Below are positions 1 to 64,000 of a DNA stretch of 64,000 nt, piece by piece. Origin of the DNA: Escherichia phage JEP8. A program made the translations under genes and the position numbers. Each line of letters begins with the position of its first letter. The first letter of the stretch is position 1. The stretch lies in sequence record MT764208.1. The stretch is one strand, 5' to 3'. The notes beneath the pieces were generated by a model. That model saw only the letters and a program-made list of their open reading frames with translations. It was not told the origin of the DNA and searched no databases.

Positions 1-130
1 TATACTTTTTGTATGTACCGTGGTCGGCGTCATCCGCATTAAAGCAGACTACCTTATGACCTGCTTTAGCCCATTCTAGCCCCATTATCCCCGATCCGTC
101 AAAGTTGCAGAATATTAATTTTTGTTTCAT
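1..130 (-). CDS. hypothetical protein, partial (N-terminal 43 codons only; runs off window start)
   Basis: ATG at 128-130 overlaps the TGA of the upstream ORF (ATGA coupling); N-terminus ...NFDGSGIMG... is a glycine-rich loop; product not identifiable. Confidence 0.3.
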   Translation of the reverse strand, partial: MKQKLIFCNFDGSGIMGLEWAKAGHKVVCFNADDADHGTYKKY

Positions 131-372
131 ATACGACCCTTTAACCCAGCACAGATTTTAGTCGGTTCTTTACCGTGCCACATTAAGTAAAGTCCGTTAA
201 TGCGACCTTGTTTTGTGTGTGATTCTTTTCTGATCTTCTTATAGTGTCGTGCTTCCTCAACCGATTGTTTAGAATACCAATCATAAAGGAAGAGGCACAA
301 AGGCCAACCATTAGCGGCCTTAATGCAGTTATTAAGAAATTCCTTATTGCGTTTAATTAATTTTCTTTTCAC
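127..372 (-). CDS. hypothetical small early protein (81 aa)
   Basis: minus-strand ORF, abuts neighbouring ORFs in the same orientation. Confidence 0.45.
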   Translation of the reverse strand: MKRKLIKRNKEFLNNCIKAANGWPLCLFLYDWYSKQSVEEARHYKKIRKESHTKQGRINGLYLMWHGKEPTKICAGLKGRI

Positions 373-620
373 GCTGCCCCCATTGGTTTGATAGTAACAG
401 AATCTAAAAGACCTTTGTTAGCCAGTTCGCGGCAAGTTTTCAGATCCGCAACTTCCCAGCCAGCCGCAATCAGGTTATCAATCAGGCTGTTAGCAACTTC
501 TTCGCTCATGAAAGAGCACTGTTTGCCGATGGTGTAGCGTACACGCTGTAATTTCAGTTTACGGAAGCCTTTAACGTTCAGGTCTTTAGCGATTTTCTTT
601 GCGGTTTCGATGTTAGCCAT
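369..620 (-). CDS. hypothetical small early protein (83 aa)
   Basis: ORF preceded by conserved GGAGAATC RBS and promoter cassette at 661-689. Confidence 0.55.
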   Translation of the reverse strand: MANIETAKKIAKDLNVKGFRKLKLQRVRYTIGKQCSFMSEEVANSLIDNLIAAGWEVADLKTCRELANKGLLDSVTIKPMGAA

Positions 621-660
621 TGTTTGATTCTCCTAAGTGGTATCTCGTCTTGATGGTTGT

Positions 661-689
661 ATTGTAGGGGAGTTATCCTCCCCTGTCAA
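661..689 (-). promoter_or_regulatory. early sigma70-type promoter TTGACA-N17-TACAAT with palindromic spacer
   Basis: spacer GGGGAGGATAACTCCCC; A/T-rich tract upstream; drives 369..620. Confidence 0.6.
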
Positions 690-703
690 CACTTTTTATA
701 AAA

Positions 704-871
704 TTATTTGTTAATTTCTGGTGCGTTGCTAGGATAGTAACCTTCTTTAACTCCGAGGTATTTCGCAACCATCCCTACAATCTTCTGTGCTACTACAATG
801 TCAAATTTCAGATAATCTTCGCCGTGGGTTTCAATGATATATGCTTCACATGCTGCTTTAGTCTCGAACAT
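704..871 (-). CDS. hypothetical 55-aa protein, copy 1 of a duplicated gene (MFETKAACEAYIIETHGEDYLKFDIVVAQKIVGMVAKYLGVKEGYYPSNAPEINK)
   Basis: below the 60-aa track cutoff; hand-translated; near-identical to 3962..4129; RBS and promoter cassette upstream. Confidence 0.5.
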   Translation of the reverse strand: MFETKAACEAYIIETHGEDYLKFDIVVAQKIVGMVAKYLGVKEGYYPSNAPEINK

Positions 872-904
872 TTTGATTCTCCTATTTCGTTTCGGTATGT
901 GTGT

Positions 905-933
905 ATTATAGGGGATCTCCCGATCCCCGTCAA
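905..933 (-). promoter_or_regulatory. early promoter TTGACG-N17-TATAAT with palindromic spacer GGGATCGGGAGATCCCC
   Basis: consensus hexamers, 17-bp spacing; drives 704..871. Confidence 0.65.
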
Positions 934-947
934 CAACTTTTTTAAAA

Positions 948-1229
948 TTATTCGTGATTAGTTTCGATGTTGTGCATTTTGCACCAATTCAGCCAATCAC
1001 CCAGATCCTGATAGTTAATGCTTTTATCTGCTGCCATCGTTTTTGTCTTGATACCCATATGTGCGTTATGAGTAAGCATTTTTACAGTGAACTCAATTTT
1101 ATCGCCTTTAGCTTTAACATCAACCAGTTTGGTCCACTGGCTACCAGCGCCGCGAATGTTCATACCAACGATGTTTCCGATGTATGCTTCTTTGTTTTTC
1201 AGGATTTCGGTTGCTTTGATGAATTTCAT
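948..1229 (-). CDS. hypothetical small early protein (93 aa)
   Basis: ORF with upstream promoter cassette (1263-1291) and RBS. Confidence 0.5.
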   Translation of the reverse strand: MKFIKATEILKNKEAYIGNIVGMNIRGAGSQWTKLVDVKAKGDKIEFTVKMLTHNAHMGIKTKTMAADKSINYQDLGDWLNWCKMHNIETNHE

Positions 1230-1262
1230 TTTTGATTCTCCAGTTCGTTTCGGTATGGGTGT

Positions 1263-1291
1263 ATTATGCTATGTTCTTACTTTGGTGTCAA
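1263..1291 (-). promoter_or_regulatory. early promoter TTGACA-N17-CATAAT
   Basis: consensus -35, 17-bp spacer; drives 948..1229. Confidence 0.55.
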
Positions 1292-1299
1292 CAACTTTT

Positions 1300-1569
1300 T
1301 TAGATATTTTCAGAAATAAATTTTAAAACTTGACGTAAATGTTTCTCATCTTTGATAGTCGCCGGAAGTTCTTCTTTTACTTCCTGTGCAAGATAGATAT
1401 TTCCGTTCCAAGTGAAAGATCCGTCTTCGTTTACGCGATAGCTGAACATCCACTCGCAATCATTTTCGATTTCATATACACACAGAAGAGTGTAATCTTC
1501 AAAGCTATTGAGTTCAAGGTCGAAGCCGTGACGTTTTGCAAAGTTGGTAGTGGTTTTAGTCAGTGCCAT
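1300..1569 (-). CDS. hypothetical small early protein (89 aa)
   Basis: ORF with upstream promoter cassette (1610-1638) and RBS. Confidence 0.5.
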   Translation of the reverse strand: MALTKTTTNFAKRHGFDLELNSFEDYTLLCVYEIENDCEWMFSYRVNEDGSFTWNGNIYLAQEVKEELPATIKDEKHLRQVLKFISENI

Positions 1570-1609
1570 TGTTTGATTCTCCTAAGTGGTATCTCGTTTC
1601 GATGTGTGT

Positions 1610-1638
1610 ATTATGCTATAGGCGTGATCTGGTGTCAA
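1610..1638 (-). promoter_or_regulatory. early promoter TTGACA-N17-CATAAT
   Basis: drives 1300..1569. Confidence 0.55.
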
Positions 1639-1660
1639 TGCCTTTTTTAAAATTTTATGC

Positions 1661-1689
1661 AATAAAAAAGCCGACACTAAGGTCGGCTA
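1661..1689 (-). terminator. intrinsic terminator after 1696..2004
   Basis: hairpin AGCCGAC-N6-GTCGGCT followed by T6 on the minus strand. Confidence 0.6.
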
Positions 1690-1695
1690 ATAAAA

Positions 1696-2004
1696 TCATT
1701 TAGACAAATAATCATTCTGTGCAATCCGGTCGGCGTATGCTGGTGTTATGTCAATCGCCAGCACTTTAACGCGTGCTTTCTTGCGACCTGGGTTTTCTCG
1801 TAACCAGTGCTCATGGCCGTGAACATTTTTATACTGCGATGCTTCTTCGAAGGTACGGATCGGACCTGGGTAATCAGCGTAAAGGATCTCTAGATCTTCG
1901 GTGATGTAAAAATATACATCGTAATTGCTGTTCTCTAGCTTAAGCAGAGACTTTCGGAACATTGGGAGATTTTCGCGGGTAAATTCAAAGATATTATCTT
2001 TCAT
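1696..2004 (-). CDS. hypothetical protein, member 1 of a six-member paralog family (H-x-H-W ... V-L-A-[VI]-D-[VI] motif)
   Basis: shares ordered motifs Y-x-Y-[IV]-x-E/D, HxHW and VLA(V/I)D(V/I) with 2422, 2705, 3426, 4198, 4757; terminator hairpin downstream. Confidence 0.55.
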   Translation of the reverse strand: MKDNIFEFTRENLPMFRKSLLKLENSNYDVYFYITEDLEILYADYPGPIRTFEEASQYKNVHGHEHWLRENPGRKKARVKVLAIDITPAYADRIAQNDYLSK

Positions 2005-2052
2005 AGTATTATCCTCAATAGTTGGATGAAAAGGGGCTTAACGCCCCGTATA

Positions 2053-2340
2053 TTAAAACAGTCCTTCCTGTACACCGTAGTAGAGTTCATCGCTGATAAT
2101 TTCATTAATGCGACGGTGTGCATATTCCTGATTTGCGAAGTTGTCAGCAAGTTCTACTTTAGTTTCGCCGTCATGAGTCCATTTAGTGATAACTTTACCA
2201 TCGGCAAATTTGAAGTTGAACTCTTTAGCTACCGCATCGCGTACCAGACGTGCGAACTTGTTGTTACGGATTGCATTATCGGTTTCGTGTGCAGCGTGAG
2301 CAAATTTGTTAACTTTCAGAGTGATGGTGATGTATGCCAT
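2053..2340 (-). CDS. hypothetical small early protein (95 aa)
   Basis: ORF with promoter cassette 2387-2415 and RBS; AKEFN segment weakly shared with 5346..5657. Confidence 0.5.
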   Translation of the reverse strand: MAYITITLKVNKFAHAAHETDNAIRNNKFARLVRDAVAKEFNFKFADGKVITKWTHDGETKVELADNFANQEYAHRRINEIISDELYYGVQEGLF

Positions 2341-2386
2341 AATTTGATTCTCCTAGTTAGAAAGTGTATCTCGTTTCGATGGGTGT

Positions 2387-2415
2387 ATTATGCTATACAC
2401 CCGATCTTATGTCAA
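2387..2415 (-). promoter_or_regulatory. early promoter TTGACA-N17-CATAAT
   Basis: drives 2053..2340. Confidence 0.55.
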
Positions 2416-2421
2416 CACTTT

Positions 2422-2700
2422 TTATAAAATAATTTTTTGATATTTTTCTATGATGTTTGTGTAGGTCACATCAACCGCGAGCACCGTTGCTTCGAATCCA
2501 CCGTTTAGCCAATGGCTATGATCGTGATCGTTAAAGAAACCGAGGCCAGTGCGAAGACCTTCTTTATATTCGGCGCGTACATTCAGTTTGTCGTCGATAA
2601 ACAGATAAAACCATGAATTTTTACTAGGATTGATGATACAACCTTTCAGATTAGGGAGAATATCACGACTAAGAATAAACTTATCACCTACTTTGAACAT
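2422..2700 (-). CDS. hypothetical protein, paralog family member 2
   Basis: start trimmed to ATG at 2700 (MFKVGDKF...), preceded by GAGGA; motif HDHSHW...VLAVDV. Confidence 0.55.
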   Translation of the reverse strand: MFKVGDKFILSRDILPNLKGCIINPSKNSWFYLFIDDKLNVRAEYKEGLRTGLGFFNDHDHSHWLNGGFEATVLAVDVTYTNIIEKYQKIIL

Positions 2701-2704
2701 AATA

Positions 2705-3025
2705 TTAGTCCTCACTTATAAGGTCAAACCAATTGTTTTTCGCATAATGCTTAATGCGTGCTTGATCTGCTTCCGCTGGTGATAGATTCCATGCAACCAC
2801 TACAACTTCTGACGCATCGTCATCCGTTTTTGATACCCAATGATTGTGATTCATACAGTTATTTGCTATCGAGTGAGCAAATGATTTCATCACTGGAGAC
2901 GTATAATCATAGTAACGGATTTTCAGATTTTCATCAACATACAAGTAGATCGTATACGGCTTATATTCAGTAACCAATAACAGACAGTTACGCAATTCTG
3001 GGAAAATCTTTTTAGTTAATTTCAT
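2705..3025 (-). CDS. hypothetical protein, paralog family member 3
   Basis: motif NHNHW...VVVVAW; same length class and orientation as other members. Confidence 0.5.
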   Translation of the reverse strand: MKLTKKIFPELRNCLLLVTEYKPYTIYLYVDENLKIRYYDYTSPVMKSFAHSIANNCMNHNHWVSKTDDDASEVVVVAWNLSPAEADQARIKHYAKNNWFDLISED

Positions 3026-3239
3026 ATTCTAGTTCTCCGTAATACACAGTAATCCATTTTTCTTCATACTTTGTATCTTTCCAACACACAATCCCGTTTA
3101 CTGTGCAATCTTTGGAATTGACGAATGATTCATATTGTTCTGCATCTTCCATCATTGCATGAGCGGTCTTTTCATCGAATATATCGCAGATCGCTTTATA
3201 TGCTCGATAATCTTTAAATTTGCTCATAATTAACACCAC
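3012..3239 (-). CDS. hypothetical protein, MSKFK tandem paralog A
   Basis: N-terminus MSKFKDYRAY and central IVCWK shared with adjacent 3230..3445. Confidence 0.5.
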   Translation of the reverse strand: MVLIMSKFKDYRAYKAICDIFDEKTAHAMMEDAEQYESFVNSKDCTVNGIVCWKDTKYEEKWITVYYGELEYEIN

Positions 3240-3445
3240 TCAAGAGTTTTTGAAAACACATCTATCCATTGTTGAGTATATGCGGTTTCTTTCCATGACA
3301 CAATACCAGTCGAATAATGGTTTTTGTTTCCAGAAAAGGACGGGCATTTTGATGCATCTTCCATCATCTTTTCGGCGAACTCTGGTGCGTATACTCGCAA
3401 AATCTGTTGATATGCTTTGTATTCTTTAAATTTGCTCATAATCAT
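3230..3445 (-). CDS. hypothetical protein, MSKFK tandem paralog B
   Basis: N-terminus MSKFKEYKAY and central IVSWK; tandem to 3012..3239. Confidence 0.5.
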   Translation of the reverse strand: MIMSKFKEYKAYQQILRVYAPEFAEKMMEDASKCPSFSGNKNHYSTGIVSWKETAYTQQWIDVFSKTLEWC

Positions 3446-3704
3446 TCACTACCTTATCAGCTTCTTTTGTTGTTTTTACATCAACTGCGATAACTCGTAA
3501 AGGTTCGTCATGGTTCCACCAGTGGTCATGAATATCGGCTTGTGATTTATCACCAAAGGAATCACGAATATCATTTTTACATTTATAGCTAATGTGACCG
3601 TCATAGTCAACATAAAGGTAATTATCGAAAATCGGCGTTTTTAAGATCATACCGAAAAATCTTTCTTTGTGTGTCTTATCCAGCGTTGCAGTAATTCGCA
3701 TCAT
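3426..3704 (-). CDS. hypothetical protein, paralog family member 4
   Basis: motif HDHWW...VIAVDV. Confidence 0.55.
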   Translation of the reverse strand: MMRITATLDKTHKERFFGMILKTPIFDNYLYVDYDGHISYKCKNDIRDSFGDKSQADIHDHWWNHDEPLRVIAVDVKTTKEADKVVNDYEQI

Positions 3705-3716
3705 AATATATTCCTC

Positions 3717-3896
3717 TTAGAAAGGGATGGTCATTTCTTGAGCTTGTATGTTCTCGTTAGGATTAAACTTCATCCAACCGATATTGTCTACCAGCATATT
3801 TACATTTTTATCATATCCTACGTGAGTAGTCAACACTAAATGTGCTTTACCTTCAACGATGATTTCCATGTACTTCTGAACTTCGATAGCTTTCAT
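3717..3896 (-). CDS. hypothetical 59-aa protein
   Basis: hand-translated (MKAIEVQKYMEIIVEGK...); conserved RBS and promoter cassette 3930-3958 upstream. Confidence 0.45.
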   Translation of the reverse strand: MKAIEVQKYMEIIVEGKAHLVLTTHVGYDKNVNMLVDNIGWMKFNPNENIQAQEMTIPF

Positions 3897-3929
3897 TTTT
3901 GATTCTCCGTTTGTTGTCTTGATGGGAGT

Positions 3930-3958
3930 ATCTTACTACTCCCTTTAATCATTGTCAA
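3930..3958 (-). promoter_or_regulatory. early promoter TTGACA-N17-TAAGAT with GGGAGTAGTAAGATACTCCC hairpin
   Basis: drives 3717..3896; palindrome overlaps -10. Confidence 0.5.
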
Positions 3959-3961
3959 CTA

Positions 3962-4129
3962 TTATTTGTTAATTTCTGGTGCGTTGCTTGGATAGTAACC
4001 TTCTTTAACACCCAGATATTTTGCAACCATTCCGGTGATCTTCTGTGCTACTACGATATCGAATTTCAGGTAGTCTTCACCGTGGTTTGCTACAATGTAT
4101 GCTTCGCATTCTGCTTTAGTCGGGAACAT
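3962..4129 (-). CDS. hypothetical 55-aa protein, copy 2 of duplicated gene
   Basis: track ORF trimmed to internal ATG (MFPTKAECEAYIVANHGEDYLKFDIVVAQKITGMVAKYLGVKEGYYPSNAPEINK); about 85-90 percent nt identity to 704..871 by eye. Confidence 0.5.
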   Translation of the reverse strand: MFPTKAECEAYIVANHGEDYLKFDIVVAQKITGMVAKYLGVKEGYYPSNAPEINK

Positions 4130-4163
4130 TTTTGATTCTCCTATATCTCGTTGGTATGTGTGC

Positions 4164-4192
4164 ATTATAGGGGATCACCGATCCCCTGTCAA
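4164..4192 (-). promoter_or_regulatory. early promoter TTGACA-N17-TATAAT with palindromic spacer GGGGATCGGTGATCCCC
   Basis: drives 3962..4129. Confidence 0.65.
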
Positions 4193-4197
4193 CAACT

Positions 4198-4491
4198 TTA
4201 TAATGCTTTATATGCGTATTTCATAAATTTGTCTGCCACTTCATTGGCATGTTCAGCTTCTACGCCTGATTCGAGAACAATAGCTAGGTCGGTTTCGTCA
4301 TTCCCGCCGTACCAATGATTTGATGTTCGATTTTTTTCAATTGGAAATTGGTCACTTTTATCTGTGCGACAAAATACATCTAAATGCTCGTCGATGTAAA
4401 AGATCCAATCTTCATAAAGAATAACGGTATTAGCCAGATTTTTATTGCCTTCAACGAAAGGTTCGGCTACAAACAAATTAGTATGTTCCAT
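4198..4491 (-). CDS. hypothetical protein, paralog family member 5
   Basis: start trimmed to ATG 4491 (GAGGA upstream); motif SNHWYGG...LAIVLE. Confidence 0.5.
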   Translation of the reverse strand: MEHTNLFVAEPFVEGNKNLANTVILYEDWIFYIDEHLDVFCRTDKSDQFPIEKNRTSNHWYGGNDETDLAIVLESGVEAEHANEVADKFMKYAYKAL

Positions 4492-4507
4492 AGTAATTTC
4501 CTCAAAA

Positions 4508-4699
4508 TTATACAGCTTCGTAAACTTCCCAATGTCCAACACCAGCACGCTTAACGAAAAGGTTTTCTTTGATGTTATTCATAAACGTCTGGATGGATTT
4601 AATGCGGTTTGAAGGTTTCCATTCTTCGTTGGCATTGCGTCGATACATCATAACATTACCAGTTCGCTTATATTCAGCAACCATTTTAAGACCACACAT
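4508..4699 (-). CDS. hypothetical small protein (63 aa)
   Basis: ORF between family members; putative promoter 4751-4778 upstream. Confidence 0.4.
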   Translation of the reverse strand: MCGLKMVAEYKRTGNVMMYRRNANEEWKPSNRIKSIQTFMNNIKENLFVKRAGVGHWEVYEAV

Positions 4700-4750
4700 A
4701 ATATTATCCTCAATTTGTGGGAGAGTATTACCCCTCCCAATGATTGTTAT

Positions 4751-4778
4751 GTTATATCACACAAAATGGCGTGTCAAT
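4751..4778 (-). promoter_or_regulatory. putative early promoter TTGACA-N16-TATAAC
   Basis: weaker -10; upstream of 4508..4699. Confidence 0.35.
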
Positions 4779-5077
4779 GCTTCTTTTGCGGTTCCGCTAA
4801 GACTTTCGATCTCGCCTGGCATAACATCAACCGCCAGAACTTCTACAACATCCTCGGACCCTAACCAGTGAGTATGACCTTTGTAGAACTTGATAACCAG
4901 ACTACCTTCCTCGTCCCATTTAACGCTATCGCTAGCCCACCACACATCACCGTCGATAAAGTTGATGTAAAGCACACTACGCCACATTGAATTAATTACT
5001 TTCAATACTGCGCCTTTCATCTCTTCCACGGTATGGTCTTCCATTTTGAAGACCTCACCTACCTGAACTTTTGCCAT
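4757..5077 (-). CDS. hypothetical protein, paralog family member 6
   Basis: motif GHTHWLG...VLAVDV. Confidence 0.55.
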   Translation of the reverse strand: MAKVQVGEVFKMEDHTVEEMKGAVLKVINSMWRSVLYINFIDGDVWWASDSVKWDEEGSLVIKFYKGHTHWLGSEDVVEVLAVDVMPGEIESLSGTAKEALTRHFV

Positions 5078-5094
5078 TTAGTCACCTCTCTTTA

Positions 5095-5274
5095 TTACAT
5101 AACAATCACGCCAGCCGTTGAAAGTTGATGTTTCAACTGAGCATTTTCTGCTACCGTCAAATCAATGATTTCTTGTGACGCTGCAATCATATATCCATTG
5201 GTGATATTGTTTTGCATCAGTTCAATGGTTTCTTCGTTGTAGCGGATTTTAGCGATGATTTCGTTGAAGTTCAT
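5095..5274 (-). CDS. hypothetical 59-aa protein
   Basis: track ORF trimmed: N-terminal MLTGDHRSPIL is read-through of the promoter cassette; real start MNFNEII... after GGAGAATC. Confidence 0.45.
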   Translation of the reverse strand: MNFNEIIAKIRYNEETIELMQNNITNGYMIAASQEIIDLTVAENAQLKHQLSTAGVIVM

Positions 5275-5308
5275 GATTGATTCTCCTAGTTCGTTTCGGT
5301 ATGTGTGT

Positions 5309-5337
5309 AGTATAGGGGATCGGTGATCCCCTGTCAA
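5309..5337 (-). promoter_or_regulatory. early promoter TTGACA-N17-TATACT with palindromic spacer GGGGATCACCGATCCCC
   Basis: drives 5095..5274. Confidence 0.6.
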
Positions 5338-5345
5338 CAACTTTT

Positions 5346-5657
5346 TTAAAGTTTTTCCATGATAACGGTCATAATTACATCTTCTGCGCGAGCGGTCAGA
5401 TTATCAGCGTCAGCATGTGGGCGGTTGGTTGTTACAGAGATAACACCGTTGCGCACTGGTTTGATATTGATATCAAGATGATCCGCGAAACGTTCGCCAG
5501 TTACAGAATGAATTTTGGTGTTAAATTCTTTTGCCAGTGCCTTGCGAACTTCACGAATCAGGGTAGCGTTTTTCAGTTGGTTCTCCGCGCTCATGGTCTT
5601 CTGGGTGTTAATGGTTCCGTCGAAGTCAATCATTGGCAGCGTTACGATGTATTTCAT
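5346..5657 (-). CDS. hypothetical small early protein (103 aa)
   Basis: ORF with promoter cassette 5703-5731 and RBS. Confidence 0.5.
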   Translation of the reverse strand: MKYIVTLPMIDFDGTINTQKTMSAENQLKNATLIREVRKALAKEFNTKIHSVTGERFADHLDINIKPVRNGVISVTTNRPHADADNLTARAEDVIMTVIMEKL

Positions 5658-5702
5658 TTTTGATTCTCCGTTTAAGAAAGTGTGTTTCGTTTTGATGTGT
5701 GT

Positions 5703-5731
5703 AGTATAGGGGATACGTGATCCCCTGTCAA
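5703..5731 (-). promoter_or_regulatory. early promoter TTGACA-N17-TATACT with palindromic spacer GGGGATCACGTATCCCC
   Basis: drives 5346..5657. Confidence 0.6.
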
Positions 5732-5744
5732 CAACTTTTTTGAA

Positions 5745-6221
5745 TTATTTTTCTTGATGCTCGCGCTCGTACTTTTCGAAATAAAATTCTACTGGCTGGT
5801 CATGAATTGACAGCAAGCCAAAGCGTTTAGCCGCTCGCAATCCCATATTGCGCTGAATGTACTTCTGGAAGTTCTCGCGTATACACTTACGCCAGTATTC
5901 TAAGCCCATACAGCTTTTATAAAGATTGCATTGCACACACGCCGGATTCATGTTATCAAGTATATCATGCTCCGGTTTATGCATTCCTACGACCTTATAC
6001 TTCCACAATCCATCATCATTACGGGCAATTCGTCCATTTTCATCATAGACTACCTTTGAGCGTCGCAATACTGGTTTGATGTGGTCTGCGTGCCAGCGAT
6101 CCCCTAGTTCCTCGCCACAATAGGCACAACGTCCACCGTATTTCATTTTCAGGATCTGGCGTTGCTCTTTCTTTGACAATTTTTTAGGTTTAGGGGCTTT
6201 CGCCCCTTCATTATCACACAT
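5745..6221 (-). CDS. HNH-family endonuclease (free-standing)
   Basis: C-x2-C ... H-A-D-H-I-K-P ... C-V-Q-C-N signature; directly downstream of ligase; true start may be internal Met (MKYGGR...). Confidence 0.6.
   Translation of the reverse strand: MCDNEGAKAPKPKKLSKKEQRQILKMKYGGRCAYCGEELGDRWHADHIKPVLRRSKVVYDENGRIARNDDGLWKYKVVGMHKPEHDILDNMNPACVQCNLYKSCMGLEYWRKCIRENFQKYIQRNMGLRAAKRFGLLSIHDQPVEFYFEKYEREHQEK
6192..6207 (-). promoter_or_regulatory. RNA stem-loop GGGGCGAAAGCCCC (GAAA tetraloop) at the ligase 3' end
   Basis: same element as at 18921-18936 and 31041-31056. Confidence 0.45.
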
Positions 6222-7710
6222 CGAATACCTCTTTTACTGTATTTGCAGTGGTCTTGTCGTAGCGAATACGTTTGATGATTGGGAGAAATAAAGAGAACTC
6301 CGGTTCATCTTCTTTACGTGATTTGCTGCGAATGTACCCGTTGCATGTCATCTCAATGACTTTTCCAATCAGGTTATGACGGTCAGCCCATAACATTTCT
6401 CGGTCGAGTTCATTTCGACTATCGAACGGAATTACACGTTCGATACCATCATCACCTTTTTCGGTTGTGGTGTCGGTCAATCCCGATCCGGTGTTAGTCA
6501 TCATTCGTCCGCACGCACTACGGACAGTAAAACCGCCTACCTTATTAGGATCTTTACTATGCGGATATACATCAACAATTTCCGCGTCGAAGTCAATCAC
6601 TTCTTTAAATTTAACCTGATCTTTACTGCGACGATCTTCAAATACACCATGCAGATTTTTAAGGATAATACCTTCTAATCCCATGTTTACATAGCGATGA
6701 TATACTTCGCGAGCTTCATCGAGATTGTTAACTACGGTATTTTCGATTATCTGAACACGAGGATCGTTAAGTTCTTCAACAATCTGTTTTAGTTCTTCGA
6801 ATCGATCTTTATACTGCTTCGTTGCTTTCTCGTTACCGTAGTACACATCACGGTCGATAACATCCCAGACAGTGTAAACAATACATTGGGCTTCTTCTTT
6901 TGGAATAGTTCCTTTCAGTGATTTGTTGAGGATACCATTTCCGGTCTGACGATCTGCAACAACGGATTCTTTCACTGCTTCCGCTACTGGCGTTAATGGC
7001 ATTTCCTCTTCTTCAAATATCCATGACAGAGTACCATCATAAACGCTCTCAACGAAGTTCTGCGCTGGTGTTTGCGAAAGGGTAGGCATATATACCAATT
7101 CGCCATCTAGAACAATTCCACGGCCTCGTAGACGCTCTAAAACCGCAAACAAATCATCAAGCCCTTGATAGGTATTACCTGAGCGGGTATAGATTGCTAA
7201 TGTTTCCCCGTCAATATCAGCCATACCACGAGCGCCATCGCTTTTAAGTTGTGCATACGCCGGATACTTGATATTAGCAATAGTCTTATCAGAACATGAC
7301 GATGCAAGGTGGCACGGTTGCTGAGGGATCAGTTTCTTCCATACCTTGTTTGCAGTGGTAGCGGAACAGCCGCATTCCAGATCACGATTCAGGACCATCA
7401 TTGCAACTTTAGCATCATCCTCTGACAAGCAAGTCAGAGTATCGGTAACTAGTTGTAATGCTGCATTACCAGTTACTTGACGCGTGGCAAGTTTATTTTT
7501 AAAGACCTGTAATGCACCGGATAAAGACAATACAGACGAATAGCGAGATGGTTTATCGTATTTCTTTACGCCAAACGTAACCTGTTTGCAATATGCCAGA
7601 TAAAAGCATTCTTTCAGCGTTTCATTGCTCGCGGATTCTTTCAGAATCTTTTCTTTCAGCGATGTTTTGTCTGTTGCTGCAAGCTGATTAATGATATTAA
7701 GAATTGACAT
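6214..7710 (-). CDS. 30: ATP-dependent DNA ligase (T4 gp30 homolog)
   Basis: clear similarity along the length to T4 DNA ligase as recalled (KADGAR lysine motif, C-terminal LEGIILKN, KFKEVID); track start is GTG, trimmed to ATG 7710 preceded by GAGGTGA. Confidence 0.9.
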   Translation of the reverse strand: MSILNIINQLAATDKTSLKEKILKESASNETLKECFYLAYCKQVTFGVKKYDKPSRYSSVLSLSGALQVFKNKLATRQVTGNAALQLVTDTLTCLSEDDAKVAMMVLNRDLECGCSATTANKVWKKLIPQQPCHLASSCSDKTIANIKYPAYAQLKSDGARGMADIDGETLAIYTRSGNTYQGLDDLFAVLERLRGRGIVLDGELVYMPTLSQTPAQNFVESVYDGTLSWIFEEEEMPLTPVAEAVKESVVADRQTGNGILNKSLKGTIPKEEAQCIVYTVWDVIDRDVYYGNEKATKQYKDRFEELKQIVEELNDPRVQIIENTVVNNLDEAREVYHRYVNMGLEGIILKNLHGVFEDRRSKDQVKFKEVIDFDAEIVDVYPHSKDPNKVGGFTVRSACGRMMTNTGSGLTDTTTEKGDDGIERVIPFDSRNELDREMLWADRHNLIGKVIEMTCNGYIRSKSRKEDEPEFSLFLPIIKRIRYDKTTANTVKEVFDV

Positions 7711-8176
7711 TTTCACCTCGTTTTGTTAAACGTTCACGAATATCATTGAGGATACTACAAAATTCCGATTCAGTCAATATAGTCTTTAACGGATCAGTTC
7801 CACCTATACTATGACGCAATTTCTTATTTCCGGTAGCGAGTAATGCTTTACAAAATTCTGGGTTATTCCGTGCCATCGTAACAAATGCCAGATGTACCAG
7901 TCTGTAATAATGCTCACTCATTCGATGAATCGGGCGACCCTGAAAATATAACATGTGATTCTCTATCTTTTCGGTCCTTCCGGTTCTTTTTGCTTTGCCA
8001 CCGTGCATCAAAAAGATTTCTCTTTGTCTCTGAGGGTTCTTAAATCTTAGCCCCTGTAAAAATCCTTCTGTGCTGTTAATATCGCAACCAAATAGACGGA
8101 ATGGTCTTTTATTGAAATTACTCAATTCACCCGATGGATAAGGTCCACCCGCATAGATATCAATTTCAGAAGTCAT
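7697..8176 (-). CDS. NADAR-domain protein (YbiA-like)
   Basis: GELSNFN...F...STEGFLQGLRFK...ALLATGNKKL pattern matches YbiA/NADAR family segments. Confidence 0.6.
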   Translation of the reverse strand: MTSEIDIYAGGPYPSGELSNFNKRPFRLFGCDINSTEGFLQGLRFKNPQRQREIFLMHGGKAKRTGRTEKIENHMLYFQGRPIHRMSEHYYRLVHLAFVTMARNNPEFCKALLATGNKKLRHSIGGTDPLKTILTESEFCSILNDIRERLTKRGENVNS

Positions 8177-8330
8177 TGAAACTAATCTCGCTAATCAGAG
8201 AGAACGGATCATAATCGTCACTAGGAATATCGATAGTAATCGAGTGAGGGTTTACCCATACACCAAACTGGTCTTCTTCGGTGAATACTTCGGTATGGAT
8301 TTCGTGGATGTTTACATTCATAGTTTTCAT
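8166..8330 (-). CDS. hypothetical 54-aa protein
   Basis: hand-translated; stop overlaps the NADAR start (translational coupling). Confidence 0.35.
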   Translation of the reverse strand: MKTMNVNIHEIHTEVFTEEDQFGVWVNPHSITIDIPSDDYDPFSLISEISFNDF

Positions 8331-8369
8331 AATAAAATTCCTTAATAATCAATAACTTACAAAATCATA

Positions 8370-8402
8370 TAGCCAAAATATAGGCGGGATTATTACCCGC
8401 CG
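8370..8402 (-). terminator. intrinsic terminator after gene 31
   Basis: hairpin GGCGGGTAATAATCCCGCC followed by TATATTTT. Confidence 0.55.
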
Positions 8403-8412
8403 TTTAAAATCA

Positions 8413-8736
8413 TTAACCGTAAACTACCACAATATTCTGTTTGTGCGTTACAGTCCATTTCAGGTCGATCTCTTCTTCCTTCTTAACGCCGTTAATAACG
8501 TCTGGATGAGGAACTTTATTCATCTTTCCATGTGGCAGTAAAACAGTTTTACCCAGCAATTCTTTATCTACCGTCTCGCCAATATCAATAATCTTACCTA
8601 CCAGCGGAATCTCACCCATAGTGCGCTTTTGCTCAATAATGATCCCCATAGAGCTTTTTACTTCGGTCCCTGCGCTTTCTGCTTTAGCTTCGATAATTAC
8701 ATAATCACCAAGTGCTTTAGGAGTTTTAACGGTCAT
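8413..8736 (-). CDS. 31: co-chaperonin GroES-like (T4 gp31 homolog)
   Basis: 107 aa, GroES-like pattern (LGDYVII...G.IIDIGE), position between ligase and cd as in T4. Confidence 0.75.
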   Translation of the reverse strand: MTVKTPKALGDYVIIEAKAESAGTEVKSSMGIIIEQKRTMGEIPLVGKIIDIGETVDKELLGKTVLLPHGKMNKVPHPDVINGVKKEEEIDLKWTVTHKQNIVVVYG

Positions 8737-8777
8737 AATTTTATTACCTCTTCAAATCAATACAGTTTAATGATGAA

Positions 8778-9076
8778 TTATTTATAAATTTCGACGATCT
8801 GCGCTGGAGTCAGCCCGTCTACATTAATCAGACTATCAAGCCCAAAACTACGGAAACCTTCAACTGCAATTTCATATACTGGCAAAGATGTTTCTGATTC
8901 TTTACGCGGTTTCTCAACATTCGGAACTAACCACTTTTCGTATGTTTCGAAAGGCATCAGTGCCGGATCTCGCGGACAGTACCATCTTTCTTAGTAAACT
9001 GCAAAGAGTGAGTACCGACCGAAAACATTTTCTTTAGTGCTTCACGAAGTGCGATATTATCAATTTGTTCCGTCAT
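8778..9076 (-). CDS. two overlapping small ORFs (39 aa, 8957..9076; 59 aa, 8778..8957) joined by a TGATG overlap
   Basis: hand-translated; could be two coupled genes or one frameshifted gene. Confidence 0.3.
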
Positions 9077-9575
9077 TATCAATACCCTTCAAATCAGTCA
9101 ATAATGCTTTTGGAATACGCGTAACCGTAATATCGGCATTATTCAGAATATCAGCCCAATCACGCCCACCATTTCGATCATATGTGTCGCAGTAATATAT
9201 GTGTTTAATACCACTGTTTGCAATTGCTTTAGCGCAATCTGGACATGGTGAAGCAGTACACCACATACTAGCGCCTTCAATCGACACACCGCTACGGGCA
9301 GCAAACAAAATAGCATTTAATTCAGCGTGGATCTCGTTTTTCTGCGACCATGCACTATGCTCTGGTCGTTTTTCTGGGATCATTTTGCCTTCATCATCCA
9401 GCCAACCGCTTTTATGTGCATGACAGCTACAGTTTTCTTGCCCTGCTGGAGTGCCGTTAAATCCAGTAGAAATGATTCGCCCGTCTTTTTCGATCAGTGC
9501 GCCTACCTTCCACGAAACACATTTAGAGTTCTTTGCGATTAGATAAGCGATCTGCATGTAAGTTTGTGACAACAT
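9060..9575 (-). CDS. cd: dCMP deaminase
   Basis: zinc-binding H-A-E-x-N-A and P-C-x2-C motifs; T4 cd position. Confidence 0.9.
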   Translation of the reverse strand: MLSQTYMQIAYLIAKNSKCVSWKVGALIEKDGRIISTGFNGTPAGQENCSCHAHKSGWLDDEGKMIPEKRPEHSAWSQKNEIHAELNAILFAARSGVSIEGASMWCTASPCPDCAKAIANSGIKHIYYCDTYDRNGGRDWADILNNADITVTRIPKALLTDLKGIDNDGTN

Positions 9576-9596
9576 AATATAATCCTCACATATTAA

Positions 9597-9800
9597 TTAA
9601 CCGTATACGCGAAAGTATTCTACTGATCCGTCGCTATACTGTTTTACATTGAATGTATTCACACCATGACCATTGCTCATAATGACATATACACTACGAC
9701 GCTCATCGCTAAACGGGTTAACTGGTGCGGGTTCAATTTCAACATTAAAACCACGTTTAGCAAGTGCTTCGCCCAATTGCTTGAGTTTATCGGTAAACAT
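9597..9800 (-). CDS. hypothetical small protein (67 aa)
   Basis: ORF between pseT and cd, same orientation. Confidence 0.45.
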   Translation of the reverse strand: MFTDKLKQLGEALAKRGFNVEIEPAPVNPFSDERRSVYVIMSNGHGVNTFNVKQYSDGSVEYFRVYG

Positions 9801-10678
9801 TAAAAGTCTCCGTAGTTAACCTGAAAACATTCTACACCAATTGCGCGGTACATGTCAACCACTTGATCACGGTCATCTACTGCCAACACAACATGATAAC
9901 GCGGTGCAATTTCAGAGAAGAAAATCTCTTTCTTCACTTCATGGTCAGGACGACGATCATTAGTTTCACGTTGAAAGTGAACACTAGGTTCAATACCCTG
10001 TTCACGCAACCATTGCAGAGTATCTTCTTCGCAAACATCCTCACGCCCTGAGCATGTAATGATACGATAGCCATTATCACGATACAGTTTAAGCATTTCG
10101 ATCACTTGCGGACGTGGTTTATCTTCTTTGACCTTTGTCCAGTCAAACGGATGACGACCGCCCTTATCCGCTAATGTCCCATCAATATCAAAGATCACTG
10201 CCTTTGGCAGCATGGTATTCGGTTTGTATACTTCTTGACCCATATATTCCTGCATCAGATAAAATTGGTTACGCAAATGAGAAAGTGGGATTGCTTTCTC
10301 TCCACGATAGAAATTACGTTTCTTTAGTGTCTCGAATGATTCATTGAACACTTGTTCAGTATACACCGCGTTAAATTCTTTTGCAAGTTCTTTGTAGAAT
10401 ACACGATGTTTTTCTTTCAGGTTAGTATCAGAGATAATGATACTTAATCCGCGTGATAGAGTCTCACGAGCAATCATTCTCTGAATAGACTCTACCAGCT
10501 TTTCTTTTTCCTTAGTATACTTGTATTTCAAATGTGAGTCAACACCAAACAACATAAGACGAAGGTCATCACGATTAACATTACGATAATTACTAAACCG
10601 TTTACATGTCTCCATAGCCCATGTAGTTTTACCGGACCCAGAACAACCAACGGTTAAAATCACTTCACATTTCGGCAT
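9800..10678 (-). CDS. pseT: polynucleotide 5'-kinase / 3'-phosphatase
   Basis: N-terminal P-loop GCSGSGKTT and C-terminal HAD motif DIDGTLAD; track start GTG trimmed to ATG 10678 (TAATG overlap with upstream gene). Confidence 0.9.
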   Translation of the reverse strand: MPKCEVILTVGCSGSGKTTWAMETCKRFSNYRNVNRDDLRLMLFGVDSHLKYKYTKEKEKLVESIQRMIARETLSRGLSIIISDTNLKEKHRVFYKELAKEFNAVYTEQVFNESFETLKKRNFYRGEKAIPLSHLRNQFYLMQEYMGQEVYKPNTMLPKAVIFDIDGTLADKGGRHPFDWTKVKEDKPRPQVIEMLKLYRDNGYRIITCSGREDVCEEDTLQWLREQGIEPSVHFQRETNDRRPDHEVKKEIFFSEIAPRYHVVLAVDDRDQVVDMYRAIGVECFQVNYGDF

Positions 10679-11010
10679 TATTTCTCCTTCGGTTTGCACC
10701 GTTCCTCATTAAGTTCTTTGCGATAATAACACATGATCAACTTACTTTCAAGTGTATATCTCTTAATATCCGCAAGCCAGACTCTGAATTTTTGGGAGTC
10801 CTCCCACGACATAGAAACTCTAGGTTTACCGTCTATTGTATCCACTTTCAGGTCAATGTCAACTTTTTCTATTGGTGCTGGTAGTGGAGGATGTAATTTC
10901 GGTTCCTGTGAATAATAGTCCATTGTACACGAAGAAAGCGCAAATACAATAGGCACAGCGAAGACATGGATTATGGCGGTCTGAAAATTCTTATGTGCTT
11001 TCTTAAACAT
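10678..11010 (-). CDS. putative outer-membrane spanin (lipoprotein, Rz1-like)
   Basis: trimmed to MFKKAHK...; lipoprotein signal peptide with lipobox LSSC; follows a TM/coiled-coil gene; next to pseT where I recall the T4 spanins mapping. Confidence 0.5.
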   Translation of the reverse strand: MFKKAHKNFQTAIIHVFAVPIVFALSSCTMDYYSQEPKLHPPLPAPIEKVDIDLKVDTIDGKPRVSMSWEDSQKFRVWLADIKRYTLESKLIMCYYRKELNEERCKPKEK

Positions 11011-11126
11011 CCAGTGTATCACGAAAATTGAAAACACCATCAGGATAATAATGCTTGCACCTATCCACAGATAATCAACCAGATTAAAATGGCTTATCTG
11101 CTCTTGTGTAGGCAATATTTCTATGC

Positions 11127-11450
11127 TCATTTAGTAGCCTCCTTTAATTCTTCGGTAAACTCCTTAAATGAGTCATTAAGCTGTTTCTCTACCAACTTGG
11201 GTTTTTGTGCGACTACATAGCCTCGTGTAGCGTCTTTCATTGCTTTGTTTTGTTCTTCTGCAAACTTAGTTCTTATCCCGTACATCTCCTTTTGTAGTGA
11301 GTCTACGACCTTCATCTTTTCATCTGTCTTTTTCTTATACTCTGTAAATTCCTGATTCAGTCGATCTACCTCCTTTTTATTTTCCCACCACATATTTCCA
11401 CCTACCCCCAGCAACACAGAGATGATAACAATGTATATCAGCTTTGACAT
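11127..11450 (-). CDS. putative inner-membrane spanin (Rz-like)
   Basis: trimmed to ATG 11450 (MSKLIYIVIISVLLGVGG...): N-terminal TM segment then charged coiled-coil; track start is TTG. Confidence 0.5.
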   Translation of the reverse strand: MSKLIYIVIISVLLGVGGNMWWENKKEVDRLNQEFTEYKKKTDEKMKVVDSLQKEMYGIRTKFAEEQNKAMKDATRGYVVAQKPKLVEKQLNDSFKEFTEELKEATK

Positions 11451-11470
11451 ATTACCCCCAACGACAAAAG

Positions 11471-11488
11471 GCGGGGAACTAGCCCCGC
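11471..11488 (-). terminator. stem-loop / putative terminator after gene 63
   Basis: hairpin GCGGGGCTAGTTCCCCGC followed by CTTTTGT. Confidence 0.4.
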
Positions 11489-11494
11489 TTATTA

Positions 11495-12664
11495 TTACCA
11501 ATCAATCTTATCAGCCGGAATCAGTTTCTTATAATTCCGTAGATAGTAAGTTTTCATTGAATCCAGAATACGGTCATAATCAAGACCATCAAATGCAATC
11601 ATCAGACACATGAAAATATATGCTTGTGCATCACCATGTTTACGCGATTCGATAGTCGCATTGGATGCATATGTCTTTCTATCTTCACCCGCGTGTGCGT
11701 TATAAAACTCTGTTGCTGTCGTAAAGGCATTGCGAAGAATAGACCTGAATGCTTCCTCGAATAGCTCGATTCGTTCCAGTGCTTCCGGTTCGCCTTCATA
11801 TGCAGCACGCAAATCATCGGTTTCGCTTTCTACGACATAGTAGATCAGGTTATTAGGAAACATCGATGTGTTTTTAATGTTATGCACACCAATATACCAT
11901 TCACTCTTCACTTTGAACAGTTGACCGTCTTTAGTGCGTGCAACAATTCCTTCGATACCTTCTGCGGTCCGAACTTCATCAAGAATATTGCTAAAACGCG
12001 CTGAATCAACCTGTAACGCATTTACCAGATGAGGACGTAGGATTGAATCGGCGAATAGCATTTGATGCGGTACATACTCTCCTGTGACGTTATGGCGTAC
12101 ATTCAGAAGTGTTAGCGACGGTTCAGAATATTCTACAACAATTCGGTTGCTGGGTGCTGTATATTCAAAGTTGAAAGTATAATCAGACCCAATATCGGCG
12201 ATCTTAGCGCGTAGATCCGCATACTTCTCGGAATACAGAAGACCGTTTGCTCTCTCTGCCTGGCTTGAGTATAAGGCCGCTTTAGACTTCAACTGAACAT
12301 AGCCGTTATCAATGTATGTGCTTACTAGACTACCGTCCATTTTGTCCATGACCATTTCCACATCTTCCGGCTTAAAGCGAGCGCGATCATTCTCGCCTAA
12401 ATTAAAAAACTTCTCCATAGGACGAGATGCAATGCGGACCGGACTACCTTTATCGTCAATTTCAAACATGATCCCGCGACACTCTAACGCATCTGGTTTA
12501 TTCCACATTTCCGGTTTGCTCAAGTACAGATAACTAAAAATGCGCATACGGGTTTGCATCGCCGTAATTTCATCTTTGTAATAGAACGTATCAGATCCGT
12601 CACATAGTGCCATCAGATTTTTGAACAATGCTAAAACTTTTTTGTTGTTTTCTTTTGTTGACAT
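11495..12664 (-). CDS. 63: RNA ligase 1 / tail-fibre attachment protein (T4 gp63 homolog)
   Basis: PDALECRGIMFE...PVRIASRPMEKFFNL and downstream blocks match T4 Rnl1 as recalled. Confidence 0.9.
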   Translation of the reverse strand: MSTKENNKKVLALFKNLMALCDGSDTFYYKDEITAMQTRMRIFSYLYLSKPEMWNKPDALECRGIMFEIDDKGSPVRIASRPMEKFFNLGENDRARFKPEDVEMVMDKMDGSLVSTYIDNGYVQLKSKAALYSSQAERANGLLYSEKYADLRAKIADIGSDYTFNFEYTAPSNRIVVEYSEPSLTLLNVRHNVTGEYVPHQMLFADSILRPHLVNALQVDSARFSNILDEVRTAEGIEGIVARTKDGQLFKVKSEWYIGVHNIKNTSMFPNNLIYYVVESETDDLRAAYEGEPEALERIELFEEAFRSILRNAFTTATEFYNAHAGEDRKTYASNATIESRKHGDAQAYIFMCLMIAFDGLDYDRILDSMKTYYLRNYKKLIPADKIDW

Positions 12665-13061
12665 AATTTGTGTTCCATTCTGGTTTAAATTTTGTGATCA
12701 AAACAGGTTCTTCGATATCGGCAGTGCTTATAATATCCTTACCCGTTGGATTCTCAATATATAACTCAAAGCACTGGCGGTAATAGAATGTTACTGTCTT
12801 ACCTTCCTCTAGCGCCTTATGAATATTCTTACTCTTGCGAGTATCCGCTGTTGGTGTTTGTCTGTTAATGCTAGTCCGGTAATAGTTGATCCGCTTTCTG
12901 AGATTGACAGTCTGACCAATGTATACCAGTTCATCATCAACTACAATAGCGTAAAGAACATTTAAACGGTTCTTCTGAGGCGGCAGAATCACATCACCAT
13001 CTTTACACTCTAAACATGAATATTTAACGAATCCATAGTTTTCTATTAGCTCATTAATCAT
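12600..13061 (-). CDS. denA: endonuclease II (GIY-YIG family)
   Basis: NVLYAIVVDDELVYIGQTVNLRKRINYYR closely matches T4 EndoII; upstream of nrdB as in T4. Confidence 0.85.
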   Translation of the reverse strand: MINELIENYGFVKYSCLECKDGDVILPPQKNRLNVLYAIVVDDELVYIGQTVNLRKRINYYRTSINRQTPTADTRKSKNIHKALEEGKTVTFYYRQCFELYIENPTGKDIISTADIEEPVLITKFKPEWNTNYVNKRKQQKSFSIVQKSDGTM

Positions 13062-13077
13062 TATCCTTTCCTCACGT

Positions 13078-13105
13078 CACAACAAAGGCGGGATTTCTCC
13101 CGCCC
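13078..13105 (-). terminator. putative terminator after 13112..13510
   Basis: hairpin GGCGGGAGAAATCCCGCC followed by TTTGTTGT. Confidence 0.45.
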
Positions 13106-13111
13106 ACCTTA

Positions 13112-13510
13112 TTAACTTTCCAGAATATCGCGAGCTTCGTTACGCTCCTTGATGATTTTCAGGACAAATTCCAGTTTTTCTTTGTTCAGTGTTCCATTTT
13201 CCATTGCTTCTTTGACGGTAAACACTCCGCCACCTTGCCCGTATACAGTGACAGTGATTTCACCTAACATCGTAGTATGAAAACCGCCAATTTTCGGTGA
13301 TTCGAAAGAAACAATTACCTCGCGGACAGTATTACCGTCGTTGATTTCTGAGAGGGTAATGTCGTTTTTGTAGGCGGTTGCTTTAACCATACGGATCAGC
13401 ATAGTCTGATCTGGGGAGATGGTCATTTTGTCCATTGCATGTTGCAATGCAGCGTAACCGAAAACTTTAACGAAGTCCAGAACGTCTTTGCGAGTTTGAA
13501 ATTTAATCAT
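13112..13510 (-). CDS. hypothetical protein (132 aa)
   Basis: ORF followed by a terminator hairpin at 13087-13104. Confidence 0.5.
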   Translation of the reverse strand: MIKFQTRKDVLDFVKVFGYAALQHAMDKMTISPDQTMLIRMVKATAYKNDITLSEINDGNTVREVIVSFESPKIGGFHTTMLGEITVTVYGQGGGVFTVKEAMENGTLNKEKLEFVLKIIKERNEARDILES

Positions 13511-13543
13511 CTTGATACTCCTTAGTTGTTTTGGTATGGGAGT

Positions 13544-13572
13544 ATCTTACTACTCCCGTGATATGCTGTCAA
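13544..13572 (-). promoter_or_regulatory. early promoter TTGACA-N17-TAAGAT (GGGAGTAGTAAGATACTCCC type)
   Basis: upstream of 13112..13510. Confidence 0.5.
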
Positions 13573-13580
13573 CTGCTTTT

Positions 13581-13730
13581 TTATGCAACCGCAAACATCA
13601 ACATTTGAACATTCTTGGCTGTCTGGCTTTCAAAGTTCTGACATTCTTTGATAATGTCCTCTACTTTCTCGCCGGAGAACTCCGCGTAAATTTCGATTGC
13701 CATTTTCAGTACCGCGTCAAAGTTGTTCAT
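13581..13730 (-). CDS. hypothetical 49-aa protein
   Basis: hand-translated (MNNFDAVLKMAIEIYAEF...); conserved RBS and promoter cassette upstream. Confidence 0.35.
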   Translation of the reverse strand: MNNFDAVLKMAIEIYAEFSGEKVEDIIKECQNFESQTAKNVQMLMFAVA

Positions 13731-13768
13731 TTGATTCTCCTTAAAGTGTATTTCGTTTCGATGGGGGT

Positions 13769-13797
13769 ATATTACTATCCCCGTTTCATGCTGTCAA
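13769..13797 (-). promoter_or_regulatory. early promoter TTGACA-N17-TAATAT
   Basis: drives 13581..13730. Confidence 0.5.
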
Positions 13798-14016
13798 CTA
13801 CTTTTTAATGACAAGTTCGAATTTTGCTACCTTGCGTCCTCGTTTATTGAAAGCAACCCACGGACGGTTTTCAATGTAGAACAATTCTTCACCAATAATG
13901 AATATTGGCTGATTGTAAAGGCGACCCATCAGGTCACGCTGGCGAATGGTAGTAGATTCGTATACTTCGCCTACTACAAAGTGTTTGCTGATAGAGTCGG
14001 TGCAAGTAAATTTCAT
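13798..14016 (-). CDS. hypothetical small protein (72 aa)
   Basis: ORF with promoter cassette 14050-14078 and RBS. Confidence 0.5.
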   Translation of the reverse strand: MKFTCTDSISKHFVVGEVYESTTIRQRDLMGRLYNQPIFIIGEELFYIENRPWVAFNKRGRKVAKFELVIKK

Positions 14017-14049
14017 TTTGATTCTCCTTTGTTTCGTTTCGATGGGAGT

Positions 14050-14078
14050 ATCTTACTACCCCCGTTATTCAGTGTCAA
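14050..14078 (-). promoter_or_regulatory. early promoter TTGACA-N17-TAAGAT
   Basis: drives 13798..14016. Confidence 0.5.
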
Positions 14079-14085
14079 CTACTTT

Positions 14086-14304
14086 TTACTTGTTGTATTC
14101 ATTCCACCATTGGGTGAGCTTATCAATTATTTTTGTGTTTCTATCCAACTTCTCCCACCGTTTTCTAGGGTTTATCAACCGGAATAGGTAAGGTGTACTT
14201 GTTAAGTGAATTTGGTCAATGTAGTGATTGATGTACTGCTTTTCGATTCTAAGTTTCATCTTTTTACGATGAAAATATGCAATGACTTGTTCTTCTGTTT
14301 CCAT
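14086..14304 (-). CDS. hypothetical small protein (72 aa)
   Basis: ORF with promoter cassette 14329-14357. Confidence 0.45.
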   Translation of the reverse strand: METEEQVIAYFHRKKMKLRIEKQYINHYIDQIHLTSTPYLFRLINPRKRWEKLDRNTKIIDKLTQWWNEYNK

Positions 14305-14328
14305 ATGTTCCTCCGTTTCGATGTGTGT

Positions 14329-14357
14329 ATTATGCTATGGCAAGATCAGATTGTCAA
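14329..14357 (-). promoter_or_regulatory. early promoter TTGACA-N17-CATAAT
   Basis: drives 14086..14304. Confidence 0.55.
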
Positions 14358-14365
14358 CACCCAAT

Positions 14366-14395
14366 AACAAAAAAGTCGCCATTATGGGCGACTTT
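14366..14395 (-). terminator. intrinsic terminator after HAD-like gene
   Basis: hairpin AAGTCGCC-N5-GGCGACTT followed by TTTTT. Confidence 0.6.
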
Positions 14396-14404
14396 GAACA
14401 AACA

Positions 14405-14881
14405 TTAATCATGACCGTGATTTGCAATATCCGCTCGCGTCTTATCTTTGTGATTTCCTACGTCAAAGACACGATAACCATTTTCACGCAAAACTTTAAT
14501 CACTTCTGGGTTATCCTCAAAGACTCCGACAACTTCATCTTTATCAAAGGATTTAATTACCTCTAATTTGATGTGATAGTCTTTACGGGAATCGGTACGG
14601 CCTCTCATAAAGATTTTATCAAAACACACCCCGTTAGAAATTAACCAATCAATTGTTTCCATGTAAGCATGTGAACTTCGTCCGGTGAGGATGTAAATCA
14701 AATGCCCGTTGTCGGAAAGAGCATTAATAACACGAATTACATCGTAAATGGGGGAATCTCCCCCACATGCCTTGTTATATTCGATCCATGACTCGACTTT
14801 ATCAAGATTTTCGGTTGGCATCTTTGCTAGTCGATGTGTTGGATCTGTGATCGTAAAATCTAAATCGACAAAATATATCAT
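14405..14881 (-). CDS. HAD-superfamily phosphatase-like protein
   Basis: N-terminal DxDxT motif (FVDLDFTIT), ILTGRS, EDNPE; terminator hairpin downstream. Confidence 0.55.
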   Translation of the reverse strand: MIYFVDLDFTITDPTHRLAKMPTENLDKVESWIEYNKACGGDSPIYDVIRVINALSDNGHLIYILTGRSSHAYMETIDWLISNGVCFDKIFMRGRTDSRKDYHIKLEVIKSFDKDEVVGVFEDNPEVIKVLRENGYRVFDVGNHKDKTRADIANHGHD

Positions 14882-16038
14882 AGATATTTCCCGAATCGGT
14901 TGTAGTCATCGTCTGTTAAATCGGTATTAACCTGAGATACCAGATACATGATCTCTACTTCCTGCGCTGCATTCTGTACTTCGTCAGAGTTCAACCATTT
15001 ACGCATCCACGGTAACGGATGACGACGAACACTAAACGGGCTTTTCAGTCCGGCTGCACGCATACGGGAATCTGCCAGGTATTCTACATAGGTTTTCAGA
15101 ATTTCCGGTGACAGGTTAGGAATTGCCCCCATTGCGAATAGGTGGTCTACCCATTCTTTTTCTTGCTCGACAACATCCAGAAAGATTTTCGTTGCTTCGC
15201 CTTCAAGTTCTTCCGCAATCTGTTTCCACTCATCACCATCAACCCCCGTTTGCCATTGACGAATAATGTATTGTGTGCCTTTTAAGTGAAGTTGTTCATC
15301 ACGCGCAATAAATTTCATGATCTTCGCGTTACCTTCCAGTAAACCACGTTCGGCAAAGCTGAAAGTACATGCAAAGGACACATAAAAACGAATTGCTTCC
15401 AGTGCATTGACGCAGTGTGCACACAGATAAATCGAAGCCATCAGATCTCGTTTTGTATCTTCAAAAAATCTTCTTGCATCATCTAATGCTGTCTGGTCGT
15501 CTCGTTCTTCCCAATAGCGGAGATCTTCTTTTGCATTCTCATACTTACGAATCCAATAAAGAACGTCATCATAATATTTCCCGATAGATTCCGCTCGCTT
15601 CATGATAGCAGGGTTATCGATGATCTGGTCGAACTCACTAGCCGGATCAATGAAACAGTTACGCATAATGTGTGTATAGCTTCGGCTATGAATCGTTTCG
15701 CTGAATGTCCATGTTTGCAACCATGTATCGAGAGTTGGATCAGATACAATTGGACCAAATGCTGCGGACGGTGCGCGACCTTGAATAGAATCAAGTAATG
15801 TCTGATACTTCAAGTTTTCAGTAAAGAAACGCTTTTCAACGTCACCCATATTAAGATATTGAATGCGGTCGGTTGCAAGTGAAATTTCTTCGGGGCGCCA
15901 AAAAAATGACAATTGCTTTTCGATCAGTTCTTCAAATACTTGATGACGCTGAATATCATAGCGAGCGATACCCAACCCACTACCCAGAAACATTGGTTCG
16001 TTCATAATATCAACATGTTCGCGGTTAAATACGCTCAT
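14878..16038 (-). CDS. nrdB: ribonucleotide reductase class Ia small (beta) subunit
   Basis: diiron/tyrosyl-radical NrdB pattern; uninterrupted ORF, no intron. Confidence 0.92.
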   Translation of the reverse strand: MSVFNREHVDIMNEPMFLGSGLGIARYDIQRHQVFEELIEKQLSFFWRPEEISLATDRIQYLNMGDVEKRFFTENLKYQTLLDSIQGRAPSAAFGPIVSDPTLDTWLQTWTFSETIHSRSYTHIMRNCFIDPASEFDQIIDNPAIMKRAESIGKYYDDVLYWIRKYENAKEDLRYWEERDDQTALDDARRFFEDTKRDLMASIYLCAHCVNALEAIRFYVSFACTFSFAERGLLEGNAKIMKFIARDEQLHLKGTQYIIRQWQTGVDGDEWKQIAEELEGEATKIFLDVVEQEKEWVDHLFAMGAIPNLSPEILKTYVEYLADSRMRAAGLKSPFSVRRHPLPWMRKWLNSDEVQNAAQEVEIMYLVSQVNTDLTDDDYNRFGKYL

Positions 16039-16053
16039 TAATTCACCTCACTA

Positions 16054-16221
16054 TCACTTTTTAACACAAAAGAACTTAGTATTTCTGTTAACTTCGCTAT
16101 CCTGCTGCAATTCCTGCACAGCTTCAAAACAATTTTGATATGATGAAAACTCTACGCTGGTAACAGTTCCTTTATTATATACGCCTACGCTAACGGAAAG
16201 CAATAACCATATTGTAGCCAT
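16054..16221 (-). CDS. hypothetical 55-aa protein with hydrophobic N-terminus (MATIWLLLSVSVGVY...)
   Basis: hand-translated; paralog of adjacent ORF; TAATG coupling. Confidence 0.4.
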   Translation of the reverse strand: MATIWLLLSVSVGVYNKGTVTSVEFSSYQNCFEAVQELQQDSEVNRNTKFFCVKK

Positions 16222-16394
16222 TAGTTCACCTTTTGTTTTTCAACGCAATATAGATTCATAAAGCGTTTATTGTCTTCGCGGATAATCTCGCGAGCTTTAA
16301 CGAAATCCTGCTTTGTTGCAAATTCAATGCTTGACATATTTCCGTAATTATACATTGAATTGCTGATTGCAATCAATAACCATACAGTAGCCAT
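16221..16394 (-). CDS. hypothetical 57-aa protein with hydrophobic N-terminus (MATVWLLIAISNSMY...)
   Basis: hand-translated; tandem paralog of 16054..16221. Confidence 0.4.
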   Translation of the reverse strand: MATVWLLIAISNSMYNYGNMSSIEFATKQDFVKAREIIREDNKRFMNLYCVEKQKVN

Positions 16395-16438
16395 TATTCG
16401 ACAACCTCAAAGCATTTATCATCAGGAAGAATAGCCCA

Positions 16439-16561
16439 TTATATGCCGTATTCATCCTCAACGTAGTAGCAACTCCCATCATGTCGAGCATCATATACAT
16501 CACCGACAACAAAGCTATCAGCTAGCTCAAAATCTACAGCAACACATTTTAATTTGGTCAT
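16439..16561 (-). CDS. hypothetical 40-aa protein
   Basis: track ORF trimmed (upstream part is promoter cassette read-through). Confidence 0.3.
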   Translation of the reverse strand: MTKLKCVAVDFELADSFVVGDVYDARHDGSCYYVEDEYGI

Positions 16562-16592
16562 AATAAAATCCTCACTTGTTTTTGATGGTTGA

Positions 16593-16621
16593 ATTATAGC
16601 GGGGATTTCTCCCCGCGTCAA
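16593..16621 (-). promoter_or_regulatory. early promoter TTGACG-N17-TATAAT with palindromic spacer CGGGGAGAAATCCCCGC
   Basis: between nrdA and nrdB. Confidence 0.6.
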
Positions 16622-16629
16622 CACTTATT

Positions 16630-18873
16630 TTACAGCTTGCAAGATGAGCACTCGCTAGAGTCTTCCGTACCATCTGCACCGTCGCGAACGTTCGCATAAT
16701 ACAGGGTTTTCAGACCGTAATATTGAGCAAACAACATATCATCTAAAACATCAGCAATATCGACTTTACCAGTCTTATAAGTGCTTGGATCGTAGGATGT
16801 ATTGGAACTAATCGCCTGATCCACAAACTTCTGCATGATCGCTGCCAGTGTCAGATAAGGCTTGTTACCTTTCTTGATCAGTGTCCAAAGCAGGTCAATA
16901 ACATCAGCATTATTCTCTACGTTCGGAATGACCTGATTAAATTGCCCTTCTTTCGATCCTTTAACCGATACAATCCCGCGAGGCGGTTCAATACCGTTTG
17001 TGCTGTTAGATACCTGAGAAGACGACTCACACGGCATCAGCGCCGAAAGTGTACTGTTACGAATGCCATATTTTTTCAGGTCTTCGCGCAGTTCTTCCCA
17101 ATCCATCTCATACACAGGATCAACCAGTTCATCTACTGTCTTTTTGTACCAGTCGATAGGAAGTTCACCGCGACCATAGCGTGTTTCGTGCATCAGTTCG
17201 CAAGCACCCTTCTCTTTAGCCAGTTGCACACTAGCCTTAATCAGAGCATATTGCAAGCGTTCAAACGTTTTATGCGTAAACTCGTTAGCGTCTTCATATG
17301 TGAAGAAATTATCTGCTAGATATGATGCAAAGTTAGTCACACCAACACCCAGAGAGCGACGTTTTTTGGCTGTCAGAGCTTGTTCTACAGGATAATCCTG
17401 GTAATCTAACAGGTTGTCAAGTGCACGCACCATAACCATAGCGATCCGCTCTACTTCTTCCATATTTTCGATATCAAAGTTTCCTAAAACATATGCTGCC
17501 AAAGTACATAGGCTGATCTCTGAATCATCACGACCCATCGGTTTAGTAGGCAGAGCAATTTCACAACACAGGTTAGATTGTTTAATCGGTGCTACATTAC
17601 GAATAAACGCCCCGTGATTGTTCATGTTGTCTGTGAACGTTGGGTAGATTCGACCAGTGTTAAAACGTTCAATTGCCACCGCTAAAAACAGGTCTTCGGC
17701 TTTAACACGAGTTTTACGAACACTCGGATCTTTTTCCAGTTTTTCGTAAAGCTGACGGAAACCTTCCTCATCTCGGAAGTATAGATCCCACAACAAGCCA
17801 CCTGCAACATCTGGACTAAACAGAGTAATGTAATCCCGTTTAAGGAATCGCTCTACCATCAGGTTATTAATCTGTACGCCGTAATCAAGATGACGAATGC
17901 GGTTATCTTCCACCCCCTTATTGTTCTTTAACACAATCAGACTTTCAAACTCTAAATGCCACATTGGGTAATAGAGAGTCGCCGCCCCGCCACGAATACC
18001 GCCTTGTGAGCATGACTTAACAGCAGTCTGAAAATGTTTCCAGAATGGGATAACGCCAGTATGACGAACTTCACCATGCCCGATCTTAGATCCTTCCGCG
18101 CGAATCATGCCAGCGTTGATACCGATACCAGCACGCTTGCTAATATACTTGATGATTGCATTTGCTGTTTCGTTGATGCCCTGCAATGAGTCATCACTTT
18201 CAATCACAACACACGAACTAAATTGGCGTGTTGGTGTACGCACACCTGCCATAATCGGAGTAGGCAGAGAGATTTGCTTATTCGCAACAGCATTATAAAA
18301 ATCAATCACATGTTCAAGTCGATTTTCTGTCTCTTCTTGATGCAAGCACATACCGATCAGCATATACGCAAATTGCGGTGTTTCGATGATTTTCTTAGTG
18401 CTGCGATCCTGAACAAGATATTTCTCTTTTAACTGCATAGCACCAGCATAGGTCATTTTAAAATCAAGTTTATGGTCGATGAATTTCTCCAGATATTCCA
18501 CTTCTTCACGGGAATACTTTTGTAGAATTTCACGATCATATTTTCCGGTTGCAATATTACGCTCAATATGGCTGTAAAAATCAATCGGTTGGAATTGACC
18601 GTATACTGATTTGCGAAGCGCGAACATTGCAAGGTTACTTGCTACATATTGATAATCTGGTGTTTCTACAGTAATGTTATCTGCGGCGACCTTAATCAAT
18701 ACTTTCTGGATATCATTGGTAGACATACCTTCTGTCAGAAGTGGTTCAACCATATCAAACAATTCATATGGATCAACGTTATGACCTTCGGCTGCCGCTT
18801 CCAGAATTTTCATTACTTTTTCTTTTTCAAACGGAACAGTCAGACCGGAAGACTTAACAACATTTTTAATCAT
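16630..18873 (-). CDS. nrdA: ribonucleotide reductase class Ia large (alpha) subunit
   Basis: 747 aa with N-terminal ATP-cone and C-terminal cysteines; similar to T4/E. coli NrdA. Confidence 0.93.
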   Translation of the reverse strand: MIKNVVKSSGLTVPFEKEKVMKILEAAAEGHNVDPYELFDMVEPLLTEGMSTNDIQKVLIKVAADNITVETPDYQYVASNLAMFALRKSVYGQFQPIDFYSHIERNIATGKYDREILQKYSREEVEYLEKFIDHKLDFKMTYAGAMQLKEKYLVQDRSTKKIIETPQFAYMLIGMCLHQEETENRLEHVIDFYNAVANKQISLPTPIMAGVRTPTRQFSSCVVIESDDSLQGINETANAIIKYISKRAGIGINAGMIRAEGSKIGHGEVRHTGVIPFWKHFQTAVKSCSQGGIRGGAATLYYPMWHLEFESLIVLKNNKGVEDNRIRHLDYGVQINNLMVERFLKRDYITLFSPDVAGGLLWDLYFRDEEGFRQLYEKLEKDPSVRKTRVKAEDLFLAVAIERFNTGRIYPTFTDNMNNHGAFIRNVAPIKQSNLCCEIALPTKPMGRDDSEISLCTLAAYVLGNFDIENMEEVERIAMVMVRALDNLLDYQDYPVEQALTAKKRRSLGVGVTNFASYLADNFFTYEDANEFTHKTFERLQYALIKASVQLAKEKGACELMHETRYGRGELPIDWYKKTVDELVDPVYEMDWEELREDLKKYGIRNSTLSALMPCESSSQVSNSTNGIEPPRGIVSVKGSKEGQFNQVIPNVENNADVIDLLWTLIKKGNKPYLTLAAIMQKFVDQAISSNTSYDPSTYKTGKVDIADVLDDMLFAQYYGLKTLYYANVRDGADGTEDSSECSSCKL

Positions 18874-18920
18874 ATTACCTCACTTCATATTTTAGCAGGA
18901 ACAAGTTTATCCTCCATATT

Positions 18921-18936
18921 GGGGGCTTTCGCCCCC
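18921..18936 (-). promoter_or_regulatory. RNA stem-loop GGGGGCGAAAGCCCCC immediately after td stop
   Basis: 6-bp GC stem with GAAA tetraloop 7 nt after the td stop, upstream of nrdA RBS. Confidence 0.55.
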
Positions 18937-18942
18937 TTTTGT

Positions 18943-20175
18943 TTATACTGCCATTTGAGCGGTGATCGCTGGATGGCTTTGATAGTTGTGAATTTTAAAG
19001 TCTTTCGGAGTCTTTGTCAATACCTCATCTAAAGATTTAAATTCCGGCAACTCGATTGTTGGTTTATCAAACGGAACACGGCTTAACTGTTCCATAACTT
19101 GATCAAAATGGTTTTTGTAAATGTGAGTATCTCCACCAGAGAAAATCAGTTCTCCTACCTCAAGGTCACACATTTTAGCTATGATGTGAGTTAACAGCGC
19201 ATAGCTGGCGACGTTAAAGGGCAAGCCCAAAAAGCTGTCTACGCTTCGCTGAAACCACATACAAGACAGTTTACCCTCATTGACATAGAATTGCACGAAC
19301 GGATGACATACACCTAATACAGCATTATGTGTTCCTTGTACGTTCCATGAGTCAATGATGATACGTCGATCCGTTGGATTGTTTTTAATTTGTTCAATCA
19401 CGTTTTGTAACTGGTCTTCCCAAATCTTCGGGCGATAGACATATTCTTCATCGTCTTTAGTGCTCGATGTGTCTACGTCCATACTAGCAAAGATCGTGGT
19501 ATCGGGTGCTAAAATATCCCCACCCAGATAATCACTATCAAGCAGATAACCGAAATAACCATCATCTACCCATTCCTGGAATCCCCACAAGCAATATGCA
19601 TCATTAACAAAATTAGATTGAGTCTTCCAGTGATCTGCTACTAAGAATTGATTATATTCAGAATCAAACTCTTCATAACGCATACCACGCCAGATAGCAC
19701 ATAAACGGTCTTCTGTGTCGTTGGTTGGCGTAAAGTCTTCTACCCACGGGTGTTTAAATGTATGTGTATATTTGCTCTTAACGCGCTTAATTTTGATTTC
19801 ACCGTGTGGATGAATCGGTTTGCGTCGCCATGCCATACCATACATATTGCCAACATTATAGCCGTTGAATCGTAGCGGATTCTTTTCTTTCATATCAAGA
19901 CAGTTGCCGCGCCAAATGTCGAAGGCTTCTTCGTCAAACTGACCGCGTGTAATTTCCTGTAATCGACGGCGGTCAAGTGATCCCTCCATAAACCATAGCA
20001 ACTCGCCAATTACAGAGGCTGTAGCCATCTTTTTAGTGGTCAGTAATGGGAAACCCTTGCTTAAATCAATTCGCATCTCTGCGCCGAATTTAGAGAGCGT
20101 ACCTACCCCCGTGCGGTCTTCACGAGGCCAGCCATTATCAAGAACATCACGCAATAGTTTCAAATATTCTTTCAT
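18943..20175 (-). CDS. td: thymidylate synthase with ~110-aa internal insertion
   Basis: N-terminal (DRTGTGT, TTKK), catalytic (CH.F.QF), and C-terminal (LGLPFNIASYALL, HPAITAQMAV) TS blocks present; 410 aa versus ~286 for T4 Td. Confidence 0.88.
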   Translation of the reverse strand: MKEYLKLLRDVLDNGWPREDRTGVGTLSKFGAEMRIDLSKGFPLLTTKKMATASVIGELLWFMEGSLDRRRLQEITRGQFDEEAFDIWRGNCLDMKEKNPLRFNGYNVGNMYGMAWRRKPIHPHGEIKIKRVKSKYTHTFKHPWVEDFTPTNDTEDRLCAIWRGMRYEEFDSEYNQFLVADHWKTQSNFVNDAYCLWGFQEWVDDGYFGYLLDSDYLGGDILAPDTTIFASMDVDTSSTKDDEEYVYRPKIWEDQLQNVIEQIKNNPTDRRIIIDSWNVQGTHNAVLGVCHPFVQFYVNEGKLSCMWFQRSVDSFLGLPFNVASYALLTHIIAKMCDLEVGELIFSGGDTHIYKNHFDQVMEQLSRVPFDKPTIELPEFKSLDEVLTKTPKDFKIHNYQSHPAITAQMAV

Positions 20176-20416
20176 CCCACATCACCTTTTTCTTATTGAT
20201 TGCTTTCTTACGCAGTTTTGCTACTGTCTCGTCAATATTGATAAAGACAACGCCCGGATCGAATACAGTAACAGGTCTTGAAATGTCGCTATTTTCCTGT
20301 ACTGGAAGCCATGACGCTTGAGCTTCATCATAGAGATATTGTAAGCCGTAATAATCTACGGCTACTGCGTAGTTTTCACTGGTAGCCGTCCATAATTGAA
20401 TAATACTGATTTTCAT
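20147..20416 (-). CDS. hypothetical protein (89 aa after trimming)
   Basis: trimmed to ATG 20416, coupled (TAATG) to the upstream micro-ORF. Confidence 0.4.
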   Translation of the reverse strand: MKISIIQLWTATSENYAVAVDYYGLQYLYDEAQASWLPVQENSDISRPVTVFDPGVVFINIDETVAKLRKKAINKKKVMWDERIFETIA

Positions 20417-20508
20417 TATTGTTCCCGTCCACAATGTAAACACCGACTACCAGCAAACATCAAAGATTCACCACAATGTTTGCACTCATAATCTGTCAGA
20501 ATTTTCAT
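20416..20508 (-). CDS. 30-aa zinc-ribbon micro-protein (MKILTDYECKHCGESLMFAGSRCLHCGREQ)
   Basis: hand-translated; two C-x2-C pairs; directly after frd stop. Confidence 0.35.
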   Translation of the reverse strand: MKILTDYECKHCGESLMFAGSRCLHCGREQ

Positions 20509-20509
20509 G

Positions 20510-21091
20510 TTACGCCTTCTTACGTTCTAAAATTTGTTCGCTGACCAGGTAATCATCAAGGAAGTAATTATGTTCTTCTTTTGTTGCAAAGTTAAAATAT
20601 AATTCCTGAATCATTTCCTTAGAGATTCCAACATCATGTTCAAATGGATCGTTGATCCCTGAACGTTGAACATACGTTAACACAATACGGTCCGCAAAGT
20701 CAACCGCTTTTTCAATCAGGGAAGGTCCACCGATAACACTTACCAAACCTTGCAATTTCTCTATGACTTCTAATAATTCCTTCAATCCACCATCATTAGT
20801 AATCGCGGTATACACATCAGGTTGTTCGCCGTTTTTTGCTTTCGGTGCTGGCTTACTGGTATCGGTACTAACAACCACATTCACACGACCTTCCAGTGCT
20901 TTAGGGAGACTTTCAAAGGTATTACGTCCCATTACAACCGCCGCAAGATCAACATCTCCCATAGTGCGCATTTTAAAGTTTTCCATGTCCTTTTTGATTG
21001 GACGACCCCACGGTAAACCGCCTTTAAAACCAAACGCCCAATTTTCATCTGACATTTTAGTGTCACCAATCGCAAATACACATTGAATCAT
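20510..21091 (-). CDS. frd: dihydrofolate reductase
   Basis: 193 aa; DHFR pattern (GLPW, GR.T..S, VIGG); adjacent to td as in T4. Confidence 0.85.
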   Translation of the reverse strand: MIQCVFAIGDTKMSDENWAFGFKGGLPWGRPIKKDMENFKMRTMGDVDLAAVVMGRNTFESLPKALEGRVNVVVSTDTSKPAPKAKNGEQPDVYTAITNDGGLKELLEVIEKLQGLVSVIGGPSLIEKAVDFADRIVLTYVQRSGINDPFEHDVGISKEMIQELYFNFATKEEHNYFLDDYLVSEQILERKKA

Positions 21092-21106
21092 AATATAAAT
21101 CTCCCA

Positions 21107-21436
21107 TCAAATCAGTTTGAAATAGTTTTCGTTTACATTTTCTTCTGTGATTGCTGTCTTAAATTCTTGACCGTTATCCGGTGTGATGAAATAACGGTCA
21201 GAATAATCACGAAAACGTTTTAAGTGAGATACCCCAACATTAACACCATTTTCCCAAAAACGAAAGGTAATCATTTTTGGTTCATATCGATAGTCGCTGG
21301 TTAACACAGTACCATCCCCGCGACGGGCTTCATAAACCGTAATACATTCACGATTGGCGGCTTTTAGGCATTCTTCAATAGTGCCGCACGAGATAATACT
21401 TACTTTTTCATCTACGATTTGTTCTACAGTCCACAT
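21107..21436 (-). CDS. hypothetical protein (109 aa after trimming)
   Basis: start trimmed to ATG 21436 downstream of promoter 21468-21495. Confidence 0.5.
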   Translation of the reverse strand: MWTVEQIVDEKVSIISCGTIEECLKAANRECITVYEARRGDGTVLTSDYRYEPKMITFRFWENGVNVGVSHLKRFRDYSDRYFITPDNGQEFKTAITEENVNENYFKLI

Positions 21437-21467
21437 AATATAATCCTCTCTTTGTTTCGATATGTGC

Positions 21468-21495
21468 ATTATACACTATTGCGTTACGCTGTCAA
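21468..21495 (-). promoter_or_regulatory. early promoter TTGACA-N16-TATAAT
   Basis: drives 21107..21436. Confidence 0.55.
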
Positions 21496-23112
21496 CTCTT
21501 TTTCAAAAGTTTTTACGATATACATGATAGTGCTCAATTCAGACGGCGCTACTGTTTCTGTGTAGCCATCCGGCATATCTTCTTTTGAGATATAGGAAGT
21601 TTTACCTTTCATCGCTTCCTTGATCTTGTTCTCTAAGTCTAAGATCTTTTGACCGTCTTGTAAAGTCAATTCATAAAAGATCTCGTGGTTGAATTTGGAA
21701 AGTCGAGATTGACCTCCAATTCGTTCTTTTGTTGTTCTATTGGTTATTCCAAATTTAACGCCAACGAATATTTTTTCTTTTATTAGTTTTTGAATATACA
21801 ATACTCCTTTTTTTAAGGTATTATATCCATATTGTGCGCATTTAGGACAACGAGTTCCTTTCTGAAAGTTTGTTATTGTCGGTGTAAATTCATGGCCTTC
21901 ACTACACACCAAATTTAACTTTGTAGACACACCGTTCCATTCTCCAATAAATCCATTAAATATGATATTTTCTTTTTCGAAAATTGGTTTAAGTCTTTCA
22001 AGATATTCTTCTTTTGATAATGCATAATTATTTGCACATTTAGGACAACGAGTTCCATTCTGAAAACTGGATATGATAGGAGTGAAATTGTGGCCTTCAC
22101 AACACACCAAATCCAATTTTGTTACGTTACCTTTCCACTCACCAACGATTCCATTACAGGTTATATTTTCTTTAATAAATATCGGTGCTAATTTTTCGAA
22201 ATATTCTTCCTTTGGAATCAATTTACGTTCTCTTAATTTAAGAGCTTTACATTTCGGACAGCGGCGACCTTGTTGAAAAACTGCTATGCTCGGGGTGTAA
22301 TTGTGTTTTTCATTACACACCAAATTCAGCCTAGTTCTGCTACCTTTCCACTCACCAACGATTCCATTACAGGTTATATTTTCTTCAACGAAGATTGGTT
22401 TTAATCTTTTAAAATATTCTTCTTTTGATATTTTTCTACTGTTTCTCCAGTTGATAATACCGCAGGTCGAACACCTATTACCGGATTGAAAACCGTTTAC
22501 AGTCGGTGTAAATTTATGGCCTTCACTACACAATAAATTCATTTTTGTTGTGCTTCCGTTCCATTCTCCAATAAATCCATTAAATACGATATTTTCTTTT
22601 TCGAAAATTGGTTTAAGTCTTTCAAGATATTCTTCTTTTGATAGTAATTTCAATTCTCTTAATTTAAGAGCTTTACATTTAGGACAACGACTTCCGACCT
22701 GAAATGCTGTTATCGTCGGAGTAAATTCATGATCCTCACAACATGTTAAGTTTAGTTTTGTGTGCACGCCTTTCCATTCTCCGACGAATCCATTAAACTT
22801 TATATTTTCCTCAATAAAGATTGGTTTAAGTTTTTTATAATATTCTTCTTTTGATAGGGCATAATTATTTGCGCATCTAGAGCATCGTTTACCTTTTTGA
22901 AAATCTGATATTCTTGGTGTAAATTCATGTCCTTCACAACACACCAAACCCAATTTTGTTACGTTACCTTTCCACTCACCAACAAATCCATTAAATACGA
23001 TATTTTCTTTTTCGAAAATTGGTTTAAGTCTTTCGTAATATTCCAATGGGCTAATCGAGTTATAATTTTTCTTAACCCATTCAATCTCATGCGCCTTACG
23101 TACCAACATCAT
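21484..23112 (-). CDS. six-repeat Cys/His-rich protein with C-terminal T5orf172/GIY-YIG-like domain
   Basis: six ~70-aa tandem units (EEY.E.LKPIF..ENI.FNG..GEW.G...KLNL.C.EGH.FTP.I..FQ.G.RC..C) then GVLYIQKL...VGVKFGITNRTTKERI; start trimmed to ATG 23112. Confidence 0.6.
   Translation of the reverse strand: MMLVRKAHEIEWVKKNYNSISPLEYYERLKPIFEKENIVFNGFVGEWKGNVTKLGLVCCEGHEFTPRISDFQKGKRCSRCANNYALSKEEYYKKLKPIFIEENIKFNGFVGEWKGVHTKLNLTCCEDHEFTPTITAFQVGSRCPKCKALKLRELKLLSKEEYLERLKPIFEKENIVFNGFIGEWNGSTTKMNLLCSEGHKFTPTVNGFQSGNRCSTCGIINWRNSRKISKEEYFKRLKPIFVEENITCNGIVGEWKGSRTRLNLVCNEKHNYTPSIAVFQQGRRCPKCKALKLRERKLIPKEEYFEKLAPIFIKENITCNGIVGEWKGNVTKLDLVCCEGHNFTPIISSFQNGTRCPKCANNYALSKEEYLERLKPIFEKENIIFNGFIGEWNGVSTKLNLVCSEGHEFTPTITNFQKGTRCPKCAQYGYNTLKKGVLYIQKLIKEKIFVGVKFGITNRTTKERIGGQSRLSKFNHEIFYELTLQDGQKILDLENKIKEAMKGKTSYISKEDMPDGYTETVAPSELSTIMYIVKTFEKELTA
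21800..23055 (-). repeat. six tandem ~210-bp coding repeats inside the 542-aa gene
   Basis: repeat units evident in protein and DNA (recurring tttccactcaccaacgattccattacaggttatattttc-type segments). Confidence 0.7.
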
Positions 23113-23139
23113 TTTATCCTCCGTTGTTTCGATGTGTGC

Positions 23140-23167
23140 ATTATACATTACATCATCAGCATGTCAA
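23140..23167 (-). promoter_or_regulatory. early promoter TTGACA-N16-TATAAT
   Basis: drives the 542-aa repeat-protein gene. Confidence 0.55.
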
Positions 23168-23191
23168 CACCTTTTTCATAAAATTTTAGGC

Positions 23192-23220
23192 AATAAAAAA
23201 GCCTCCCCGAAGGGAGGCTT
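23192..23220 (-). terminator. intrinsic terminator after gene 32
   Basis: hairpin AGCCTCCC-TTCG-GGGAGGCT followed by T6ATT. Confidence 0.7.
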
Positions 23221-23229
23221 TAAAATTCA

Positions 23230-24198
23230 TTACATCGCTAACAGAGAATCCAGGTCATCCAGATCAGAAGCGGAGGAAGTACCGCCACCCAGGTCCAGAG
23301 ATGCCATCAGATCATCAGCGGAAGAATCTAACGCCGTGCTAGCTGCGTTAATACCAACTACAGTGCTAGCTGCGGTAGTACCAGCGTCGAATGCATTCAT
23401 CTGTGCGTCAAAATCATCAAGCTGGCTGTTAATCGCTGCCGCAGCACTGGAAGCCGCAGAACCAGCTACCATAGAAACGCCCATAGTTTTCTTAAATTTG
23501 GTTTCCAGTTCATCGAACGGTTTAAACTGGCTAGGCGCTACAATCTCACTCAGATCAACCATGTTTTCCATCAGATATTTCTGATATGCTTCGTCTTCAA
23601 TTTTCGGAAGCTGTGATTGCTGCATGAAACGAGAATCATCATAGTTCTGGTGTTTATCAACCTTCTTAGCTTTCAGGAGGAAGTTAGCACCGGAGAACAC
23701 ACAAGTTACATCTACCGGAACTTCGCCCATGTCGGTATTCACGTTCACCATTGCAACGATCTTATCATAAATTTTCTGACCGAAGCGGAATTTGAATACC
23801 TTACCTTCATTTTCTGGTGCTTGAGGATCTTTCAGTACCAGAATATTTGCGTAGTAAGACGCTTTACGCTTAATCAGTTGCCATTCTGTTTTATCGGTAT
23901 TGTACAGATCTTTTTCGTTAATATATTTGCACACAGGGCAAGAATCAAAATCACCGTGGGTGCTGGAGCAGTTTTCCCAATACCATTTGCCATTAACTTT
24001 GAAGGAATGGTTTACCAGTTTCACAATCGGCAGACCGTCTTCTGTCTTAGACGGCAGGAAGCGAATCAGGGCTTCACCGTTACCTGCTGCATCAGTCTTA
24101 ATCTTCCACTCTTTCGGATCTTCTTTGGAGAAACCGTTGCCACCTTTCAGTGCGGCCAGTTGAGCTTGCAGTTTGGAAGAATCTTGGCGTTTAAACAT
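23230..24198 (-). CDS. 32: single-stranded DNA-binding protein (T4 gp32 homolog)
   Basis: MFKRQ...[11 protein letters not shown]...LIRFLPSK...[36 protein letters not shown] matches T4 gp32; track start GTG trimmed to ATG 24198. Confidence 0.93.
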
Positions 24199-24234
24199 AT
24201 TCACTATTCCTTCTTTTGATTAATTTACTAGACT

Positions 24235-24262
24235 ATTATACAGATTTAAATTTACTTGTCAA
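24235..24262 (-). promoter_or_regulatory. promoter TTGACA-N16-TATAAT upstream of gene 32
   Basis: overlaps the gene 59 stop. Confidence 0.55.
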
Positions 24263-24939
24263 CTATTTGTTTCGGCTTTTAATTGAGATATTTCTTTACA
24301 CTCTTTAACTACTTTAACAAATAATGCTCTTGCTTTTGCGGCGTCAATAACAAGTAGTTTCTTGTACGCCTTCATTTTAACACTATAAGTTTGCCAAATC
24401 AAGTCTTTGGCTACCTTGTCGTGTGCGTCGATTATATTTAGAAAGCTATCTAACAACATAAACGACTCAAACGATATAATCCGATTTTGCAGTAGTTTAA
24501 AGATACCGCTAGTTTCGGTTGCGGGATTGTATGTAATTAGCTCTTTAAGAGTAACCCCGCGTTTCTCTGAGAAGTATACCAGACTTTTAATGTCATCGTC
24601 AAATCGTGTTGCTGCATCGGTTATCTTTCCTATGTATTCCATATAAAAGCCGTATGCGTCAACATCAGTGATTTCACCTACCCATGCATCGGTATTAGCT
24701 ACCAGATTGCTTAGGAATAGGAAGTATAATTCTCTTAGATTGTACTTTTCCGCTAATTTTGCGAAATAATACTTATCTCTGCGTTTATTGAATGCGGTAT
24801 CAGACAACCGCATCCTCCAATTGTATTTTACGCAATCATAACGCCCGTTCATGTGAGCTTTCATCATGCAATATAACATATACACAGATTTAGCATTAAT
24901 TCGCATATCTGGATCTGGAGGAAGACGGTTTCTGATCAT
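24259..24939 (-). CDS. 59: helicase loader (T4 gp59 homolog)
   Basis: GKSVYMLY..MK.HMNGRYD..KYNW.MR.SD.A..KRRDKYYF and LSNLVAN.DAW.G match T4 gp59. Confidence 0.9.
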   Translation of the reverse strand: MIRNRLPPDPDMRINAKSVYMLYCMMKAHMNGRYDCVKYNWRMRLSDTAFNKRRDKYYFAKLAEKYNLRELYFLFLSNLVANTDAWVGEITDVDAYGFYMEYIGKITDAATRFDDDIKSLVYFSEKRGVTLKELITYNPATETSGIFKLLQNRIISFESFMLLDSFLNIIDAHDKVAKDLIWQTYSVKMKAYKKLLVIDAAKARALFVKVVKECKEISQLKAETNS

Positions 24940-24948
24940 ACATACCCC

Positions 24949-25218
24949 TTAAATATCGAGAGTGTTGGTCGGTTCGTCGATCACTCCCTTCCTGAGCGTT
25001 CTATTTACTATACATTCTTGTGTGATCTTGTCAATAATGGACACCGGAATATACTTCTGATAGTGACCATATTCTATAGAGTTTTCCTCTACAAACTGAG
25101 TTGTCGCTTCAAGATAAGTCAATCCCTCTTCAACAACCAGTTTTTCGATTGCAAGACCGTTTGCTGTTTTATTCGCGGCTTTTACCGCATGTTCATTAAG
25201 CATTGAACACCCGATCAT
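24949..25218 (-). CDS. 33: late-transcription accessory protein (T4 gp33 homolog)
   Basis: IEKLVVEEGLTYLEATTQFVEENSI matches T4 gp33 central block; position between 59 and dsbA. Confidence 0.8.
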   Translation of the reverse strand: MIGCSMLNEHAVKAANKTANGLAIEKLVVEEGLTYLEATTQFVEENSIEYGHYQKYIPVSIIDKITQECIVNRTLRKGVIDEPTNTLDI

Positions 25219-25471
25219 AGAGTTCTACTGCCTCATCGCGTTCTGCTTCGAAGGTTTCGCGCTGTTGCTGGTGATACAGTTTAAACAGAATGCCCCACAT
25301 TTTACCATCTACGCCTAATTCTTCTTTAGCACGCTGCTTGATCTCTTTGATCTTATCGCCATATGCTTCTTGAATGGTTTTCTGATCGCTGGCTTCTTTA
25401 ATCAGTTGTGCCAGGGTATTTCCGTGCACTGCTTCGTCAAATACTACTTTTTCTTTTTTCTGTTCAGCCAT
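25196..25471 (-). CDS. dsbA: dsDNA-binding protein DsbA
   Basis: FDEAVHG..LAQLIKEASD...ELGVDGKM...FEAERDEAVELYD.VF matches T4 DsbA. Confidence 0.8.
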   Translation of the reverse strand: MAEQKKEKVVFDEAVHGNTLAQLIKEASDQKTIQEAYGDKIKEIKQRAKEELGVDGKMWGILFKLYHQQQRETFEAERDEAVELYDRVFNA

Positions 25472-25475
25472 AATA

Positions 25476-26072
25476 TTAACCCTCTTTCGTCATTAATTGA
25501 AAACCACGTTCAGCTTTTGAAATTTCGCTAGGACTTAAATCGTCACCAACATATTCTAGCATCATTTCTCGGATAATGTCAAGTGCTTTTTCATCACCTG
25601 ATTTTAACTCGAACTCAAGTTCATAGTGAGCATCTCCCATTACTTCGCCGACTTTGCAATAATAGAAAGTGTCTTTGCACATTTCCACTATAGCACCCTC
25701 AAGGTCAAGTGTCAATGACTTGCGGTATGTCATTACTTGCAACAAAGGAACTATAAGGTCGGAGTTTACGCCTAGACTATCAACATAGTGATAGAAATCA
25801 TCCATTGTTGAAAAAGTAATTTCTTCTCGGTTGAATAGTCCAGATTCACCATCACCTATTTTGACCATGATCAATGATCTATTAACGTCAAGTCGAGCAT
25901 AAATTCCTTTTCGACGCAGTGCATGATCTTCGGTATCATAATAAAATTCGTGTTTTAGAGTGTTAGCATGATCTACGATATTGTACCCGTCATACATTGC
26001 TACCCACAAATCACGGATTGTTTCTACACCATCCTGTGAATGAGCATAGTATTTTAATTCAAGTTCTTTCAT
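25476..26072 (-). CDS. CYTH-like (triphosphate tunnel metalloenzyme) domain protein
   Basis: N-terminal E-L-E-L-K-Y (ExExK), central basic LRRKGIYARL, C-terminal YELEFELK (ExExE); ~198 aa; absent at this position in T4. Confidence 0.5.
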   Translation of the reverse strand: MKELELKYYAHSQDGVETIRDLWVAMYDGYNIVDHANTLKHEFYYDTEDHALRRKGIYARLDVNRSLIMVKIGDGESGLFNREEITFSTMDDFYHYVDSLGVNSDLIVPLLQVMTYRKSLTLDLEGAIVEMCKDTFYYCKVGEVMGDAHYELEFELKSGDEKALDIIREMMLEYVGDDLSPSEISKAERGFQLMTKEG

Positions 26073-26082
26073 GTGTCAACCC

Positions 26083-27030
26083 TTAGAACTCACCAATTTT
26101 CTGCAACATTTTAACTAACGCATTTGTTACAAAATAGTTATAAATTTTACCGCGTGGTGCTGGTTTAGATTTTTCCCATGCTAACAAAATTTCATATTCG
26201 ATGTTATCGGGAATAAATTCAAAATCAATAAGTTCGCGGTTTTCGTCAAAGCGTCGTGCTTCTTCCTCTGTCATCAAAGACTTTGGATCTTCGGCATCGA
26301 AAATTTGCTCCAACCATTTGGTTGCAATTGGTTTAGCTCGTTCCCCTTCCAGTCGTGAGATAATGAAATCACTACGGCACTTGATAGAAGCTACACCGTC
26401 TTTTGCGTCACCCTTAACACATTTTACCATAAGGTCTTTGTAAGGGCTACCATATTTGCATTTCTTCCACGCTTTCTGTACTGGCGCCCACTGTTTCACG
26501 TTTTTGTATTTGTGCAACTGTGTGTAGTCACCATCGCCGGAGTTGATCAGCACCTGGCGACCTTCTACAGAAAACTTTTTAGTTAACACAGCGATTATAT
26601 CATCTGCTTCAACTTTGTCAACCTTAATAACGTGATAAGGCATGTTCTCTTTAAACTCTTCGGTGATCTTATTGATTGCAGCAAAGATCATCTCCCAATC
26701 ACGCGGATCTGCGTCTCGCTTTTCCTTACGGTTGCGTTTATAGTAAGGGGCGATATCACGTCGCCAGTAACCTTTGCTTGAATCAAAAGCAAGCACCGTA
26801 ATAGGGTATTGCTCTTTGAATTTTGTCATATTATAACGCATGGTGTCAAGAATAAGATGACGGATCATGCCTTCATTAATGGGATCTTCCGGTTTAAAGG
26901 TATGCGAGATAGTAGCAATCATAAGCTGCGACATATCAATCAAATGCACACCTTCCGGCAGTTTATCTTCTGGATCATCGAAGAAATCATTAAGTGTAGC
27001 GGTAGTTTTTGTAAACGGGTTATACGTCAT
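26083..27030 (-). CDS. rnh: RNase H / FEN-1-type 5'-3' exonuclease
   Basis: GYWRRD.A.YYK.NR, EADD.IAVL.KKFS.EG, DGD.TQLHKY.NVKQW, GDKKD.VASIK.RSDF match T4 RNase H. Confidence 0.92.
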   Translation of the reverse strand: MTYNPFTKTTATLNDFFDDPEDKLPEGVHLIDMSQLMIATISHTFKPEDPINEGMIRHLILDTMRYNMTKFKEQYPITVLAFDSSKGYWRRDIAPYYKRNRKEKRDADPRDWEMIFAAINKITEEFKENMPYHVIKVDKVEADDIIAVLTKKFSVEGRQVLINSGDGDYTQLHKYKNVKQWAPVQKAWKKCKYGSPYKDLMVKCVKGDAKDGVASIKCRSDFIISRLEGERAKPIATKWLEQIFDAEDPKSLMTEEEARRFDENRELIDFEFIPDNIEYEILLAWEKSKPAPRGKIYNYFVTNALVKMLQKIGEF

Positions 27031-27032
27031 AA

Positions 27033-27230
27033 TTAAGTTCTCTCCACTCTCACAACAACATATTCGCCAAACGAGTTAGATACTTCACGATCATACCCGT
27101 ATTTCTCCATAACTCGCAGAATTGCATTGTTTAATTCGGCGCGGAAATAATTGTAATCCTTATCAGGGATTCTGTCAACTACCCATTTTGCACCGTCTGA
27201 CAAATCAACTTTAACCATAATATATATCAT
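27033..27230 (-). CDS. hypothetical small protein (65 aa)
   Basis: ORF immediately upstream of rnh, divergent from gene 34. Confidence 0.45.
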   Translation of the reverse strand: MIYIMVKVDLSDGAKWVVDRIPDKDYNYFRAELNNAILRVMEKYGYDREVSNSFGEYVVVRVERT

Positions 27231-27258
27231 CCTCTTTTGTTTCTATCAAGCCTTATTT

Positions 27259-27266
27259 TATAAATA
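27259..27266 (+). promoter_or_regulatory. T4-type late promoter TATAAATA for gene 34
   Basis: exact TATAAATA about 28 nt upstream of the gene 34 ATG, followed by AAGGAG RBS. Confidence 0.7.
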
Positions 27267-27294
27267 TGAACATACTATAAAAGGAGACCCAATA

Positions 27295-30200
27295 ATGGCA
27301 GATTTTTCTCAACATTTCAAGGCCACATTTGGCTTTGACGCTGGTAATGAAAAGGTCGTCAATGTAGCATTGGCTGATAAGAATGTCAACACCGATGCGG
27401 TCAACGTTGAATTTTTCAATTACCATAATGGTATTACTCAGTATGACACAACTCGCGGTTATGATCAATACGGAACTACAATCTATCAAAACCGTCCGTA
27501 TTATGCAAAAGAAGATATCACAAAACCAGCAGGTGATTTTGACCCGACTAAATGGCAAGCACTGCGCACGGACCCACGTTGGGATTATATTGCAGCAACT
27601 TCCGGTGATACTCCTTTACAGTCTGGTGATTATATCGCAGCAGATGGTCAATTTGCAAACTTGACTTTCTCTATGCCAACTAAACCAGCAGAGGGAGACA
27701 CTATAACAGTAAAAGATATCGGTGGCAAGTGTGGTGTTAACGAATTATCGTTCTTGAGTTCAGGACATGAGTTTTACCATAACGGTAATGTGTATAACCG
27801 AAAATGGTATTGCACTACCCCGTATGCAATGAACTATTTCATCTTTGTTCGTAATCGTTGGCATGTTTATCAGACAGGAACAGAGCCACGCGGTGTGTAC
27901 GCACAGCCAGCGATTGATGCTATTCAAATGCAGAATGGTGATCAGGTCTTTCGTCGTAGTTCGTTGGGTAATATTACCTTAGTGCTTCCTAAGTTTGCCA
28001 ACAATGGCGACATGATCCAGACTACAGACCTTGACGGATTAACCGCAACCAACCACGTTACGGTTAAAGTTCATGAGCACGCAGAAGAACAATCAATTGG
28101 CACGTCCGGTCTAAAAGAGATTATCGGTAAGCGTAGCGGTCATGGTGTATTCATCTTTGACAAGACGGAAAACTTATGGCGTTTGTGGGATGGTGATCAG
28201 TCTGTTCGTCTTAAACCGATCATCGATGACACTCGCTTGCAACCTAATAGCTATGTTGCTGTATTTGGTGGTCGTGATGTTACTCTGACGCTGCCGACCA
28301 ATGTCGAGCCGGGTGATCGTATTCAAGTTTCTATGCAGTATATGCACGGAAACCAGAATTGCCGTATTATCACCCCCACAGAGGATACAAAAATCCTTAT
28401 GCAGAAAAACATGGTTCAGTTTCCTAAGCGTAGCGAGTACCCATTCAATGGGACCGATACATGGACTGGAGTGTCTGAATTGTCTTTCAACGCTGCAAAT
28501 GATTATGTACCTTATCTGGAGTTCTCTTATTCAGAAGGTGATGATGGTAAGAAATACTGGTTGGTGGCACATGCTCACCCGATTGTAGAACGAGTAGATC
28601 CGACTCGTAAAGACCGTGTTGGTGTAATTGCACTGGCTACCCAGGATGAAACAAACAAAAACCATGAAGATAATCCTAGCGACGAAGTTGCGGTGACTCC
28701 AAAGGTTCTGGCTAATAAAACAGCCAACGAAACTCGACGCGGTATTGCTCGCATTGCAACTCAAGCGGAAACGCATCAAGATACTGGTTCCAACTTCCTG
28801 GATGATGTTATCGTTACGCCTAAAAAGTTAAATGACTGTGTTGCTACCGAAGCCCGTCGTGGTGTGATGGAAATTGCAACCCAGCACGAAACCAATGAAG
28901 GTTTAGACGATACCCGCGCTATTACTCCTAAGAAATTAGAAGAACGTCGCGCTTCCGAAGATCTCGCTGGTATTGCTGAAATTGTTCAGGTTGGCGGTAG
29001 TGCTGCCGCTCGACGTGGCGAAGCTGGTACAGGGATCTATAACATCAACGACCATGCTAAAATTGTTACGCCAAAAAACATCAACGAGGTCAAGGCGACC
29101 GAAACTTCCCGTGGTGTTGGCTATCTGGCAACTGACGCGGAAGTGCAAGGGGCTACAGAATCAACCCCGCAAGATGCTTTACTAATCACGACTCGCACGC
29201 TAACGAAACGTACTGCTACCGAATCGCGCACTGGTATCGCTGAAATTGCAACTCAGGAAGAAACAAACTTAGGTCAAAGTGATAACCATATCATCACGCC
29301 TAAAAAGCTGCATACTCGCCGCGCAACGGAAACTTTACACGGTTTAGCAGAAATTGCAACTCAGCCGGAATTTGACGCAGGTCTTGACGATGCTCGCATT
29401 TCTACCCCATTGAAGATTAAAACCTTCTTTGAGAATGCACAGCGTTTGAAAGTAGATCCGACTCAGGGGCTTAACCTTACTGGTGATTTGTGGCAAGGTA
29501 TCATGATCCGTGGTCTGGACGCAACCGAAGACACAAAAGGTGTCGCTAAAGTTGCTACTACTCAGCTTACGGATGCTGGTCAAGATGATACTACAATCAT
29601 CACGCCTAAAAAGCTGCAAGACAAAAAGGCCACAGAAGGTAAAGAAGGTATTATCCGAGTTGGTACTCAAGCCGAAACCGTGGCTGGTACACTGGCTAAT
29701 GTAGCAATTTCTCCGAAGAACTTCAAATATGTTGTTCAGACAGAGGATACATGGAAAGCAACCGAAGCGCGTCGTGGTTTCTTGAAAGTTGCCACTCAGG
29801 AAAACTGTTTTGTTGGTGATAATCTGCAAGGTTCTACTCAAGAACTAGGAAACTACCAGCATGACGGAATTGCTGTTACTCCTAAAGGATTAAACTACGC
29901 TCTTGCTAATTTCTTACCTAAGATGGCAACCGCTCAGAATAGTTTGAAATTGGGTAACGTAGAGGCCGCTAAATGGGCGCGTAGAGACATTGACCAGACC
30001 ATAGAGAGCAATTACACGTTTAATAAAAACGTTAACGTGAAGGGCGATTTAGGGTGCTTAAAATCCGGTTCCTTTGAAACTCTGTCTGTGACTAAGAACT
30101 CTACTGATGTTCCGAGTAATGGTCATCTGGTGTTGGGTGAGCGTGGAGTTGACGGTCACACCGGAATTACATTGCATGGCACAACCGCATCGGAAGGCAT

Positions 30201-31035
30201 GAAAAACTCCTGGTCTATTATCGTTGGTGGTACTGGAACGGCGCAAGCAGTTAATAGTGGCGCTATCGCTTTCGGTCAAATCAATGATGGTGGAGTCGTC
30301 GAGCATTACGCCTTTGCTATGGAACACAATGGCGACGCGACAGCATATAGAGACTTTATTGCAGGTCGCAACCTGTATGCGAAACAAGGCGGTTTATACA
30401 TTGTTGACCAGTCTAATCCGGCAATGACTCGTTCCCCAGATGGTATGCTGAATATCGGTCACGGTGGAAGTGTTAACATCAAGGCAGGTCATCAAACGTT
30501 AACTACAGAGATCGCCGGACAGAAATATCAGATCGTACACGCAGGAAACGCCGACGAAGTTCTTAACCGTCGGTTTGTTAAGAATGCTGGCGATACAATG
30601 GTCGGTAAGCTGACTATGGATAATGCGCCTATTGTTTCTGTTAAACATGAAGCTAGCGCGGCAACCGCTCCGGCAATTGGTAACATCGGTTTCTGGAATA
30701 TGCGAGTTACTACCCAGAACATCAAAGAAACTTATCCAGAGAAGAAAAACGGTACTCTGATGCAATGGGGTACTGACGCGGACGGGCTTACCCAGCTTTG
30801 GTCCCCTGATGGTACTCATAAACATTATATCCGTTCCGGTACTGGTGGTCAATGGACCGCATGGGGTGAAATTTACACCAAACAGAATAAGCCTACCGCT
30901 CAGGAAATCGGGGCAGTAGTTGCAGAAGGTGGTTTAATGAACTCTATGACGGTGCGTGACTGGATCAAGGTTGGTAATGTTAAAATCATCGCCAATAATC
31001 TGACTCGTACCGTAGATTTTATCTGGGAAGACTAA
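27295..31035 (+). CDS. 34: long tail fibre proximal subunit (T4 gp34 homolog)
   Basis: 1246 aa; extensive blocks shared with T4 gp34 (ISTPLKIKT, SPKNFK...TW.A, RRGIARIAT repeats, C-terminal VRDWIKVGNV). Confidence 0.93.
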   Translation: MADFSQHFKATFGFDAGNEKVVNVALADKNVNTDAVNVEFFNYHNGITQYDTTRGYDQYGTTIYQNRPYYAKEDITKPAGDFDPTKWQALRTDPRWDYIAATSGDTPLQSGDYIAADGQFANLTFSMPTKPAEGDTITVKDIGGKCGVNELSFLSSGHEFYHNGNVYNRKWYCTTPYAMNYFIFVRNRWHVYQTGTEPRGVYAQPAIDAIQMQNGDQVFRRSSLGNITLVLPKFANNGDMIQTTDLDGLTATNHVTVKVHEHAEEQSIGTSGLKEIIGKRSGHGVFIFDKTENLWRLWDGDQSVRLKPIIDDTRLQPNSYVAVFGGRDVTLTLPTNVEPGDRIQVSMQYMHGNQNCRIITPTEDTKILMQKNMVQFPKRSEYPFNGTDTWTGVSELSFNAANDYVPYLEFSYSEGDDGKKYWLVAHAHPIVERVDPTRKDRVGVIALATQDETNKNHEDNPSDEVAVTPKVLANKTANETRRGIARIATQAETHQDTGSNFLDDVIVTPKKLNDCVATEARRGVMEIATQHETNEGLDDTRAITPKKLEERRASEDLAGIAEIVQVGGSAAARRGEAGTGIYNINDHAKIVTPKNINEVKATETSRGVGYLATDAEVQGATESTPQDALLITTRTLTKRTATESRTGIAEIATQEETNLGQSDNHIITPKKLHTRRATETLHGLAEIATQPEFDAGLDDARISTPLKIKTFFENAQRLKVDPTQGLNLTGDLWQGIMIRGLDATEDTKGVAKVATTQLTDAGQDDTTIITPKKLQDKKATEGKEGIIRVGTQAETVAGTLANVAISPKNFKYVVQTEDTWKATEARRGFLKVATQENCFVGDNLQGSTQELGNYQHDGIAVTPKGLNYALANFLPKMATAQNSLKLGNVEAAKWARRDIDQTIESNYTFNKNVNVKGDLGCLKSGSFETLSVTKNSTDVPSNGHLVLGERGVDGHTGITLHGTTASEGMKNSWSIIVGGTGTAQAVNSGAIAFGQINDGGVVEHYAFAMEHNGDATAYRDFIAGRNLYAKQGGLYIVDQSNPAMTRSPDGMLNIGHGGSVNIKAGHQTLTTEIAGQKYQIVHAGNADEVLNRRFVKNAGDTMVGKLTMDNAPIVSVKHEASAATAPAIGNIGFWNMRVTTQNIKETYPEKKNGTLMQWGTDADGLTQLWSPDGTHKHYIRSGTGGQWTAWGEIYTKQNKPTAQEIGAVVAEGGLMNSMTVRDWIKVGNVKIIANNLTRTVDFIWED

Positions 31036-31040
31036 TTAAA

Positions 31041-31056
31041 GGGGGCGAAAGCCCCC
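31041..31056 (+). promoter_or_regulatory. RNA stem-loop GGGGGCGAAAGCCCCC (GAAA tetraloop) between genes 34 and 35
   Basis: perfect 6-bp GC stem with GNRA loop immediately after gene 34 stop; same element recurs at 6192-6207 and 18921-18936. Confidence 0.55.
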
Positions 31057-31068
31057 TATGGGGTTATT

Positions 31069-32208
31069 ATGACACAAGATATAGAATTACGCAACACTGG
31101 AATTAGGTTTGCGCATTTCGATGAGGACTCCGCGACATTTACCAGCATTTCAGAAAACAACTCTGTGATGTATAAGCTGGAAGTGCGCGGATCTAATGCG
31201 GATTCTACCAAACCAGCAAGGATTAGATTTAATGGAGTGGAGATCGTTGGCACTGGCTATGAAAATGGCCTAAATTTTAAAGTTCTTACTCCAACTGGAC
31301 AACTACACGAAGAAAAGGTATTCTATGGTCGCGGTGCTGTTTTGGCAATGCGTGATTATCTTTCTTTGCTGAAAGGTGACTATATCATTGCGATGGCAAC
31401 GCATGGAGAATTGTTTGCAGATCCGGTAAGTGATGTTGTATTTTCTAAGCTGGGTTCTGTATCATTCCCGAATCACATTTTGTTACAGCAAATGCCTCGT
31501 GTATCCTATGCAGCAATTTATTCTACGAAAATGGGTAAAATTGTGTGCGAAGGTATGCAAGCGACCCACGGGGAAGGACAAGATTCATCTATACAAATTG
31601 AGAAAGTCTATGATACTATAGATGATCTTGCTATAACAGGAACACCACAACGATTTTTAGATTATCCGGTTGAGTATGTTAGCGAAGATGCCGAACATTT
31701 CGAGCTAATACAATGGCCTCACGATGAGATCAGCGCCCCACTTGAGGATTTTAACATAAAGGCAGGTGACAAACTATCAATATCCTTTGAATTGTTCCGT
31801 GATAGTGCCGCAGCCGCAGCCAACGTAACAGCGCGTTTCTATCACAACTACTTCACCGATGGACAATATAAAACTGGTGTTCGATACAATGCCAGCAAAA
31901 AAGATCAATGGGAAAAGTTTGAAGCCGTCTATACCGTACCGGAAGGAGTTGATAGTGTAGTAACTGGTTGTATCAGATATCCAACCAACTCAAATGAAGG
32001 TATTGTTAAAATTAGAAACATACTAATAACGCCGATCAGTGGAGTCGTCAAAACTACTGGTCCTACTTCATTTGGTGTTAATGGTGTTAGAACAACTCAT
32101 ATTCAGGATAACGGTGATTTTACTAACCCTGTAATGAGTCTTCTTAAGCTGCCTAGAGACAATAAACATATCACATCCAACAACTTTAAAGAGTTCGATG
32201 TTGATTAA
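31069..32208 (+). CDS. 35: long tail fibre hinge connector (T4 gp35 homolog)
   Basis: 379 aa (T4 gp35 372 aa) in the gene 35 position. Confidence 0.8.
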   Translation: MTQDIELRNTGIRFAHFDEDSATFTSISENNSVMYKLEVRGSNADSTKPARIRFNGVEIVGTGYENGLNFKVLTPTGQLHEEKVFYGRGAVLAMRDYLSLLKGDYIIAMATHGELFADPVSDVVFSKLGSVSFPNHILLQQMPRVSYAAIYSTKMGKIVCEGMQATHGEGQDSSIQIEKVYDTIDDLAITGTPQRFLDYPVEYVSEDAEHFELIQWPHDEISAPLEDFNIKAGDKLSISFELFRDSAAAAANVTARFYHNYFTDGQYKTGVRYNASKKDQWEKFEAVYTVPEGVDSVVTGCIRYPTNSNEGIVKIRNILITPISGVVKTTGPTSFGVNGVRTTHIQDNGDFTNPVMSLLKLPRDNKHITSNNFKEFDVD

Positions 32209-32218
32209 CATTTTTTTA

Positions 32219-32250
32219 CAAGCCGATCCATGTGGTCGGCTTTATTTTTA
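32219..32250 (+). terminator. putative intrinsic terminator after gene 35
   Basis: hairpin AGCCGA-N9-TCGGCT followed by TTATTTTTAT. Confidence 0.55.
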
Positions 32251-32370
32251 TACAGTTGGTTAAAATGTAACCAAAACGAAGAAAGATCTTTAGAATAATA
32301 GAAAATTTGTTTCGGTTAAAAATTAGTCAGTGCCTACGGCACGTCGCGAAGCGATATTTTGTTAACATTC

Positions 32371-32378
32371 TATAAATA
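32371..32378 (+). promoter_or_regulatory. T4-type late promoter TATAAATA for gene 36
   Basis: exact TATAAATA ~33 nt upstream of gene 36 ATG. Confidence 0.65.
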
Positions 32379-32411
32379 CTCGGAACTATAACTAATTTTT
32401 GAGGTTACTTT

Positions 32412-33902
32412 ATGGCAGATTTGAAATATGGATCTACTGTAGGTGGATCTCCCATTTGGACGCAAGGAAACTTGACGATCCAGCCAGCAGGGGATCAGCT
32501 TTTCTACAAAGGTCATAAAATCTATACCGCTTTTGATAGACCTTCGGCTACCGATTTTGATGCTGTTAGTGCATCCGAAGGTGGCACATTTCAAAAGCAA
32601 GTTCATTTCGAGGAAGGTTTAAGCGTAGGTAGCGCATCGGCTGGAGAAACCAAAAAGAATGGTATCTTTAAAGGTCAGAGTGATGCTGCTAATTTTGACG
32701 GTGTAAGCTGGGGTTTGCATTCATGGAAGTCAATAGGCTTTGTTAATGCCCGTGATGGCGTTATTATGGCGTATATTGACACCACAACGGGCGAATTTAA
32801 GTCTAAAGGGACTATCGAAGGGACAACCATTAAAGACACAGGTCAACGCGTCTATAGCCCTGTTAATAAACCAACGAATAATGATTTAGATTTGGTGTCT
32901 CGTCGCGGTGATACTCTCACAGGAACATATAATTTAAACACTGTCACTGTTAAACTATCGGTTGATTCTAAATTAATTGCAAGGGAACGTGATTTAATTA
33001 ATTTTGATGCGACTAAGATCTATTATGGTAACGTTCTTGATACGTTGGTCTTCCGAAGTAAAGATGAGCCTACCATTTTTGTTAATGGCAGAGAAGGTCG
33101 TTTTTATCACACCAATAATAAACCAACTAAAGCCGATGTTGGGCTAGGCAATGTCACCAATGATGCACAGGTTAAACGTGCTGGTGATATTATGGAAGGT
33201 AACTTGCAAGCGCCTAGAATGTTGGCGACAAACGATCCTGCTGGTCCGAATGAATTGGTTCGTTTGAGCTACTTTGAGAGAAAATCAATGGTAGCAAATC
33301 CAACCATCATTGGAAACGTTGATTGGAACACTCTTATTAATCGCGGTATCTATCGTGTGGAAAATGCTGGGTCGGGTACTAATAAACCGTCTGATAGCTA
33401 TTATAACGGCGTTTTGATGGTATATCGCCCAGAAGATGCGGTCGGTACTCGTCGAATTGTTCAGGTGTATTATCCTGAATCTATTGACCATCCGATGTGC
33501 TGGCGTTCTTGTTCTAATGAATCATGGACTGCATGGAACTATGTAGATCACCGTAAATTAGCCGATATTCGCTATGTTAACGTAACTGGCGATACCATGA
33601 CAGGACCGTTAACTGTTCCGGCTGCAAACGGTGTTAGAACGGCTAAAACTAACTATAACGGGGATAACTGTTATGCGGCGTTAAGCGGTGCTGATGGTAC
33701 TGCTATGATTCACCGCATTAGTGATATTAAAGGGACCGAAAAGCTGGGGATCACCCATGACTCAAAGGTCGTGTTTTTCCGTTCTAGAAACAATACTCAA
33801 ACCGTGGACCGCTATCAGCTTTATCATGAAGGTAATAAACCTACTCCGGCTGATGTTGGAGCGGTTCCACTTAATGCGGTGATTGATTTTGGTACTTTCT
33901 AA
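32412..33902 (+). CDS. 36: long tail fibre distal connector (T4 gp36 homolog), enlarged
   Basis: N-terminus MADLKYGSTVGGSPIWTQGN...PAGD matches T4 gp36 (MADLKVGSTTGGSVIWHQGN); 496 aa versus 221 in T4. Confidence 0.8.
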   Translation: MADLKYGSTVGGSPIWTQGNLTIQPAGDQLFYKGHKIYTAFDRPSATDFDAVSASEGGTFQKQVHFEEGLSVGSASAGETKKNGIFKGQSDAANFDGVSWGLHSWKSIGFVNARDGVIMAYIDTTTGEFKSKGTIEGTTIKDTGQRVYSPVNKPTNNDLDLVSRRGDTLTGTYNLNTVTVKLSVDSKLIARERDLINFDATKIYYGNVLDTLVFRSKDEPTIFVNGREGRFYHTNNKPTKADVGLGNVTNDAQVKRAGDIMEGNLQAPRMLATNDPAGPNELVRLSYFERKSMVANPTIIGNVDWNTLINRGIYRVENAGSGTNKPSDSYYNGVLMVYRPEDAVGTRRIVQVYYPESIDHPMCWRSCSNESWTAWNYVDHRKLADIRYVNVTGDTMTGPLTVPAANGVRTAKTNYNGDNCYAALSGADGTAMIHRISDIKGTEKLGITHDSKVVFFRSRNNTQTVDRYQLYHEGNKPTPADVGAVPLNAVIDFGTF

Positions 33903-33906
33903 TTTT

Positions 33907-33927
33907 AGCGGGGATTATCTCCCCGCT
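33907..33927 (+). promoter_or_regulatory. stem-loop AGCGGGGA-ttatc-TCCCCGCT between genes 36 and 37
   Basis: 8-bp stem followed by TTTTC; possible attenuator or RNA-stability element. Confidence 0.4.
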
Positions 33928-33972
33928 TTTCTAAATAATGTTATTCTAATAACCGTTTAAGGATTTTATAAA

Positions 33973-36741
33973 ATGGCAGATTTAAGCAGAATCCAATTTA
34001 AACGTACTAGCACTAAAGGCCGTCGACCTGATGCTGGTACGATGAATCCGGGGGAATTGGCAATCAACCTTGCGGATCAATATCTTCTTACTAAAAATGA
34101 TTCCGGTGCTATTATCAATTTAAGTTGTCCTCCGGTTTATGACCGCGATGTTACAATGGCAGGTAAGGTTAAAGGTAATAATTATATCTTAAGTAAAACC
34201 GCTAACTATCTGGAAGATCAGACAGCGCGAGATCTTAACTACTTTGGTGCTTTCCGTACCAATGGTCTTGATGGTTTTCTCGAACTCACGCTAAACGTTC
34301 CTCATTCTTCTGGTGTTCAGCATGGTCGAGGATTTACTTTCCAGTATGGACACACTGGATCGCGTGTAGAAACTTATGGCTATAATAAAGAAGGTCAAAA
34401 AGCATTTAGCTATAAAATGTATCATGAAGGTGATAAACCAACTCCAGGAGAATTGAACGTTTATAGCAAACAAGAAGTTGACCGTATGTTTGTTAAGAAC
34501 GTTAAACTTGCTACATCTCCTAGTGATATCGTTGAAGGCTATTTTAAATTAGCAACTGCAATGATTCCACAAAACGGTCTTAGCGTATTTTTCCGTATTC
34601 ATGGTGGTAACGGATATAACGTTACTGCATACGATCAAGTTGATATTGTAGAAATTGTTATTCGCAGTGGAAATGGTCGCCCTAAAGGTGTTAACGTTAT
34701 TGCATATCGCCGAAATACAAACAAATCATTTGATGTTTTGGCTGTTAATACTTCTGGTGATAACTATGATATCTATGTGAAATATCAGCGTTACACTGAT
34801 AACGTTATTGTTGAATTTGGTAAAAGTGTTGGTGTTAATCTGGTAGTTCATGACGTTCCAGATTTTGTTGCTGATCGTCCTGCTGGCGATAATGTTATTG
34901 GCGGTCGCGCGGTAACTCTTTTTAATACTGAAAATAAACGTGGTGTGTTAAGTTTTGATGATAACACACAAAACAGCTATGACATTGTTCACTTGAGTAA
35001 TGATAGGGGTACAGGACGAAAATATATTCGTAAATTCCGTAGCAACTATAATGAAATGATCTGGCATGAGACGGTTCAAGGTGCTACTTATCGTCTGGCT
35101 ACTGGTGCAACTGATGTTCAGGATATTCTAACCGTTGAATCTGTTAGCTCAATTTCTGGAACTCATAAAGGTAATATTACTTCTGGTCGTATGCTGTTAA
35201 ATGGTGGTAGTAATGTTATTACCTTGCGGCGTCCTGCTGGTCAATCCAACCATATTGCGTTTCAAGATAATCGTACTGGAGATATTACCCGTCAAGGATG
35301 GATCGGTTATGCCAATGCTAATACTAACGTTTTTGAATGGTATAGTGATGTAGGTGGCAGTTCTATTCGTCAACATATCGACGGACAGATCGAATTTCAG
35401 ACAGGTAGCATGAAGCGAGTTTATACTAACGGACAATTCATTTCATTATATGCCGATGGCTTCCGTACTGTATATGGTAACTATGGTTCATGGTGGCGAA
35501 ATGACGGTAGTAACGTTTATCTGATGAGCACAAAATCAGGCGACACTATGGGTCCGTGGAATACCTTTAGGCCGTTCATCTATAGCCTAGCCAATGGTAA
35601 CGTTACATTGGGGGGTAGTGATGCTGGCAACCATTTAATGCGTCTCAATAATGAAAGTAAACGAGTTGAAGTGAACGCAACCACACATCTTGGAAGCAGA
35701 CTGTATTGGGAACGTAACGACGAAGGATCGAAATCTGTATTCTTTGTTAAATCTTGGGGTAATGAAACTCGCGCTCAAGTGTGGGAACTTGCAGACGAAA
35801 CAAGCTATCATCTATATTCTCAGCGTGATTCTAACGGATCGATTCAATTTCGTGTTGCTGGTAGTTTGGAAACTGGAGGCCGCGCCCAGATTAATGGCGA
35901 TTTGGTCGTTACTAATGTTCTTCGTACAAATAACCAAATACAGATTTATAGAGATAACAACAAAGAGATCTGGTTTAAAGATGCTAATGGTACTAACCGT
36001 GGTGTTATCTGGGGAGATGGTGGCGGCAAAATGAGATTGCGTAACTATTCTGGTGGAGAATATGACCATGTGTTCGAAGCTGGTATGATTCGCCTTGAGC
36101 GTGGTTACGCCAATGGACAAGGTGCTGGGTTGATTCGCGGAGAAGTACAAGGTGGAGCATGGTCTGAATGGAGAACTCGCGCTGCTGGCTTATTGGTTGA
36201 CTGTCCAAATGCTCAAACTTCCGCATATAACGTATGGAAAGCGACCAAATGGGGTTTAGACCACATCGCGGCAATGGGTGTTCATGTTCCTAACGGTAAT
36301 GTTGGTAACTCTATTGCGCGTCTGCATGTTGGTGGCACTAACTTTGACTTTAACGCCTCCGGTGATTTCCAGGCAGGTCGTAACGGTAATTTTAACGATG
36401 TTTATATTCGCTCTGATGCTCGCCTTAAAATCAATAAGGAAGAGTATAAAGAGAATGCCACCGATAAAGTTAATCGCTTGACTGTGTACACCTACGATAA
36501 GGTTAAGTCTTTGACGGACCGCACTGTTATCGCTCATGAAGTTGGTATTATTGCTCAGGATCTTGAAAAAGAATTGCCGGAAGCAGTAACAACTTCTAAG
36601 ATCGGCGATCCTGATAAGCCAGAAGAGATCTTAACAATTTCTAACTCTGCTGTCAACGCTCTTTTAATTAAGGCGTTTCAGGAAATGAGCGAAGAATTGA
36701 AAGCCGTTAAAGCTGAACTAGCGGAACTTAAAAAGAATTAA
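33973..36741 (+). CDS. 37: long tail fibre distal subunit / receptor-binding protein (gp37) with C-terminal intramolecular chaperone domain
   Basis: 922 aa in gene 37 position; C-terminal ~110 aa (SDARLKINKEEYKE...IAQDLEKELPEAV...coiled coil) resembles the auto-cleaving S74-type chaperone of T5 pb1 / endosialidases. Confidence 0.85.
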   Translation: MADLSRIQFKRTSTKGRRPDAGTMNPGELAINLADQYLLTKNDSGAIINLSCPPVYDRDVTMAGKVKGNNYILSKTANYLEDQTARDLNYFGAFRTNGLDGFLELTLNVPHSSGVQHGRGFTFQYGHTGSRVETYGYNKEGQKAFSYKMYHEGDKPTPGELNVYSKQEVDRMFVKNVKLATSPSDIVEGYFKLATAMIPQNGLSVFFRIHGGNGYNVTAYDQVDIVEIVIRSGNGRPKGVNVIAYRRNTNKSFDVLAVNTSGDNYDIYVKYQRYTDNVIVEFGKSVGVNLVVHDVPDFVADRPAGDNVIGGRAVTLFNTENKRGVLSFDDNTQNSYDIVHLSNDRGTGRKYIRKFRSNYNEMIWHETVQGATYRLATGATDVQDILTVESVSSISGTHKGNITSGRMLLNGGSNVITLRRPAGQSNHIAFQDNRTGDITRQGWIGYANANTNVFEWYSDVGGSSIRQHIDGQIEFQTGSMKRVYTNGQFISLYADGFRTVYGNYGSWWRNDGSNVYLMSTKSGDTMGPWNTFRPFIYSLANGNVTLGGSDAGNHLMRLNNESKRVEVNATTHLGSRLYWERNDEGSKSVFFVKSWGNETRAQVWELADETSYHLYSQRDSNGSIQFRVAGSLETGGRAQINGDLVVTNVLRTNNQIQIYRDNNKEIWFKDANGTNRGVIWGDGGGKMRLRNYSGGEYDHVFEAGMIRLERGYANGQGAGLIRGEVQGGAWSEWRTRAAGLLVDCPNAQTSAYNVWKATKWGLDHIAAMGVHVPNGNVGNSIARLHVGGTNFDFNASGDFQAGRNGNFNDVYIRSDARLKINKEEYKENATDKVNRLTVYTYDKVKSLTDRTVIAHEVGIIAQDLEKELPEAVTTSKIGDPDKPEEILTISNSAVNALLIKAFQEMSEELKAVKAELAELKKN

Positions 36742-36781
36742 GGAAACTCCCAGGGAAGGGAACTACTAAGGAGAAACGGCT

Positions 36782-37021
36782 ATGGTCTATAATATCGTCA
36801 TTGGCGCTTTGTCTAATTTCGGAATGAAATTATTGTCAAAGTTAATTAGTGAAAAGATGCTCACTAAAATTTTCTTCTATTGCGCTCGTCGTCTTGCGGC
36901 TTATACCAATACGCCAATTGATGATCGTTTTGTGGAAGAACTTTATAAGGAGTTTAATAAAGATCAGTCAGAAGATAGTAACGAGCAAGATAAATCTAGT
37001 GATAGTCAACTACCTAAATAA
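36782..37021 (+). CDS. hypothetical 79-aa protein in the position T4 uses for gp38
   Basis: AAGGAG RBS 8 nt upstream of ATG; amphipathic N-terminus, acidic Ser-rich C-terminus. Confidence 0.5.
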   Translation: MVYNIVIGALSNFGMKLLSKLISEKMLTKIFFYCARRLAAYTNTPIDDRFVEELYKEFNKDQSEDSNEQDKSSDSQLPK

Positions 37022-37054
37022 GAGTACACTGTCATAGTTATCTTAGGGCATTAT

Positions 37055-37711
37055 ATGCAAGTTTCTGAAAAAGGGAAAGACTTTGCTATCTCAAATGTCC
37101 TGCGCGCTATTTTCACAACTAAAAGCACGGAGTTGCTCGTACTTCGTGTTTTTGCTGCCGTCGTGTTGTCTATATTGGCATTTGTCGTTTATAGTAAAAA
37201 CGAGTTATTTGCGCTTTATAAAGAGACTCGTTATGAGACTTATGCTCACATTCTCCAGGTAGAGAAAGACCGCAATTTTGATAATGCAGCACAGGAGCAG
37301 TTACAGATAGTTCATGTGTCGGCTGATGCCGATTTTTCTGCTGTTTTTAGTTTTCGTCCGAAAAACCTAAACTATTTTGTTGATTTGGTGGCATATGAAG
37401 GAAAGCTACCACATACAATCGATGAAAAGAATTTAGGCGGATTCCCTATCAATAAAACGAGTGAAGAATATCGTAGACATCTTTTAGGTAAATCATATTT
37501 TACCGATAAAGATTTCCAGTATATTCCATCAAGAGAAAAGAAATTAGAGAATATCGATATAGGTTTCATGTATTCTTGTCCTATATTCAATCTCGATAAT
37601 GTCTATTCTGGTAGTATCGCCATTTCATGGAAGAATAAACCGGATATTGACATTGAGAATTTAGATACTCTTTGCAATCAATCTGCCAGAATCCTCGGAA
37701 GGATTAGATAA
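37055..37711 (+). CDS. t: holin (T4 gpt homolog)
   Basis: 218 aa as in T4 T; N-terminal TM segment; blocks LEQLQIVH.S.EADFSAV.SFRPKNLNYFVD..AYEGKLP, MYSCP.FNLDN.Y.G, ARILGR match T4 holin. Confidence 0.92.
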   Translation: MQVSEKGKDFAISNVLRAIFTTKSTELLVLRVFAAVVLSILAFVVYSKNELFALYKETRYETYAHILQVEKDRNFDNAAQEQLQIVHVSADADFSAVFSFRPKNLNYFVDLVAYEGKLPHTIDEKNLGGFPINKTSEEYRRHLLGKSYFTDKDFQYIPSREKKLENIDIGFMYSCPIFNLDNVYSGSIAISWKNKPDIDIENLDTLCNQSARILGRIR

Positions 37712-37714
37712 CTT

Positions 37715-37750
37715 AAAGGGGAAGCCTTTCGGCCTCCCCTTCTTTTTATT
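37715..37750 (+). terminator. putative intrinsic terminator after holin (convergent junction)
   Basis: GC-rich hairpin (AAGGGGAAGCC/GGCCTCCCCTT) followed by CTTTTTATT. Confidence 0.55.
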
Positions 37751-37994
37751 GGCGCATAGACGCGCCTGAATCACATTTTGACGCTGTATGATGAAAACAG
37801 GTAGCGTACCAGTCATCGGCTTGTTTGTCTTCGTCAGAAAACGCGTAATTTCGTTGTACGCCGTTTTCTACTTTGACCAGTGCAATAGCTGTTTCTGGAA
37901 GATCAATCAATCGGACAAAATCACCATCTTCCCACTCTACACGAGCAATATCATAGCCCATCTCAAAGTATACAATCGCTTGTTCTAATTTCAT
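37746..37994 (-). CDS. hypothetical protein (82 aa)
   Basis: first minus-strand ORF after the tail-fibre operon. Confidence 0.45.
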   Translation of the reverse strand: MKLEQAIVYFEMGYDIARVEWEDGDFVRLIDLPETAIALVKVENGVQRNYAFSDEDKQADDWYATCFHHTASKCDSGASMRQ

Positions 37995-38320
37995 TCTGGA
38001 AACTTCCCGTAAACATTCTCTGCCAACTTACGTGCATCTTTTACAATATCTTTCATGTAATGACTATAATTTTTAGCTAGATCAATGATGCAATCAACAA
38101 AGAAGTAATAGCGTCGCAGTGCGACCAGCTCAACATCTTCAAGATGACCATTTTCTCCAATCGCTGAAATATGTTTAAATTCCTTTCGGATCGCGTCCAT
38201 CGCTACATTAACTTCTTTTATAATATCTTTCGTATTATATGCACCTCGACTAATCAAAATTTTGGTTAGGTCTTCTGCTTTTTCGTGAAAGTTGTCAATT
38301 TCAAACTCGATCATAATCAC
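37991..38320 (-). CDS. hypothetical protein (109 aa), tandem paralog A
   Basis: C-terminus ...ENVYGKFPE and overall pattern shared with 38429..38761. Confidence 0.5.
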   Translation of the reverse strand: MIMIEFEIDNFHEKAEDLTKILISRGAYNTKDIIKEVNVAMDAIRKEFKHISAIGENGHLEDVELVALRRYYFFVDCIIDLAKNYSHYMKDIVKDARKLAENVYGKFPE

Positions 38321-38428
38321 CTCTCATAATTTCACGCTGTTGTTTCAACATTTTTTCGTGGTTTGCTAATTCTATACCTTGTAATAGCATAACCAGTGCA
38401 ATTTTCAATGATTCATCATCTTTCATAA

Positions 38429-38761
38429 TCAAAATTTACCGAAAATATTCTCTGTCATAATTCTTGCTTCGTCGATTATTTTCGTCATGTTCATGGTGTA
38501 GTTATGATCATTTAGTGCTTTAATAACAACGAGCAAGGAATCTAAAAACACTCGATACCGGGTATATTCTACGCTATTTGTGAATACCGATGTTTTCTCT
38601 ACTTTATCGATCAGATAGCCTAAAGCCGATAGCGCCTCGTTTACTTCCCGTGTTACTTTATCGGCGCTAAACAACACCGGATAAAGACGCGGTGTGATTA
38701 ACCGCGCTGCCTCTTTCAATTCGGTCGCTTTCCATGATTCATATTTGTCAAAATTAAACAT
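38429..38761 (-). CDS. hypothetical protein (110 aa), tandem paralog B
   Basis: C-terminus ...ENIFGKF; paralog of 37991..38320. Confidence 0.5.
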   Translation of the reverse strand: MFNFDKYESWKATELKEAARLITPRLYPVLFSADKVTREVNEALSALGYLIDKVEKTSVFTNSVEYTRYRVFLDSLLVVIKALNDHNYTMNMTKIIDEARIMTENIFGKF

Positions 38762-38773
38762 TGTATAATGTCC

Positions 38774-39106
38774 TTACAGATGAAAACCTGTTACAATTAC
38801 CGCATCGATCATACCGCTAGGAATAAACGGTTCACCCTCTTTTATTTCAACTTTGAATTGATGCCATTTCGCCAATACTTCTTCCGGTACACCCAGCGAT
38901 TCGGCGTCTGCTTTAGTTTCATCCATAATCCAACTAGGCTGCATGAGAGCATAGTTTACATAGTCCATTTCTGGGGTCATGTCATCAATGTTAATATATT
39001 TGCAGTTGACGCGTTTCAGAATTTCAAATTCTTTATTGTCAACCTGTACCATGTATAATTCAGTAGTTTCTGGAATCACTTCCCACACAATCAGTACATT
39101 TTTCAT
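38774..39106 (-). CDS. hypothetical protein (110 aa)
   Basis: ORF in accessory cluster. Confidence 0.45.
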   Translation of the reverse strand: MKNVLIVWEVIPETTELYMVQVDNKEFEILKRVNCKYINIDDMTPEMDYVNYALMQPSWIMDETKADAESLGVPEEVLAKWHQFKVEIKEGEPFIPSGMIDAVIVTGFHL

Positions 39107-39114
39107 AGTTCACC

Positions 39115-39483
39115 TCACTTAACAAAGATTTTCTTTAATGCTTTCAGGATCGTTGCTTCCGGCGCTTCTTCCGGTGGAGGAAGCAATTCTACCACTTCCT
39201 CTTCCAACTCGATATAGTCTACCAGATATTCTACATAGAATGCAAGTGCTTCCATGAAATTAGATGCTACATCCGATTCGCCACACGCGCCCACATGCAT
39301 TGTATAAACATCACTGCGATCAAGTTTGTGGATGCTTCCCAGATAGTTTCGGTTATACCAGACTTCCCACACTTTCAGCTTTCCGGTTTTGGTTGATGTT
39401 TTATAATCGGTTTCGTAATGATGCAATTGACGTTGCAGATCATTGATAATAACACATTTTTCGTAATTGTTTTGAATTTCCAT
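39115..39483 (-). CDS. hypothetical protein (122 aa)
   Basis: ORF in accessory cluster. Confidence 0.45.
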   Translation of the reverse strand: MEIQNNYEKCVIINDLQRQLHHYETDYKTSTKTGKLKVWEVWYNRNYLGSIHKLDRSDVYTMHVGACGESDVASNFMEALAFYVEYLVDYIELEEEVVELLPPPEEAPEATILKALKKIFVK

Positions 39484-39493
39484 GATGTAATCC

Positions 39494-39685
39494 TCACTTA
39501 TCGTTAAGAAGTTCTAAAACTTTCTGTCGTACTTTGTCAATATTAGTTGATTCAAAAACTGTACGGTATCCCCAGCTTTGACCGTATGAGCGGTTGCAAT
39601 CTCCATATCCCCATTGTTCAACCTGATAGTATTCAAGGAATGGGTGCTGCCGAACTATGATACCATCGCGATTAAAAATTACCAT
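39494..39685 (-). CDS. hypothetical protein (63 aa)
   Basis: ORF in accessory cluster. Confidence 0.4.
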   Translation of the reverse strand: MVIFNRDGIIVRQHPFLEYYQVEQWGYGDCNRSYGQSWGYRTVFESTNIDKVRQKVLELLNDK

Positions 39686-39708
39686 AATATAATCCTCACG
39701 TCAACAAC

Positions 39709-39996
39709 TTATTTTCGGTTGTGGTCACGATATGTTTTAAAATATCCCTCGTACCACGGTAAAACATCTGGATTTTTACCACTATACAGACCTTTAACCA
39801 TCATGTCAATAAGGCCATCCGGTGTTTGATAGTTTCCAGCTTTTATAAGCTCTCTGATTAAAATCTCTCTGTATATGTCTTTCGGATCTTCGTAATCAAC
39901 TTGTATTGTGGTTGTGGTCTCATTCAATTTGGTTTCTGGAGTATCTCGCATTGCATCCCACCAATCTTTTGTGACCTTCATGTTATTGAATTGCAT
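39709..39996 (-). CDS. hypothetical protein (95 aa)
   Basis: ORF in accessory cluster. Confidence 0.45.
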   Translation of the reverse strand: MQFNNMKVTKDWWDAMRDTPETKLNETTTTIQVDYEDPKDIYREILIRELIKAGNYQTPDGLIDMMVKGLYSGKNPDVLPWYEGYFKTYRDHNRK

Positions 39997-40007
39997 AATT
40001 TAACCTC

Positions 40008-40766
40008 TTACTTGCAAACGTATTGGTCTACATCAATTGCTCCACCGAATGTAGGATGACGTTTTTCAAATCGAATAGTTCCGTCGTTTGGTTCGAAAAC
40101 GGAGTATTCATATAGATCTTTCTTGCCAACATTCTTATAAAACCCGCCTTTAGTCATAACGGTTTCTTGTACGTTTGCTTTGTGTACGTTGTATTCATCA
40201 ATGTATACAAAATCAACCATCTTCCCATTTTTAATTGTTACTTTAAGATCACCCGGTTGATTTCCATATTTGGCATACAGTGGCGCTTCTTTAATTTTTG
40301 TGGAAATTCCATCTTTCATACTCCACTCATAACGAACGGTGCATTGATAGGTAAAAGTTTCGACCTTCGGTTCTTCTACCACTTTTGCTTCCTGTTTCTG
40401 TTGTTCTTCTTCAACCTTTGCAGAAGTCTCTGAATCGCTTTCTGACGAGGTTTCTTCTTTAGGTAATACATTCATCAAGTTTTGGATTTGAGCGTTATAT
40501 ACAGCCTCCAGTGGCTGAATCTGCCCGATATTGATCATTGTATCACGAACAGTTTTATTCCAGTTTCGTTGCTCTTGTTTCAGAGACGGATCAATCTTAA
40601 CAGCCTTAACATACACTTCATGAAGTTTAGAGTCCAGTGCGGAGATAGACTCATTAGCACAAATAAACTTCTCTGATTTGGTAGTAGCTTTAGCGCAATC
40701 AAAGGACGCAGCATTAGCACCGAAAGCAGTAGCGGAAAGAACGATAGCAGCGATAATGTTTTTCAT
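40008..40766 (-). CDS. secreted DUF1311 / LprI-like (lysozyme-inhibitor-like) domain protein
   Basis: signal peptide MKNIIAAIVLSATAFGANA; then DCAKATTKSEKFICANESISALDSKLHEVY...QRNWNKTVRD typical of DUF1311; extra ~130-aa C-terminal domain. Confidence 0.55.
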   Translation of the reverse strand: MKNIIAAIVLSATAFGANAASFDCAKATTKSEKFICANESISALDSKLHEVYVKAVKIDPSLKQEQRNWNKTVRDTMINIGQIQPLEAVYNAQIQNLMNVLPKEETSSESDSETSAKVEEEQQKQEAKVVEEPKVETFTYQCTVRYEWSMKDGISTKIKEAPLYAKYGNQPGDLKVTIKNGKMVDFVYIDEYNVHKANVQETVMTKGGFYKNVGKKDLYEYSVFEPNDGTIRFEKRHPTFGGAIDVDQYVCK

Positions 40767-40800
40767 AATATATTCCTCAATGTTTTGTCTTGATGGGAGT

Positions 40801-40829
40801 ATCTTACTACTCCCTTAATCCTGTGTCAA
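40801..40829 (-). promoter_or_regulatory. early promoter TTGACA-N17-TAAGAT (GGGAGTAGTAAGATACTCCC type)
   Basis: upstream of the DUF1311 gene. Confidence 0.5.
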
Positions 40830-40836
40830 CTAATTT

Positions 40837-40992
40837 TTAAATTTCTTCTACAGTAAAGTCTTCAATGTTGTTGTGCTCGGCGAACGTTGCCAGACCAGCA
40901 TTCCATGCATCATCCTCAGAGAAGAATACACCGTAACGTTCATATCCTTTAGCGCCTTCAAATTTAACCATTAATTTGTGAGTATGTTTCAT
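40837..40992 (-). CDS. hypothetical 51-aa protein
   Basis: track ORF trimmed (MLTGDRRSPIL is promoter-cassette read-through); start MKHTHKLMV... Confidence 0.4.
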   Translation of the reverse strand: MKHTHKLMVKFEGAKGYERYGVFFSEDDAWNAGLATFAEHNNIEDFTVEEI

Positions 40993-41022
40993 TTTGATTC
41001 TCCTTCGTTGTCTTGATGAGTT

Positions 41023-41051
41023 TAGTATAGGGGATCGCCGATCCCCTGTCA
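41023..41051 (-). promoter_or_regulatory. early promoter TTGACA-N17-TATACT with palindromic spacer GGGGATCGGCGATCCCC
   Basis: drives 40837..40992. Confidence 0.6.
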
Positions 41052-41061
41052 ACAACTATTT

Positions 41062-41274
41062 TTAATTTTTACCCGCTCGTGCATTAATACGCATTTTCTG
41101 CATAGCCATGATCTGGCTTACTGCTTCTTCTTTACGTTTTTGCGTGATAACGTGACCAGATTCCGCAAACTCTCCCGCAACTTCTTCTACAATCTCGCGA
41201 ACTTGAGAACGTCCAAAGATGCGGTTTCCTTCGTAGCTCATAAATTCAGTCACTACTTGCTCAATAGATTTCAT
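41062..41274 (-). CDS. hypothetical 70-aa protein
   Basis: trimmed to ATG downstream of promoter 41304-41332. Confidence 0.4.
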   Translation of the reverse strand: MKSIEQVVTEFMSYEGNRIFGRSQVREIVEEVAGEFAESGHVITQKRKEEAVSQIMAMQKMRINARAGKN

Positions 41275-41303
41275 GTGATTCTCCTTTCGTTTGGTATGGG
41301 AGT

Positions 41304-41332
41304 ATAATACTACTCCCATTTCTTTACGTCAA
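41304..41332 (-). promoter_or_regulatory. early promoter TTGACG-N17-TATTAT
   Basis: drives 41062..41274. Confidence 0.5.
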
Positions 41333-41335
41333 CAA

Positions 41336-41497
41336 CTATTTTAAATTATTTTCGACCTTCACCCATTCCGCGTATTCTTGCGCGGCTACTTTCGGATTTA
41401 AGCCGTCTTCGTACATTGCATCAAGTAATTCTTTGTCGGTGGGCTTATACCCTAGATAAGCCTCCACCTGATTTTTCCAAATTTTATACCAGTTCAT
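41336..41497 (-). CDS. hypothetical 53-aa protein
   Basis: trimmed to internal ATG (MNWYKIWK...). Confidence 0.35.
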   Translation of the reverse strand: MNWYKIWKNQVEAYLGYKPTDKELLDAMYEDGLNPKVAAQEYAEWVKVENNLK

Positions 41498-41501
41498 ATT
41501 A

Positions 41502-41774
41502 TCACCAATCAAGAGCGCGTGTCTCTGCGTCTTCCCATGCTTGATCCATAACAGCCTTGAAAACATATTCTAGAGTATCATCTTTAGAGAATCCGAAGAC
41601 TTTAGACGGAATATCTTCGATTGCTACTCCCGCAACTTCTGCATTACGCGCTTGGCAATAATGCAACTCTAAGTTATCGAGATAGCGACCGCCTAATTTC
41701 TCCATATCATCCCAGCATTTCCAGTAACCTACTTTATCTGCAATTGCCAACACTTTGCTGTTTTCGTTGCACAT
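41502..41774 (-). CDS. hypothetical 90-aa protein
   Basis: trimmed to ATG downstream of promoter 41806-41834; length equals T4 AsiA but no sequence resemblance seen. Confidence 0.45.
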   Translation of the reverse strand: MCNENSKVLAIADKVGYWKCWDDMEKLGGRYLDNLELHYCQARNAEVAGVAIEDIPSKVFGFSKDDTLEYVFKAVMDQAWEDAETRALDW

Positions 41775-41805
41775 CTTTGATTCTCCTTTTGTTTGGTATG
41801 TGTGT

Positions 41806-41834
41806 ATTATGCAATGTTGGATTCTGTAAGTCAA
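41806..41834 (-). promoter_or_regulatory. early promoter TTGACT-N17-CATAAT
   Basis: drives 41502..41774. Confidence 0.5.
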
Positions 41835-41845
41835 CAACTTTTTAA

Positions 41846-41875
41846 AATAAAAAAGCCGACCACAAGGATCGGCTT
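41846..41875 (-). terminator. intrinsic terminator after 41885..42280
   Basis: hairpin AGCCGATCC-TTGTGG-TCGGCT followed by T5ATTTT. Confidence 0.6.
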
Positions 41876-41884
41876 AATAATCAG

Positions 41885-42280
41885 TTACTTACTAAATTTC
41901 TTTTTGGCTTCGTCTACCGCATGAGATGCCAGTACCGCAGCCGCATGTGCACTTTTATCTGTGTTGCAGAGAACGCCCAGATAAACATCACGCCAAAGTT
42001 TAATCATCTCGTAGATCATATCAATATCATTTTCTTGTTTGTTGGCGATGCTATTCGTCGTTATCTGGTAAGGTAACGGCTTGATCTGTACTGGTTCCGC
42101 CATCGGGCTAATCGGCTTCGGATCAGTCATAATAGGTGCTGTTGTGGGTGGTGTTTTCCATACGCCATTATTCCACGGTTTAATCGTTGTATCGTAAAGT
42201 TTATAAGGATTTTTGTCTGGGTCAACCATCCAGGCATGATGAGTACCCAAACCATTTGAAGTAATGCGTCGTTCAGTCAT
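41885..42280 (-). CDS. hypothetical protein (131 aa)
   Basis: ORF followed by terminator hairpin 41854-41874. Confidence 0.45.
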   Translation of the reverse strand: MTERRITSNGLGTHHAWMVDPDKNPYKLYDTTIKPWNNGVWKTPPTTAPIMTDPKPISPMAEPVQIKPLPYQITTNSIANKQENDIDMIYEMIKLWRDVYLGVLCNTDKSAHAAAVLASHAVDEAKKKFSK

Positions 42281-42482
42281 ACTTTCCCTCCAAAAATTCT
42301 TTCATCAAATAGTCTATCGTTGCTCTGTGTTCTGGTGTGTTTGTGATCTCTGCTAACTTATTCAGAGATTCAATAGTGATCCGGTTGGCTTCTTCCATAG
42401 TCTCAACGACCATTGGCGCAATCTTTTTATTGTTGTACACGAAAGCCACATAACCGCCTTCTGGATATTCTTTCATAATCAA
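42273..42482 (-). CDS. hypothetical protein (69 aa)
   Basis: ORF immediately downstream of gene 52. Confidence 0.45.
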   Translation of the reverse strand: MIMKEYPEGGYVAFVYNNKKIAPMVVETMEEANRITIESLNKLAEITNTPEHRATIDYLMKEFLEGKYD

Positions 42483-43843
42483 CCCTTCTTAAGTTCTTTA
42501 AGATCTTTCTTATATTCCTTCATTGCGGTCGTCTTTGTCCAATACTCATATTCACTATGATGTTTATCGGCATCTTTGACCAGTCGACCATACTCTTCTT
42601 GAGTAACGCTATACAATGGCATAGAAACTAGCTTATCGGCGTATGGACGCAGTTTTTCATGTCCATTGATGGATTGCATTACCTCGGCCTTTTTCTTGCC
42701 CTGTAGCTCGATTTCGCCCTTAATTACGCGATCGATAAATTCGGCTTTAGCCATTGCATAATTGTATGCTTCCAGTGTTTCCGCTTGCATCAATTCAATG
42801 CGTTTATCTACATAGCCTAATCGGATTTCGACGAATCGACGGATCAGATCGCTCGCTTTTTCGAATACTTCTACTAAACCACGTTCGTTAACTACTACGA
42901 TATTCTGGGCTACTAACTGCGTTAGTTTAAAATCCTTCATGATTTGCTCATGTCGAGCGGATTCATCTTCGCTTTTGAAATAATCGCGTTTCAGTGTTAC
43001 TTCAAATCTGAATCCGTCCTTAGAGCAACGGTCATTATACGATACAATCAGATCTTTTTCTTCCAGTGCATCCAGTACCGCTACATATTCTTCACGGTCG
43101 AACTTATAAGGAACTTCTGATATTGTCAGTTTAGTCTTGCCGTTTAGTTCATATGTACCCTCAAGAATCACACCATCGCGATCATCTCGCGGGATAACTT
43201 TACCCTTGAATTTCGGGAATTGAACACTAGGTTCTTTATCCAGTTTTCCGGCAAGTGCTAGCTCTGTGCATTCAATAAGGCTTTCCAGTGAATGCGGTAA
43301 AATGTCAGTTTTATACCCTGTAGCAATACCACTAATACCATTAGCTAGTACCATTGGCACAACTGGCAAGTAGAACGCTGGCGGGATGTGTTCCAGATCT
43401 TCGTGCTTAGGTGCGCAATTCATATCTTTATAGATTTTAAAGAAGTTTTCATGCACACGAGCAAAGATATAACGTGCCGCACCTGCTTTCTGGACTAAAC
43501 GCGATCCGAAGTTACCTTGACCGTCAAGCAGTGGAGTATTATTGCTCCATGTATTCGCCATGAGTGATCCGGCTTCTACGGCATTAGTTTCCCCGTGGTG
43601 ATAACCCAACTCAGCAACACCAGATCCAATATCTGCCATCTTACGGAATTTCTTACGGTCGCCTTTACTCTTTTGAAGTGCGCACTCCATAACAAAGCGT
43701 TGCACTGGTTTAAGCCCATCCACTAATTGAGGAATCCCGCGTTCCTCGGCAGAATAGATCGCATATTCCTTAGCTTCATTATGTACAATGCTTTCAAGGC
43801 TGCGGTAAGTAAATGTGTTTACAATTTGACTAATTTTATCCAT
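42479..43843 (-). CDS. 52: DNA topoisomerase II medium subunit (T4 gp52 homolog, GyrA-like)
   Basis: DGLKPVQRFV, GYHHGE, LLDGQGNFGSR, ARYIFARV blocks as in T4 gp52; track GTG start trimmed to ATG 43843 after GAGGTGA. Confidence 0.9.
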   Translation of the reverse strand: MDKISQIVNTFTYRSLESIVHNEAKEYAIYSAEERGIPQLVDGLKPVQRFVMECALQKSKGDRKKFRKMADIGSGVAELGYHHGETNAVEAGSLMANTWSNNTPLLDGQGNFGSRLVQKAGAARYIFARVHENFFKIYKDMNCAPKHEDLEHIPPAFYLPVVPMVLANGISGIATGYKTDILPHSLESLIECTELALAGKLDKEPSVQFPKFKGKVIPRDDRDGVILEGTYELNGKTKLTISEVPYKFDREEYVAVLDALEEKDLIVSYNDRCSKDGFRFEVTLKRDYFKSEDESARHEQIMKDFKLTQLVAQNIVVVNERGLVEVFEKASDLIRRFVEIRLGYVDKRIELMQAETLEAYNYAMAKAEFIDRVIKGEIELQGKKKAEVMQSINGHEKLRPYADKLVSMPLYSVTQEEYGRLVKDADKHHSEYEYWTKTTAMKEYKKDLKELKKG

Positions 43844-43850
43844 CTTCACC

Positions 43851-44213
43851 TCATACACGCTTACAAATCACATTCTTTACTTTATCAGATTTATCAGCCC
43901 AATCCAATAGCCATTTTAACGGAAGGATTGAAACAATAAACGGGGCAGCAATCAAAGCAAACATGATACACCTGATAATCAGGAAAACGCAAGTGACAAA
44001 ACTAGCGATAGTGATCCCGACAAAACAAAATACCATAGAAAACAGAGTAATGATATAGAAAGGCCAGAATACCCACTCCCGCATCTTAACTCCTTTGTAT
44101 TCTCTGAATTGCTTAAAATCTACAAACAACTCTCGGATAGACGCGTACAGGACCGAAAAATCATCTTTCATTGCTCTGAATGAGCAATCTTCTATTTTAG
44201 AATGACCTAGCAT
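43851..44213 (-). CDS. hypothetical membrane protein (120 aa)
   Basis: two or three predicted TM segments. Confidence 0.45.
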   Translation of the reverse strand: MLGHSKIEDCSFRAMKDDFSVLYASIRELFVDFKQFREYKGVKMREWVFWPFYIITLFSMVFCFVGITIASFVTCVFLIIRCIMFALIAAPFIVSILPLKWLLDWADKSDKVKNVICKRV

Positions 44214-44215
44214 TA

Positions 44216-44509
44216 TTAACCGCCTTTAACCATTGATACAGGAATTGTTTTCTGATTTGTGTATAATTGGCCTACTTCAATTTTTTCTTGAATCACCACG
44301 ACGTTACAATATCCACTGTCTTTAAGTTTTCTGATAATGACTCGCTTTTGTTCGTCGGTGATAGGATTGACTGTTCTCACCAATTCACCGCAAATAATAG
44401 CACCATCTTTACAATTGCCAGTAACTTTCATGCTACGACCGTGAACAACAACCACATCACCGTAAATCACATTTTCGTCGTCGTATTTGGTAATAACCGT
44501 GACTGTCAT
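44216..44509 (-). CDS. hypothetical protein (97 aa)
   Basis: ORF between rIIB and gene 52. Confidence 0.45.
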   Translation of the reverse strand: MTVTVITKYDDENVIYGDVVVVHGRSMKVTGNCKDGAIICGELVRTVNPITDEQKRVIIRKLKDSGYCNVVVIQEKIEVGQLYTNQKTIPVSMVKGG

Positions 44510-44554
44510 AATGTATTCCCTCTAAGAAAGGCCGCTTTGCGCGGCCTATGTTGA

Positions 44555-44881
44555 TTATTGTTCTACAGTATAACCGTTGTTTTCAAGCCATGCAATAACA
44601 ATCTTTTCGCCAATTTCATCGAGCATTTCATCAGCGCCGTATTCTTTAATGAAAGTCGATGGATCATTATTGCTTACTACGTGCTGGATCACAACATGTT
44701 CAGGAATTGCGTCTAGCAGTTCGCTATGATCATACTCATTAACGATATCTTCAACACTAACATTATTAACCAAATCAACATCATCCATAGTCACAGTAAC
44801 GCGACCGGACGGACGCAATGAATATTGGCTACTTTCAACTTCAACATGTGCACTTTCGCAAGTAACTTTCATATCAATCAT
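44555..44881 (-). CDS. hypothetical acidic protein (108 aa)
   Basis: ORF immediately downstream of rIIB; not similar to T4 DenB. Confidence 0.45.
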   Translation of the reverse strand: MIDMKVTCESAHVEVESSQYSLRPSGRVTVTMDDVDLVNNVSVEDIVNEYDHSELLDAIPEHVVIQHVVSNNDPSTFIKEYGADEMLDEIGEKIVIAWLENNGYTVEQ

Positions 44882-44895
44882 AATTAATTCCTCTG

Positions 44896-45897
44896 TTAGT
44901 AATGGCTAAACCCTTCGGTCACATCTTCAACCACATAGTAACGATGACAGCGCATTTTGGCATTCGCATAATCTTTCGGGATACTTACAACGTGACGCGG
45001 ATCAACTTTACATTTAATGATTCGGCCTCGTCCACCGCCATAGTGCGGAATATAGTGTTTCGCTGCAACGTGGAGGCCATTAGAGCAAGTGCGATCATCA
45101 TCCGGGTCCACGTCTTTACGCTTCATTTTAACCGTGCGACCTGGGCTATTATCAAACGTATGCGTAAAGAAATCTTTATAATCAACATCAACACGTTTCC
45201 ATGCATAGAAACAACCATCTTCCACGATCTCAATGTCGTTGTGCTCTAAGAAGTCAAACAGACGATCTACGGCCTTACGGCTAGGGTTTTTCTTGCACTT
45301 CTCAAAGAAGTTCAGATAGTGCGTATATGGCTTATTCTCTTTAATCGACTCCACAACTCGACGAGTCAGATTATTATCAAGAACAATATTATGATAATAC
45401 ACAATACCATTTTCGATACGGAAAGCGCCGTGATAATATACTTCAACCGCTTTCTTAATGTCAATCAGCGTAATAGCTTTGATGAAATCATTATGTTTAA
45501 TCGCTTCCAGTGCTTCATTAAAGTTAACATGCGACGGATCAGCAGTATAAACAATGTCACCACATGTAATAGTAATAAACTTAGTTGAGGCTATTGCTAC
45601 GATTTTTGAGGAAGTAGTCACGGGCTTTTTTGCGCGTTCACCGCCTTTTCCTTTACTGGTTTTACGGCGTGCTTTACGTTTTTCTAGTGCCTTGCGACCT
45701 TCCGCTACTGCGTCTTTCTGAATCAGTAATACACGGGAGGCAGTACGACGAGATACCCCAAATGCTGCCGCAAGTGCTTCGCGGGTAGTAAACTTACCTT
45801 CGCCCCACTGTTTAGCCAGTTTGATTTGTTTTTCAGAATCCAGGCATTGAACGTTACGGTCAGAGACGGTGATTTTTGCTTTAGTCATAGTATTCAT
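44896..45897 (-). CDS. rIIB: rIIB protein
   Basis: KAVDRLFDFL...DIEI.EDG.FYAWK, TFDNSPG..VKM, HPR.VVSIP.DY..AKMR...Y.VVEDVTE match T4 rIIB. Confidence 0.92.
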   Translation of the reverse strand: MNTMTKAKITVSDRNVQCLDSEKQIKLAKQWGEGKFTTREALAAAFGVSRRTASRVLLIQKDAVAEGRKALEKRKARRKTSKGKGGERAKKPVTTSSKIVAIASTKFITITCGDIVYTADPSHVNFNEALEAIKHNDFIKAITLIDIKKAVEVYYHGAFRIENGIVYYHNIVLDNNLTRRVVESIKENKPYTHYLNFFEKCKKNPSRKAVDRLFDFLEHNDIEIVEDGCFYAWKRVDVDYKDFFTHTFDNSPGRTVKMKRKDVDPDDDRTCSNGLHVAAKHYIPHYGGGRGRIIKCKVDPRHVVSIPKDYANAKMRCHRYYVVEDVTEGFSHY

Positions 45898-45949
45898 TCC
45901 TCTATTAGTTGGGCGACTATCGCCGCCCGATTCACATCATTATACCAGA

Positions 45950-46081
45950 ATTATTTTGCTTCTACAACCTTGCGGATTGTGCGGTCTGATACATTATAGA
46001 TTCGTGCCAGTTCGCCTTTAGTCAAGCCGCGAGCGTATTGTTTACGGATGGTTTCTTTCTGGATAGCGGTCAGTTTAGTCA
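45950..46081 (-). CDS. 43-aa helix-turn-helix micro-protein (MTKLTAIQKETIRKQYARGLTKGELARIYNVSDRTIRKVVEAK)
   Basis: hand-translated; GAGGTGA RBS 5 nt upstream; resembles the N-terminal HTH of rIIB. Confidence 0.5.
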
Positions 46082-46093
46082 TAATATCACCTC

Positions 46094-48202
46094 TTAAAAT
46101 TTAACATTCTTAACCAGTTTCATAAAGTCTTGTGCGCGTTTGTCGTTATGCAGAATACGATACCAGTTATCTACAATATCATACAGTAACGGGCTATTCT
46201 CTTTAAACTTCGCACAAACTGCTTTAATTCGTTCGTTTGCTGCCGTGAATTTTTCATCACAGATCTTTTTAGTTTCTTCGTCCATAATCCAACGAGTAAT
46301 AAGGAGTAACTTGGAAACCTCTTTATTATAATGACGACCGTACAGTCTGTCAATAAATTCTGGAATACAGCGTTCTAATTCATCGTCATGAAACAACATA
46401 GTGATCACACCCAGATATTCGCCATACCCCAGATGATTGGTCTTAACCTTCTTAGCCAGACCAGCCAGCTTACCGCGAACAAATTCTAGCGCACATTCCA
46501 ATTGTTCGTCAACGAGATATTTTTGTGTCTCGTTACGGGTAATAATATACTTTGTTACCCCGAAGTAGTCAAGCGCCGTGTGTAATGTATTTTCATTATA
46601 GATCGATTGACGGCTACGGCTTTCGAATGCATCACCCACGCGGAACATGTGCAAGCCTGATAACTCGCGAATCTCTGCCGCTTTCATGTGATGGCTGGTT
46701 TTATGCCAACTGTCACCAATCTTTTCCATGATATACACGTTAGGCAGCTTGGGAGTAGCTTCACGTTGTGTACGCTCGGTCTTCTCCGGCTTAACTGCTT
46801 TAGCACGCAGATCATCGGCCTCTGATACCTTAATCACGGTCATTTCAGAATCATCATAATACTGTTTGATGTACTCGAAAGTCTCCATATGTTTTTCGTT
46901 GCGCTGACGGAACACAAGTACCTTTTTATTGATGCCGTATTCCTGGACCATGCCGTTAAGAGTCAGTGCACGCAGTTTCGGTTTATCGGTATCATCAATA
47001 AGACACGTAATATCTTCTTTATGCATCCATACAAAATGCGTAATGTTGTATTGACTGCTAACGAAAGCAGGGCGCAATTTACTGATTGTGTGACGAGTAC
47101 GATACAGAGTATACACCTGACCTTCTACGTCGTTAGGCGAATCTTTACCCGCATTCACAAACTTATTATAGATTGCTACCGGATCATCCCACTTCCCGAT
47201 CTTACCCATCTTGCTAATAATATTGCGTTGAGTCGATGAATACTCGCTCATAAATTGCGCAAGTTTACGCTCTGTTTTAATGTTGGCGATCTTTTCTTTA
47301 ACCTTTTCCAACATCATTTCATTGATTTCTGCAATACGTTTTTCGATGTTTGCTTTAGTCTCAATTGACAAGTGAACTTCTTCACGCGATGGCATCAGGT
47401 CCAGATCACCCAACTCAAAATTAATGTAAATGGTCTGGTGCTGGCGGTTTACAGCTTCTAACCATGTTCCGCGAACATATTCATACGGGATCGGATACTG
47501 AATCTTACCCATGATTGCATATACTACATAGGAATCGTTATCACGCCCATTGCAAACATAATAATTATCAAAGCTAGGGAAATAATTAATTTCGATTGCA
47601 TTGATATTAGGTTTGTGTTCCCCAAAATGACGCAGTACAAATTGCGCTTCTCGATGCCATGTCTGAATATCTTTTTCTTTCACCGGAATAGTGATTTTCA
47701 GACCATTGTCTTCATAGGTCGGTTCGTCGAAAATCTGCACCATTTTCGGCATAGAGTTTTGCACAAATGCCGTAAAGCCATAAGCGCGACCATTGTAATA
47801 GTTTACGATTGTAAAGGTGTCAGTGTAGCTATAAGCAGATTTCGCACCTAAACCAAAAGATCCGATATAATCATTAGTTTGGTCTTTTGTTGATTCAAAG
47901 TAAACCGTAAACAGTTGTTCTAATTCTTTCTTAGACGGAATACCCGTACCATAATCACGCACAGAGAAATAAGGTTCAATTGCGGTAGGCAAATGAATAT
48001 CAAACGGACGATCTAAGGTTCCGGCTTCTTTGTGAGTGTCGGTAGCATTGCACGAATACTCACGGACGCAAGCACGTTCACAATATTGATAAGTGTTCTT
48101 AGAAAGCACCATAAAAGCCTTGCTACTTGCTTTCAGTGAAAAATCAACCGCACCGCTCAAGTCACTGCCAAATACTTCTTCATTATCAATATGCATTTTC
48201 AT
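46094..48202 (-). CDS. rIIA: rIIA protein
   Basis: 702 aa (T4 rIIA 725); N-terminal GHKL-ATPase-like motifs (DYGTGIP, GSFGLGAKSAY); upstream of rIIB. Confidence 0.9.
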   Translation of the reverse strand: MKMHIDNEEVFGSDLSGAVDFSLKASSKAFMVLSKNTYQYCERACVREYSCNATDTHKEAGTLDRPFDIHLPTAIEPYFSVRDYGTGIPSKKELEQLFTVYFESTKDQTNDYIGSFGLGAKSAYSYTDTFTIVNYYNGRAYGFTAFVQNSMPKMVQIFDEPTYEDNGLKITIPVKEKDIQTWHREAQFVLRHFGEHKPNINAIEINYFPSFDNYYVCNGRDNDSYVVYAIMGKIQYPIPYEYVRGTWLEAVNRQHQTIYINFELGDLDLMPSREEVHLSIETKANIEKRIAEINEMMLEKVKEKIANIKTERKLAQFMSEYSSTQRNIISKMGKIGKWDDPVAIYNKFVNAGKDSPNDVEGQVYTLYRTRHTISKLRPAFVSSQYNITHFVWMHKEDITCLIDDTDKPKLRALTLNGMVQEYGINKKVLVFRQRNEKHMETFEYIKQYYDDSEMTVIKVSEADDLRAKAVKPEKTERTQREATPKLPNVYIMEKIGDSWHKTSHHMKAAEIRELSGLHMFRVGDAFESRSRQSIYNENTLHTALDYFGVTKYIITRNETQKYLVDEQLECALEFVRGKLAGLAKKVKTNHLGYGEYLGVITMLFHDDELERCIPEFIDRLYGRHYNKEVSKLLLITRWIMDEETKKICDEKFTAANERIKAVCAKFKENSPLLYDIVDNWYRILHNDKRAQDFMKLVKNVKF

Positions 48203-48216
48203 AATATAATCCTCAC

Positions 48217-48474
48217 TTAATTAAAATCTTCTTTGTCCATCTCTGCGTAGATTACATCCCACGCCCATAAATCAATAAACGCATTATATGTCACGGTGCA
48301 ATCGTTGTCAATCACTTCTTTCGCATATTTCTTGATGTTTTCGTAGGCAACTTGCGGATCAATTTTGTGTTTACGAAGGTGTGCATATTCATACCTCAAA
48401 CATTTCATAAACAGGTCCATCGATTTCTTTTCTCGATGACACTTGGCGATCAGAAAATCAAAACTTCGACTCAT
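48217..48474 (-). CDS. hypothetical protein (85 aa)
   Basis: ORF directly upstream of rIIA. Confidence 0.45.
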   Translation of the reverse strand: MSRSFDFLIAKCHREKKSMDLFMKCLRYEYAHLRKHKIDPQVAYENIKKYAKEVIDNDCTVTYNAFIDLWAWDVIYAEMDKEDFN

Positions 48475-48484
48475 TTTCTACTCC

Positions 48485-48679
48485 TTATACATTTTCAATC
48501 ACCCATTGCAGATGGGCTTCTGCGTCAACCAATTCAGCGCGGCTTTTCTCTAAGCACTTGCTGTATTCTTTACGTTCCCAATCAGCAATTTCGTTTTTCA
48601 GGACTTCTTCATAGTAAGCAATTACGCCTTTCAGGTCTGAAACTTTACGGCTTGCCAATTCGATGTAATGGTTACGCAT
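48485..48679 (-). CDS. hypothetical protein (64 aa)
   Basis: ORF with conserved RBS. Confidence 0.45.
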   Translation of the reverse strand: MRNHYIELASRKVSDLKGVIAYYEEVLKNEIADWERKEYSKCLEKSRAELVDAEAHLQWVIENV

Positions 48680-48870
48680 TTTGATTCTCCTTTGTTACTA
48701 GATAACGAATTTGGTCTTGCATTGCGATCAGTTCCCAGCGTGCTACTTTCATCATGGAAACCGACTCTTTGAACATAATATTAGCTTTTTCCTTATTCCC
48801 TGTCAAGTAGATTTCTGCAATTTTTCACAAAATTTTTGAGTTTCTTCATTCTTAAACGGTTTCATATAAG

Positions 48871-49230
48871 TCAACCTTTTGTTTTCGATGGGGATATTAT
48901 GATATATCCCCGATCCAGTGTCAACAGATTTTTAATCTTTTTCAATGCATCCATTACTCGCTCTGCGATCAGTTCTCGTAAGCACTGATAACCATGATAT
49001 TTGATGGCAATGTCACGCAGATCATTAACCAGTTCCCGTACTTCATGGTCTTTCAAATCGTCTCTGTATTTCGATTTAACCGTGTCTTTAGGTGGATTTC
49101 TGATAACCTGAAAACCTTGTTCTGCAATCACTGCGGCTTCGCGCTGGCGTTCATGCTGTACTGTATTTTTGATCAGGTCTGCTTCCATGAACTTTGCCAT
49201 ACTCATCATCATGTTATTCTTTTTGCTCAT
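48871..49230 (-). CDS. hypothetical protein (119 aa after trimming)
   Basis: trimmed to ATG 49230 downstream of promoter 49255-49282. Confidence 0.45.
   Translation of the reverse strand: MSKKNNMMMSMAKFMEADLIKNTVQHERQREAAVIAEQGFQVIRNPPKDTVKSKYRDDLKDHEVRELVNDLRDIAIKYHGYQCLRELIAERVMDALKKIKNLLTLDRGYIIISPSKTKG
48896..48924 (-). promoter_or_regulatory. early promoter TTGACA-N17-CATAAT with palindromic spacer
   Basis: spacer CTGGATCGGGGATATAT; upstream of 48485..48679. Confidence 0.5.
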
Positions 49231-49254
49231 TATTAAATCCTCATAAAAGAAAAG

Positions 49255-49282
49255 GGAGACTCCCATTATAGAGAATCTCCCT
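49255..49282 (-). promoter_or_regulatory. early promoter TTGACA-N16-TATAAT
   Basis: between gene 39 and 48871..49230. Confidence 0.55.
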
Positions 49283-49295
49283 TGTATGTCAAGTG

Positions 49296-51119
49296 TTATG
49301 ATTGCATCCACGCTTTTCTGCGATCGGAATCTTCACTATAGAGCAAATCGAATAGCTCTTTATAGTTTTCTGGTAACGTGATGACCTCCATTACAGGATC
49401 GTTGATCACGCGATGATAGTCTGATTCTGTGAGTGATGCCAACCCTTTGATATATCGAATGTTATAGCCTTTGATATTGTCTCGATCGTTCTCGAAATCT
49501 TCTAGGTCATAATACCATCGAACATCGTCACCTTTCTTTGGTTCCGCAATGATAATAGGCGTTTTGATAAACCGGATTCGTCCATCTTCGAACAATTCAG
49601 GCCAACGTGCAAAGAAAGAGATCAGACTAGGCTTAATAGACCCGGTCCCGTCAGTATCAGCGTCTGTCATAATCGCAATATTTTTGTATTGCATAACTTC
49701 CAACGCATCAACACCAAATTGCAAACCAGTGATCGCCATGATGTTAAAAATTTCGGCGTTCTTAACGATCTTTGCCTCCGGTTGTTCCCACGTTGTAAGA
49801 GTTTTGCCTCGCAACGGGAAACCTCCATGTAAATCTTGATCACGTACAGAGATCAGATAGTTGATCGCGGAATCACCTTCCGTCAAAAACAGGGTAGTTT
49901 CTGCGTCAGTTCCAATAAGGTTAGCTTTAACGTGTTTTGCCACCTTAGCCCGTTTCGCTGCCTTTGCTGCCTTAGTCGCTGCCGCTTTATCTGCTGCCTC
50001 TTTGCGTGCCAGGACTACAGCAATAATAGGCATGATAATGTTTTCTTTCTTAGCAATGACTTTAGCCAGCTTTTTAAAATCAAGATCAATATGACGCTTG
50101 ATATCACCAGTTGGATTAGTCAATCGTTCTTTTGTCTGTGAATCAAAACGAAGGTTAGGCAATTCACGAACAATAAGAATACAGGTCAATCCAGACTTAA
50201 CCGCAGCTTTAGTAACATCAACCTTATATTCTTTCTTGATTCGTTTTACAATCTCTTCACAAAGATCATCTGTCACATAATCAACGTGTGTTCCCCCGTT
50301 TTTGGTAAACAGACCATTAGCAAAGGATACTGATTTAAAACCTTCTCCCTCGACCGCAGGAACTAGGGCAAGTGAAAAGTTTTTATCTTCAATGACAAAC
50401 GGGTCATCATTGTATAGTTTAGCATAGTCCTTGAACTTGCTGGTTATCTTTTTGCCATTAAACTTAAACGTGATCTTAGGAAAGATTACACTTAAGGAAT
50501 ACATACGGTCACAAATCACATCTGAAATTTCTTGTGACATGATCATGCCTTCAAAATGATCGAAATCAGGGCAGAATGTAACCTTAGTCCCTTTCAGCTT
50601 TGATGGTTTAGATGACCAACTAATATTTTCAGCACCATTGGTGCATTGTACGGTCAATTCATTCTCACCATCGCATGTCACACCAGTAAACCACGATGAG
50701 AAAAATGATGTGAGCGCGCTTCCTATCCCATTCATCCCCATAGTGACACGATTTGTATCATCAAAGTTAGATCCTGCTTTAGCTCGTGTCCATGCAGCCA
50801 CTGGTTGGGGAATCTGTTTCCCTTCTGGTGTAGTGACTATATGTTGTGGAATGCCGCGACCGTTATCTGTTACCGACACAATGTTATCTTTGATATCTAC
50901 GCTAATAACATTAGCGTATTCAAAATTAGTGCGGATCGCTTCGTCTACCGAGTTGTCGATAATCTCATCAATAATTTTAACTAGACCGGGAACATATGAT
51001 ACTTTGGTCCATTTTCCAAAAAGGAAACGATTATGTGATTCATAAGTCGTTGACCCTATGTACATAGAAGGTCTTTTAAGACAGTGAGCGCGATCATCTA
51101 ACAGCAAAAATTCAGACAT
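49296..51119 (-). CDS. 39: DNA topoisomerase II large subunit, GyrB-like (T4 gp39 plus gp60 equivalent as one ORF)
   Basis: GHKL ATPase motifs (IIDNSVDEA, DNGRGIP), TOPRIM region; 607 aa continuous. Confidence 0.9.
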   Translation of the reverse strand: MSEFLLLDDRAHCLKRPSMYIGSTTYESHNRFLFGKWTKVSYVPGLVKIIDEIIDNSVDEAIRTNFEYANVISVDIKDNIVSVTDNGRGIPQHIVTTPEGKQIPQPVAAWTRAKAGSNFDDTNRVTMGMNGIGSALTSFFSSWFTGVTCDGENELTVQCTNGAENISWSSKPSKLKGTKVTFCPDFDHFEGMIMSQEISDVICDRMYSLSVIFPKITFKFNGKKITSKFKDYAKLYNDDPFVIEDKNFSLALVPAVEGEGFKSVSFANGLFTKNGGTHVDYVTDDLCEEIVKRIKKEYKVDVTKAAVKSGLTCILIVRELPNLRFDSQTKERLTNPTGDIKRHIDLDFKKLAKVIAKKENIIMPIIAVVLARKEAADKAAATKAAKAAKRAKVAKHVKANLIGTDAETTLFLTEGDSAINYLISVRDQDLHGGFPLRGKTLTTWEQPEAKIVKNAEIFNIMAITGLQFGVDALEVMQYKNIAIMTDADTDGTGSIKPSLISFFARWPELFEDGRIRFIKTPIIIAEPKKGDDVRWYYDLEDFENDRDNIKGYNIRYIKGLASLTESDYHRVINDPVMEVITLPENYKELFDLLYSEDSDRRKAWMQS

Positions 51120-51125
51120 ATTATA

Positions 51126-51869
51126 TCATTCTCCGTCAGTTCGTTTCAGGTATTCCAACGCTGCATATAGTCTTTGCGGATCGTCTTTGAACATTCCTAA
51201 TCCGGCGTTACATTTTCCACAAAGAACACCTCTTATCTTACCAGTCTTATGATTATGGTCAAGATGTTTCCACTTTTGGCGTTTTCTCTCGCCGCATCGT
51301 TCATTTATGAATTTTACACCGCATATCTCGCAATTGTCAACTCTGTCTAAAATTTCTAACGCTTCTCGTTTTGTTATTTTTATACCATCTTCGGCGTGGT
51401 GATATGGTCTATCTAGTTCTCGTTCTCGTTTCTCAAACAATCGACACTCATCAGAACAATACTTTTGAGATGCGTTTATTGCAACAAATGGTTTACCACA
51501 TTTAGCGCATTCTCGTTCAATCTTTATGTTTTGTGCCTGATCCAACGATGCGCAACGAGAACAGCAAAATTTATGATAGCCTCTAGAGTATGTATGATAA
51601 TTTACAGGATTTGGGCATCTTGCACATTTAACTATTCCTGTTATTCCGTGGCGCAATCTATAAACAGCCTCGTTATATGGTTGTTGATTTCTGAGACCTC
51701 CATTACAGAACTTAAACTCATTCCTTATAATCTGAAATTCCGCAGGATACAATTTTTCCATTTCTGGAATTTTATTTTCTTTAAAAAGATTTGAGTTTAG
51801 TCTATTTCCGCTTTTCGCCTCCAGAACATCAACAATAAACTTTTTGATGTTCACTTTTTCTCTCTCCAA
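51126..51869 (-). CDS. endonuclease VII-family (HNH-like) protein, likely free-standing homing endonuclease
   Basis: multiple C-x2-C zinc ribbons and C-terminal HLDHNHKTGKIRGVLCGKCNAGLGMF. Confidence 0.6.
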   Translation of the reverse strand: MEREKVNIKKFIVDVLEAKSGNRLNSNLFKENKIPEMEKLYPAEFQIIRNEFKFCNGGLRNQQPYNEAVYRLRHGITGIVKCARCPNPVNYHTYSRGYHKFCCSRCASLDQAQNIKIERECAKCGKPFVAINASQKYCSDECRLFEKRERELDRPYHHAEDGIKITKREALEILDRVDNCEICGVKFINERCGERKRQKWKHLDHNHKTGKIRGVLCGKCNAGLGMFKDDPQRLYAALEYLKRTDGE

Positions 51870-51957
51870 TACATAACATAACCATAACTTACTGCAACCG
51901 CCACAAAGACGGCTGCAACAATCATATTAAAAATTGAGTGATTGTCAAGTATATGAT

Positions 51958-52131
51958 TCATGACACGCGCACATTTTTATCGTAATACCCGCCATTAATC
52001 CCGCGCGGGGCAGTTAATCCCTGTTTGCATTCTTTACCACATTCAGGGCATTCTGCCTTTTCACGCTCGGAAATTTTGCGGATTTTCTGAAATTGACCGT
52101 GTTCTTCACAAGAATAATCATATAATGGCAT
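51958..52131 (-). CDS. zinc-ribbon protein (FmdB-like), 57 aa
   Basis: trimmed to MPLYDYSCEEHG...CPECG; two C-x2-C pairs. Confidence 0.4.
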   Translation of the reverse strand: MPLYDYSCEEHGQFQKIRKISEREKAECPECGKECKQGLTAPRGINGGYYDKNVRVS

Positions 52132-52132
52132 A

Positions 52133-52801
52133 TTATCCCCTTTGTTTCTTAACTGAATTTGGATCTGGATTTTCTGGCAAGTCTTCCAGACCCATAGCAT
52201 AACGTTGTGCATAGATTAGCATAAGAATATCGCGAGCGCAATCATGAATCGCATCATGGGCGATAAACCCATCTAGCGTACCCATTGGTAACGGACACTC
52301 ACACATCCCGCGATGCATCAATGTACGCTCAATGGCGGTACGAACATCTCGGATGTTCCAGAATCGCACAGGTTCAAGATTGAACGTCTCTCGTGTATTG
52401 TGTGCACGGCGGATCATATCAACTAGTAACGGAATATCAAACGCATTACCGCGTGACCACATTACTGATTTAACCGGATCTACTCCTACGGATTCACAGA
52501 ATGCGTTAAAACGCGCTAAACCTTCTTTAGTTGATACTTCCGTACCATTTGTGATTAATTGCTTTCTCATGCCTTCTGAGGCGGTATTCTTCCACCATTC
52601 AACCACACCATGATCAAACACTCTTACACCTTTCTGGGAAGGAATATCAAATTTTACCAGAAAGGAATTGTCAACCAGTTCTTTAAATGTAGGTGGGTTG
52701 TGCGGATCTTCTTTAAATCCGATTGCCGCCATATTGATAACCGCCCCATCAGGCGGATAACCTAAACTTTCAAAGTCAATCATTAAATCCACTGGAAGCA
52801 T
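52133..52801 (-). CDS. dexA: exonuclease A (DnaQ-like 3'-5' exonuclease)
   Basis: trimmed to ATG 52801 after GGAGGA; DnaQ Exo I motif LMIDFESLG; T4 dexA position upstream of dda. Confidence 0.75.
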   Translation of the reverse strand: MLPVDLMIDFESLGYPPDGAVINMAAIGFKEDPHNPPTFKELVDNSFLVKFDIPSQKGVRVFDHGVVEWWKNTASEGMRKQLITNGTEVSTKEGLARFNAFCESVGVDPVKSVMWSRGNAFDIPLLVDMIRRAHNTRETFNLEPVRFWNIRDVRTAIERTLMHRGMCECPLPMGTLDGFIAHDAIHDCARDILMLIYAQRYAMGLEDLPENPDPNSVKKQRG

Positions 52802-52802
52802 T

Positions 52803-53045
52803 TTAAATATCCTCCGCGATATGCCGGAACAACTCCAGATCGTTTTTATCCAGAATGAAACCGCTACAATCAATAATCCCGTTACCGTAATTATCGGTTA
52901 ACAGTCGTTCCGTTGCCATGTATGCGCGTACTTTGTTGTTAAAATTCATTACATGTTGTGCATAGTCACAATGAATCTTTTGACGGTTCCAAGCGACAAT
53001 TGATTGTAGATGTATTACATTAGCCACATTATTAATAACAACCAT
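52803..53045 (-). CDS. hypothetical protein (80 aa)
   Basis: ORF between dda and dexA. Confidence 0.45.
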   Translation of the reverse strand: MVVINNVANVIHLQSIVAWNRQKIHCDYAQHVMNFNNKVRAYMATERLLTDNYGNGIIDCSGFILDKNDLELFRHIAEDI

Positions 53046-53224
53046 ATCAAAAACCTCGCTTAGTGAAATATTCGATCATTTTATTGATACATTCAGCTTC
53101 ACTGTCGCCGGACACGTTCCATCCATAATAACCCCAACAAAAACACATGGTAACAGTTCCATTGTGACGGCGTACCGTCACTTCGTCAAATTCGGGGATA
53201 TTTCGCATAATCATAATAGTTTCC

Positions 53225-54616
53225 TCAAATATAGTCTACCCGATAACGTGCACGGGTAACACCCACATATAATAACTGCATTGCCAGTTCAAAGTCAACA
53301 TTATCTGTACACATGCAAGGAGTATACAGGAACACGCGGTCTACGCTGATCCCTTGTGACTTATGAATAGTGCAAGCTGGTAATGCTTTTACATTCAGGA
53401 ACATACGTTTCATCGTCCAGAAAGAATCCCAATCTGGTTTAAAGTTTGGATTCTCTTTCTTCATTTCGCGATATTGTCCGGCGACCGTATTCAGGTAGAT
53501 AGAGAAAATGTTCTTCTGTCGTTGTTCTGTCAGAATATTGATTTCTACTAAATCCGGTTTGTCGGTAGTGATTCCGACTGCATCTAAACCAACTTTCTGA
53601 TTCAGGATCTCTTTGACTTCGTCATTATCTACGCTTTCCACTTTAAGAGTATACCCTAAAACTGGTTGCGGATCTACCCCCGTGCAACGTAATGTAAATT
53701 CGCGCGGTATAACCTCTTTAACTCGGATCATCTCACCGTTGTTAAAAATCACATTAGGAATCTTCTTCCCGCGTTCATCTCGCAGATATTCGATCAACGG
53801 TTCCTGAGTAACCAGAATTTCATCTACAATGACCGGATCTTCTGTATTGTAAATGCGCTTACGCACAATTTCATTGAGTTTTTCGACACTCTTATTAGTG
53901 TAAGCCAGAATACGGTTTTCTAACAGGTCTTCCGGCGTTTTAACTGCTTCAAAATAACGAGTCATAAACTCCGGCAGAGTTGAGCTATGGAATACACCCT
54001 CGTTACCGCACTGCTTTTCGAATACCCATTTACCGTTACGGACAGCGGTCGCCACATCAATTATTGGTGCATTAGATCGTTTAATCTCTGTAAGTTCTAC
54101 ATTATGAAACCTTTCATCGGTGAAGAAAGGAGAGATCGACGTTGCACCGCTCGGATCAACTGGTCGTAACTGGTACAGATCACCCACGGCAATAATAACA
54201 ATTCGACCGTTGATACTCTTCATGAGAATATCAAATAGTTTCTTATCGACCATACTCGCTTCATCAACAATGATGATCTGAACATCATCTAGCTTAGGAG
54301 TATCTTTTTGCTCAAATACTTGAGTATCTTCATAGTTGGTCGGGTTTAGTCGCAGTAGTGCATGTAAAGTAAATGCTTGACGACCTACCGCTTTACTCAA
54401 AACTTTTTTAGCCTGGTGGGTAGGCGTTGCCAAAACCACACCAGTTACACCACGGCGGACCATTTCCTGAACAATGAATTTCATCATTGCGGTTTTACCA
54501 GTACCCGCCGCACCACGGACAGTTGTATGCTTCTTTTGTTCAATGCGTTTCATTAGAACATCAAAAGCATGTTTTTGCCCGTCTGTTAACATATCGAAAG
54601 TTAATACTCTGCTCAT
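53225..54616 (-). CDS. dda: Dda DNA helicase (SF1B)
   Basis: LT.GQK.AF...MK.I..KKH.T..G.AGTGKT, APTH.AKK.LSK, RSNAPIIDVAT.VRNGKW, LYVGVTR match T4 Dda. Confidence 0.92.
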   Translation of the reverse strand: MSRVLTFDMLTDGQKHAFDVLMKRIEQKKHTTVRGAAGTGKTAMMKFIVQEMVRRGVTGVVLATPTHQAKKVLSKAVGRQAFTLHALLRLNPTNYEDTQVFEQKDTPKLDDVQIIIVDEASMVDKKLFDILMKSINGRIVIIAVGDLYQLRPVDPSGATSISPFFTDERFHNVELTEIKRSNAPIIDVATAVRNGKWVFEKQCGNEGVFHSSTLPEFMTRYFEAVKTPEDLLENRILAYTNKSVEKLNEIVRKRIYNTEDPVIVDEILVTQEPLIEYLRDERGKKIPNVIFNNGEMIRVKEVIPREFTLRCTGVDPQPVLGYTLKVESVDNDEVKEILNQKVGLDAVGITTDKPDLVEINILTEQRQKNIFSIYLNTVAGQYREMKKENPNFKPDWDSFWTMKRMFLNVKALPACTIHKSQGISVDRVFLYTPCMCTDNVDFELAMQLLYVGVTRARYRVDYI

Positions 54617-54930
54617 TATCCTAAAATCCTCACCTTGCGAACACAGATAGTATTGAGTTCTCGCCGTACCCGTTCTTTTTCATATTCAGGAATTTTATAT
54701 TCGATACCATCCCGAACAATTTCAGAAGACCGGATTATGCCAAATTTTCGTTTAGGTACAACCTTGTATTTCGGTTCACCCGCCAATAGACTCTCACAAT
54801 AATCTATCTGATCACACATTGACGCTAACGCAGCATCATGTGTTTCGCAAGTTAGGACGCGACCCTTCGCGTCCACTGAGTATTGAAAGAATCCGTCTTT
54901 ATCACGATAACATACAGCAAATACATGCAT
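54616..54930 (-). CDS. hypothetical protein (104 aa)
   Basis: ORF upstream of dda, coupled start/stop. Confidence 0.45.
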   Translation of the reverse strand: MHVFAVCYRDKDGFFQYSVDAKGRVLTCETHDAALASMCDQIDYCESLLAGEPKYKVVPKRKFGIIRSSEIVRDGIEYKIPEYEKERVRRELNTICVRKVRILG

Positions 54931-55685
54931 TATAAACCTACCTTCGCTTTCATCAATTCAATCCACGACGCATCAATCGGAAGCCCGTATTTCACGCGTT
55001 CTTTTTGTGCTGGCGTTAAGTTCTCATACTTAGAAAGAGATTCAATCAAAACGCTGGTATATTTTAGCACGATTTCGGTATTGTTTGCAATAGCCTTAAG
55101 TTTTTCTTCTTTCTTGTTGATTTCGCTAAGGGCTTGCTTGAGATCTGCAATTTTCTGATAACGTTCTTCCATACGGAAGAGAGTATTTTTAATCGCTCGC
55201 TCGGCTGCCTCTGCTTTCTCCGGTTCGTTGTGCTTTTTATGGCGCTCGATTGCTAATTTCTTTTCTTCGATTGCCATTTCCTGATTTTTGATGCGATTCT
55301 CGTTAAGTTCGATCCACTCGATGTACTTCGCACGTAGGGCAATTTCATCATCAGAAAGTTTACCGTTAGTTCCTAGTTCCTGGATCTCTTTAAGAGATTC
55401 GATAGTGTGATTGCCACGGAAAGAATTGTATTTCAGTTTAACCGGAATTACATTGCCATCAACATATCCCAGATTGCAATCAATGCGCTCTAAGGAGAGT
55501 CCATCATCACCTTCACCGAAAGCCTCACCGGAATAGGCGCAATGAGTCTGACGGTAAATGTTACGCACAGTGACTAAGCTCATAGAGAAGTCTTTGTTGC
55601 GACGTGAAGCACCAGCCATGATAGAGTTCAGCCGGAAAACAACCAGCGCCAATTCTTCGTTAGATTTAAAAGCAAACAGTTTCAT
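54930..55685 (-). CDS. hypothetical coiled-coil protein (251 aa)
   Basis: ORF with promoter 55715-55743 and conserved RBS. Confidence 0.5.
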   Translation of the reverse strand: MKLFAFKSNEELALVVFRLNSIMAGASRRNKDFSMSLVTVRNIYRQTHCAYSGEAFGEGDDGLSLERIDCNLGYVDGNVIPVKLKYNSFRGNHTIESLKEIQELGTNGKLSDDEIALRAKYIEWIELNENRIKNQEMAIEEKKLAIERHKKHNEPEKAEAAERAIKNTLFRMEERYQKIADLKQALSEINKKEEKLKAIANNTEIVLKYTSVLIESLSKYENLTPAQKERVKYGLPIDASWIELMKAKVGL

Positions 55686-55714
55686 AATTGATTCTCCTTA
55701 GTTGGTATGTGTGT

Positions 55715-55743
55715 ATTATTGTCTATCTGGTTTGTGCTGTCAA
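55715..55743 (-). promoter_or_regulatory. early promoter TTGACA-N17-AATAAT
   Basis: drives 54930..55685. Confidence 0.5.
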
Positions 55744-55746
55744 CAC

Positions 55747-56250
55747 TTAAATTAAAGAAAATTTGTAAATCTCTATCAGATCGCCATTACACGCGTAAAC
55801 TTCCTCGATCTCATCAAGGATCATGGTCGTCCCTGTCTTGTATATGCACTCGCGCTCATCTGCCAACATAGCATACAAAGACAGTCGAGTAGTCGGATTG
55901 TCATACTCTTTAGACACCACTCGGTCAATAGCATGTTCGTAATAATTCATGCAAGGCTTGGTAGGTTTTATTGCAATAATCTTTCCTGTTGCATAAACAT
56001 CGGTTGCAAAGTCCTCTGCTGTTGATTGCAGTGGCGTAAAGCTCATAGGACGCTCTACAACGAAAGAATCGCCTACAATTAAGGTATCCAGCTTACGGCC
56101 TTCTCTTTTGCTCACACCGCGATACAAGGCTTCATGATGCACTAACCGCTCAGTCTTTTCAATCAATCCATTAAGGATCGACATATCGATATTTTCTTTA
56201 GAGTTCATCACCTCATCAATGATGTTAAGTTCTTCTGGTGTAAATTGCAT
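55747..56250 (-). CDS. hypothetical protein; possible ADP-ribosyltransferase fold
   Basis: ordered R (LYRGV) ... S-x-T (PMSFT/STAE) ... E-x-E (DERE) residues; sits in the region where I recall T4 modA/modB mapping; weak. Confidence 0.35.
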   Translation of the reverse strand: MQFTPEELNIIDEVMNSKENIDMSILNGLIEKTERLVHHEALYRGVSKREGRKLDTLIVGDSFVVERPMSFTPLQSTAEDFATDVYATGKIIAIKPTKPCMNYYEHAIDRVVSKEYDNPTTRLSLYAMLADERECIYKTGTTMILDEIEEVYACNGDLIEIYKFSLI

Positions 56251-56253
56251 AAT

Positions 56254-56283
56254 AAAAAAGCCTCCAATCTTTCGACGGGAGGC
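56254..56283 (-). terminator. hairpin plus U-run between gp56 and the ART-like gene; 3' arm contains GGAGG
   Basis: GCCTCC-N11-GGGAGGC followed by T6ATT then ATG; overlaps promoter 56284-56312. Confidence 0.45.
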
Positions 56284-56312
56284 ATAATAAAACCATGATA
56301 GAGTAGTGTCAA
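56284..56312 (-). promoter_or_regulatory. early promoter TTGACA-N17-TATTAT
   Basis: drives 55747..56250. Confidence 0.5.
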
Positions 56313-56319
56313 CTAATTT

Positions 56320-56844
56320 TTAGTAGCCGCGTTCTTGACGGGCGAAGTTTTCAGCATTTTTCAGATAGTACAGAATAAAGAGTTCTTGAGCGTCAATACC
56401 CAGCGGGATCATCTTTGACAGAATGAAGTGGATCGCGTCCACAAATTCAAATTTCACTTCAAGCTGATCTTCTGGTGACAGTTCAGAGAATTTACGCGCT
56501 CGCGCTTCCCCGTGGTTCTTTTTCCACATTTTCCAGATTGCACTTGCATCTTTACCATTGGACATTCCACCCAGCGATGTGTAAAGCTCTCGTGTTTCGT
56601 CTGCGATAGCGTCATCCATCCGTTGCATCCAATCCAGCATTTCACCGCAAGTCTCTAGCTTAGTTGGATTTGGGACCCAATCAAATTTTTCGGATAATGC
56701 AACCTGTAAACCAGTTTGCATTTCGAGCATCACCTGAAACGGATCTTTACCTTCTGCAATCGCGTGATGATATGCGGCGATAGCCGCGTCAATATTTTTT
56801 TCGTTAACCAGACCAGCACAAGAATTAAATTCTGACATATTCAC
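56320..56844 (-). CDS. 56: dCTP pyrophosphatase (T4 gp56 homolog)
   Basis: C-terminal YYLKN.ENFARQ.RGY and internal blocks match T4 gp56 as recalled; adjacent to gene 61. Confidence 0.8.
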   Translation of the reverse strand: MNMSEFNSCAGLVNEKNIDAAIAAYHHAIAEGKDPFQVMLEMQTGLQVALSEKFDWVPNPTKLETCGEMLDWMQRMDDAIADETRELYTSLGGMSNGKDASAIWKMWKKNHGEARARKFSELSPEDQLEVKFEFVDAIHFILSKMIPLGIDAQELFILYYLKNAENFARQERGY

Positions 56845-56852
56845 CTCATTAA

Positions 56853-57881
56853 TTAAAATTTACAATATTTCATAAACCGCATTTTAGCCATCAGACCTTG
56901 TACGGTGTTCTCTTTGATATATTCCATGATCTGGTCGCGTGTAGCGCCCTCGTCCTGAATCATGGCGTTAACGTCTTTAGAATGCCACGGACAACGATCC
57001 CACAAAACAATCTTTTCCCCTGCATTGATAAACTTTTCCAGTCGGTGCATTGTATCGGCAGACCGTGGTTCCGCATCAAGTACAAACACTCGCTGGTCTG
57101 GGAAAGGGATTTCATCTAATCCCAAAGTACCGCCAGTAATTGCACACCCGTTATCAATAAACAATGAATCGATCGGACCTTCTAAGAAATACACTGGTTT
57201 ACTCGGATCGGCGCGTTCAAGACCATAGACCTTACTCGCTAACTCATGAGTTTTAATCGTCATATATTTGGTCTTTCCGTAATCCTTTCTCAATGCTCGC
57301 CCCTGAATGGATTCTATCTTGTTCTCGCGGTTAAAGATAGGAATCACTAAACGCGGTTCCGGTTGTGGATTCTTGAAAGTATCAGCCTTAATGTGATTTG
57401 CTACCTTTTGCCATTCTCTCGTGAAATACAGAAGATCCCATTTATCGTGAGGAATACAGCGATCACTGACATACTTTATTATAGGATGATTAGCCGGAAG
57501 AGTATCTAACCTCTCGCAGAAAGGCAATGTTTGCACTTTCTTAATCTCCGGCTTTTCTACCTTTTTCAGTGGCTTGAACGTGGTGTTCTTGTGGTCGCCT
57601 TGTTCCTTCCGTCGTTCCATAAGCCATTCCCTGAATAGGTCCGGCTTATACTGTTTGAGAAATTCACCCAACGGCTGATTGTAGTTACAGTTGAAACATC
57701 CGGCTCGCAAACTATCCTTATAGGTATAGATACGGAATCGCGCTTGAGTATGATTTTTCTTTGAGTCACCGCAGATCGGACAACTACAGACCAGCGTAAA
57801 TGAGCTAGTATGCAACCGTTTAAAATTTCGTTCGCCGTATATGGCTTTTTCCGCTATTTCATAATCTGCGTAGTAAATCAT
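56853..57881 (-). CDS. 61: DNA primase (T4 gp61 homolog)
   Basis: 342 aa as in T4; N-terminal zinc ribbon (CSCPICGD...CFNC) and TOPRIM region. Confidence 0.88.
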   Translation of the reverse strand: MIYYADYEIAEKAIYGERNFKRLHTSSFTLVCSCPICGDSKKNHTQARFRIYTYKDSLRAGCFNCNYNQPLGEFLKQYKPDLFREWLMERRKEQGDHKNTTFKPLKKVEKPEIKKVQTLPFCERLDTLPANHPIIKYVSDRCIPHDKWDLLYFTREWQKVANHIKADTFKNPQPEPRLVIPIFNRENKIESIQGRALRKDYGKTKYMTIKTHELASKVYGLERADPSKPVYFLEGPIDSLFIDNGCAITGGTLGLDEIPFPDQRVFVLDAEPRSADTMHRLEKFINAGEKIVLWDRCPWHSKDVNAMIQDEGATRDQIMEYIKENTVQGLMAKMRFMKYCKF

Positions 57882-57890
57882 ATTAACCTC

Positions 57891-58094
57891 TTATAGCTCA
57901 AATTTCATGAAAGTTCCCACACTTTCATTTTCATTCTCTCCGTTTTCATCTAAGCCAAATTTGTAGACACTACCATCTGGCGATGTGTAAGAGAATACAC
58001 GAAAACGGCCTACCGAATCAAGTTCTGCAAATTCATATTCTTTTCCGGCTTCAAAAAGTGCATATGTGCTTTTAAGACATTTCATCGTAATCAT
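57891..58094 (-). CDS. hypothetical protein (67 aa)
   Basis: ORF; two further coupled micro-ORFs (a 2-TM peptide and a ~58-aa peptide) lie at 58094-58406. Confidence 0.4.
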   Translation of the reverse strand: MITMKCLKSTYALFEAGKEYEFAELDSVGRFRVFSYTSPDGSVYKFGLDENGENENESVGTFMKFEL

Positions 58095-58414
58095 TTAAGC
58101 GCCACCGACAACAGAATGAGAACTACACCAACATACATTGTGATCTCGGATAACTTTTCTGTTTTTGTTTTGTGTCCAGATAATCCGAAAACAACAACAC
58201 CGACAATAGCGGACAGCAAGCCAACGATAAACATGATGATACTAAGCACCGTCTTTCTCCTTTTTGCGTTTTTCTTTACCCGCTACACTAGGTCCACGAT
58301 TGGTAATAGATCCGCTCGTTTCACCTGCTGCGATCTTCTCAGGATTGCCGCCAGCATCGCCAGCGGTCATATCTTCTTTGAGTTTATTTTCTTCAACAAA
58401 CTGTTTAAATCCAA

Positions 58415-58792
58415 TCATAGAATAATCTCTTTCAGTAAGTCAACAATCTGGTCTTTCGTCAGTTTATCCTGATTCTCTACAATCTTGATAACACAAGCAT
58501 TAACATCTTTTCGAGTCACGCGGGAGATCGTTTTAATACGATGAAACGGTTCGTAGAAATATACTGCTTCATTATAGAGCGCAGCAATTTTTCGACGCAT
58601 TTGATCTTTATCTGACAAGAAAACAAGTGCTGTTTTATGACCTTCTACACCCGCCACGTTATATAGTTCAGCAACACCCCAGCGACCTTCCGGTTCAATC
58701 ATTCCGGCGTGTTTACCGTCGATAAAAATAAGAATATCTCCGTTGAATGCGGTTTTGAATGCTACATCTTCCGGCGTAATCATATTTTTCAT
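58415..58792 (-). CDS. hypothetical protein (125 aa)
   Basis: ORF between genes 41 and 61. Confidence 0.45.
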   Translation of the reverse strand: MKNMITPEDVAFKTAFNGDILIFIDGKHAGMIEPEGRWGVAELYNVAGVEGHKTALVFLSDKDQMRRKIAALYNEAVYFYEPFHRIKTISRVTRKDVNACVIKIVENQDKLTKDQIVDLLKEIIL

Positions 58793-58822
58793 AATATAGT
58801 CTCCTTAGAGTTTCATTATAGA

Positions 58823-59458
58823 TCAAGCGAATGTAGAAAGCAAATGTTTTGTTTCTTTCAGTTGTCGTTCAAGATCTTTGCGTTTCTCTTTAAGTTGCAT
58901 TTTAGCATTATTTCGCTGTTTTTCAACATCTTTATCAATGCTCTTATTCCAGTTATCAATATCAGAATAAGTTGGCATACCCAATTCTAGACCTAATGCG
59001 GTTGGATACAGGGTAACAGTCCATAAACCGCTAATCTTCTTAAATAGGTCTGGGTGTAGTGTACTATCTACATCTTCCGGTGTCAACTCTTTTTCTTCTT
59101 TCAGTGGTGGGATCTCGTCATATGGTTCCAGCGCATTTACTTTAATATCAGATACCTCATCAAAGAATCCGCGTACATCCGCAGGAAATACACAAGCAAT
59201 TTCCCAACCGTGATCACGCAGAGAAGTAATATTTTTCACTCCCCCACCATGTGTGATGATTGATGTGACATTGCCATCGAGGTCCACCGAATTTACGAGA
59301 AATGGCTTATCGTCTGTCAGATCATTATAAAACTGTGCTTCGGCTGTAGTCATCTCCAGAAACAGATCTCGGATCGGACGACCATCAGGTGCGTTACCTT
59401 CCTTGAGAGTATAAAAGCGACTTACGATCCATTTTGGCGGTAAAGCATTAGCGGTCAT
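58823..59458 (-). CDS. hypothetical protein (211 aa)
   Basis: ORF immediately downstream of gene 41. Confidence 0.5.
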   Translation of the reverse strand: MTANALPPKWIVSRFYTLKEGNAPDGRPIRDLFLEMTTAEAQFYNDLTDDKPFLVNSVDLDGNVTSIITHGGGVKNITSLRDHGWEIACVFPADVRGFFDEVSDIKVNALEPYDEIPPLKEEKELTPEDVDSTLHPDLFKKISGLWTVTLYPTALGLELGMPTYSDIDNWNKSIDKDVEKQRNNAKMQLKEKRKDLERQLKETKHLLSTFA

Positions 59459-59508
59459 GTTATATCTCCTATCAAATCATTCACCAGCGCCCCGCAGGGC
59501 GCATTTTA

Positions 59509-60921
59509 TTAGAAAGTCATGGTATTTGCTAGCTCGTCGAGTTTTTCGCGTTTCTCGGCTTGCTGTGCGCTTTGTGGTTTAACTTGTGCATTCTCCTGAT
59601 CTGCGATCTGGTTTGGTACTTCATACCAACGCTGATTGCCTTTCTTCACACCAACGTTAAACCGTGAATAATAGTTCTTATCACCGTAACGAGACTTGAT
59701 CTGCTTCATGAGTTGGACGCCCATTTTAGCCAGGTCTTCGGTTTCGATAACACCCAACATAAAGTCGGCAGTAGCCGGAAGACCTGCTGATTCAGCGGTA
59801 TCACTCATGTTAAGGTCGGAAGCATCCCAACCCGCGCGGGTAGTCTGTGCCGCAGTCCAACCAACAACATCCCACTTAACAAAAAATCCTCGCAGTTCTT
59901 CCGCAATCGCCTTAACTAGTGTGTAACTATTTTCAGAGTATACACGCAAGCGAGACGATGCGCAAATCCCCAGATAGTCAACAATCACAACATCAGGTTT
60001 AAACTGTTTCTTGAGTCGCAATTCATTCATTAACGCCTCAAAGTGATTGGAGTTCGCGCCACCAGTCGGATACTGCTTGATCATCAATTTTCCAACCGGA
60101 CGATCTCCGATCTTCTTATTCTTAACACGCTTCATGCGTGCGGAATATTCCGCAAAAGAAACATTACCATTATCCAATTCATCTAATGTAATGTCAAGCA
60201 AGTTTGCGTCGATACGTTTTGCTACTACATGCTCTGCCATCTCCATTGAGATATACAATACATCATAACCACATTCCATATAATCCGCAGCAAGAGAACA
60301 CAAGCCAAGCGATTTACCAACGTTTACACCAGCAAGCAACACATTTAGCGTTTTTCTTTCCGCCCCTCCTTTCGTGATTTTATTCAACATCGGCAGCTTA
60401 AACGGGATCTTATTCGCCTTAGTCTGATATAGCAAGAATCGTTTTTCAAAGTCATTAAACCAGTCATGACCTACATCAGAATCAAACGTAATGGATAGTG
60501 CTTCCTGCATGATCTCAGGAATAGCACCCTCACTCGGCAATTTCTTATTCTGTTTCTCTTTTGGTAGTTGTGCGTTCGCCTGAATCTCTAGCGCCCGTGA
60601 CATTGCATTATACATGGCACGGTCACGAATAAATTTTTCGGTTTCCTTCATTAACCAATCAAGGTCTTCCGGTGTATTCTCAAGCGAATCAAGAAGAGTT
60701 TTAGCCCCTTCATATGTTGTCTGATTGCCTCTCTCCTTGTCTAAAGCAATCTGTAATGCAGTTGGCGTAGGAATATTGGAATATTCGTCTACGTGCTTTT
60801 TAATCAGCTTATAAATCAGTTTTTCTTCGTCTTCGGTGAAGTAGTCCGCTTTAAGGTGAGGCCATACATTCGTAAAGAATGCGCCATTGTAAATCAACTG
60901 TGAAAAGATAGTTTTAATCAT
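59509..60921 (-). CDS. 41: replicative DNA helicase (T4 gp41 homolog, DnaB-like)
   Basis: 470 aa; Walker A GVNVGKS and RecA-like core; between 61 and uvsX as in T4. Confidence 0.9.
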   Translation of the reverse strand: MIKTIFSQLIYNGAFFTNVWPHLKADYFTEDEEKLIYKLIKKHVDEYSNIPTPTALQIALDKERGNQTTYEGAKTLLDSLENTPEDLDWLMKETEKFIRDRAMYNAMSRALEIQANAQLPKEKQNKKLPSEGAIPEIMQEALSITFDSDVGHDWFNDFEKRFLLYQTKANKIPFKLPMLNKITKGGAERKTLNVLLAGVNVGKSLGLCSLAADYMECGYDVLYISMEMAEHVVAKRIDANLLDITLDELDNGNVSFAEYSARMKRVKNKKIGDRPVGKLMIKQYPTGGANSNHFEALMNELRLKKQFKPDVVIVDYLGICASSRLRVYSENSYTLVKAIAEELRGFFVKWDVVGWTAAQTTRAGWDASDLNMSDTAESAGLPATADFMLGVIETEDLAKMGVQLMKQIKSRYGDKNYYSRFNVGVKKGNQRWYEVPNQIADQENAQVKPQSAQQAEKREKLDELANTMTF

Positions 60922-60923
60922 AC

Positions 60924-61235
60924 TTATCCCCCAACTACACGCATAACAAAGGTCTTAAGTTTATACCAGAAAGTTTCCTTTTTCAACTTTTCTTCTGCTT
61001 CTTTGATCTGCGCGGTTAACGCCTTAATGATGTGAGGATATACCACATCACGATCTGACGGCGTGGAGTAGTCGACCACAATACCTTTAGTGTCTGGATC
61101 GTATTCAACATTATGAATATAGACAATATGATGTTCTCCCTCTTCATCAACAATTATCAGTTCCTGAATAACTGTCTTCATTGCTTCTTGAATCAAGCCG
61201 TGTGCTTCTTCTAAACTTGTTGGTTTCTTATCCAT
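60924..61235 (-). CDS. hypothetical protein in gene 40 position (possible gp40 homolog)
   Basis: 103 aa with hydrophobic C-terminus; positional inference only. Confidence 0.4.
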   Translation of the reverse strand: MDKKPTSLEEAHGLIQEAMKTVIQELIIVDEEGEHHIVYIHNVEYDPDTKGIVVDYSTPSDRDVVYPHIIKALTAQIKEAEEKLKKETFWYKLKTFVMRVVGG

Positions 61236-61261
61236 AATATAATCCTCTCAGTAAAAATCTC

Positions 61262-61290
61262 ATTTTACTACTTTAATTATTCTATGTCAA
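61262..61290 (-). promoter_or_regulatory. promoter TTGACA-N17-TAAAAT upstream of gene 40 position ORF
   Basis: consensus -35, 17-bp spacing. Confidence 0.5.
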
Positions 61291-62026
61291 CAAATTTCCA
61301 ATTTGGAAAGTCTGGACACATACAACGACGGCGAACGGTTCCGCGCTCGTTTCCTAGTACCTTAGATACTTCCGATACAGATTTATAGATCACACCATCA
61401 ACAGATACAGCCTTTCGGTCTTTTCTGTTTTGTTTCTTGCTCTTTTCTCGTCTGGCTTCGACATTCTCCGAATCATTCCATTGTCTCTTTGCTGTCTCGC
61501 GGGAAGATATTGTCTTTTGTTCTTTAACAATATCTTTAACAAGTTGTTCTTGTCCTGTTATCTTCGCCCACACATTAACAGACTGAATAGCATTAGCCTC
61601 ACTCATTCCCCAACGTTTACCGGATATATTCTTACGACGAACGCGTAGAAATTCGTTAAAGACTTCTTCGCATTGGTGCATATAATCACGAAAACCATAT
61701 TTCTTAGCCCATGCCTCTTTAATTGCACCAGACATATTTTCGGCAATACGTCTACGCACCCATGCATACTCCTTATTATTGCGACCGTGACTGGTCATAC
61801 ACATCATACGTGCAGCCATAATAAGACCAACATTCTTAGGATACATTTTAGCTAACAATAAGTGAGCGGTAAAGTGTTCCTCCGGTGTCAATGGAACGAG
61901 ATTTTCCTGTTCATCCGTGCCGCCCATACAACGTGGTTTAACGTGATGGATCTCTATGTATCCGGTCGGCTTCTCTCGGTTTCTTGCTCGTTCAATCAAT
62001 CTTTCGTAATGTGTTTTGTAGTTCAT
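61277..62026 (-). CDS. HNH homing-endonuclease-like protein (free-standing)
   Basis: YIEIHHVKPRCMGGTDEQENLVPLTPEEHFTAH HNH motif plus C-terminal DNA-binding-like module (SVDGVIYKSVSEVSKVLG); start ambiguous (ATG 62038 or 62026). Confidence 0.65.
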   Translation of the reverse strand: MNYKTHYERLIERARNREKPTGYIEIHHVKPRCMGGTDEQENLVPLTPEEHFTAHLLLAKMYPKNVGLIMAARMMCMTSHGRNNKEYAWVRRRIAENMSGAIKEAWAKKYGFRDYMHQCEEVFNEFLRVRRKNISGKRWGMSEANAIQSVNVWAKITGQEQLVKDIVKEQKTISSRETAKRQWNDSENVEARREKSKKQNRKDRKAVSVDGVIYKSVSEVSKVLGNERGTVRRRCMCPDFPNWKFVDIE

Positions 62027-62039
62027 GTGATCCTCCATA

Positions 62040-62064
62040 TGAAAAAGGGGCATAAAGCCCCTTA
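62040..62064 (-). terminator. intrinsic terminator after uvsX
   Basis: hairpin GGGGC-UUUAU-GCCCC followed by TTTTTC; overlaps the annotated start region of the HNH gene. Confidence 0.55.
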
Positions 62065-62077
62065 ACTGCCACTGATA

Positions 62078-63148
62078 TTATGCTAACATATCCTCGACTT
62101 CTTTGTCAACTGCTTCGTCGCTGATAACTTGACCTAACTGATAGTGATCGTTGATCGCTTTCTGGAAGTGTTCATTGGTCAGAAGTGGTTTCCAAAAATC
62201 AACACTATCCGTTTCTTTAGCGCGGAACTTGCGGTCTTCGGTTTCCATTTCTCCTGTTTCAGCATTCAGGATTGAGCGAGAATACCAACCATTCGACGGT
62301 TTAACAATCCAACCCAACTCGATAGCCAGTTCAAGCAATCCAGAGTAAGGATCAATGCCACCGCTAAAGGTTACGCTAATCGGGAACTTCGATTTTTCTT
62401 TAACGGTTCGTGATTTTTCCGCATTCAGGATAAAATCATAACCAGTAATTTCGGTTCCTTCTTTCTGCTGACGACGGCTAATAATGAATACTTCGTTTGC
62501 ACTGTACATACCACCAGTACCACCCGACATAATCTCTTTCGGATACAGAGACATTTCAGAGTAAGTATGGTTAATAGCGATGCACGGGATATCATTCATA
62601 GTCAGATAAGGTGTCATCATACGGAACAAGCCTTTAAGTGCTTTAGCTCGCGTCATATCCTGCGCTGATTTCTCATTAATCGCGTCTTCAACTTCTTTTT
62701 TGCTTGCCAAGTTACCGATTGAGTCGATAAAGATGATCACTTTATCTTCACGGGTAATTTGCTCAAGCTGGTTCATGATTTCAAATTTAAGTTCTTCGAT
62801 GTTCTTGATTGGAACATGCACCACGCGATCAGGATCTACACCCATAGATGACAGATAAGCGGACGTAATACCGAACTCAGAATCAAAGAACAAACACGCC
62901 GCATCAGGATTCTGTTTCATGTATGCACTAACACAAGTTAATCCCATGTTTGATTTAAAGTGCTTAGACGGACCAGCAAAGAAAATCAGACCAGATTGAA
63001 AGCCCTTTTTAAGATCACCTGAAAACGCAATATTCAGCATCGGGATCTTAGTGCGAGTATTTGTTTTTTCGTTAAAGAAGCTGGATTTAGACAGTACCGC
63101 AGTAGTTTTCAGGGTAGAGTTCTTTTTCAGTTTTTCCAGTACAGACAT
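62078..63148 (-). CDS. uvsX: UvsX recombinase (RecA-like)
   Basis: TKIPM.NIA.SG...G.QSGL...AGPSK.FKSN, FYDSEFGIT.AYL.SMGVDP.RV, IDS.GNLASKKE.EDA.NEK match T4 UvsX. Confidence 0.92.
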   Translation of the reverse strand: MSVLEKLKKNSTLKTTAVLSKSSFFNEKTNTRTKIPMLNIAFSGDLKKGFQSGLIFFAGPSKHFKSNMGLTCVSAYMKQNPDAACLFFDSEFGITSAYLSSMGVDPDRVVHVPIKNIEELKFEIMNQLEQITREDKVIIFIDSIGNLASKKEVEDAINEKSAQDMTRAKALKGLFRMMTPYLTMNDIPCIAINHTYSEMSLYPKEIMSGGTGGMYSANEVFIISRRQQKEGTEITGYDFILNAEKSRTVKEKSKFPISVTFSGGIDPYSGLLELAIELGWIVKPSNGWYSRSILNAETGEMETEDRKFRAKETDSVDFWKPLLTNEHFQKAINDHYQLGQVISDEAVDKEVEDMLA

Positions 63149-63159
63149 TATTAATACCT

Positions 63160-63387
63160 CTATTCAGTTAATCCGTAATACTTTAATTGCTTCATTGTTA
63201 TTCGATCTTTGTAGTGCTCTTGAATTAACTTTTTCATCGCATCAACATCGATCGTCACAAATACTTCGTTGCTGTGATTTCCGTGAACTTTCTTGAAATG
63301 CTCTATGCCTTCCTCACGTTCACGTTTAATCTTTTCAATGTCTCTCATAATATATTTCTCACATTGGCGGGTATCGTAACCCAACAC
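63160..63387 (-). CDS. hypothetical protein (75 aa)
   Basis: ORF upstream of uvsX. Confidence 0.45.
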   Translation of the reverse strand: MLGYDTRQCEKYIMRDIEKIKREREEGIEHFKKVHGNHSNEVFVTIDVDAMKKLIQEHYKDRITMKQLKYYGLTE

Positions 63388-63409
63388 CCGCCATTATACA
63401 CACTTTATC

Positions 63410-63979
63410 TTAAATGTCAAACAGGTCCGTAAGCGATGCCACCTTTTCATATTGCAGCTTTGCAGCCGTGGTAATGTTCTCCAGTGGTTTGACGAAAGTC
63501 TTATTAAACAACAAAGGCCAGTCTAACCACTTTAACACCTCGCTTTCAATCTCTGGAGGAATACGAGTACCGGACAACCAACCAAAACAGATTTCTCCAA
63601 ACGGATTTCGATCTTTCAGCGGTACAATCATAACCTTCTCGCCTTCACGAATCGGATCTAGTCCGAATTTTCGAGCATTACGATTATAACACAATACACT
63701 CTTAACCGCATACGGACAACCCTTAATCGGATACCCGTTTGAATCGCTGTATTTCTGTAGGTTGTTTGCAGATGATACCGCAGCAACATCAAGATAGTCA
63801 AGTTTTCTAAATTCTTGCTCAAAAATACCGTAGTATTCCTGCAATGACTCTTCACCTTCCTGCAACATACGGCGAATACATTCTTTCAGTGATTTCTGAC
63901 ATGCTTTCGGGGTGGAGCTACGTTGCGTTTCCAAGCCCATGATTTTTAGCTTAGGTTCAGCAAAGCGCGTTCCTTCCAT
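63410..63979 (-). CDS. hypothetical protein (189 aa; start near window end is uncertain)
   Basis: ORF at window edge; not similar to T4 beta-glucosyltransferase as recalled. Confidence 0.4.
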   Translation of the reverse strand: MEGTRFAEPKLKIMGLETQRSSTPKACQKSLKECIRRMLQEGEESLQEYYGIFEQEFRKLDYLDVAAVSSANNLQKYSDSNGYPIKGCPYAVKSVLCYNRNARKFGLDPIREGEKVMIVPLKDRNPFGEICFGWLSGTRIPPEIESEVLKWLDWPLLFNKTFVKPLENITTAAKLQYEKVASLTDLFDI

Positions 63980-64000
63980 ATCCCAAACATTAAGAGCATA

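Follow-up and report, generated by a model that had tools for sequence, protein, structure and literature searches.

The long in-frame insert in the thymidylate synthase (TS) gene td is probably a fossil: it would be what remains, in frame and never spliced, of an IPA-HNH family gene resembling those of homing endonucleases (ICP1 gp59-like, "AP2-associated HNH"). It is found here in an RB49-like Krischvirus, the phage represented by the 64-kb window (the whole stretch of DNA that was analysed). We infer that the insert formerly had nuclease and homing activity and that it has no present function.

The td gene and its additional domain

The td gene lies on the minus strand with nrdA (16630-18873) and frd (20510-21091) as its neighbours, and is 97 to 98% identical in nucleotide sequence to td of RB49 and other Krischvirus phages. 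Pfam PF00303 matches the 410-residue product, Td, in two pieces (E 1e-84), and residues 1-82 and 254-410 align with residues 1-82 and 110-264 of E. coli ThyA. With the E. coli residues R21, E58, W80, C146, R166, D169, N177, H207 and Y209 as the reference, R21, E58 and W88 in the N-terminal segment of Td are invariant in the family alignment, as are the columns of the catalytic residues C290, R310, D313, N321, H351 and Y353 in the C-terminal segment. The TS fold, the catalytic Cys and the dUMP/folate-binding residues that mark a ThyA are thus all found in Td, and in the AF2 model of a long-insert relative the TS core matches solved TS structures. These alignments indicate that Td is an intact ThyA with all of its TS catalytic residues present, interrupted by the insert, much as the initial annotation had read it (410 aa, TS sequence at both ends and in the core, an extra block in frame). 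The features of the gene are as follows.

18943..20175, minus strand: td/thyA coding sequence, 410 aa plus stop (ORF list; PF00303, E 1e-84)
19822..20175, minus strand: TS N-terminal segment, aa 1-118, ending ...GNMYGMAWRR, aligned to E. coli ThyA 1-99
19417..19821, minus strand: in-frame insert, aa 119-253 (KPIHPHGEIKIK...EYVYRPKIWE), boundaries from alignments
19786..19824, minus strand: basic beta-strand 1 of the stalk, aa 118-130 (RKPIHPHGEIKIK); DSSP E118-130, AF2 pLDDT ~88-95
19480..19725, minus strand: core homologous to the IPA-HNH domain, aa 151-232, from hhalign, tblastn and HMM
19672..19707, minus strand: degenerate Y..W..M..R helix (RLCAIWRGMRYE), with Y replaced by C, R by E, and W and M kept; helix H153-170
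19564..19593, minus strand: CLWGFQEWVD, the best-conserved motif of TS-embedded inserts in three alignments
19471..19545, minus strand: decayed beta-beta-alpha-like segment (LLDSDYLGGDILAPDTTIFASMDVD), from the motif table; strands E210-213 and E228-231
19414..19443, minus strand: beta-strand 2 of the stalk, leading back to TS, aa 245-254 (YVYRPKIWED); DSSP E245-254
18946..19416, minus strand: TS C-terminal segment, aa 254-410, aligned to E. coli ThyA 110-264 (165 bits)

The non-TS block, KPIHPH...RPKIWE, is 135 aa long and represents a net gain of ~126 aa over E. coli ThyA; from W116-R117 to D254-Q255 there are 136 residues in Td, compared with 10 in E. coli (AWPTPDGRHI) and 5 in T4. It accounts for the length of 410 aa of RB49-type Td. 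The alignments replace an earlier estimate of ~110 aa at 19480-19825, a span that stopped 63 nt short on the C-terminal side. The reading frame of the insert is open with zero stops, and its GC content is 0.405 versus 0.4045 for the window. The insert sits in the loop that corresponds to E. coli ThyA 100-109. This loop directly follows the YG.QWR helix, and the 50-aa small-domain insert of L. casei, which itself lies before GDLG.VYG, is ~15 residues upstream of it. The insert had been placed in the small domain, and the region is indeed the same; because of this position, however, the insert adjoins the textbook small-domain insertion point rather than occupying it. An L. casei-type insert was rejected on the same grounds, as alignment with 1lca puts that insert (L. 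casei 90-139, from the IWDEW helix to GDLG.VYG) upstream of YG.QWR and the window insert downstream of WR.

The AF2 model of Td has a mean pLDDT of 93.7 and a pTM of 0.92, with blocks of the insert at 76-98. In this prediction the insert forms a compact domain of helices and beta-strands, which a two-stranded beta stalk holds at a distance from the catalytic core. Whether structure prediction would yield an independent domain had been asked at the outset, and the model offers a confident extra domain. The stalk is recognisable across the family: the P.PHG...I.RK motif of its first strand is common to long and short inserts, and (Y)V.RP.I..DQ is kept in all inserts in the alignment.

The pattern of substitution indicates that the insert is translated in frame as protein. 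Its dN/dS is 0.12-0.29, compared with 0.01-0.14 for the TS core, and the frame is kept down to relatives with 64% identity in the core and 38% in the insert. The insert evolves under purifying selection, and is present in all 58 of 58 Krischvirus-type phage records, with zero presence/absence polymorphism among them. Alternatively, the segment could be removed, as a group I intron or an intein, or bypassed by the ribosome, leaving a mature Td of ~275 aa. A group I intron is present in T4 td, and HEGs are known to target TS genes of phages, yet for the Krischvirus gene such removal or bypass is scarcely credible. An Rfam scan of 18700-20500 gave only a chance sRNA match (E 0.41), with no ribozyme core of a group I or group II intron and no other RNA family, while the frame is open and dN/dS stays below 0.3. 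In the case of an intein, Pfam finds no Hint or intein domain, and the junctions (WRR-KPIH and KIWE-DQLQ) read R-K...E-D, not C/S...HN-C/S/T. The ends of the insert are also modelled by AF2 as a continuous beta-hairpin with the TS core. The initial annotation had likewise read the segment as translated rather than intronic and had remarked on the missing intein boundary residues, and both points hold up.

Kinship with IPA-HNH homing-endonuclease-like proteins

A word-indexed homologue search with the insert alone returned nothing, so homologues were collected with full-length and profile queries. Larger homologous inserts of 194-284 aa occupy the same TS site in jumbo Klebsiella and E. coli phages, Vibrio phages and metagenomic phages, in every case between WR and DQ. 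ThyA of KP13-7 and of UE-S1, with such an insert, is 517 aa long. Among other phage TS, those of 201phi2-1 (457 aa), Aeromonas D3 (460 aa) and PS1 (752 aa) are oversized too. By tblastn, the window insert matches the ThyA insert of KP13-7 (E 5e-12) and the insert of Vibrio phage D69 (E 2e-5). Among 1.84 billion representative proteins, nothing is related to it except inserts at this same site. The insert also accounts for the labels "HNH endonuclease" and "hypothetical protein" wrongly given to some insert-bearing TS genes. On the origin of the insert, including the IPA-HNH-like genes at the same TS site in other phages, the initial annotation was silent.

The long inserts match PHROG 2081, 953 and 374, annotated "HNH endonuclease" (E 1.7e-33, 1.5e-25 and 1.8e-20), as well as 1020 phage records, mostly free-standing genes, and a long TS insert matches ICP1 GP59, a founding IPA-HNH HEG, by tblastn at E 1e-10. 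The short inserts can be tied to this family directly. Compared by hhalign with 36 free-standing proteins, the short-insert profile gives a probability of 95.9% (E 5.8e-9), and when the six-frame translation of the 64-kb window is searched with an HMM of the free-standing family, the sole match is the insert core. The motifs W..M, W..F, LD.D and SP.T.F are shared in register between the insert and the free-standing family. Significant sequence homology of this kind, reaching both founding and free-standing IPA-HNH members, indicates that the Krischvirus insert is a truncated relative of IPA-HNH homing-endonuclease-like genes. Judged by their neighbours, the free-standing relatives occupy positions typical of HEGs; for instance, that of Kp_Z1 splits terL, that of UAB_1 lies between nrdA and nrdB, and that of D252 lies between primase and polymerase. 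A PDB profile search with the free-standing family returned AP2 domains only, and hhalign against I-HmuI was not significant.

Could the insert instead be an ordinary lineage-specific loop expansion, with a spurious likeness to HNH-annotated proteins? The length of this loop varies among phage TS (5, 10, 28, 33 and 37 aa), the window insert alone reaches only E 0.2 against PHROG 2081, and Pfam has no match for it. Neither the insert nor its long and free-standing relatives are recognised by Pfam or NCBIfam; PHROGs alone recognises the long inserts. We nevertheless consider this explanation very improbable, given the strong transitive and direct profile evidence, the motifs in register, and an HMM that singles out precisely this stretch. 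Ordinary variation in related phages, the competing account named at the outset, does not describe what was found either: the insert is fixed in Krischvirus but recognisable as a foreign module. We also considered, and dropped, a connection with the cytosine modification of some Krischvirus phages, which is itself unexplained.

Decay, retention and apparent mobility

Nearly all of 41 free-standing proteins share an invariant R, D-K-D, Y and N that characterise the family; one reads E-K-D instead. All long TS inserts keep them except the decayed P0020, with N appearing as S in P0007 and P0008. They are lost in nine of nine short inserts; at these positions the window insert reads E, D-S-D, L and D, the family-invariant D-K-D...Y...N becoming D-S-D...L...D within 19471..19545. 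The 135-aa insert has no N-terminal beta module, NUMOD-like tail or AP2. In long inserts the beta module is retained, and the tail is similar to the NUMOD-like one of phage Athena's protein; AP2 is seen in free-standing members only. Net charge is -12 in the window insert versus +7 in the long insert.

A history consistent with these observations can be proposed. An ancestor resembling the free-standing protein P0132, built of an N-terminal beta module, a GVGYLG linker, a Y..W..M..RC / LDKD..Y..N core and a NUMOD-like tail, would have become embedded in td, landing at the tip of the surface loop that matches E. coli ThyA 100-109. Jumbo and Vibrio phages still carry full-length versions (194-284 aa) at the site. 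In Krischvirus, by contrast, fixation of the element would have been followed by decay, with the beta module and NUMOD-like tail deleted, R, D-K-D, Y and N replaced, and the domain turned acidic. The remnant would now be translated with Td as a permanent unspliced side domain. The purifying selection on it is most simply explained by the fact that an insert that could not fold, or that was imprecisely deleted, would ruin an essential enzyme.

A different proposal is that the Krischvirus insert is a working homing endonuclease domain aimed at insert-less td alleles. Its homology to the HEG family would fit, and its long relatives show gain/loss polymorphism; HEG-like presence/absence together with co-conversion is, however, a feature of the long form and not of the Krischvirus lineage, where presence/absence polymorphism is nil. 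With all of the invariant D-K-D...Y...N residues replaced, the beta and NUMOD-like modules deleted, and a net charge of -12, such activity is most unlikely.

The remnant may also have been exapted, that is, have the same HEG origin and now be kept in Krischvirus for a function. Candidates include docking of Td to a partner in dNTP synthesis or replication, and modulation of TS activity or stability. The initial annotation had suggested that the extra domain might serve protein-protein interaction, on the ground that T4 Td is reported as a baseplate component, a suggestion that the present results do not support. The claim that Td is part of the baseplate goes back to an old biochemical report, which modern baseplate structures are not known to have confirmed. 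In favour of a function, dN/dS is well under 1, and the insert is kept in frame across the divergence given above and fixed in 58 of 58 records. Its most conserved motif, CLWGFQEWVD, is specific to the TS-embedded form: it meets a gap, with no counterpart, in five of the six free-standing sequences aligned (the columns are a gap in Athena, D252, UAB1 and VEcB, with KpZ1 partly aligned as VEGFELF). The pTM of the model further suggests a defined orientation of the insert relative to the core. Purifying selection is, however, equally expected where misfolding kills an essential enzyme, the family-invariant residues and basic character are lost, and loops of 5-37 aa serve many sister TS lineages well. 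On balance, we think exaptation rather unlikely, and favour the reading of the insert as a fossil.

The long inserts appear to be mobile. KP13-7, which has the insert, and RaK2, which does not, are 98-100% identical over 1.5 kb upstream; identity then drops in the td sequence that flanks the insert (52-75% on either side), and returns to 97-100% ~1.3 kb downstream of the insert. The divergent tract thus spans the insert, from ~300 nt upstream to ~1.3 kb downstream, and the same trough of identity across the insert is seen when KP13-7 and UE-S1 are compared with RaK2 and K64-1. Similarly, P0024 (281-aa insert) has 92.5% core identity with P0054 (28-aa loop) and only 58% with P0012. From these mosaics, long inserts appear to pass from one td allele to another and to take adjoining td sequence with them. 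Care must be taken in reading the KP13-7/RaK2 mosaic, since ordinary recombination during co-infection, and not homing driven by an endonuclease, could have produced it. The TS inserts group in a single clade, so that vertical descent with a few recombination events could account for most of their distribution as well. Insert-free td alleles with 28-37-aa loops resemble the stalk, which may predate the element or be what its deletion leaves behind.

Possible, though short of likely, is that the long inserts (KP13-7, UE-S1, ph0011, Vibrio D69 and metagenomic) are active homing elements. The endonuclease would then be a permanent surface domain of ThyA, with neither RNA nor protein splicing, which would be a third way of persisting within an essential gene, and it would convert insert-less td alleles during co-infection. 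Krischvirus Td would be the end-stage fossil of such an element, not cleanly deletable and perhaps nearing exaptation.

Significance and closest known systems

To our knowledge, HEGs are thought to survive in essential genes only by means of self-splicing introns or inteins, or else between genes. A permanent unspliced in-frame domain is barely documented as a lifestyle for homing-endonuclease-like elements, and we found no prior description of the insert (in RB49, Krischvirus or jumbo phages, or as HNH with TS) in the searchable literature, outside of which most subscription-journal papers lie. The td insert offers a well-sampled case of an HEG-family module tolerated as a domain insertion in a textbook enzyme. 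Its stages are visible, from intact copies in jumbo and Vibrio phages, through apparent transfer with co-converted flanks (KP13-7 versus RaK2), to decayed Krischvirus copies. Whether unspliced in-frame homing exists could be studied in a tractable system of E. coli and Klebsiella phages with thyA complementation. The inserts also show, from nature, where ThyA tolerates an insertion, and illustrate concretely how a selfish nuclease module can end up as a new domain of a host protein.

The nearest known relatives are the IPA-HNH putative homing endonuclease genes gp59, gp115/116 and gp209 of ICP1 (Barth, Dunham & Seed 2023, PMC10448857). The TS inserts have a core homologous in sequence to theirs (Y..W..M..RC, W..F..F and LDKD..Y.P.TC..N), and the long inserts align over nearly the whole free-standing length, including the N-terminal beta module. 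Known IPA-HNH members, however, are free-standing or split a host gene and usually carry a C-terminal AP2, whereas the TS module is a domain inside ThyA without AP2; the window copy is in addition truncated and has lost the invariant residues.

The ShiLan domain and the "lone" LAGLIDADG insertion in actinobacteriophage DNA methylases (Arsenault, Gosselin & Gogarten 2025, PMC11855218) offer a parallel in lifestyle. The ShiLan domain is likewise an in-frame, read-through insertion in a conserved phage enzyme gene without intron or intein features, has a disjunct distribution that suggests homing, and is predicted to loop out and leave the host enzyme undisturbed. Its HNH is out of frame and its in-frame product poorly structured, whereas the in-frame product of the td insert is itself the HEG homologue and is confidently folded in prediction; the host gene and the HEG family are also different. 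A hidden out-of-frame HNH of the ShiLan type was rejected for the td insert, where overlapping alternative-frame ORFs reach at most 41 aa on the opposite strand and 38 aa on the same one.

Inteins with homing endonucleases resemble the td insert in that an HEG-derived domain is translated within a host protein at a conserved site, and the long and short inserts parallel the passage of inteins from invasion through fixation to decay into a "mini" form. The td insert differs in having no Hint domain and no splice-junction residues, and therefore the domain stays in the mature enzyme. TS genes are also homing targets in the case of the T4 td intron with I-TevI and the B. mojavensis thyA intron with I-BmoI, where co-conversion of flanks is expected. 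Those elements are RNA-spliced, encode GIY-YIG enzymes and, in td, lie at a different site; the td insert is no intron, and is HNH-related and translated. Finally, the 50-aa insert of L. casei and S. aureus ThyA is, like that of Td, a surface insertion in the same TS region that leaves catalysis intact, but it precedes GDLG.VYG rather than following WR, and its sequence is unrelated.

Architecture of the interrupted thymidylate synthase

Escherichia phage JEP8 is an RB49-like T4-type phage of the genus Krischvirus, and its td gene stands in the usual order, frd-td-nrdA. At the DNA level the gene shares 97-98% identity with td of RB49, AV108, ECD7 and others, and is covered over its whole length in 58 of 58 matching phage records. 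Its product, Td, matches the Pfam thymidylate synthase (TS) model at E 1e-84, in two separate pieces. Alignment pairs residues 1-82 and 110-264 of E. coli ThyA with residues 1-82 and 254-410 of Td, and in multiple alignments the interruption falls between W116-R117 and D254-Q255, a gap that holds 10 residues in E. coli, 5 in T4 and 136 in Td.

18943-20175, minus strand: td ORF, 410-aa product
19417-19821, minus strand: non-TS block (the insert), aa 119-253 of Td, 135 aa, from alignments

The initial annotation had proposed an in-frame block of ~110 aa at 19480-19825. The two-piece Pfam match and the alignments with E. coli and T4 bear out its presence, but it is 135 aa long and reaches 63 nt further. 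It does lie within TS, although not at the classic small-domain insertion point of Lactobacillus casei: the 50-aa insert of L. casei ThyA precedes GDLG.VYG, whereas that of Td follows WR, in the counterpart of the E. coli loop 100-109. All catalytic and substrate-binding TS residues are kept in the alignments, and the GC content of the insert is that of the genome. The annotation was also right to set aside an intron and an intein. An intron is ruled out by the open frame and by an Rfam E-value scan, which found no intron or other RNA family across the td region, and an intein by the absence of Hint/intein domains and by junctions (WRR/KPIH and KIWE/DQLQ) without intein residues. A hidden out-of-frame endonuclease of the ShiLan type is likewise ruled out, given the open frame and a maximum of 41 aa for alternative-frame ORFs within the insert.

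Glucosylated methyl-cytosine occurs in the DNA of some Krischvirus isolates (SAP), although the genus is without known hmC synthases and glucosyltransferases (PMC13390438). Because Td retains Asn321 (E. coli N177), a sign that its specificity is the ordinary one for dUMP, no link to cytosine modification was seen. Two neighboring ORFs deserve mention. The 3' end of a 98-aa ORF (20147-20443, minus strand), which has no Pfam match, shares 29 nt with the start of td; an overlapping 89-aa gene is called 'hypothetical protein' in RB49 (ORF236c), Phi1, JSE and JK32. Just upstream of frd, a 554-aa ORF (21484-23148, minus strand) carries six tandem CapR-homology/treble-clef zinc-ribbon repeats (PF21817, E 9e-32; PF14311) and a C-terminal region that, judged by eye only, is T5orf172-type nuclease-like. 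The T5orf172/CapR homing endonucleases of Barth et al. (PMC10448857) have the same architecture, so the nucleotide-metabolism cluster would hold a second gene of homing-endonuclease (HEG) type.

Relatives of the insert and the IPA-HNH family

Taken alone, the insert has no Pfam match and gives a mere hint of PHROG 2081 'HNH endonuclease' (E 0.2). Searching phage genomes by tblastn recovers all Krischvirus copies, the TS of Klebsiella jumbo phage KP13-7 (517 aa, E 5e-12) and a 477-aa TS-like protein of Vibrio phage D69 annotated 'HNH endonuclease' (2e-5), the last two with inserts at the same TS site. Whole Td, searched against 5.8 billion proteins, finds 25 long TS (401-613 aa), every one in a phage-like neighborhood that includes frd, nrdAB, gp32 or RNA ligases; by size the inserts form three classes, of 127-145, 194-198 and 234-284 aa. 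Scanned exhaustively with HMMER against 1.84 billion representative proteins, the insert gave only 12 matches, 11 of them TS matched at, or split at, the same position.

Long-insert TS can be misannotated, as in D69 (L003:2138-3571), a divergent TS-superfamily member with 38% core identity, and phiKp_21 (L002:1955-3508, 'hypothetical protein'). Further oversized phage TS in BFVD, from Pseudomonas phage 201phi2-1 (457 aa), Aeromonas phages D3 (460 aa) and PS1 (752 aa) and a siphovirus (564 aa), may hold other embedded modules. On a metagenomic T4-like contig with a short-insert td (L020:4588-7239), nrdA is split by a gene whose 237-aa product gives a faint I-HmuI NUMOD-like match, which we take to recall the mobE-split nrdA of phage Aeh1.

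The long inserts match PHROG 2081 (E 1.7e-33), 953 (E 1.5e-25) and 374 (E 1.8e-20), all 'HNH endonuclease', and by tblastn 1020 phage records; most of these are small free-standing genes, which occupy HEG-typical positions at the loci examined:

Klebsiella phage vB_Kp_Z1: splits the large terminase gene
Salmonella phage UAB_1: between nrdA and nrdB
Vibrio phage D252: between primase and polymerase
Phage VEcB: after polA

In vB_Kp_Z1 (L007:1680-4368), the terminase gene is annotated as two pieces around a 201-aa IPA-HNH-like gene and is probably interrupted by an intron or HEG.

Also among the matches is ICP1 GP59, one of the founders of the 'IPA-HNH' group of homing endonuclease genes defined by Barth, Dunham and Seed, whose divergent HNH-like domains are missed by the Pfam HNH_3 model and usually precede an AP2 DNA-binding domain (PMC10448857). 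A profile of 36 free-standing members matches plant AP2 domains in the PDB. Long TS inserts align nearly end to end with the free-standing proteins, sharing in order an N-terminal beta module, a GVGYLG linker, a core (Y..W..M..RC...W..F..F...LDKD...Y.P.TC...N) and a tail, which resembles the I-HmuI NUMOD-like tail of phage Athena's protein. Two results tie the short Krischvirus-type inserts to the family directly: comparison of their profile with that of the free-standing proteins gives a probability of 95.9% (E 5.8e-9), and the family HMM, run on the six-frame translation of the 64-kb window, matched this insert segment only. Comparison of the family with I-HmuI was not significant, with a suggestive register; the canonical catalytic His position is Lys in the family, and no demonstrated nuclease or homing activity of any IPA-HNH protein was found in the searched literature (PMC10448857).

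Decay, fold and selection in the JEP8 copy

The window's insert lacks the beta module, linker and NUMOD-like tail of the long form. Almost all of 41 free-standing proteins carry the invariant residues R, D-K-D, Y and N, with E-K-D in one, and so do all long TS inserts except the decayed P0020, with N changed to S in P0007 and P0008. The window reads E, D-S-D, L and D there, and the family-invariant residues are lost in all nine short inserts. Net charge is +7 in the KP13-7 insert and -12 in the window's, whose basic part is its first 26 residues only. By these comparisons, the window's copy is a relic of a putative HEG.

An independent domain, for which structure prediction had been suggested, is what AlphaFold2 models. 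With a 42-sequence alignment as input, Td (mean pLDDT 93.7, pTM 0.92) shows a beta stalk of two strands, aa 118-130 and 245-254, that bears a helical/small-sheet domain, and the model of the 517-aa relative is equally good; the insert is a real domain despite its decay. Fold searches with whole models were swamped by TS matches. The insert diverges faster than the core (identity 0.51 vs 0.68, to the TS P0003), with dN/dS (Nei-Gojobori) of 0.12-0.29 against 0.01-0.14. Conservation within it is highest in CLWGFQEWVD, a motif confined to copies embedded in TS; it falls in columns that are gaps in most free-standing relatives aligned. With this purifying selection and TS-specific motif, the insert may have acquired a function. 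The annotation's idea of a protein-interaction domain, drawn from reports of T4 Td as a baseplate component, is conjectural.

Apparent mobility of the long form and known precedents

A 1554-nt td with a long insert is found in KP13-7, phiKp_21 and E. coli phage UE-S1, and a 930-nt td in the genus-mates RaK2, K64-1 and Muenster.

Nucleotide identity between KP13-7 and RaK2
1.5 kb upstream and first 60 nt of td: 98-100%
Within td toward the insert: fluctuates 85%, 75%, 98%, then 56-61%
Directly after the insert: 52-70%
Past the td stop codon: 90-95%
~1.3 kb downstream of the insert: 97-100%

The trough spans the insert, from ~300 nt upstream to ~1.3 kb downstream, as would be expected for co-conversion of flanking sequence. 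Jumbo-phage td alleles are mosaics with near-identical termini and differing centre and insert (KP13-7, L001, vs RaK2, L025; ph0011, L026); td of ph0011 has KP13-7-like termini, a Vibrio-D69-like central part and a different insert. In the T4-like TS clade, P0024 (281-aa insert) shares 92.5% core identity with P0054 (28-aa loop), 89% with P0029 (5-aa loop) and 58% with P0012. The insert tree puts all TS inserts in one clade, with the free-standing P0132, of the same module order, as closest relative. Together, the mosaics, the P0024 pattern and the single clade suggest one capture by td, then td-to-td spread and vertical descent; the mosaics could also come from ordinary recombination. Insert-free alleles with 28-37-aa loops, such as RaK2 td (L025:1501-2430) and P0027/P0054-type TS (DWVDYKFSSDPNEIQLLKSKGYKVLDYTGSHGVVMHRST or ...HIERKNFGPAHLGG...), are similar to the stalk and to the first insert residues, so the stalk may predate the element or be a residue of its deletion.

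The most economical reading would be a HEG life cycle without splicing, in which an element invades a permissive TS surface loop, spreads among td alleles, becomes fixed and then decays. The Krischvirus end product would be a fossil domain whose foldability is kept by selection. Though a relic, the window's copy gives an easy experimental way to test for unspliced in-frame homing. No prior description of the TS insert was found in the searchable literature. Descriptions of IPA-HNH genes cover only free-standing and gene-splitting members (PMC10448857), whereas the Td insert is a domain embedded in TS. The nearest parallels are the ShiLan domain and the 'lone' LAGLIDADG of actinophage methylases, in-frame, unspliced insertions with disjunct distributions (PMC11855218). 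The Td insert is likewise in-frame and unspliced; in ShiLan, however, the HNH is hidden in another frame, whereas in Td the in-frame product is itself the HEG homologue.

What the first reader, a model, noticed from the sequence alone, without database searches (positions are those of the whole stretch)
21484..23112. 542-aa protein built from six tandem Cys/His-rich repeats fused to a T5orf172/GIY-YIG-like domain, inserted between frd and gene 32
Six ~70-aa units of near-identical pattern (EEY-E-LKPIF-ENI-FNG-GEW-G-TK-NL-C-EGH-FTP-I-FQ-G-RC-C), each with a C...H...C-x2-C set, are followed by a C-terminal domain (GVLYIQKLIKEKIFVGVKFGITNRTTKERIGG) resembling the T5orf172 / GIY-YIG-like fold. As far as I recall T4 has no comparable gene here. 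A multi-zinc-ribbon array fused to a nuclease-like domain suggests a nucleic-acid-targeting accessory or anti-defence function. The DNA-level repeats also make the locus recombination-prone.
Basis: partly seen in the sequence, partly recalled or inferred. Interest (0 to 1): 0.6.

Follow-up and report, generated by a model that had tools for sequence, protein, structure and literature searches.

The report
Zinc-finger-array homing endonuclease beside gene 32
This is an ordinary selfish "homing endonuclease" gene of an RB49-like coliphage, with six zinc-finger DNA-binding repeats fused to a T5orf172/GIY-YIG-type nuclease domain; the architecture is already published and near-identical copies are already annotated in GenBank.

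Summary
A 542-aa ORF (21484-23112, minus strand) encodes six tandem 66-71-aa units. Each unit has an invariant C-x3-H-x14-C-x2-C set. A 112-aa C-terminal domain follows.

Pfam calls the repeats "CapR homology domain" (6 hits, E 9e-32). PHROG 681 "endonuclease" matches at E 1e-111.

The window is a Krischvirus (RB49-like). The gene sits in an AT-rich cassette between gene 32 and a small ORF upstream of frd, bracketed by two copies of a consensus early promoter.

JSE has an empty site with a single hybrid promoter. RB49, Phi1, GEC-3S and W115 carry alleles with the same promoter and nuclease domain. Most also share the N-terminal leader. Their finger arrays differ and hold about 3-6 fingers.

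Best reading: a free-standing T5orf172-family homing endonuclease with a modular, swappable DNA-binding array, as described by Barth, Dunham and Seed (2023). No evidence supports an anti-defence role. The cleavage target is undetermined. Low novelty.

The parts
21484..23112 (-). CDS of the putative homing endonuclease, 542 aa, stop TAA at 21486-21484
   Evidence: ORF. Start codon chosen from RBS and promoter anatomy and from the annotation of the 99%-identical Delraymugoa gene. phrog_681 'endonuclease' E 1.2e-111.
23056..23112 (-). N-terminal leader MMLVRKAHEIEWVKKNYNS
   Evidence: The same leader, MLVR(Q/K)AHEIEW..., precedes unrelated finger arrays in GEC-3S, W115 and P0010/12/14/15/20-23.
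22858..23055 (-). Zinc-finger (CapR homology) repeat 1, 66 aa
22645..22857 (-). Repeat 2, 71 aa
22432..22644 (-). Repeat 3, 71 aa
22219..22431 (-). Repeat 4, 71 aa
22021..22218 (-). Repeat 5, 66 aa
21823..22020 (-). Repeat 6, 66 aa
21487..21822 (-). C-terminal T5orf172/MUG113-type (GIY-YIG clan) nuclease domain. Invariant family residues are Y439, K453, G455, R464, G487, E494, G516, E519 and T520 (542-aa numbering).
23140..23167 (-). Consensus sigma70-type (early) promoter driving the endonuclease: TTGACA, 16 nt, TATAAT
   Evidence: 12/12 match; sequence; annotated as a promoter in GEC-3S.
23198..23221 (-). Intrinsic terminator after gene 32. Together with the promoter it forms a PeSL-like unit.
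   Evidence: 10-bp stem, 6 GC pairs, T-run. PeSL concept from PMC2839356.
21468..21495 (-). Second copy of the consensus promoter. Its -35 box lies inside the last codons of the endonuclease CDS. It drives the downstream 109-aa ORF.
   Evidence: 12/12 match; sequence; same arrangement in RB49, W115, GEC-3S, Phi1, Skers and MIZ4.
23124..23145 (-). Upstream copy of the direct repeat TATAATGCACACATCGAAACAA (-10 box plus 5' leader)
   Evidence: 0 matches expected by chance; JSE empty-site comparison.
21452..21473 (-). Downstream copy of the direct repeat (1 mismatch)
21107..21436 (-). Flanking conserved 109-aa ORF (phrog_16287, RB49p239 homologue) between the cassette and frd
23230..24204 (-). Flanking gene 32 (ssDNA-binding protein)
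   Evidence: Pfam gp32 E 1e-51; annotation in relatives.

Best explanation
The gene is a free-standing homing endonuclease of the T5orf172 family, carried in a small AT-rich cassette in the gene 32 / frd intergenic region of a Krischvirus (RB49-like phage).

Inferred mechanism. The gene is transcribed early from a consensus sigma70 promoter. The six CapR-type zinc fingers act as beads on a string and together read a long DNA site. The C-terminal GIY-YIG-fold domain then cuts DNA. The likely substrate is a co-infecting relative that lacks this allele, cut somewhere in the neighbouring conserved region. Recombinational repair using the endonuclease-carrying genome as template copies the cassette and flanking markers into the cut genome.

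The cassette duplicates the resident promoter, so the downstream gene stays expressed. The two promoter copies also allow the cassette to be lost or exchanged by homologous recombination. The finger array is the swappable specificity module.

What is shown: the domain identities, the cassette anatomy, the presence/absence polymorphism, and the swapping of arrays between alleles.

What is inferred: zinc binding, DNA binding, cleavage, the target, and actual homing.
For: (1) Domains. CapR homology domain x6 above Pfam threshold (109.5 bits against a cut-off of 24.2). phrog_681 'endonuclease' E 1e-111.

(3) Sporadic distribution. JSE, PHB13 and others lack the gene. RB49, Phi1, GEC-3S, Skers and W115 carry different alleles. 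MIZ4 carries a short 182-aa allele.

(4) Composition. GC is 0.31-0.355 across the gene against about 0.38-0.48 in the flanks.

(5) Cassette anatomy. Two 12/12 promoters and a 22-nt direct repeat bracket the gene. The JSE empty site carries one hybrid promoter.

(6) Array swapping. Homology between alleles covers the promoter, RBS, start region and nuclease domain, but not the finger array.

(7) Literature. T5orf172 HEGs with repeated CapR/DUF723/DUF4379 fingers, including a six-repeat example, and recombination between such repeats are described in PMC10448857. The conserved cysteines of CapR are required for DNA binding (PMC8096241). T4 segG sits next to gene 32 and cuts it, and promoters embedded in HEG coding regions are documented (PMC2988022).
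Against: No cleavage site or co-conversion tract could be identified. SNP blocks in both flanks are mosaic and do not track presence of the gene.

Expression from an early promoter differs from T4 endonuclease-specific promoters, which are middle or late (PMC2988022).

Barth et al. themselves note that homing cannot be inferred from sequence alone.

Comparison with the closest allele gives only 9 synonymous and 7 non-synonymous codon changes, too few to show purifying selection.
Confidence: 0.75

Rival explanations
1. Domesticated derivative of a homing endonuclease that now serves the phage. It could be a sequence-specific nuclease aimed at a satellite, a competing phage or host DNA (like ICP1 Odn), or a DNA-binding regulator (like PLE CapR). 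It would not be an actively homing element.
For: HEG-derived proteins with these domains have been co-opted in the ICP1/PLE system (PMC8263062 listed; PMC8096241; PMC10448857). The gene has a strong early promoter, which would suit a function needed right after infection. Many different arrays on one nuclease domain at one locus could reflect an arms race with variable targets.
Against: Close relatives do without the gene (JSE and others), so it is dispensable. No PADLOC or defence-related match. The putative catalytic residues are retained, so a pure repressor role is unlikely. The DNA-binding module is CapR-type, not the RepA_N type found in the origin-directed nucleases.
Confidence: 0.15
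2. Inactive, decaying homing-endonuclease remnant kept only because it carries the promoter for the downstream gene.
For: The promoter of the downstream ORF is embedded in its 3' end. PMC2988022 argues that this arrangement favours retention. MIZ4 carries a much shorter 182-aa allele that may be degenerate. The window's nuclease domain scores below Pfam thresholds.
Against: The ORF is intact over 542 aa. All 24 metal ligands of the six fingers are present. All nine family-invariant residues of the nuclease domain are present. The gene is 99% identical to the Delraymugoa allele with no frameshift.
Confidence: 0.07
3. Anti-defence protein: a zinc-ribbon array that binds or cleaves a host defence nucleic acid or component.
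For: Only the generic facts that it is an early-expressed accessory gene and binds nucleic acid by inference.
Against: No similarity to any defence or counter-defence family tested. The family, architecture and genomic behaviour are those of homing endonucleases.
Confidence: 0.03

Closest known systems
T5orf172-family putative homing endonucleases with repeated CapR/DUF723/DUF4379 zinc fingers (ICP1 gp165/gp174, Vibrio phage Helene six-repeat HEG; Barth, Dunham & Seed 2023, PMC10448857)
   Same: The same two-part architecture: an N-terminal array of CapR-type zinc fingers and a C-terminal T5orf172 domain. Up to six degenerate tandem repeats. Repeat-mediated deletion or duplication and domain swapping. 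Location next to essential genes. Helene-group Vibrio phages are direct tblastn hits of the C-terminal domain.
   Different: The host phage lineage is Straboviridae/Krischvirus, which is not mentioned in that paper or its held supplements. The ligand pattern here is C-x3-H...C-x2-C rather than CxxC...CxC. Here a whole allelic series of arrays sits at a single locus.
PLE CapR (Netter et al. 2021, PMC8096241)
   Same: Homologous zinc-finger DNA-binding domain, the Pfam family named after it.
   Different: CapR is a satellite-encoded repressor without a nuclease domain. The window protein has six fingers plus an apparently intact nuclease domain.
T4 SegG and other seg free-standing GIY-YIG endonucleases (PMC2988022)
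   Same: A free-standing nuclease gene of the GIY-YIG superfamily, in an intergenic site adjacent to gene 32, in the same orientation as its neighbours, with a promoter for the next gene embedded in its coding region.
   Different: It lies on the other side of gene 32. It belongs to a different branch of the clan (T5orf172/MUG113, not Pfam GIY-YIG). The nuclease is C-terminal rather than N-terminal. The DNA-binding module is different. It uses an early rather than a middle or late promoter.
RB49 ORF240 (NP_891811), Phi1 ORF240, GEC-3S BN201_0241, Delraymugoa WWD11673 ('endonuclease') and T5 AAX12067 ('RB49ORF238c-like')
   Same: The Krischvirus genes are alleles at the identical locus and share the promoter and nuclease domain (81-97% identity in the C-terminal domain). 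Delraymugoa is 99% identical over the whole gene. The T5 protein shares two CapR fingers and the same C-terminal domain (35% identity).
   Different: RB49, Phi1 and GEC-3S carry unrelated finger arrays with about 4-6 fingers. None of these genes has been characterised experimentally, as far as the searched literature shows.
PeSL (promoter-early stem-loop) cassettes of RB49/Phi1 (Arbiol et al. 2010, PMC2839356)
   Same: A terminator stem-loop plus a consensus sigma70 promoter flanks a dispensable gene. The empty site is consistent with recombination between promoter copies.
   Different: The downstream promoter copy has no stem-loop of its own and overlaps the endonuclease stop codon. This locus is not discussed in that paper.

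Membership tests
T5orf172 / MUG113 domain (Pfam PF10544 / PF13455, GIY-YIG clan) | Match to the Pfam profile | tested here: inconclusive
   The window's own domain gets no hit even at E<=10. Of 48 diverse homologues (31-56% identical), 27 hit MUG113 (best E 1.5e-8) and 17 hit T5orf172 (best E 1.7e-8). The JSE paralogue hits T5orf172 weakly at E 0.0068. Membership rests on transitive homology.
T5orf172 / MUG113 domain (Pfam PF10544 / PF13455, GIY-YIG clan) | GIY-YIG-type fold: three-stranded sheet with flanking helices | tested here: met
T5orf172 / MUG113 domain (Pfam PF10544 / PF13455, GIY-YIG clan) | Conserved Tyr in strand 1, Arg in helix 1 and Glu in the later helix (catalytic core of GIY-YIG enzymes) | tested here: met
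   Y16, R41 and E71 of the domain (Y439, R464, E494) are invariant in 48 homologues and present in the window. Their equivalence to I-TevI Y6/R27/E75 is inferred from motif order and secondary structure, not from a residue-level superposition.
T5orf172 / MUG113 domain (Pfam PF10544 / PF13455, GIY-YIG clan) | Nuclease activity | not testable with these tools
   Needs biochemistry.
CapR homology domain (Pfam PF21817) / treble-clef zinc finger | Match to the Pfam profile above the gathering score | tested here: met
   109.5 bits against a cut-off of 24.2, six stretches. DUF4379 'treble clef' scores 53.4 bits against 24.5.
CapR homology domain (Pfam PF21817) / treble-clef zinc finger | Four conserved metal ligands per unit | tested here: met
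   C-x3-H-x14-C-x2-C is invariant in all six units. Across 49 related units the three Cys are invariant, while the second ligand varies in position and type. Actual zinc binding was not tested.
CapR homology domain (Pfam PF21817) / treble-clef zinc finger | Sequence-specific DNA binding | not testable with these tools
Free-standing homing endonuclease gene (functional class) | Intergenic position between conserved genes, with presence/absence among close relatives | tested here: met
   The gene lies between gene 32 and the frd-proximal ORF. It is absent in JSE and others, and variable alleles occur elsewhere.
Free-standing homing endonuclease gene (functional class) | Cleaves the endonuclease-less allele and is over-inherited with co-conversion of flanking markers | tested here: inconclusive
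   Flank polymorphism is mosaic but does not correlate with presence of the gene. No target was identified. Crosses and cleavage assays are needed.
PeSL cassette (Arbiol et al. 2010) | Consensus sigma70 promoter plus adjacent stem-loop terminator flanking a dispensable ORF, with variants explained by recombination between copies | tested here: met
   Upstream there is a terminator and a 12/12 promoter. Downstream there is a 12/12 promoter without its own stem-loop. A 22-nt direct repeat occurs on both sides. The JSE empty site has one hybrid copy, and MIZ2 has an unrelated ORF in the same frame of promoters.
Classical Seg / I-TevI-type GIY-YIG endonuclease (Pfam PF01541, N-terminal nuclease) | PF01541 match, N-terminal catalytic domain and C-terminal DNA-binding domain | tested here: not met
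   No PF01541 hit for the window protein. Domain order is reversed, with fingers N-terminal and nuclease C-terminal.
Known anti-phage defence or counter-defence protein families (PADLOC-DB) | Match to a defence-system profile | tested here: not met
   Only two weak matches with zero stretches passing on their own.

The most novel reading that the evidence does not exclude
The Krischvirus gene 32 / frd locus may be a natural specificity-cassette system. One conserved promoter, leader and GIY-YIG-fold nuclease domain is recombined with many alternative arrays of 2-6 CapR fingers. Each finger would read a few base pairs in a modular, code-like way, as TALE or C2H2 arrays do. Variable residues cluster in the zinc-knuckle half of the unit. 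Alleles would then diversify under frequency-dependent selection to cut competing phages during co-infection. If so, the fingers could be a new programmable DNA-recognition scaffold.
Probability: 0.12. Interest if true: 0.6.

Novelty: already known. Interest (0 to 1): 0.2.

Why it matters
It matters little as a discovery. The gene family, its repeated zinc-finger architecture and its recombination behaviour are published, and near-identical genes are deposited and annotated as endonuclease.

It has some value as a clean worked example. A single Krischvirus locus shows an empty site, a possibly degenerate short allele, and at least five intact alleles that share the promoter and nuclease domain but carry different finger arrays. 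That makes it a convenient natural system for two questions: how T5orf172 endonucleases choose targets, and whether CapR fingers recognise DNA modularly.

For annotation, it shows two things. The first-ATG ORF call (554 aa) runs into the promoter. The T5orf172 domain of this clade escapes Pfam.

Tried and rejected
(1) Direct Pfam and NCBIfam scans of the C-terminal 116 aa found no T5orf172 or GIY-YIG hit. This was resolved only through homologues and fold.

(2) phmmer and a profile search against PDB sequences found only spurious hits.

(4) The search for homologous proteins with the C-terminal domain returned only 8 close fragments. The exhaustive representative search was needed.

(5) The search for a homing target or co-conversion signature by binned SNP counts found mosaic blocks in both flanks among 10 Krischvirus loci. 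These lie in frd (20760-20880), the 109-aa ORF (21120-21420) and the gene 32 3' end. None correlates with presence of the endonuclease or with array type.

(7) The PADLOC scan for defence-related similarity found nothing real.

(8) A search for paralogues in the 64-kb window with profiles of both domains found only this gene.

(9) Synonymous and non-synonymous codon counts against Delraymugoa gave too few differences to interpret (9 synonymous, 7 non-synonymous).

(10) A search for RB49 or Krischvirus in the supplements of Barth et al. found nothing.

(11) A simple three-unit block duplication as the origin of six units from a W115-like three-unit array was considered and rejected. The unit identity matrix and linker pattern (ANNYA after units 1 and 5, KALKLRE.KL after units 2 and 4) do not fit a single duplication.

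Full report
**1. What is in the sequence**

The minus strand of 21484-23148 holds an ORF of 554 aa counted from the first ATG. That ATG is part of the -10 hexamer (TATAATG) of a perfect sigma70-type promoter: TTGACA, 16 nt, TATAAT, at 23167-23140. The next ATG, at 23112, follows a GGAGG box by 5 nt. It is also the start annotated in the closest public relative.

After a 19-aa leader come six tandem units of 66-71 aa. They are 57-79% identical to one another at the protein level and 64-82% at the DNA level. The invariant columns are EY, L.PIF, ENI, NG, GEW.G, T, L.C.E.H, TP, FQ.G.RC..C. Every unit therefore keeps a C-x3-H-x14-C-x2-C ligand set. Tandem Repeats Finder sees the array with periods of 198 and 213 nt. 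A 112-aa C-terminal domain follows the array.

**2. Domain identities**

Pfam assigns the repeats to the CapR homology domain (PF21817, E 9.1e-32, six stretches). They also match DUF4379, "probable treble clef zinc finger". PHROGs places the whole protein in phrog_681, "endonuclease", at E 1.2e-111.

The C-terminal domain alone gets no Pfam, NCBIfam or PDB-sequence match. An exhaustive phmmer search found 435 representatives at E<=1e-3. The domain sits at or near the C-terminus in most of them, behind N-terminal regions of very variable length.

I aligned 48 diverse copies of the domain (alignment A1). Scanned one by one, 27 hit MUG113, 17 hit T5orf172 (best E 1.7e-8) and 4 hit GIY-YIG. An AlphaFold2 model built on that alignment is very confident (pLDDT 96.4), with a beta-beta-alpha-beta-alpha core.

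The family-invariant residues are Y16, K30, G32, R41, G64, E71, G93, E96 and T97 of the domain. All are present in the window protein, as Y439, K453, G455, R464, G487, E494, G516, E519 and T520.

A model of a single finger unit is reasonably confident (pLDDT 85). It has no informative neighbour among solved structures.

**3. Genomic setting**

The window is a Krischvirus (RB49-like Straboviridae). It is 97.8% identical over 20400-24400 to phages Delraymugoa and Aragogtheria.

The gene order on the minus strand is:
- gene 59
- gene 32
- terminator (23221-23198)
- promoter 1 (23167-23140)
- endonuclease
- promoter 2 (21495-21468)
- a conserved 109-aa ORF (21107-21436, phrog_16287)
- frd
- td

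.

The -35 box of promoter 2 lies in the last codons of the endonuclease (gag TTG ACA gcg taa). Each promoter is followed by the same leader. The 22-mer TATAATGCACAYATCGAAACAA therefore occurs at 23145-23124 and at 21473-21452, where none is expected by chance.

GC content falls to 0.31-0.355 across the gene, against about 0.38-0.48 in the flanks.

**4. Comparative evidence**

Phage JSE has no gene at this site. It carries one hybrid promoter, with the -35 box and spacer of copy 1 and the RBS of copy 2, directly in front of the 109-aa ORF.

Other Krischviruses carry alleles of different length at the same place:

| Phage | Allele |
|---|---|
| RB49 | 485 aa |
| Phi1 | 460 aa |
| GEC-3S and Skers | 392 aa |
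| W115 | 338 aa |
| MIZ4 | short 182-aa allele next to about 380 nt of unannotated DNA |
| MIZ2 | an unrelated 109-aa ORF between the same two promoters |

.

Nucleotide homology between the window and these alleles runs from frd up into the nuclease domain. It stops at window positions 21768-21849 in the full-length alleles and at 21592 in MIZ4. It resumes at about 23083-23113, at the RBS and start region. What differs between alleles is exactly the finger array.

RB49 carries DUF723-like fingers. Phi1 and GEC-3S carry other CapR-like fingers. W115 carries three fingers of the window's type, 46-67% identical to the window's units. Among metagenomic representatives with at least 75% identical nuclease domains, about a dozen further arrays of roughly 1-6 fingers occur. 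One is a five-unit array of the window's type (P0010).

The window has only this one gene of the family. JSE has a paralogue elsewhere, between genes 2 and 3.

**5. Interpretation**

The features that point one way are:
- a dispensable, compositionally distinct nuclease gene
- an intergenic slot next to an essential conserved gene
- presence, absence or apparent truncation among close relatives
- the same orientation as its neighbours
- a replacement promoter supplied for the downstream gene

These are the hallmarks of a free-standing homing endonuclease as defined in T4. There, segG sits on the other side of gene 32 and cuts gene 32, and several seg/mob genes embed the promoters of their neighbours (PMC2988022).

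The specific architecture has been described by Barth, Dunham and Seed (PMC10448857). They report that 87% of 229 T5orf172 endonuclease genes carry CapR, DUF723 or DUF4379 fingers, often several. They give a six-repeat example in Vibrio phage Helene, and document recombination within and between arrays.

The DNA-binding role of the finger rests on PLE CapR, whose four conserved cysteines are required for binding (PMC8096241).

The terminator-plus-promoter units resemble the PeSL cassettes shown to mediate modular shuffling in RB49 and Phi1 (PMC2839356).

I therefore read the gene as a T5orf172-family homing endonuclease whose finger array is the exchangeable specificity module (confidence 0.75). 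Zinc binding, DNA binding, cleavage, the target site and actual homing are inferred, not shown.

**6. What remains open**

I could not find the target. SNPs in both flanks form mosaic blocks in frd (20760-20880), the 109-aa ORF (21120-21420) and the gene 32 3' end. They do not track presence of the gene or array type.

A domesticated role cannot be excluded from sequence. It could be anti-satellite or anti-competitor, like ICP1 Odn, or regulatory. I give this 0.15.

Decay to an inactive remnant is unlikely, because all 24 ligands and all invariant nuclease residues are intact (0.07).

One small difference from T4 is that the gene is driven by a consensus early promoter. T4 endonuclease-specific promoters are middle or late.

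**7. Novelty and score**

The kind is known and published. The Pfam family for the repeat exists. RefSeq and GenBank annotate the RB49, Phi1, GEC-3S, JSE and Delraymugoa homologues as "endonuclease". The Delraymugoa gene is 99% identical to this one. Krischviruses are not mentioned by Barth et al., so the allelic series at this locus may not have been written up, but it adds an example rather than a concept.

Verdict: already known, interest 0.2.

The most novel reading still open is that the fingers form a modular, code-like recognition system diversifying under inter-phage competition. I rate it at about 0.12 probability and about 0.6 interest if true.

Noticed in passing
window 18943-20175 (-): The thymidylate synthase (td) ORF is 410 aa. 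Pfam Thymidylat_synt matches in two stretches, and the second covers aa 254-410 against model positions 110-266. ThyA therefore carries an insertion of roughly 130 aa (about aa 125-253). RB49 and JSE td have similar lengths.
   Followed up: partly
window 23148 and 21469 (-): Mechanical ORF calling extends both the endonuclease and the downstream 109-aa ORF to an ATG that is part of the TATAATG -10 box of their own promoters. The real starts are 23112 and 21436.
   Followed up: yes
window 1594-1615 (-): A third, weaker copy (3 mismatches) of the promoter -10 plus leader repeat CATAATACACACATCGAAACGA. This suggests the same promoter/leader module is reused elsewhere in the genome.
   Followed up: no
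L009 3706-4302 and L010 3347-3943; window 24205-24258: Phages Skers and MIZ4 carry an HNH endonuclease gene between gene 32 and gene 59, the position of segG in T4. The window has only a short intergenic region with a 12/12 promoter there. Gene 32 is flanked by mobile nuclease slots on both sides in this genus.
   Followed up: partly
window 20760-20880 and 21120-21420: There are sharp mosaic blocks among Krischviruses. One is a frd segment with 22-24 differences per 60 nt against Delraymugoa, RB49, W115, GEC-3S, Skers and MIZ2, but 0-1 against JSE, Phi1 and MIZ4. The other is a divergent allele of the 109-aa ORF shared by JSE and Skers. The two blocks are independent of each other and of the endonuclease allele.
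   Followed up: partly
L011 1381-1710 (-): MIZ2 carries an unrelated 109-aa ORF of unknown function between the same two promoter copies where the endonuclease sits in the window. The slot therefore accepts different cargo.
   Followed up: no
window 25476-26072 (-): A 198-aa ORF downstream of dsbA has a CYTH domain (E 3.9e-7). Its RB49 homologue is noted as similar to ygiF.
   Followed up: no
L004 2039-2836 (phage T5 AAX12067): A T5 gene just upstream of pb2 encodes a 265-aa protein with two CapR fingers and the same C-terminal domain. Its 2005 annotation already names it 'RB49ORF238c-like'. Like the window protein, it gets no Pfam T5orf172 hit.
   Followed up: partly

Follow-up and report, generated by a model that had tools for sequence, protein, structure and literature searches.

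[quoted passage not shown] The gp36-gp37 junction is also the proposed docking point of the N-terminus of fibritin, and T4 gene 36 is served by a late promoter of its own (PMC3004832). The gene described below is already known from another T4-like phage, RB49, the gp36 of which has been annotated at 496 aa since 2003, in record AY343333 as the 'hinge connector of long tail fiber distal connector'. The 'hyperplasticity' of the tail-fibre locus, that of RB49 included, has already been described by Trojet et al. (PMC3157838), and a literature search found the size of the Krischvirus gp36 discussed nowhere.

The stretch of DNA analyzed here (the window) comprises 64,000 nucleotides of Escherichia phage JEP8 (MT764208.1), which megablast assigns to Krischvirus (the RB49-like phages). 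Its long-tail-fibre genes are arranged in the order gp34-gp35-gp36-gp37-small ORF-holin (Table 1), and the ORF of interest occupies the position between gp35 and gp37. According to homology and synteny, this ORF is identified as gp36 of the Krischvirus long tail fibre. Its product is 100% identical to a protein of phage PHB13 and, at the amino acid level, 99.6% identical to RB49 gp36 (AAQ15493). In addition to the end-to-end match with PHROG 16472, PHROG 1425 was matched at an E-value of 7e-55. Pfam gave a weak match of residues 57-154 to PF03903 (21.4 bits vs. a gathering cut-off of 26), and a precomputed match to the same family is present in relatives of gp36 (P0003-P0011). A search of NCBIfam with gp36 gave zero matches, and a PDB sequence search, with whole gp36 and with T4 gp36 as queries, found no gp36 structure. 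Downstream, the N-terminal 71 aa of the window gp37 share 46% identity with T4 gp37 (E-value 9e-13), and Pfam detects a Gp34_trimer domain (residues 435-537) and a Peptidase_S74 domain (residues 814-873) in this protein. A tblastn search of the window with a Krischvirus gp38 adhesin found nothing, which indicates that gp38 sits outside these 64 kb.

Upstream of gp36 lies an exact match to the T4-type late promoter box, TATAAATA. There are only 3 such matches in the window, another being at 27259, just before gp34. Since this count is not above chance, the argument for a promoter is one of position, and the box would probably function as the gp36 late promoter. Hairpins are found on both sides of the gene (Table 1); a terminator scan listed the inner 5 pairs of the one between gp36 and gp37.

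Table 1. Features of the tail-fibre cluster and of gp36, with positions in the window and residue numbers (aa) in gp36.
Feature	Position	Strand	Basis or remark
gp34, 1246 aa	27295-31035	+	T4-type long-tail-fibre cluster
gp35, proximal hinge connector, 379 aa	31069..32208	+	PHROG 1154, E 1e-126
Terminator-like hairpin after gp35	32220-32242		9 pairs + T-run
T4-type late promoter box TATAAATA (candidate)	32371..32378	+	Exact match, 33 nt upstream of gp36 start
gp36, assigned as long-tail-fibre distal connector, 496 aa + stop, ATG start	32412..33902	+	ORF; PHROG 16472 end to end
Module A, aa 1-50, conserved N-terminal adaptor, presumed gp35-binding end	32412..32561	+	T4/RB43/RB16 identity
Module B, aa 51-165, T4 gp36 core	32562..32906	+	BLASTP to T4 gp36; weak PF03903
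Module C, aa 166-257, bead unit 'GDTLTG ... FYHTNNKPTKADVGLGNV', absent from T4 gp36	32907..33182	+	hhalign
Connector, aa 258-294, GDIMEGNLQAP..., equivalent to T4 gp36 C-terminal part	33183..33293	+	BLASTP
Knob domain, aa 295-380, predicted pyocin-knob fold	33294..33551	+	Profile, AlphaFold2 model, Foldseek
Module E, aa 381-483, short helix + second bead 'GDTMTGPLTVP ... LYHEGNKPTPADVGA'	33552..33860	+	Homologous fibre units
C-terminal tail AVPLNAVIDFGTF, aa 484-496, presumed gp37-joining end	33861..33899	+	Near invariance
8-bp GC-rich hairpin AGCGGGGA-TTATC-TCCCCGCT, then TTTCT, between gp36 and gp37	33907..33927	+	Sequence reading
gp37, distal subunit, 922 aa	33973..36741	+	Pfam; conserved N-terminus, presumed to join gp36; C-terminal intramolecular chaperone domain
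Holin t	37055-37711	+	After 79-aa ORF 3' of gp37

Modular organization of gp36

The original prediction for this ORF was that of a gp36 more than twice the T4 size with a T4-like N-terminus, and both points were confirmed: the length ratio is 2.24 (496 vs. 221 aa), and the protein begins with MADLKYGSTVGGSPIWTQGN, compared with MADLKVGSTTGGSVIWHQGN in T4. By BLASTP, residues 1-171 align with residues 1-184 of T4 gp36 (37% identity, E-value 1e-29), while T4 residues 172-215 (GDTMTGNLTAP...) align with residues 251-294 here (34% identity, E-value 8e-6). The extra ~275 aa are therefore insertions on both sides of the connector and not a tail. This revises the further claim that the additional sequence is a C-terminal half with repeats resembling those of fibre shafts. 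Fibre modules bounded by GDTMTG and NKPT motifs are indeed present, but the added material separates the T4-like core from the conserved C-terminal end, and it also includes a globular domain of the pyocin-knob type. The motif [NDR][KR]P[ST] is found at residues 42, 152, 236, 324, and 475, and GDx[ML]xG at residues 166, 258, and 393; these repeated motifs delimit the modules of gp36. Comparison of gp36 with T4 gp37 and with the window gp37 (BLASTP) revealed no homologous gp37 segments, as only the short YHEG-KPT motif was matched.

Both ends of the protein are conserved. Module A shares 49-57% identity with the N-terminal ~50 aa of T4 gp36 and with those of the RB43/RB16-type distal fibre proteins, which diverge from gp36 beyond this point, and by analogy with the T4 assembly order (PMC3004832) it is presumed to bind gp35. 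Module B is the block most conserved in the gp36 family alignment. In the connector, a helix is predicted at residues 282-290 (AlphaFold2, low confidence). At the opposite end, 11 of the 13 positions of the C-terminal tail are invariant in the family down to 50% identity, and the tail is 100% identical in five close variants; it is presumed to join gp37. A DFG[TY][YF] end is common to the seven gp36 proteins compared (IDFGTF here, QDFGYY in T4, IDFGTY in EcS1 and PKO111, QDFGTY in CC31, EDFGYY in IME08, and LDYGTF in AB-Navy97). The gp36 of the six other genera in this set is 215-237 aa long vs. 496 aa here, which places the present protein outside the ~215-240 aa size of the Tevenvirinae.

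Two of the inserted modules, C and E, belong to a class of bead units of ~90-115 aa, which are bounded by the two motifs and recur in tandem in other fibres. With residues 158-262 as query, hhalign against a diverse bead profile gave a probability of 97.3% (E-value 2e-11) over 88 columns, end to end. With tail fibres of RB43-like phages, T5-like phages, and E. coli prophages, the motif that closes module C (aa 230-265) shares 65-75% identity. The relatives of module E form a very common unit with a GDTMTG-L start and a YH-G-KPT--DVGA end, which is often found in tandem in large tail-fibre proteins; the search with this module retrieved 68 bead units in 136 proteins. The relation between beads C and E is visible at the profile level only, as a self-BLAST of gp36 showed no internal repeats and no C-E signal. 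No curated family in Pfam or NCBIfam covers the bead units, and in a search of the PDB with the bead E profile, the matches were confined to short motifs of gp34-type proteins.

Between the connector and module E, residues 295-380 are predicted to adopt the pyocin-type knob fold. A word-indexed homologue search with residues 266-496 gave only 6 proteins, so an exhaustive HMMER search was needed; this yielded 467 cluster representatives, mostly very large multi-module fibre proteins, some of which carry 2-6 copies of the 295-380 segment. A profile built from 30 such segments matched the R1/R2 pyocin fibres in the PDB (6cl5, E-value 3.3e-5; 6ct8, 3.4e-5; 6cl6, 1.3e-4). Modeling of residues 288-384 by AlphaFold2 with the 30-segment alignment gave a pLDDT of 86.5 and a pTM of 0.79, with five strands of at least 3 residues (DSSP). 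When this model was submitted to Foldseek, the same three structures were recovered as the top matches at a probability of 1.00 (TM-scores of 0.74 for 6ct8, 0.74 for 6cl6, and 0.70 for 6cl5; rmsd 2.6-2.8 Å), and the sequence identity to the R1/R2 pyocin knobs is 21-24%. The AlphaFold2 model of the whole gp36 monomer has a mean pLDDT of 40 and is usable only for residues ~297-380; a fold search with it gave only weak matches, to T4 gp34 and pyocin fibres. Knobs of this kind are trimeric beta-sheet globules, which are also found in T4 gp34 and in saccharide-binding fibres (Buth et al., PMC6116203).

A mosaic boundary runs through the last part of the gene. The nucleotide identity between the window and phage kvi is 91-99% (mostly 96-99%) through gp34 and gp35 and on to about nt 1200 of gene 36, after which it drops to about 70%, and the gp37 proteins of the two phages are only 42% identical. 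Module E lies downstream of this recombination breakpoint, on the same side as gp37. Among Krischvirus variants it is the most variable segment (77% identity vs. 88-96% elsewhere); in several of them, it is the most divergent module while the last 13 residues are invariant. These data suggest that the last ~100 residues of gp36 tend to be inherited together with gp37, as would be expected of residues presumed to act at the joint. On this reading, which is better supported than the proposal, discussed below, that gp36 is more than a spacer, GDTMTG at aa 393-398 marks a recombination boundary, and the last ~100 aa and gp37 form an exchangeable cassette. For fibre engineering, the GDTMTG and YHxxNKPT motifs would offer natural module boundaries, to which the natural breakpoint near aa 400 can be added. 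Distal-fibre exchange in RB49-like therapeutic phages could be made at such sites without loss of the gp35 interface.

The gp36 length series and the distal half-fibre

Alignment with the gp36 of other T4-like genera, the check proposed with the original prediction, shows that the conserved ends are held in common and that the middle varies in length. The lengths of gp36 and gp37 were collected from annotated records and contigs (Table 2).

Table 2. Lengths of gp36 and gp37 in 11 T4-like phages.
Phage or contig	gp36 (aa)	gp37 (aa)
T4	221	1026
EcS1	215	977
CC31	217	870
PKO111	225	1515
IME08	221	1289
AB-Navy97	237	1247
RB49	496	979
This window	496	922
Contig L010	492	841
Serratia phage PS2 ('gp36A')	925	460
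Serratia phage 4S	1001	518

The longest members of the series are collinear with the protein described here. Residues 1-500 of 4S gp36 align with residues 1-492 of the window gp36 (E-value 3e-59), and PS2 gp36A is collinear with the whole Krischvirus gp36 (E-value 1e-42), the matching region being the first 500-519 aa in 4S and PS2. The length series therefore portrays gp36 as a variable-length piece with conserved ends, in which the Krischvirus form stands mid-series, and the 496-aa size is ordinary modular variation of tail fibres. Rather than a 'hinge connector' fixed at ~220 aa, gp36 is better described as an extension piece of about 220, about 500, or about 1000 aa with two conserved docking ends. 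Because its length is variable, size cannot be used to recognize or reject gp36 in T4-like genomes. Among the 11 phages, which are not independent of one another, longer gp36 shows a non-significant trend toward shorter gp37 (Spearman -0.50, p 0.12).

Very probably, the window gp36 is a T4-like structural extension piece, which has reached 2.2 times the T4 size through three modules placed between the core and the tail. By analogy with T4, it would be homotrimeric and purely structural, forming an extension at the top of the distal half-fibre. The N-terminal adaptor (residues 1-50) would join the gp35 knee, and the tail (...IDFGTF) would join the conserved N-terminus of gp37. Between core and tail lie the interchangeable inserts, namely a bead (166-257), the knob (295-380), which follows the connector, and a second bead (381-483). 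Since the docking ends of gp36 and the N-terminus of gp37 are conserved, assembly is expected to be of the T4 type, with a longer gp36 rod. The gp36-gp37 joint would then be located further down the shin, and the fibre would carry at least one extra globule, while the total chain length of the distal half-fibre is within the range of relatives. At ~0.56 Å per residue, an estimate of our own obtained from half of the 1440 Å T4 fibre (PMC3004832) and 1247 aa, gp36 might span roughly 28 nm vs. about 12 nm in T4.

Whether the distal half-fibre as a whole is longer is a separate matter. The original prediction that its geometry differs from T4 holds for the position of the gp36-gp37 joint and for the number of globules. 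It does not extend to length: gp36 and gp37 add up to 1418 aa here vs. 1247 aa in T4, with a range of 1087-1740 aa (n = 11), and RB49 virions are reported to be very similar to T4 in morphology (PMC9569957). As the sum lies inside the range of the relatives, a longer distal half-fibre does not follow from the longer gp36. A substantially longer distal half-fibre (by ~15 nm), with altered reach or retraction geometry, is nevertheless conceivable, given the 275 extra residues at ~0.56 Å each. The gp36-gp37 junction is, moreover, the proposed docking site of the fibritin N-terminus in T4 (PMC3004832). The C-terminal part of the RB49-type Wac is unrelated to that of T4, and a different fibre conformation before adsorption has been suspected (PMC9569957). 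On the other hand, gp37 falls 104 aa short of its T4 counterpart, and a further ~110 aa are expected to be lost with the S74 chaperone domain, the cleavage of which is reported to precede attachment of a gp38 monomer (PMC9569957). With a shorter gp37 and a cleaved S74 domain, the overall length could remain close to that of T4. Together with the chain-length range and the virion morphology, these points render the longer fibre possible but rather unlikely.

More tentatively, the enlarged gp36 could be more than a spacer. A joint placed ~15 nm lower may alter the docking of the retracted fibre on the RB49-type whiskers, or the knob may contact glycans from the side, and either effect could feed into the unusual use of O antigens as receptors by RB49-like phages. 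This proposal is given only a slight probability. The specific form in which the knob is a secondary, side-on carbohydrate-binding site that assists O-antigen recognition is more doubtful still. Knob-like domains do occur in saccharide-binding fibres and tailspikes, the variable knob2 of the pyocins has been proposed as a binding site (PMC6116203), and O antigens are the primary receptors of RB49-like phages (PMC9569957). However, host-range mutations and differences map to gp38 and not to gp36 (PMC9569957). In four of five Krischvirus variants, which have different host ranges, the knob is 93-95% identical, compared with 77% for module E in several of them, and there are 0 non-synonymous changes in the knob relative to RB49. 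The knob would also be positioned near the knee, far from the cell-proximal tip. The preferred reading is still that of a structural extension piece.

Integrity of gene 36

The full-length 1491-nt gene is present in 58 phage records at a nucleotide identity of at least 80%, and in 37 of the 58 at a nucleotide identity of at least 95%. Its metagenomic relatives, 492-508 aa long and as little as 50% identical, align with it from end to end with short in-frame indels only, and the most distant of them (contig L010) has the identical context of gp34-gp35-gp36-gp37-small ORF-holin. By the Nei-Gojobori method, the dN/dS of gp36 relative to RB49 is 0.025; relative to phage kvi, it is 0.07 for residues 1-171, 0.08 for 172-294, 0.09 for 295-384, and 0.17 for 385-496. 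These low values in every segment indicate that both halves of gp36 are under purifying selection. In the other frames across gp36, there is no competing ORF of more than 78 aa. The gp36 C-terminal motif was not found near residue 221, where T4 gp36 ends, and is present only at residues 491-496. The in-frame indels of the relatives, the synteny of contig L010, the dN/dS ratios, and the position of the end motif show that the long ORF is real.

An artefact, in which a T4-sized gp36 has been run together with a distinct gene downstream of it by a sequencing frameshift or a gene fusion, has next to no chance of being correct, and the frameshift, named beforehand as the outcome that would overturn the original prediction, is excluded: the size mismatch with T4 is its sole local support, joined by the naming of 'split' pieces gp36A and gp36B by the annotators of Serratia phage PS2, but the ORF has the same length in 58 independently sequenced phages, the indels are all in-frame, selection is purifying on either side of residue 221, the end motif has a single site with no rival ORF, and the homology of PS2 'gp36B' is to the chaperone region at the C-terminus of the adjacent gp37 and not to gp36.

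Comparison with known systems

The window gp36 resembles that of T4 in its adaptor and core, its GDTMTG...AP connector, its end motif, its gp35 and gp37 flanks, and the late promoter box of its own. T4 gp36, in contrast, is without bead C, the knob, and bead E (~275 aa), and has almost nothing between its connector and the C-terminal motif. RB49 gp36 is the same as the present protein in length and synteny, with two amino acid differences, whereas the gp37 of RB49 (979 aa) is only 60% identical to the window gp37 (922 aa).

In Serratia phages 4S and PS2, gp36 (PHROG 1425) likewise terminates in ...DFGTF or ...DFGVV and is followed by a gp37 with the conserved N-terminus. These proteins have ~420-500 further residues and ~30% identity to the Krischvirus gp36, while their gp37 is only 460-518 aa long. 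In the distal fibres of the RB43/RB16 type (737-820 aa), the gp36-like N-terminus is the first 49 aa (51-55% identity), which are followed by YxxxNKPTxADVGLGNVTNDAQVK-GD, as at the end of bead C. In these proteins, a receptor-binding fibre with an S74 chaperone continues straight on from the adaptor, and there are no separate gp36 and gp37. The same direct fusion of the gp36 adaptor with a complete distal fibre is found in a contig (L011).

With regard to the knob, the R1/R2 pyocin fibres (6CL5, 6CL6, 6CT8) have a tandem pair of knobs near the receptor-binding foot, whereas the window gp36 is predicted to have one knob, near the knee. The globules P3-P5 of T4 gp34 are also related to the knob, though the match to T4 gp34 is weak.

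Mosaic boundary within gene 36

According to a DNA comparison of window positions 33600-36741 with phage kvi, a recombination breakpoint lies within gene 36 at approximately residue 400, immediately 3' of the GDTMTGPLTVPAANGV motif. Upstream of this point (gp34, gp35 and nucleotides 1-1200 of gp36), identity to kvi is 91-99%, mostly 96-99%, and downstream of it identity falls to ~70%; the gp37 proteins of the two phages share only 42% amino acid identity. The final 13 residues of gp36 are invariant. The gap between gp35 and gp36 is unusually long (203 nt), and both this gap and the one 3' of gp36 contain a hairpin and a late-promoter box (see table).

Features around gp36 and in Serratia phage PS2
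Feature	Coordinates	Remarks
gp34 C-terminal end	30559-31035	aa 1089-1246
gp35	31069-32208	
gp35-gp36 gap	32209-32411	
Terminator-like hairpin, then T-run	32220-32242	inside gp35-gp36 gap
Late-promoter box TATAAATA	32371-32378	inside gp35-gp36 gap
gp36-gp37 gap	33903-33972	
Second hairpin	33907-33927	3' of gp36, in gp36-gp37 gap
Late-promoter box TCTAAATA	33930-33937	one mismatch; 5' of gp37
gp37	within 33973-37021	922 aa; Gp34_trimer at aa 435-537; C-terminal Peptidase_S74 chaperone domain at aa 814-873
79-aa ORF	36782-37021	RB49 ORF251w/Dc5 homologue; fills gp38 slot after gp37
'gp36B putative split hinge connector' (record annotation)	9292-9618 of PS2, KJ025957	108 aa

Neighboring fibre proteins

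At its C-terminal end, gp34 shares the layout of gp36 modules D (the pyocin-type knob) and E (the second bead unit): after GDTMVG at residue 1099 comes a stretch with weak similarity to the knob of gp36 (E 0.011), and then IYTKQNKPTAQEIGAV at 1193-1208. In gp35, residues 66-133 weakly match the Pfam family ILEI (interleukin-like EMT inducer), with an E-value of 4.4e-4 and a score of 21 bits, below the cut-off of 27; the same weak match is recorded for the gp35 encoded alongside the most distant gp36 relative (492 aa).

Relatives in other records

The PS2 protein annotated as gp36B terminates in YNAVVGLLVNAVKELRQEVKELRGE, an ending identical to that of the gp37-position protein of Serratia phage 4S. 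Because of this common ending, gp36B looks like a detached C-terminal chaperone end of gp37 instead of a piece of gp36.

A partial protein of 197 aa (P0122), recorded under Bacillus atrophaeus, shares 96% identity with the C-terminal region of the window gp36 and probably represents phage contamination of the B. atrophaeus assembly. On the T4-like Logan contig SRR25399837_185168, two fibre genes (844 and 742 aa) lie in tandem, and the products of both start with the gp36 adaptor (the conserved N-terminal region); each gene is followed on its 3' side by a small ORF (162 and 138 aa, respectively), and AsiA lies further downstream on the opposite strand. The arrangement on this contig resembles a duplication of a distal fibre encoded by a single gene.

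gp37 and the gp38 slot

No gp38 adhesin gene is found 3' of gp37 in the window, and a tblastn search across the whole window using Krischvirus gp38 as the query returned no match. In phage kvi, gp38 is located directly 3' of gp37, whereas JEP8 carries the 79-aa ORF in this position.
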